Part shown: in pieces, positions 1 to 12,428 of the stretch
How positions within the stretch are numbered: the stretch's first letter is position 1
Layout of the letters: every line of letters begins with the position of its first letter
From: Chthoniobacteraceae bacterium
Lineage (GTDB): Bacteria > Verrucomicrobiota > Verrucomicrobiia > Chthoniobacterales > Chthoniobacteraceae
Direction: 5' to 3'
DNA length: 12,428 nucleotides
Assembly: GCA_031409655.1 (NCBI GenBank)
Contig: JANNXQ010000277.1
Location: forward strand, 1 to 12,428
Program-made: the position numbers and the translations under genes
The notes under the pieces: generated by a model
Told to the model about the DNA's origin: nothing
The model's input: the letters and a program-made list of their open reading frames with translations, nothing else
Databases searched by the model: none

Positions 1-18
1 TGCCAAGGCATGCTGGCC

Positions 19-177
19 TCGGTGGATGGCGCGCTCCGCCGCGCCATGGGAAAACCAACCGCGCGGAGCGCGTCAATCTTCCGCAAGAGCGAAGCGGCTG
101 AGGCGCACAGGCGGAGAAAATGGGCGGCGGCGCCGCGGAGCATTCGGCATGGCGCAGCGGAGTGCGCCATCCACCGA
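19..177. repeat. REP doublet (REPIN/BIME-like unit) copy 1
   Basis: TCGGTGGATGGCGCGCTCCGCCGCGCCATG at 19-48 (GTGG + hairpin ATGGCGCG-ctccgc-CGCGCCAT), inverted copy at 148-177, 99-nt spacer. Part of a 179-bp tandem unit (position 1 matches position 180), which may continue left of the window. Confidence 0.92.
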
Positions 178-197
178 AATGCCAAGGCATCCTGGCC

Positions 198-356
198 TCG
201 GTGGATGGCGCGCTCCGCCGCGCCATGGGAAAACCAACCGCGCGCAGCGCGCCAATCTTCCGCGAGAGCGAAGCGGCTGAGGCGCACAAGCGGAGAAAAT
301 GGGCGGCGGCGCTGCGGAGCATTCGCCATGGCGCGGCGGAGCGCGCCATCCACCGA
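198..356. repeat. REP doublet copy 2
   Basis: REP at 198-227 and inverted REP at 327-356; 99-nt spacer differs from copy 1 at 6 positions by manual count. Confidence 0.92.
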
Positions 357-416
357 CAGCGCAGCATTGCTGGAAATCGCTTGGCGGCGGCGAAGGCGGA
401 AAGCAACCTCCGGCGC

Positions 417-935
417 ATGAGCGATGACACGCCGACACCACCGAGCGTGTACCACGGCTTTGGCGGACGCCTCTTTCACGATGTACCAGCCTGGGTGCGC
501 GACGACGCGATCTTTCACATCCGCGTGCGCATCGAGCCGACGAGCCCGCGGCTCACGGAATCTCCGTCACTGGCGGCGGCCTTGCTCGAGAGCGTGAAGC
601 TTTACCACGAGCGCGGACGCTGGTGGGTGCATCTCTTCATGCTCATGCCGGATCACTGGCACGCCTTGCTCAGCTTCGGCCCGCAGTCGTCGATGGGCCG
701 GATCATCGGCGAATGGAAGAAGTATCAAGCACGGCATCGCGGGATCGTGTGGCAGGAGGGCTTCTTCGATCACCGTCTGCGCAACCATCTCGCGGAACTC
801 GACGACAAGTACGCCTACATCCGCCGCAATCCCCAGGCGTCGGGCCTGTGCGCTCCCGAGGCGGATTGGCCGTGGCAATGGAGCGCCAGCGACCCCGCGC
901 CCGACACCCGCCCGGAAAACCCCTCGCGCTGGTAA
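417..935 (+). CDS. rayT: REP-associated tyrosine transposase (RAYT/TnpA-REP, HUH Y1 family), 172 aa
   Basis: HUH motif MPDHWH, WQEGFFDHRLR, catalytic Tyr motif YIRRNP and C-terminal DWPW, with REP doublets on both sides. ATG at 417 chosen because the longer ORF (120-935) runs through the repeats. Confidence 0.92.
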   Translation: MSDDTPTPPSVYHGFGGRLFHDVPAWVRDDAIFHIRVRIEPTSPRLTESPSLAAALLESVKLYHERGRWWVHLFMLMPDHWHALLSFGPQSSMGRIIGEWKKYQARHRGIVWQEGFFDHRLRNHLAELDDKYAYIRRNPQASGLCAPEADWPWQWSASDPAPDTRPENPSRW

Positions 936-951
936 GAGCACGCACCCTCCC

Positions 952-1110
952 TCGGTGGATGGCGCGCTCCGCCGCGCCATGCCAAACCCTCCGCGGCGCA
1001 GCCGCCCATCTTCTGCCCCTGTGCGCCCCAGCCGCCTCGCTCTCGCGGAAGATCAGCGCGCTCCGCGCGATTGGTTTTCCCATGGCGCGGCGGAGCGCGC
1101 CATCCACCGA
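952..1110. repeat. REP doublet copy 3 (spacer in opposite orientation)
   Basis: REP at 952-981 and inverted REP at 1081-1110; the 99-nt spacer is the reverse complement of the copy 1 spacer with 14 mismatches by manual count. Confidence 0.92.
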
Positions 1111-1519
1111 GGTTCGTGGGCCTTTCTCCGGTTCGAGGACGTCGGCTTCATTGTGGGATGTCCTCGAATAACGGAGACTTCACGGGCGGTGGCGCTGGTG
1201 TTGGGGGGCACCTTCGGGCCTGTCAGAAAGTTGGTGTGGCGGGGCGAAAAGAAAGGACCAGACGCTTCGTCAATTGCCTGCACGACCTCTGCCACATCCT
1301 CTTCCTCCTCGCCGAAGACACCGAGCAGGAAAACCCCGAGACCCGCCTCTGCCCCGCCTGCCTCGCCCACGGCCTCACCTCCCAGACCGCCGACTACAAA
1401 GGCAGCCCCGCCCGCCCCAAGTCACCGGACTCGAACGCTGCTTCCTGAAGAGGGAACAGCGATCCGTTGGGAGTCAGTACAGAAGACTCTCAATCATCCC
1501 TTGCGCTCACGACCGAGCG

Positions 1520-2710
1520 TCAAGGCTGGGTGGCGCGGGCTTGAAGGGTGACGAAGCCGGGGGCGAGGGTGGTGCTCAGCGTCCACGTCGAGAGGGTGGT
1601 CGTGCCGCCGCCTTGGAGCGTGGCGTTCACCGTGGTAGCACCGCCGTATTTATTGGCGATACGCACGGAGACGACGGCGCCGGCGGTGGCAAAGTTTTCC
1701 GTCCGCAGGACGATTGTGACCGGGGTGTTTTTCTGGATGGCAATGTCCGCCGTACTGATGAGTGGCGCCGTAGGATCGGCGGGCGATGGCATCCCATCCA
1801 CGCTGACGATCTTGACCGATGGAGACGTGAGCGATTGAAAGAGCGTGGGAGTTGTCCCCGGCGGGACTGCAATCGAGGAAGGGTTTGGCGTGACTGTCGC
1901 GGAGAGTGAATTCGCCTCAATCCGCACGCGGCCTTGAGTTCCGCTGTTAACAGTCCCGGTGCCATTTACTTGATTTGCGATTAGGCGAATCGCCCCGCCA
2001 CTACCACCCGCTGTATTTCCGTCGATGGCGCCGACCGCAGTGATGGTGCCGTTCGTAAACTGGATGGTCGATGGTGCGGCGATCAGAATTGCACCGCCAC
2101 CACCCCCGCCAGAATAACTCCGGTTAAACGCCTGCGCACCGCCGGAGCCACCGATCAATGGAATGATCTGCGGATTTCCGTATGCGCTCGCATAGTTGGC
2201 TGATGTTGTGTTTGAGTCCGCGTTACCTGGACTCGAGTTGCCGCCTGGCCCAAGTCCCACCCCGGAGCCCAATACGCTGCTGGTTGCGCCACCGCGATAC
2301 CCACCAGGGCCAGGTTCCGTCGGAATTGCGCCAGCGGTTCCCGTTGCTCCTACCTTTCCATTCAGATTCACGGTCCCGGCGATATTTACGCTTCCCTGCA
2401 CAAGCCACACCACGGGCGCGTAGCTCGGGTGATTGATGAAAGTCACCGTCGTTCCGGCAGGGACGTTGACGGAGGTATACTTGAAGACGATGACCCAGCG
2501 CGCAGCGTCATAGATACCGATATTCGGGCCCGCATTGCTGGACGTAATGGCGTCGCCGGGGAGGGCTTGCGAGAGATCGACGACGAAGCTAGCGCCGGAC
2601 GGATTGAAGGCACCGGCGGAGCCATCGGCGGGCCCGATGGTGAGCTGGGCGAAGGCGGGGAGGGCGCTCGCAAGCAGCGCGAGCATGGCGAGGAGGCGGG
2701 GCGTTTTCAT
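1520..2710 (-). CDS. Secreted glycine-rich hypothetical protein, 396 aa
   Basis: Sec-type signal peptide (MKTPRLLAMLALLASALPAFA-Q), Gly-rich motifs (GPGGYRGG, GGSGG, SGGGGGGAILI, GGSGGAIRL) and a beta-rich C-terminal domain; long clean ORF. Confidence 0.88.
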   Translation of the reverse strand: MKTPRLLAMLALLASALPAFAQLTIGPADGSAGAFNPSGASFVVDLSQALPGDAITSSNAGPNIGIYDAARWVIVFKYTSVNVPAGTTVTFINHPSYAPVVWLVQGSVNIAGTVNLNGKVGATGTAGAIPTEPGPGGYRGGATSSVLGSGVGLGPGGNSSPGNADSNTTSANYASAYGNPQIIPLIGGSGGAQAFNRSYSGGGGGGAILIAAPSTIQFTNGTITAVGAIDGNTAGGSGGAIRLIANQVNGTGTVNSGTQGRVRIEANSLSATVTPNPSSIAVPPGTTPTLFQSLTSPSVKIVSVDGMPSPADPTAPLISTADIAIQKNTPVTIVLRTENFATAGAVVSVRIANKYGGATTVNATLQGGGTTTLSTWTLSTTLAPGFVTLQARATQP

Positions 2711-2746
2711 GGGTGGGTGGTGATGGGTGGTTGGAAAGAGTGAAAG

Positions 2747-2903
2747 GTTGTCATCCTGAGCGGAGCGGAGCGGAGTCGAAGGATCTCATGCTTCTGCGGG
2801 CAGCGGTGGTGCGGAGCTTGACCGCGCTAAAGGCTCCGCACCGCCGCTGCCCGCAGAAATCAGAGGTCCCACGACTCCGCTCCGCTCCGCTCGGGATGAC
2901 AAC
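2747..2903. repeat. 157-bp hairpin element of a second palindrome family (TGTCATCCTGAGCG... ends)
   Basis: Outer arms 2747-2787 (GTTGTCATCCTGAGCGGAGCGGAGCGGAGTCGAAGGATCTC) and 2863-2903 are near reverse complements; inner arms TTCTGCGGGCAGCGGTGGTGCGGAGC / GCTCCGCACCGCCGCTGCCCGCAGAA extend the stem. Confidence 0.85.
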
Positions 2904-2970
2904 GATTGGCAGCGTGCACGCGCACTATTGGCGAACTGTCGCAAAGCGGTAAGTTTCGCCGATGGGTAAC

Positions 2971-3924
2971 TCATGGCGCGGTATTCAGGACGCTTACGGC
3001 GCGGGAGATGGCTTCGACGCTCGCGGTGGGTGCGCCGAAGTTGAAGGCGGTGACTTCGCGCGAATAGACCTCGGGGGTACCGGAAGGGACGCTTTGGCCA
3101 TTGAAGACGCTGAGCGCGCGGGAGATGGCTTCGACTTGCGCGGGCGGGCTGCCGAAATTGAAGACAGTCACGGCGCGACCGATGGCCTCGGTGGTCGCGA
3201 GCGGGGAGCCGAAGTTGAAGGCGCTGACTTCCCGTGAGTAGACCTCGGGCGGGAAGGTGGGGATGCTTTGGCCATTGAAGATGGAGATCGTGCGCGAGAT
3301 GGCCTCGCCGCGCGCGATGGCAGTGCCAAAATTAAAAACCGTGACCTCACGCGTGATCGCTTCCTTCAGCGGGACGATGCCGCGTTTGCGCCGGTAGTAG
3401 TCGAGATTGTTTTCGCCGGTGAGACGGTCGGGCTCGGGGCTGAGCTGGAAGGCATCGTTCGGGTTGAGCGGATTTAGGTAGCCGTGCTGGAGTTCCCAGA
3501 TGTCGTCGAGGAAGTCATTGTCCTGATCCTCCGGCGCCGAGACGCTGATGCCGCGGGCGCGGAAGAAGCCGCTGCGCTCGCTGGCGGCGGGGGTGTATCC
3601 AAAGGTGGGGCCAGCATTGCCCAGTGCCATCATCACGTAGCTCCACGGGACCTTGAGGTCTGCAGAATGCTGAAAGCCGAAGTAGAGGGCGGGATTTGGC
3701 TGGAGGGTGATGCGATATTCGGCACCGACCTTGGAGAACTCAGCGGTCAAACCTTGCCCGAAACTCGAAGGTCCCAGACTAAGATAGCCCGCCAACGCAA
3801 CGACGGTCGCAAGTGTCTTGGTTCGGAAAAGGCGCGCGATTCTTGACGAGACGTGTGGGGAAGCTTTTTCCACAGCTTTTTTGGGCTGTCGTGCCGCGTC
3901 ATTCTCGGGAGTTTCCGTTTTCAC
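2971..3924 (-). CDS. Secreted hypothetical protein with TSP3-like Ca-binding motif and seven C-terminal ~19-20 aa repeats
   Basis: Hydrophobic signal-like stretch TLATVVALAGYLSLGPSSFG, DQDNDFLDDIWE motif (3493-3528), repeats EAISRxVSVFN. Start uncertain: GTG at 3924 preferred over TTG at 3978. Confidence 0.85.
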   Translation of the reverse strand: MKTETPENDAARQPKKAVEKASPHVSSRIARLFRTKTLATVVALAGYLSLGPSSFGQGLTAEFSKVGAEYRITLQPNPALYFGFQHSADLKVPWSYVMMALGNAGPTFGYTPAASERSGFFRARGISVSAPEDQDNDFLDDIWELQHGYLNPLNPNDAFQLSPEPDRLTGENNLDYYRRKRGIVPLKEAITREVTVFNFGTAIARGEAISRTISIFNGQSIPTFPPEVYSREVSAFNFGSPLATTEAIGRAVTVFNFGSPPAQVEAISRALSVFNGQSVPSGTPEVYSREVTAFNFGAPTASVEAISRAVSVLNTAP

Positions 3925-4168
3925 GTTGGTTTCCGCTGCCGTGTTTGACGGATACGGAATTTTCCGCGGCGATGGCAAGCGTAATATCGCAGTGACATTA
4001 CCTTTCCCGGCGCTTATGACATTTCCGAGACAGGGACAAGACTGAAGGCGGCAGAAAGCAGTTGGCGGGAGATAGGGGAGAGCGGTTTCCGTGGGGATCG
4101 TCCTCGGGATGGGGGGGCGGGCACGTCTCAGGCGGCGCTACCGGCTCAAGGCCGAAACAGAGCCGCCC

Positions 4169-4558
4169 CTACTTATTGGCTTTGAGTGGCTTGCGCTGGA
4201 TCAGGCGGGCTTGAGAAGGGTTCAGCGGGCGGGTTTCCGAGGGCACGGAAAGATTTCCTGATATCAGGGAGAGGCTTCCTGATATGGGGAAAACGTTTCC
4301 TGAAATAAGGAAACGGCTTTCTGATATTGGGAAATGGTTTCCCGATATCAGGAACTGACTTCCTGAGATTGGAAAATGGCTTCGTGAAATAAGGAAGCGG
4401 TTTTCTGATCTACGTAAGCGGCATCCTTCTCTTCGGAAGTGGGTTCCCGGTTTAAGGAAATGGCTTCCTGATATCAGGAAGGGCTTTTGTGACGTACGGA
4501 ATGGGTTCCCTAATCCAAGGACGTGGCTCGCTGAAATCAGGAAACGGCTCCCCGACAT
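4169..4558 (-). CDS. Possible heptad-repeat ORF (F[LP]ISG[SN]H)n, probably a by-product of the 21-bp array
   Basis: Open from ATG at 4558 for 129 aa, but almost entirely inside the tandem array; no recognisable domain. Confidence 0.2.
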   Translation of the reverse strand: MSGSRFLISASHVLGLGNPFRTSQKPFLISGSHFLKPGTHFRREGCRLRRSENRFLISRSHFPISGSQFLISGNHFPISESRFLISGNVFPISGSLSLISGNLSVPSETRPLNPSQARLIQRKPLKANK

Positions 4559-4590
4559 TGGGAAGGAGTTTCGTGATAATCGGGAGGGAT
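4234..4590. repeat. Tandem array of ~17 degenerate 21-bp units, consensus TTCCTGATATCAGGAAAYGGC
   Basis: Units start at 4234, 4255, 4276, 4297, 4318, 4339, 4360, 4381, 4402, 4423, 4444, 4465, 4486, 4507, 4528, 4549, 4570 with no indels; perfect 18-bp palindrome CTTCCTGATATCAGGAAG at 4464-4481. Confidence 0.9.
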
Positions 4591-4685
4591 TTGAGTGGAT
4601 ATGGTAAACGCGGATGTTTTAAGGGAGGGGCTTTGGAGGATGCGTAGTAGGGATGGGTGAATGGGGGTCTTTGGACTTCCTGATC

Positions 4686-4801
4686 TCGGTGGATGGCGCA
4701 CTCCGCTGCGCCATGAGTTATCTTTGCCGGAGGCCTCATCCAAGGGAGAGGCGCTGCCGCGCGAGCAATGTCATGGCACAGCGGAGTCCGCCATCCACCG
4801 A
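4686..4801. repeat. REP doublet copy 4 (same REP family, unrelated 56-nt spacer)
   Basis: TCGGTGGATGGCGCACTCCGCTGCGCCATG at 4686-4715 and a degenerate inverted copy at 4772-4801. Confidence 0.88.
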
Positions 4802-4951
4802 GCTTTCCCTTCGCTCCGTTTCCGGGGTGTTGCTATTGGGGCAACGAGGAAAATGGGAACGCTCGTTACTTTTTTGGCCGGGGTGGCCCTTGGCTTGCTT
4901 TTCCTGGGGTGATCCAATTGACGCTCATAATTAAATCTAACTAACTCATAT

Positions 4952-5572
4952 ATGATCATTAAACCTTCCATCTCCTTCCTCAATGAAGATCCTGACGCGG
5001 ACTTACTGGCTCGCATCACGACGATCGTGATTGCGCTCACGGGTAACACCAGCTTTCCAGAGCCCGCACCGACGCTGGCGGTGGTAACTGCGGCCAATGA
5101 CGCCTTTGGCAAGGCGGTCGCGGAAGCGGCGGGTGGCGGGGTGGCGCTGACGGCGGTGAAGAATGATCGGCGGGCGGCCCTCGTGGCGCTGGTGCGGGAG
5201 TTGGCGAGTTATGTACAGGTGGCATGTAAGGAAGATCTGGCGGTCTTGCTCACGAGTGGCTTTCCGCACCAGAAGCCGGAGCGTCAGCCGATCGGCGAAC
5301 TGCCTCCTCCAGCCAATCTCACGCTGAAGCTGGGTACGCGCAGTGGGCAACTGGTGACGAAGGCAGAGCCGGTCTCGGGGGCCTCAATCTATAATTGGCG
5401 CCTGACGACTTCCGCGGCGCCGGAAAATCCGGTGCAGACCCGGCAGACGACGGCGGCACGGCATACTTTCTCCGGGCTGACTCCGGGGGTGATCTATAAT
5501 GTGGAGGTGAATGCGGTGGGTGCGGCAGGGCCGAGTAATTGGGCCGGGCCGGCGAAGCAGATGGTGGTGTAG
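4952..5572 (+). CDS. Hypothetical protein with N-terminal helical domain and C-terminal fibronectin type III domain, 206 aa
   Basis: FN3 signature HTFSGLTPGVIYNVEVNAVGAAGPSNW preceded by PPPANL; Ala/Leu-rich amphipathic N-terminal half; no signal peptide; AT-rich leader (4917-4951) and downstream terminator. Confidence 0.88.
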   Translation: MIIKPSISFLNEDPDADLLARITTIVIALTGNTSFPEPAPTLAVVTAANDAFGKAVAEAAGGGVALTAVKNDRRAALVALVRELASYVQVACKEDLAVLLTSGFPHQKPERQPIGELPPPANLTLKLGTRSGQLVTKAEPVSGASIYNWRLTTSAAPENPVQTRQTTAARHTFSGLTPGVIYNVEVNAVGAAGPSNWAGPAKQMVV

Positions 5573-5599
5573 GGGGCGGGGGGACGACGCAGATTTACG

Positions 5600-5640
5600 A
5601 AAGGCGCGCTGGCCGTGAGGCCGGTGCGTTTTTCTTTTTC
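5600..5640 (+). terminator. Rho-independent terminator of the FN3 gene
   Basis: Stem GCGCGCTGGCC (5604-5614), GTGA loop, GGCCGGTGCGT (5619-5629, with G-U pairs), followed by a T-rich tail. Confidence 0.75.
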
Positions 5641-5687
5641 GCGGCTCCTGCGCCTCAAGTCGGGAGACAAACGTGGAAGCAGCATCC

Positions 5688-5824
5688 TTTGACGTTTGGT
5701 GTTTGGCGTTTGAAGTTTGGCGTTCATCCCTCCCCGGGCAGCTCGTTGGCAGCGGGTGCCTCGCCTCACCTCCAGCGCCGCTCCAGACGGTTCAACGCCA
5801 AACTTCAAACGCTAAACGCCAAAC
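5688..5824. repeat. Inverted repeat built from 7-mer subunits (TTTGGCG)n ... (CGCCAAA)n
   Basis: 5694-5724 and 5794-5824 are 31-nt reverse complements with two differences, both G-U compatible. Confidence 0.85.
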
Positions 5825-5961
5825 TGGGGGATCTCGCTTTCCCGGGGCAACAAGGGCGGCAGGGACGGAGAGACACGGCAGGAGCTGGCAGGATGTCGGG
5901 CGGAGTGAAAAAGCCGCTGGCGTGCTCTGGCGGGGCGTGCCAGTGTCGCGGCCCATTTGAC

Positions 5962-7023
5962 ATGAAATCCCAAGCTACCTTCACCGCCGCTCTCACTTTT
6001 TCGCTTTTCGCCGCGCCTGCGCTCTTCGGTGCGGAGGCTCCTCCGAAGCCAGAGGCAGCGGCTCCGGCGGTCTCCTCCGTGATGCTCACGGACCCGATCG
6101 CGGTGGTGGAAGGGGCGGAGATCAAGAAGGCGGATCTGGACAAGGCCTTCGCCGGGGTGCTGGCTTCGCAGGGGATGCCGGCGGATCAGGCGGCGCAGAT
6201 CCCGGAGGCGCAGCGGATGCAGTTTTACAAGATGCTGCTGGACGACATCATCGTGGACAAGCTGATCGCCAAACGCTCGGCGGCGACGCAGGTGCCGGAT
6301 GCGGAGGTGGCGACGGCGTTTGCCAAAATGCAGAAGAATTTCGGCTCGGAGGAGGAGATGAAAAAGCAGATGGAGGCGAGCGGGCAGAGCCTCGACAAGC
6401 TGAAGGAGAATCTGCGCAATCAACTGCGCGCGCAGACCTGGGTGGATGAGCAGGTGAAGGGGAAGGACGCGGTGCCGGACGCGGAGGCGGAGGAATTTTA
6501 CAAGACGAATCCGGATAAGTTCAAACGGCCGGAGCAGGTGCGCGCGAGTCACATCCTGGTGACGGTGACGGCGGACGCGAAGCCGGAAGACGTGCTGGTG
6601 AAGGAGAAGGCGGCGAAGGATCTCCTGGCCCGGGTGACGAAGGGGGAAGACTTTGCGACGCTGGCTGGGGAGGCCTCGGAAGATCCGAGTGCGAAGACGA
6701 ACAAGGGGGATCTGGATTTCTTTGGGCGCGAGCAGATGGTGAAGGAGTTTGCGGATGCGGCTTTCTCGATGAAGAAGGATGAGGTGAGCAAGGAGCCGGT
6801 GCGCAGCCAGTTTGGGTATCACATCATCAAGGTGACGGATCGGCGGGAGGCGGCGACGGTGCCGCTGGAGACGGCGAAGCCGCAGGTGATGGCGTATCTC
6901 CAGCGCCAGAAGAAGCAGAAGGCGGTGCAGGATTTTGTGCAGGAGCTGCGGAAGAAGTCGGAGGTGAAGGTGAACTTCCCCGAACTGCCCGCGGCGGCTC
7001 CTGCTGCGCCGGGGGAAAAGTAA
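5962..7023 (+). CDS. Exported parvulin/PpiC-type peptidyl-prolyl cis-trans isomerase (PrsA/SurA-like foldase), 353 aa
   Basis: Signal peptide MKSQATFTAALTFSLFAAPALFG, SurA-N-like helical region, rotamase motifs VRASHILV, SEDPSAKTNKGDLDFF, MVKEFADAAF, VRSQFGYHIIKV. Confidence 0.93.
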   Translation: MKSQATFTAALTFSLFAAPALFGAEAPPKPEAAAPAVSSVMLTDPIAVVEGAEIKKADLDKAFAGVLASQGMPADQAAQIPEAQRMQFYKMLLDDIIVDKLIAKRSAATQVPDAEVATAFAKMQKNFGSEEEMKKQMEASGQSLDKLKENLRNQLRAQTWVDEQVKGKDAVPDAEAEEFYKTNPDKFKRPEQVRASHILVTVTADAKPEDVLVKEKAAKDLLARVTKGEDFATLAGEASEDPSAKTNKGDLDFFGREQMVKEFADAAFSMKKDEVSKEPVRSQFGYHIIKVTDRREAATVPLETAKPQVMAYLQRQKKQKAVQDFVQELRKKSEVKVNFPELPAAAPAAPGEK

Positions 7024-7034
7024 GGGCGCACCGA

Positions 7035-7488
7035 AAACTCGAAGCTCGTAATCCGAAGGGACTTTGAAAAGAGTGGAAGCAGGGAGCCAGGAAGCTAGGG
7101 ATGGAGGAGGAGGCCGCAGGGTCTTTCCGAGTTTCCTTTCTTTCTGTTTCAACCTGAGATCAGCGGCTGAGCCGTGGCTCCGGACTTTTTTCCCCAGTAT
7201 CCAAGCTCGCAACCAGACCGCTCCGCACAGCGGCCAAGCTTCCTGAAATGGAGACAGGATTCACAGGATTTAGAGGATTCCAGGATTTCGCCAGATGGAA
7301 TCCGGTAAATCCTGCCAATCCTGATCATCCTGTCCAACTCTCCCACCATTTGGCGGCCAACCTGAGAGGCCACTTCCAAACGAGCGGCGCAATGTCTCTC
7401 GTGAAAATCGCCAGCAAGACGCAGATCTCCGGGGGCGTTTCCCTCCCTGGCCCACTCACCTTTTGAATTTGTTTCGAGCTTCGAGTTT
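7035..7488. repeat. Outer inverted repeat pair bracketing the intergenic region
   Basis: AAACTCGAAGCTCG (7035-7048) and its exact reverse complement CGAGCTTCGAGTTT (7475-7488), embedded in 7-mer-periodic sequence. Confidence 0.7.
7253..7334. repeat. Inverted repeat built from 9-mer subunits (ACAGGATT)x4 ... (AATCCTG)x4
   Basis: GACAGGATT CACAGGATT TAGAGGATT CCAGGATT (7253-7287) facing AATCCGGTA AATCCTGCC AATCCTGAT CATCCTGTC (7299-7334). Confidence 0.82.
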
Positions 7489-7509
7489 CGAACTCCGAAT
7501 TTTCCCCAC

Positions 7510-8541
7510 ATGTCTCGCAAGTCTCGCAAGAACGTCGGTCTCATCGGCCTCGGCATCATCGGCTCGCGGGTCGCGAGCGGGCTGCGGAGTGTGGGGTATC
7601 AGGTCTTTGTCTGGAATCGGACGGCGAAGCCGGTGCCAAATTTCCTGGGCTCGCCAGCGGAGGTGGCGGAAGCGTGTGAGGTGATCCAGCTTTTCGTGGC
7701 GGATGCGCAGGCGCTCTTTTCCGTGATCGACGCGATGCGGGATAAGCTGACGACGAACCATGTGGTGGTGTGCAATGCGACGGTGGGGCCGGAGGCGACG
7801 CTGGAGGCGGCGCGGCTGGTGGAGGAGCGGGGGGCGAAGTTCCTGGATGCGCCTTTCACGGGGAGCAAGGTGGCGGCGGAGAATCGGCAACTGGTCTATT
7901 ACATCGGGGGTGAGGACGCGGTCTTCCTGCGGGTGAAGCCGATCCTGGAGGCTTCGAGCAAGGCGGTGCTGAAGATCGGGGCGATCGGCCAGGCGGCGAC
8001 GATCAAGGTGGTGACGAATATGCTCTCGGCGGTCTCCATCCAGACGCTGGCGGAGGCGCTGGCGATCGTGAAGAAAAGCGGGCTGAATCCGGACGTGCTG
8101 GCGGCGGCGATGGAACACAATGCCTGCCGCAGCGGGGTGATGGATCTGAAGCTGCCGAAGATGATCGCGGGCGATTACGAGCCGCACTTTTCGCTGAAGC
8201 ACATGTTTAAGGATGTGCAGCTCGGGATCCACATCGCGAATGCGCTGGATCTGGATGTGCCGGCGACGACGAGCACGGCGGGGGTGATGTATGGGGCGAT
8301 GCAGAAGGGCTCGGGCGACCTGGATTTTGCGTCCGTGTTTAAGGCTTACGATCCGCACTTTGCGACGAATGCGACGAAGCAACTGGAGCAGGCGGTGCCG
8401 TATCAACTGGATGATGTGAAGCCGGAGCCGGGAGGCAAGACGGAGGCGGAAAGCACCACGAGCGCGCCGGCGAGTGGGGAGGAAAAGGAGGCGAAGGCCA
8501 AGTCGGCGGGTGGCTCGAAGCGGTGGTTTGGCGGCAGCTAA
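7510..8541 (+). CDS. NAD(P)-dependent oxidoreductase, 3-hydroxyisobutyrate dehydrogenase / beta-hydroxyacid dehydrogenase family, 343 aa
   Basis: Rossmann GLIGLGIIG, WNRT, FLDAPFTGS, catalytic Lys motif TIKVVTN, FSLKHMFKD; low-complexity C-terminal tail. Confidence 0.92.
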   Translation: MSRKSRKNVGLIGLGIIGSRVASGLRSVGYQVFVWNRTAKPVPNFLGSPAEVAEACEVIQLFVADAQALFSVIDAMRDKLTTNHVVVCNATVGPEATLEAARLVEERGAKFLDAPFTGSKVAAENRQLVYYIGGEDAVFLRVKPILEASSKAVLKIGAIGQAATIKVVTNMLSAVSIQTLAEALAIVKKSGLNPDVLAAAMEHNACRSGVMDLKLPKMIAGDYEPHFSLKHMFKDVQLGIHIANALDLDVPATTSTAGVMYGAMQKGSGDLDFASVFKAYDPHFATNATKQLEQAVPYQLDDVKPEPGGKTEAESTTSAPASGEEKEAKAKSAGGSKRWFGGS

Positions 8542-8684
8542 CAGCCTGTGGTAAAAACCGGATTGCGCAGTCTCCTTCTTCTTCTCCATCTCCTTCTTCT
8601 TCCCAAATGACAGAGAAGGAGAAGGAGATGAAGAAGGAGAAGAAGACGCGGACCTTGAGATGGACAGGTATTTTCAACAGGCTG
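8542..8684. mobile_element. Putative 143-bp MITE with CTAA target-site duplication
   Basis: Termini CAGCCTGTGGTAAAA (8542-8556) and TTTTCAACAGGCTG (8671-8684), flanked by CTAA at 8538-8541 and 8685-8688; internal pyrimidine/purine hairpin at 8570-8647. Confidence 0.6.
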
Positions 8685-8736
8685 CTAACGCGAGCGCGCC
8701 GGACTGGAAATCCGGGCCTCCATTTTACCTCTCTCG

Positions 8737-9660
8737 ATGCCCACGGCTGACGCCTATCTCGACTACCGGCAACGCGGCGGCGTGGCGGACCTGAGCGACC
8801 GCACGAAGCTCCGACTGACGGGCGCGGATCGGGTGCGCTACCTGAATGGCCAGGTGACGGCGGATGTGCGCAAGCTGGCGGCGGGGCGCTCGATGCCGGC
8901 GTGCGTAACGACGGCGAAGGGGCGGCTGTGCGCGGAAATCTTCATCACGGCCACGGAGGATGCGCTGGTGCTGGATGCGGATGGGTCGCTGCGCGAGAGT
9001 CTGCCAGCGCGGCTGGAGAAGTACATCATCGCGGATGACGTGACCCTGGAAGACCTCAGCGAGACGATGCGGCTCGTGCATGTGACGGGGGATGGGGTGG
9101 ACGGAAAGACGGCGCTGACGGCGCGGGGGGCGAATCGCTTCGGGCAGACCGGGGTCGATCTTTTTCTCCCGACCGAGATTTTCGACGAAACCTGGACGCG
9201 GCTCGCCAGCGCTCATGCGGTGCTGGACGAAGGGCTGCGCGAGCTGCTCCGGATCGAGGCCGGCATCCCGCGCTGGGGGCGCGAACTAACCGAGGAGACG
9301 CTGCCGCCGGAAGCAGGGCTGGAGCGCACGCACATCGACTATCACAAGGGCTGCTACATCGGGCAGGAGGTGATCTCCCGGCTGAAGAGCGTGGGGCATG
9401 TGAACCGCGAGCTGACCGGATTCATCTCCACGGAGGGCGCACTGCTGAAGCCGGGCGCGCAGATCTTCGCGGCGGAGGCGCTGGCGGGGAAGCCGCTCGG
9501 GACGCTGACGAGTGTGGTGTGGAGTTTCTCCTTGGAAAAGCCGATCGCGCTCGGGTATCTCAAGCGCGGCTCGCCGACGGGCGGATTGCTCGCCCGCCCG
9601 GCGGATGCGACCGGCCCGGACGCCAGCGTCGCCCCGCACTCGCTCCCATTTACTGCATGA
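8737..9660 (+). CDS. ygfZ: YgfZ/GcvT-family folate-binding protein, 307 aa
   Basis: Signature KGCYIGQE, plus LTGADRVRYLNGQVTADV and RIEAGIPRWG. Confidence 0.92.
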   Translation: MPTADAYLDYRQRGGVADLSDRTKLRLTGADRVRYLNGQVTADVRKLAAGRSMPACVTTAKGRLCAEIFITATEDALVLDADGSLRESLPARLEKYIIADDVTLEDLSETMRLVHVTGDGVDGKTALTARGANRFGQTGVDLFLPTEIFDETWTRLASAHAVLDEGLRELLRIEAGIPRWGRELTEETLPPEAGLERTHIDYHKGCYIGQEVISRLKSVGHVNRELTGFISTEGALLKPGAQIFAAEALAGKPLGTLTSVVWSFSLEKPIALGYLKRGSPTGGLLARPADATGPDASVAPHSLPFTA

Positions 9661-10307
9661 AAAAGTCTCTCCTCACTCTCCTCTGCGCGCTCAGTGTGGC
9701 GCCGCTCGTCCACGCGGATGACATCGCGGTGCTGAAGATCATCACGGCGCCGAAGCAACCTCCGCAGACGGTGGTGATCGAGTTTTACGAAGCGGACGCA
9801 CCGGCGACGGTCGCGAATTTCAAAAAGCTCGCGGGCAAAAAATTCTACGACGGCGTGGCGATCCACCGCGCTTTTCCGCGCATCCTCCTGCAGACCGGCG
9901 ATCCGCTGAGTAAGAAGAAGGATCGGACGAAAGTGGGCACCGGTGGTCCTGGCTGGACGGTGCAGCCCGAGATCCGGCGGAAGCACATCAAGGGTGCCGT
10001 GGCCATGGCCCGGCTGCCGGACAAGATCAACCCTTCGCGGGTCTCGAATGGCAGCCAGTTTTACATCTGTCTCCAGCCTTACCCGAGCTACGATGGGCAG
10101 TACACGGTCTTTGCCCATGTGGTGCAGGGTCTGGACGTCCTGGAGGCCATCAGCATGAAGTCCGTGGACAGCAATGACAACCCCGTGGAACGCGTGGTGA
10201 TCAAGAGCGTGCGGATCGTCCCGCGCGAGCAAATCCCCTCCCCCGAAGCGCCCGTGAAGCCAGGCGCGGCGCCGGCGAAAAAGTCGTGGTGGAAATTCTG
10301 GGGCTAA
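9657..10307 (+). CDS. Exported cyclophilin-type peptidyl-prolyl cis-trans isomerase, 216 aa
   Basis: Signal peptide MKKSLLTLLCALSVAPLVHA; APATVANF, FYDG, HR...QTGDP, GAVAMAR, NGSQFYI, YTVF; ATG overlaps the ygfZ stop (ATGA). Confidence 0.92.
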   Translation: MKKSLLTLLCALSVAPLVHADDIAVLKIITAPKQPPQTVVIEFYEADAPATVANFKKLAGKKFYDGVAIHRAFPRILLQTGDPLSKKKDRTKVGTGGPGWTVQPEIRRKHIKGAVAMARLPDKINPSRVSNGSQFYICLQPYPSYDGQYTVFAHVVQGLDVLEAISMKSVDSNDNPVERVVIKSVRIVPREQIPSPEAPVKPGAAPAKKSWWKFWG

Positions 10308-10311
10308 GGGC

Positions 10312-10340
10312 TTGCGGGGTTTGGGAGCGGCGCGTATATC
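10312..10340 (+). promoter_or_regulatory. Putative sigma70 promoter of tRNA-Tyr
   Basis: TTGCGG (10312-10317) - 17 bp - TATATC (10335-10340), 20 nt upstream of the tRNA. Confidence 0.5.
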
Positions 10341-10360
10341 CCACGTCCTCCTTGAGAAAA

Positions 10361-10443
10361 GGGTAGATACCGAAGTGGCCAAACGGGGCGGACTGTAAAT
10401 CCGCTGGCTTACGCCTTCGTTGGTTCGAATCCAACTCTGCCCA
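10361..10443 (+). tRNA. trnY: tRNA-Tyr (GTA), CCA not encoded
   Basis: Acceptor stem GGGTAGA/TCTGCCC with discriminator A, anticodon arm GCGGA-CTGTAAA-TCCGC (GTA at 10395-10397), long variable arm, T arm GTTGG-TTCGAAT-CCAAC. Confidence 0.97.
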
Positions 10444-10526
10444 CTCTTTGGATGGATTGCCGGCGCGCGGGAAATTCCTGCTGCTTCTGCAAGGTGGATC
10501 GTGTTTAGCATCCCCCACCCTTGCCG

Positions 10527-11600
10527 ATGCCCACGCTCACTCGTCGCACTTTCCTTCATCGATCCGCGCTCGCTGGACTCGCCGTGACCACGGCTCAGGC
10601 GCAGGGTGCGCAACCGCCCCGGATCAAGATCGGCCAGATCGGCACGGGCCACGCCCATGCCGGCGGGAAGATGGAGGCGATGCGTGGCTCGGAGGAATAT
10701 ACAGTGGTGGGCGTGGTGGAGAATGATCCGCAGCGACGCGCGGCCGCGGAGAAGAGCGCGCCATATGCGGGGCTGACGTGGATGACGGAGGAGCGACTGC
10801 TCGGCACTCCCGGCCTCCAAGCCGTCGCTGTGGAGACCGAGGTGAAGGATCTGCTGGCCACCGGGACACGTTGCGTGGCCGCGGGCAAACACCTCCACCT
10901 GGACAAGCCGGCTGGGGAGTCGTTGCCGGACTTTCAGCGCCTGCTGGACGCAGCCACGGCGCGCCAGCTCACGGTCCAGATGGGCTACATGTTTCGTTAC
11001 AATCCTGCGTTCCAACTTTGCTTCCAGCTCCTCCGCGAAGGCGCGCTCGGCGAGGTCTTTTCCATCGACACGGCGATGAGCAAGGCGCTCGGCGTCTCGG
11101 AGCGCAAAGGTCTGCTCCCTTACCGCGGTGGCTCGATGTTTGAACTCGGCTGCCATATCATCGATGCGGTGATCACGGTGCTCGGACGTCCCCGCAAAGT
11201 CACACCCCACGCGCGCCTCGTGTCTCTGGCCAATGACGGTCTCCTGGATAACCAACTGGCGGTGCTGGATTACGAAAAAGCCACGGTGACGGTGCGCAGC
11301 GCGTTGGTGGAAATCGAGGGCGGAGCGCGGCGCCAGTTCGTGGTCTGCGGGACGCGCGGCACCTTTGACATTCGCCCGCTCGAACCCGCCACCGCGCGCC
11401 TCGCGCTGGACGCGCCTCACGGTGGGTACAAGAAGGGCTATCAAGACGTGAAGTTTCCGAAAGCGGGCGGGCGCTACGATGGCGACTTTGCGGATTTGGC
11501 GAAGGTGATCCGTGGCGAGAAAGCGTTCGCCTTCACGCCCGAGCACGATCTCGCGGTGCAGGAGACGGTGCTGCTCGCGAGTGGGTTGCCGGTGGCTTGA
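10527..11600 (+). CDS. Gfo/Idh/MocA family oxidoreductase with Tat signal, 357 aa
   Basis: Twin-arginine TRRTFL signal, KIGQIGTGHAHA, GKHLHLDKP (EKP variant), VQMGYMFRYNP, GGSMFELGCHIID. Confidence 0.92.
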   Translation: MPTLTRRTFLHRSALAGLAVTTAQAQGAQPPRIKIGQIGTGHAHAGGKMEAMRGSEEYTVVGVVENDPQRRAAAEKSAPYAGLTWMTEERLLGTPGLQAVAVETEVKDLLATGTRCVAAGKHLHLDKPAGESLPDFQRLLDAATARQLTVQMGYMFRYNPAFQLCFQLLREGALGEVFSIDTAMSKALGVSERKGLLPYRGGSMFELGCHIIDAVITVLGRPRKVTPHARLVSLANDGLLDNQLAVLDYEKATVTVRSALVEIEGGARRQFVVCGTRGTFDIRPLEPATARLALDAPHGGYKKGYQDVKFPKAGGRYDGDFADLAKVIRGEKAFAFTPEHDLAVQETVLLASGLPVA

Positions 11601-11615
11601 GCGCCGGGAATGCGC

Positions 11616-11643
11616 TTGCGTACTGGAGGCGGATTCCTAGGAT
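11616..11643 (+). promoter_or_regulatory. Putative sigma70 promoter of the large secreted protein gene
   Basis: TTGCGT (11616-11621) - 16 bp - TAGGAT (11638-11643); same GCTTGCG -35 context as the tRNA promoter. Confidence 0.35.
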
Positions 11644-11702
11644 TTATATGCGGTGCCGTGGATTGAGATTGGGCACCGCAGAAACTTCAAACCCCCTCCG
11701 CC

Positions 11703-12428
11703 ATGAAACTCCCTCGCTTCCGCCGTCTGGCGCTTCCCTGCGTCTCGCTCCTCCTCGCGCCACTCGCTCAGCGCATTGACGCGGCGACCGTCACCTCCAC
11801 CTGGCTCGCCGCGGCCAGCGGGGCTTGGAACGACGCCACCAAATGGGACACGAATCCCATCTTCCCCAACAACGTCGGCCCGACCACCTACGACGCGATC
11901 ATCAATGCCGTCGGGTCTGCCTACACCGTGAACTTGAACACAAGCGTCACGGTCGAGGATCTCTTGATGAGTTCGGCGAATGCGACGCTCAGCCACACCT
12001 CCGGAATCTTCACCGCTACGGGCGCCATTTCTCTGAATGCCGGCACCTACTCGCTCGCTGGCGGCACCATCAGCAATACTACGATCAACGTCGCAGGCGG
12101 CAGCCTTACCGTCACCGCGAACACCGCCAACCTTTTGAGCGGGGTGGCGGTCAATGGGGACCTCAACCTCAACGTCACCAGCGCCGCGACGCGGATCGGC
12201 GGCGGCGCCACTTTCACTACCGCCCGTCTCGCGGCCAATGCCGTCGGTCTGGGCTTCCTTCCGGGGCAGACGCTCACGGGGACGGTACTCTTTGAAGGGG
12301 CCGCCGCCGGAGTCCGCCATGTGGAGATGAATGGCACTGCGGGTGCCTTCACCATCGGCCCGACAGGGGTCATCCGCACCGCGACCGGGCTCGGCGTTTC
12401 GGGGGGTGGCAGCATCGGCAGCAGCCAG
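11703..12428 (+). CDS. Large secreted beta-strand-rich protein (beta-helix/autotransporter-passenger-like), runs off the window
   Basis: Absent from the ORF track because it has no stop. ATG at 11703 reads MKLPRFRRLALPCVSLLLAPLAQRIDA-ATVTSTWLAAASGAWNDATKWDTNPIFPNN... and stays open for 242 codons, rich in T/G/A/N/S. Confidence 0.9.
   Translation, partial: MKLPRFRRLALPCVSLLLAPLAQRIDAATVTSTWLAAASGAWNDATKWDTNPIFPNNVGPTTYDAIINAVGSAYTVNLNTSVTVEDLLMSSANATLSHTSGIFTATGAISLNAGTYSLAGGTISNTTINVAGGSLTVTANTANLLSGVAVNGDLNLNVTSAATRIGGGATFTTARLAANAVGLGFLPGQTLTGTVLFEGAAAGVRHVEMNGTAGAFTIGPTGVIRTATGLGVSGGGSIGSSQ

Follow-up and report, generated by a model that had tools for sequence, protein, structure and literature searches.

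A phased 21-bp palindromic array upstream of a fibronectin type III gene in Chthoniobacteraceae: candidate binding sites for the encoded protein

We find that a stand-alone gene in a Chthoniobacteraceae bacterium, encoding a helical domain fused to a fibronectin type III (FN3) domain, is preceded by an array of degenerate 21-bp palindromic units, and that most homologous genes are preceded by arrays of the same kind. The link between array and gene is confirmed. Judging from sequence comparison, the array is probably a row of duplex-DNA binding sites for the product of the next gene downstream, a protein whose copies would coat about 350 bp. The window (the whole stretch of DNA analysed, 12,428 nucleotides) corresponds to contig C277 in a genome of 6.85 Mb (G000); its features are listed in Table 1.

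Table 1. Features of the array-gene module in the window (positions counted from the first letter of the window)
Feature	Position	Strand	Basis or remark
21-bp palindromic array, 17 degenerate units, non-coding	4234..4590	.	18-bp dyad + 3-bp linker each
REP/REPIN-type hairpin insertion, not part of the module	4685..4802	.	arm same as 17-356, 952-1112
Predicted sigma-54 -24/-12 promoter	4883..4899	+	GG 4885-4886, GC 4897-4898, 10 bases between
AT-rich leader of the gene	4900..4951	+	sequence
ORF, 206 aa	4952..5572	+	starts 361 bp past array end
Helical N-domain, residues 1-112	4952..5287	+	AlphaFold model, conservation
Codon of residue 12 (Glu here)	4985..4987	+	position co-varying with half-site base 5
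Fibronectin type III domain, C-terminal, + stop codon	5288..5572	+	Pfam, structure search
Intrinsic-terminator-like hairpin, T run	5599..5640	+	hairpin itself 5599-5634

Results

The array and its surroundings in the window

A preliminary description made from the letters of the window alone had counted about 17 head-to-tail 21-bp units without indels, placed the gene about 360 bp downstream, and credited it with its own AT-rich leader and terminator. All of these observations stood: 17 units are in register, the measured distance is 361 bp, and a leader and a terminator-like hairpin flank the gene. The description had overlooked the sigma-54 motif and the REP-type insertion, both of which lie between array and gene. 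Identity within the array is 0.72 at lag 21/42, a measure that reached at least 0.55 in only 2/1000 random 1-kb windows of the same genome, and TRF returned periods of 21, 42 and 84 with scores of 107, 165 and 212. The units are palindromic, as had been described (symmetry 0.57 compared to 0.40 in column shuffles, p = 0.003), but the proposed layout of a 16-bp palindrome and a 5-bp linker fits less well than an 18-bp dyad with a 3-bp linker. The description's view that this is not a CRISPR array agrees with the head-to-tail arrangement of the units, which have no Rfam match at gathering level, and with the lack of a PADLOC match for the protein.

Elsewhere in the genome, the window's array unit occurs only on two contigs. 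On C128 (G000:C128:381-634) it lies upstream of a paralogue that has an array and a sigma-54-like motif and is frameshifted and truncated, continuing on C86; on C124 (G000:C124:19190-19564) the array copy is gene-less, directly downstream of a small gene that we take from its sequence to be XRE-like HTH. A further paralogue, on C233, has no array. Scanning the genome at lag 21/42 returned 32 stretches, many unrelated in sequence. At G000:C66:69954-70431, a near-perfect 21-bp array is followed by a strong sigma-54 motif without a recognisable gene, possibly a gene-less leader.

Other repeats are found nearby. The arm of the REP-type insertion between array and gene has 40 matches on 20 contigs of the genome, and a Y1 transposase gene (IS200-like, REP-associated type) at window positions 120-935 has REP-type hairpins on either side (17-356 and 952-1112). 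Divergent from the array, a 335-aa ORF without a Pfam match (2971-3978, minus strand) ends in repeated units of about 18 residues, with a 58-aa duplication and a 174-bp repeat at 2983-3330. More intergenic inverted repeats lie at 2747-2903, 5694-5824, 7255-7323 and 8570-8653, some of them made of 7-bp or 3/6-bp units.

Arrays accompany the gene in homologous loci

The preliminary description had suggested looking for 21-bp arrays beside homologous genes, and such arrays proved to be enriched upstream. After loci were oriented, five duplicates dropped and 1 kb of upstream sequence required, arrays (at least 0.55 identity at lag 21 or 42) were present upstream in 58/87 homologous loci, compared to 0/92 downstream and 2/1000 random windows. 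Close homologues come from records titled Verrucomicrobiota, many of them Chthoniobacterales. With metagenome loci included, and at least 700 bp of upstream sequence, 95/124 loci have an array and 29/124 have no detectable one. The loci are related to one another, most being Verrucomicrobiota assembled from metagenomes, and are not independent. None of the 87 loci has a period of 15, 18, 20, 24 or 27 bp, and the single 22/44-bp array belongs to a distant homologue (L012, 959-1178); periodicity of 10-11, 7 or 14 bp was looked for in the homologous loci and not found. Arrays contain 5-25 units, with a median of 14, in the 63 loci that have both an array and a promoter motif.

Co-variation of unit sequence with protein clade, the second check that had been suggested, was also seen: array similarity tracks protein identity (rho 0.55, 89 loci), a correlation that could arise from co-inheritance alone. 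The 13 pairs of arrays from the same genome show no likeness beyond the level expected from protein identity (mean z -0.7).

The gene family is patchy and multi-copy, being present in 17/61 relatives. Clusters at 50% identity that match it at E up to 1e-10 number 1124, some of them through FN3 alone. Among the recurrent flanking families of 157 loci there are no conserved neighbour genes, activators and NTPases included. Seven array-linked genes (L222 and L223, on C187 and C301 of G000, and L010, L017, L024, L025 and L027) carry a short Trp-Asp-rich N-terminal extension, and a small collagen-like gene lies 3' of related loci L011, L012, L023, L027, L028 and L040.

This distribution bears on whether gene and array form a selfish or mobile cassette, in which the array would be a recombination or insertion end and its period a by-product of mobility. 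Patchy multi-copy spread, the broken paralogues and gene-less array of the window genome, the lack of conserved neighbours, and five loci (L050, L054, L098, L099 and L109) in which the module adjoins what we take from its sequence to be an integron-type integrase gene are all in keeping with this idea. On the other hand, domain searches found no nuclease or recombinase domain in the protein, searches of plasmid and phage collections returned no match to the gene family, viral contigs match the FN3 part only, and arrays occur on one side of the gene only. We think a cassette of this kind quite unlikely as the explanation of the array, and it would in any case be compatible with an array of protein-binding sites, the two not being exclusive.

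Symmetry of the units fits possible sites on duplex DNA

Two further readings concern a peptide encoded by the array and a single-stranded role. In the first, one strand of the array would specify a heptad-repeat peptide (coiled coil or beta-roll), in the manner of a PARCEL with a short period. In the window, a minus-strand frame is open through the array (4169-4558) with a sub-threshold Pfam match to a beta-roll, and pN/pS for the window's array by itself is 0.63-0.65 in three of the frames. Of 95 arrays, 53 passed a symmetry and length filter for a coding test, and 44 of these 53 have some open frame compared to 31 in column shuffles. Against a coding role, pN/pS relative to the array consensus is 0.98-1.34 across the six frames when the 53 arrays are pooled (1.03 in open frames, 52 arrays), and the most open single frame is open in at most 21/53 arrays, or at most 24/70 in a larger set. 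Stops fall below the column-shuffle level in all six frames, but TGA is not depleted (ratio 1.0), the deficit of TAG and TAA is common to non-stop triplets such as ACT and GTG, and some consensus units contain a stop. We reject the peptide, which is highly improbable in the face of this lack of codon-level selection.

The second reading gives the array a single-stranded role, as RNA or DNA with units that pair among themselves and are bound by the protein in that form; a structured repeat RNA had also been among the alternatives of the preliminary description. The sense strand folds well (z -7.9), but so does the antisense strand (z -7.1), because any array of palindromes would. Mirror positions hold G-T more often than A-C (469 vs 390, and in 23 vs 12 arrays), a small bias, and a protein-RNA code could also produce the residue-12 link described below. 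The symmetry itself argues otherwise. Compared to column permutations, 52/70 arrays are palindromic, and in the 37 with the common axis, mirror pairs flip among C-G, G-C and T-A between loci, the central pair included, so that the dyad is continuous through the centre and leaves no loop. Within one unit, the left and right halves show no mutual compensation (1611 vs 1599 +/- 18), and no fixed pairing register was found, the gain over chance staying within 0.3 of 18 pairs at every unit offset. On these grounds we rejected hairpins, whether formed inside one unit or by adjacent units. There is no Rfam family at gathering level, and the predicted promoter sits downstream of the array. The structured RNA is not supported, and a single-stranded role appears unlikely to us. 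The dyad pattern would instead fit repeated two-fold sites on duplex DNA.

A predicted sigma-54 promoter follows many arrays

A sigma-54 motif lies no more than 250 bp from the start codon in 97/145 homologues, compared to 6/145 on the antisense strand, 10/125 downstream, 1-9 in shuffles and 7-9/145 with other spacers; the search used the standard -24/-12 consensus. Both array and motif are present in 63 loci, the array alone in 32, the motif alone in 18 and neither in 11. From array to promoter the median distance is 129 bp, and the helical phase is not fixed (R 0.08). Because the predicted promoter lies 3' of the array, the array would be outside the gene's mRNA and at the position of an enhancer.

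That position raises the possibility that the array serves as an upstream activating sequence, an enhancer of unusual length, for a sigma-54 activator whose gene lies elsewhere, and that the downstream protein is not its reader. Sigma-54 promoters need a remote activator (PMC7408454), the motif recurs at the distance given above, and the window genome encodes RpoN and has 10 strong activator-domain matches. Several results speak against an enhancer. Arrays of one genome are no more alike than protein identity predicts, although a genome has several activators; 32/95 array loci have no motif within 250 bp, four of them showing a sigma-70-type match in its place; and two related families, described below, keep their arrays with the motif at only 1/20 and 2/18 loci. 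An enhancer would also account for neither the period doubling nor the residue-12 link. We judge it unlikely, and the array is not tied to sigma-54. A supposition that array-bearing genomes without the sigma-54 motif also lack RpoN was wrong, as RpoN was found in 5/5 of them.

The encoded protein

The preliminary reading of the protein as a helical N-domain fused to FN3 was borne out by a Pfam fn3 match at residues 119-200 and by an AlphaFold model (pLDDT 96) with N-domain helices at 9-12, 15-29, 42-59, 64-92 and 96-101. Its claim that there is no export signal also held, by eye, the N-terminus having no signal peptide. Conserved N-domain residues are K4, K70, R74, R82, K108 and R111, and the net charge of the domain is near zero (median +1 across homologues). 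The best matches in a structure search with the whole model were all to FN3 (residues 113-206), with nothing else returned, and a single-sequence model of the N-domain was poor (pLDDT 44). Searches of Pfam, NCBIfam and PDB sequences returned no family match for the N-domain, the PDB-sequence profile search giving nothing below E 0.35. No RHH, HTH or winged-helix match appeared in these family and PDB sequence searches, and FN3 filled the fold searches. Among the Pfam matches listed, 0/102 members match DUF6261 (PF19775); hhalign to one member gave E 0.44, the two DUF6261 loci found are both without an array, and any link to this family would be remote.

Array period in two further families

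Twenty of the 32 lag-21/42 stretches in the window genome were inspected, and three precede genes of two other unnamed families, B and C. Family B (260 aa) has 21/42-bp arrays upstream at 17/20 loci and downstream at 0/20, with palindromic arrays in 15/19 and the sigma-54 motif at 1/20 loci. Family C (235 aa, no FN3 seen) has 42-bp arrays at 16/18 loci and a 41-bp array at one more, with 1/18 downstream and the motif at 2/18. The 42-mers of family C are palindromic in 11/15 cases and their lag-21 identity of 0.16-0.34 is at background level. By hhalign, family C aligns twice to the helical module of the window protein, at residues 17-107 (E 4.6e-3, probability 8%) and 117-186 (E 3.9e-4, probability 36%), a weak homology that is weaker still for family B (E 0.033). 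Family C thus appears to hold two copies of the helical module. A one-module protein with a 21-bp dyad and a two-module protein with a 42-bp dyad would each come to 10.5 bp per module. Exceptions to this rule are one-module loci with 42-dominated arrays (L011, L023, L020 and L029) and the 22/44-bp array of L012.

Residue 12 co-varies with a base of the half-site

In 77 of the 89 loci, those whose proteins share 40% identity or more with that of the window, the best predictors of array similarity beyond overall identity are residues 12, 8, 11 and 19, at the top of 171 columns. These residues are located at the short first helix, beside the nearly invariant K4. Where residue 12 is lysine or arginine, G prevails over C at half-site base 5 in 21/22 loci, compared to 10/55 loci with other residues (Fisher 2e-10), and the association is seen in each half of the unit taken alone, with G at base 5 and C at base 14 of the unit. 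Reading of guanine by lysine and arginine is well established. The window, with Glu12 and C at base 5 (0.87), has the pattern expected for a non-basic residue.

On a FastTree tree computed with residues 1-22 left out, the trait switches 15 times, and independent pairs ran 7.9 the same way and 0 the opposite way (median p 0.008; 0.03-0.06 at other base thresholds). The link was found post hoc, ranking 1st of 10,368 tests and 2nd of 15,300, and is the sole one in the top 30 of the 15,300 with a pair-test p < 0.05. Other residue-base links, such as residue 155 or 180 with base 8, failed the independent-pair test.

Sixty-four further array loci, less 12 near-duplicates, formed a held-out set of 52, mostly from distant subfamilies with poorly phased arrays. 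Unfiltered, G exceeded C in 13/20 loci with Lys or Arg and in 14/32 others (p 0.16). The close homologues among them gave 3/4 vs 5/9, and a well-phased subset, chosen by a filter set afterwards, 5/5 vs 3/9 (p 0.03), two of the five being 88% identical to discovery rows. With the held-out outcome included, we take the residue-12 link as suggestive rather than proven.

Discussion

Tandem repeats of 20-21 nt with constant size and variable sequence have been described in bacteria by Subirana and Messeguer (2021, PMC8161180), who suggest that an unknown protein needs the constant repeat size to polymerise on DNA. Arrays of the window's type likewise have a fixed 21-nt unit within that size class, free sequence, several sequence families per genome, no coding function and related forms of 40-42 nt. 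The repeats of that study are from Bacillus and are scattered, its main text uses neither "palindrome" nor "upstream", and no partner gene appears in the parts available. The resemblance between the two is one of description, and they may share an origin or a reader. Among published kinds, this unexplained repeat class is the closest to the arrays described here. The available text of PMC6749651 contains no mention of 21-nt units, promoters or fibronectin.

Several known systems share part of the arrangement. Tandem repeats also lie upstream of a gene in omega-parS of pSM19035, ParR-parC and TubR-tubC, and the direct or inverted repeats of type Ib, II and III partition arrays are coated by a small encoded protein that also represses its own promoter (PMC5016525). 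Unlike partition systems, the present module is chromosomal, multi-copy and without a match in the plasmid collection, with an FN3 domain and a predicted sigma-54 promoter, and no partition NTPase (Walker, actin-like or tubulin-like) was found in the ten window ORFs scanned, both neighbours included, or in the families that recur beside 157 loci. In sigma-54 enhancers, of which the NtrC sites of glnA are an example, palindromes stand roughly 40-250 bp ahead of the -24/-12 promoter (PMC7408454), and a GG-N10-GC motif with exact spacing is found downstream of the present array. The sites of glnA are few compared to the 5-25 found here, and in contrast to an enhancer, array sequence follows the downstream protein rather than the genome and related families keep arrays without the promoter. 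PARCELs, too, are dyad-symmetric tandem repeats that give amphipathic patterns on translation, but they are 25-residue units inside expressed ORFs (PMC2996958), whereas the present arrays are intergenic, built of 21-bp units and without codon-level selection. The module would belong to the kind in which a protein is paired with its own array, and this gene-array pair appears to be undescribed in the literature searched, which took in few subscription journals and no supplements and contained no description of it.

We propose that a helical module reads one half-site per helical turn of 10.5 bp, so that a one-module protein would bind as a two-fold dimer per 21 bp and a two-module protein would do so per 42 bp. 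Contacts to the bases would come from the N-terminal arm and the short helix (K4 and residues 8-12). Array and protein may drift together, locus by locus, which would explain why unit length is fixed and sequence is free. The preliminary description had offered the array as a loading site on which the neighbouring protein polymerises; that the period follows module number and that residue 12 co-varies with a base are indirectly in its favour, though the held-out test of the second was not significant unfiltered (p 0.16). Other observations weigh against the proposal: the near-zero net charge of the N-domain, the loci without a detectable array, the gene-less array and the array-less paralogue of this genome, the exceptions in period, the weak homology of families B and C to the module, and the lack of a fixed helical phase between array and promoter. 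The purpose is the weakest step of the proposal: most likely, the coat would act back cooperatively on the promoter of its own gene by occupying the stretch where a sigma-54 activator has to dock or form a loop, and the FN3 domains would point away from the DNA to pack together or meet a partner. Alternatively, the role may be structural or selfish.

More tentatively, and with a good deal of doubt, we speculate that these proteins could represent a class of modular, programmable DNA-coating proteins with one module per DNA turn, an N-terminal residue-base code, private arrays and an FN3-studded filament, and that such proteins could be the reader of the 20-21/42-nt repeats of many bacteria. 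In the published account, bacterial repeats of fixed length and free sequence are a puzzle without a named reader (PMC8161180). A small protein family, a ruler rule that allots 10.5 bp to each module and one prediction linking a residue to a base are now to hand, making the question testable. If the proposal is true, it would bring to light a DNA-binding module that has no counterpart among Pfam, NCBIfam or PDB sequences, give bacterial FN3 a function in the cytoplasm, and supply many protein-array pairs that are orthogonal by nature.
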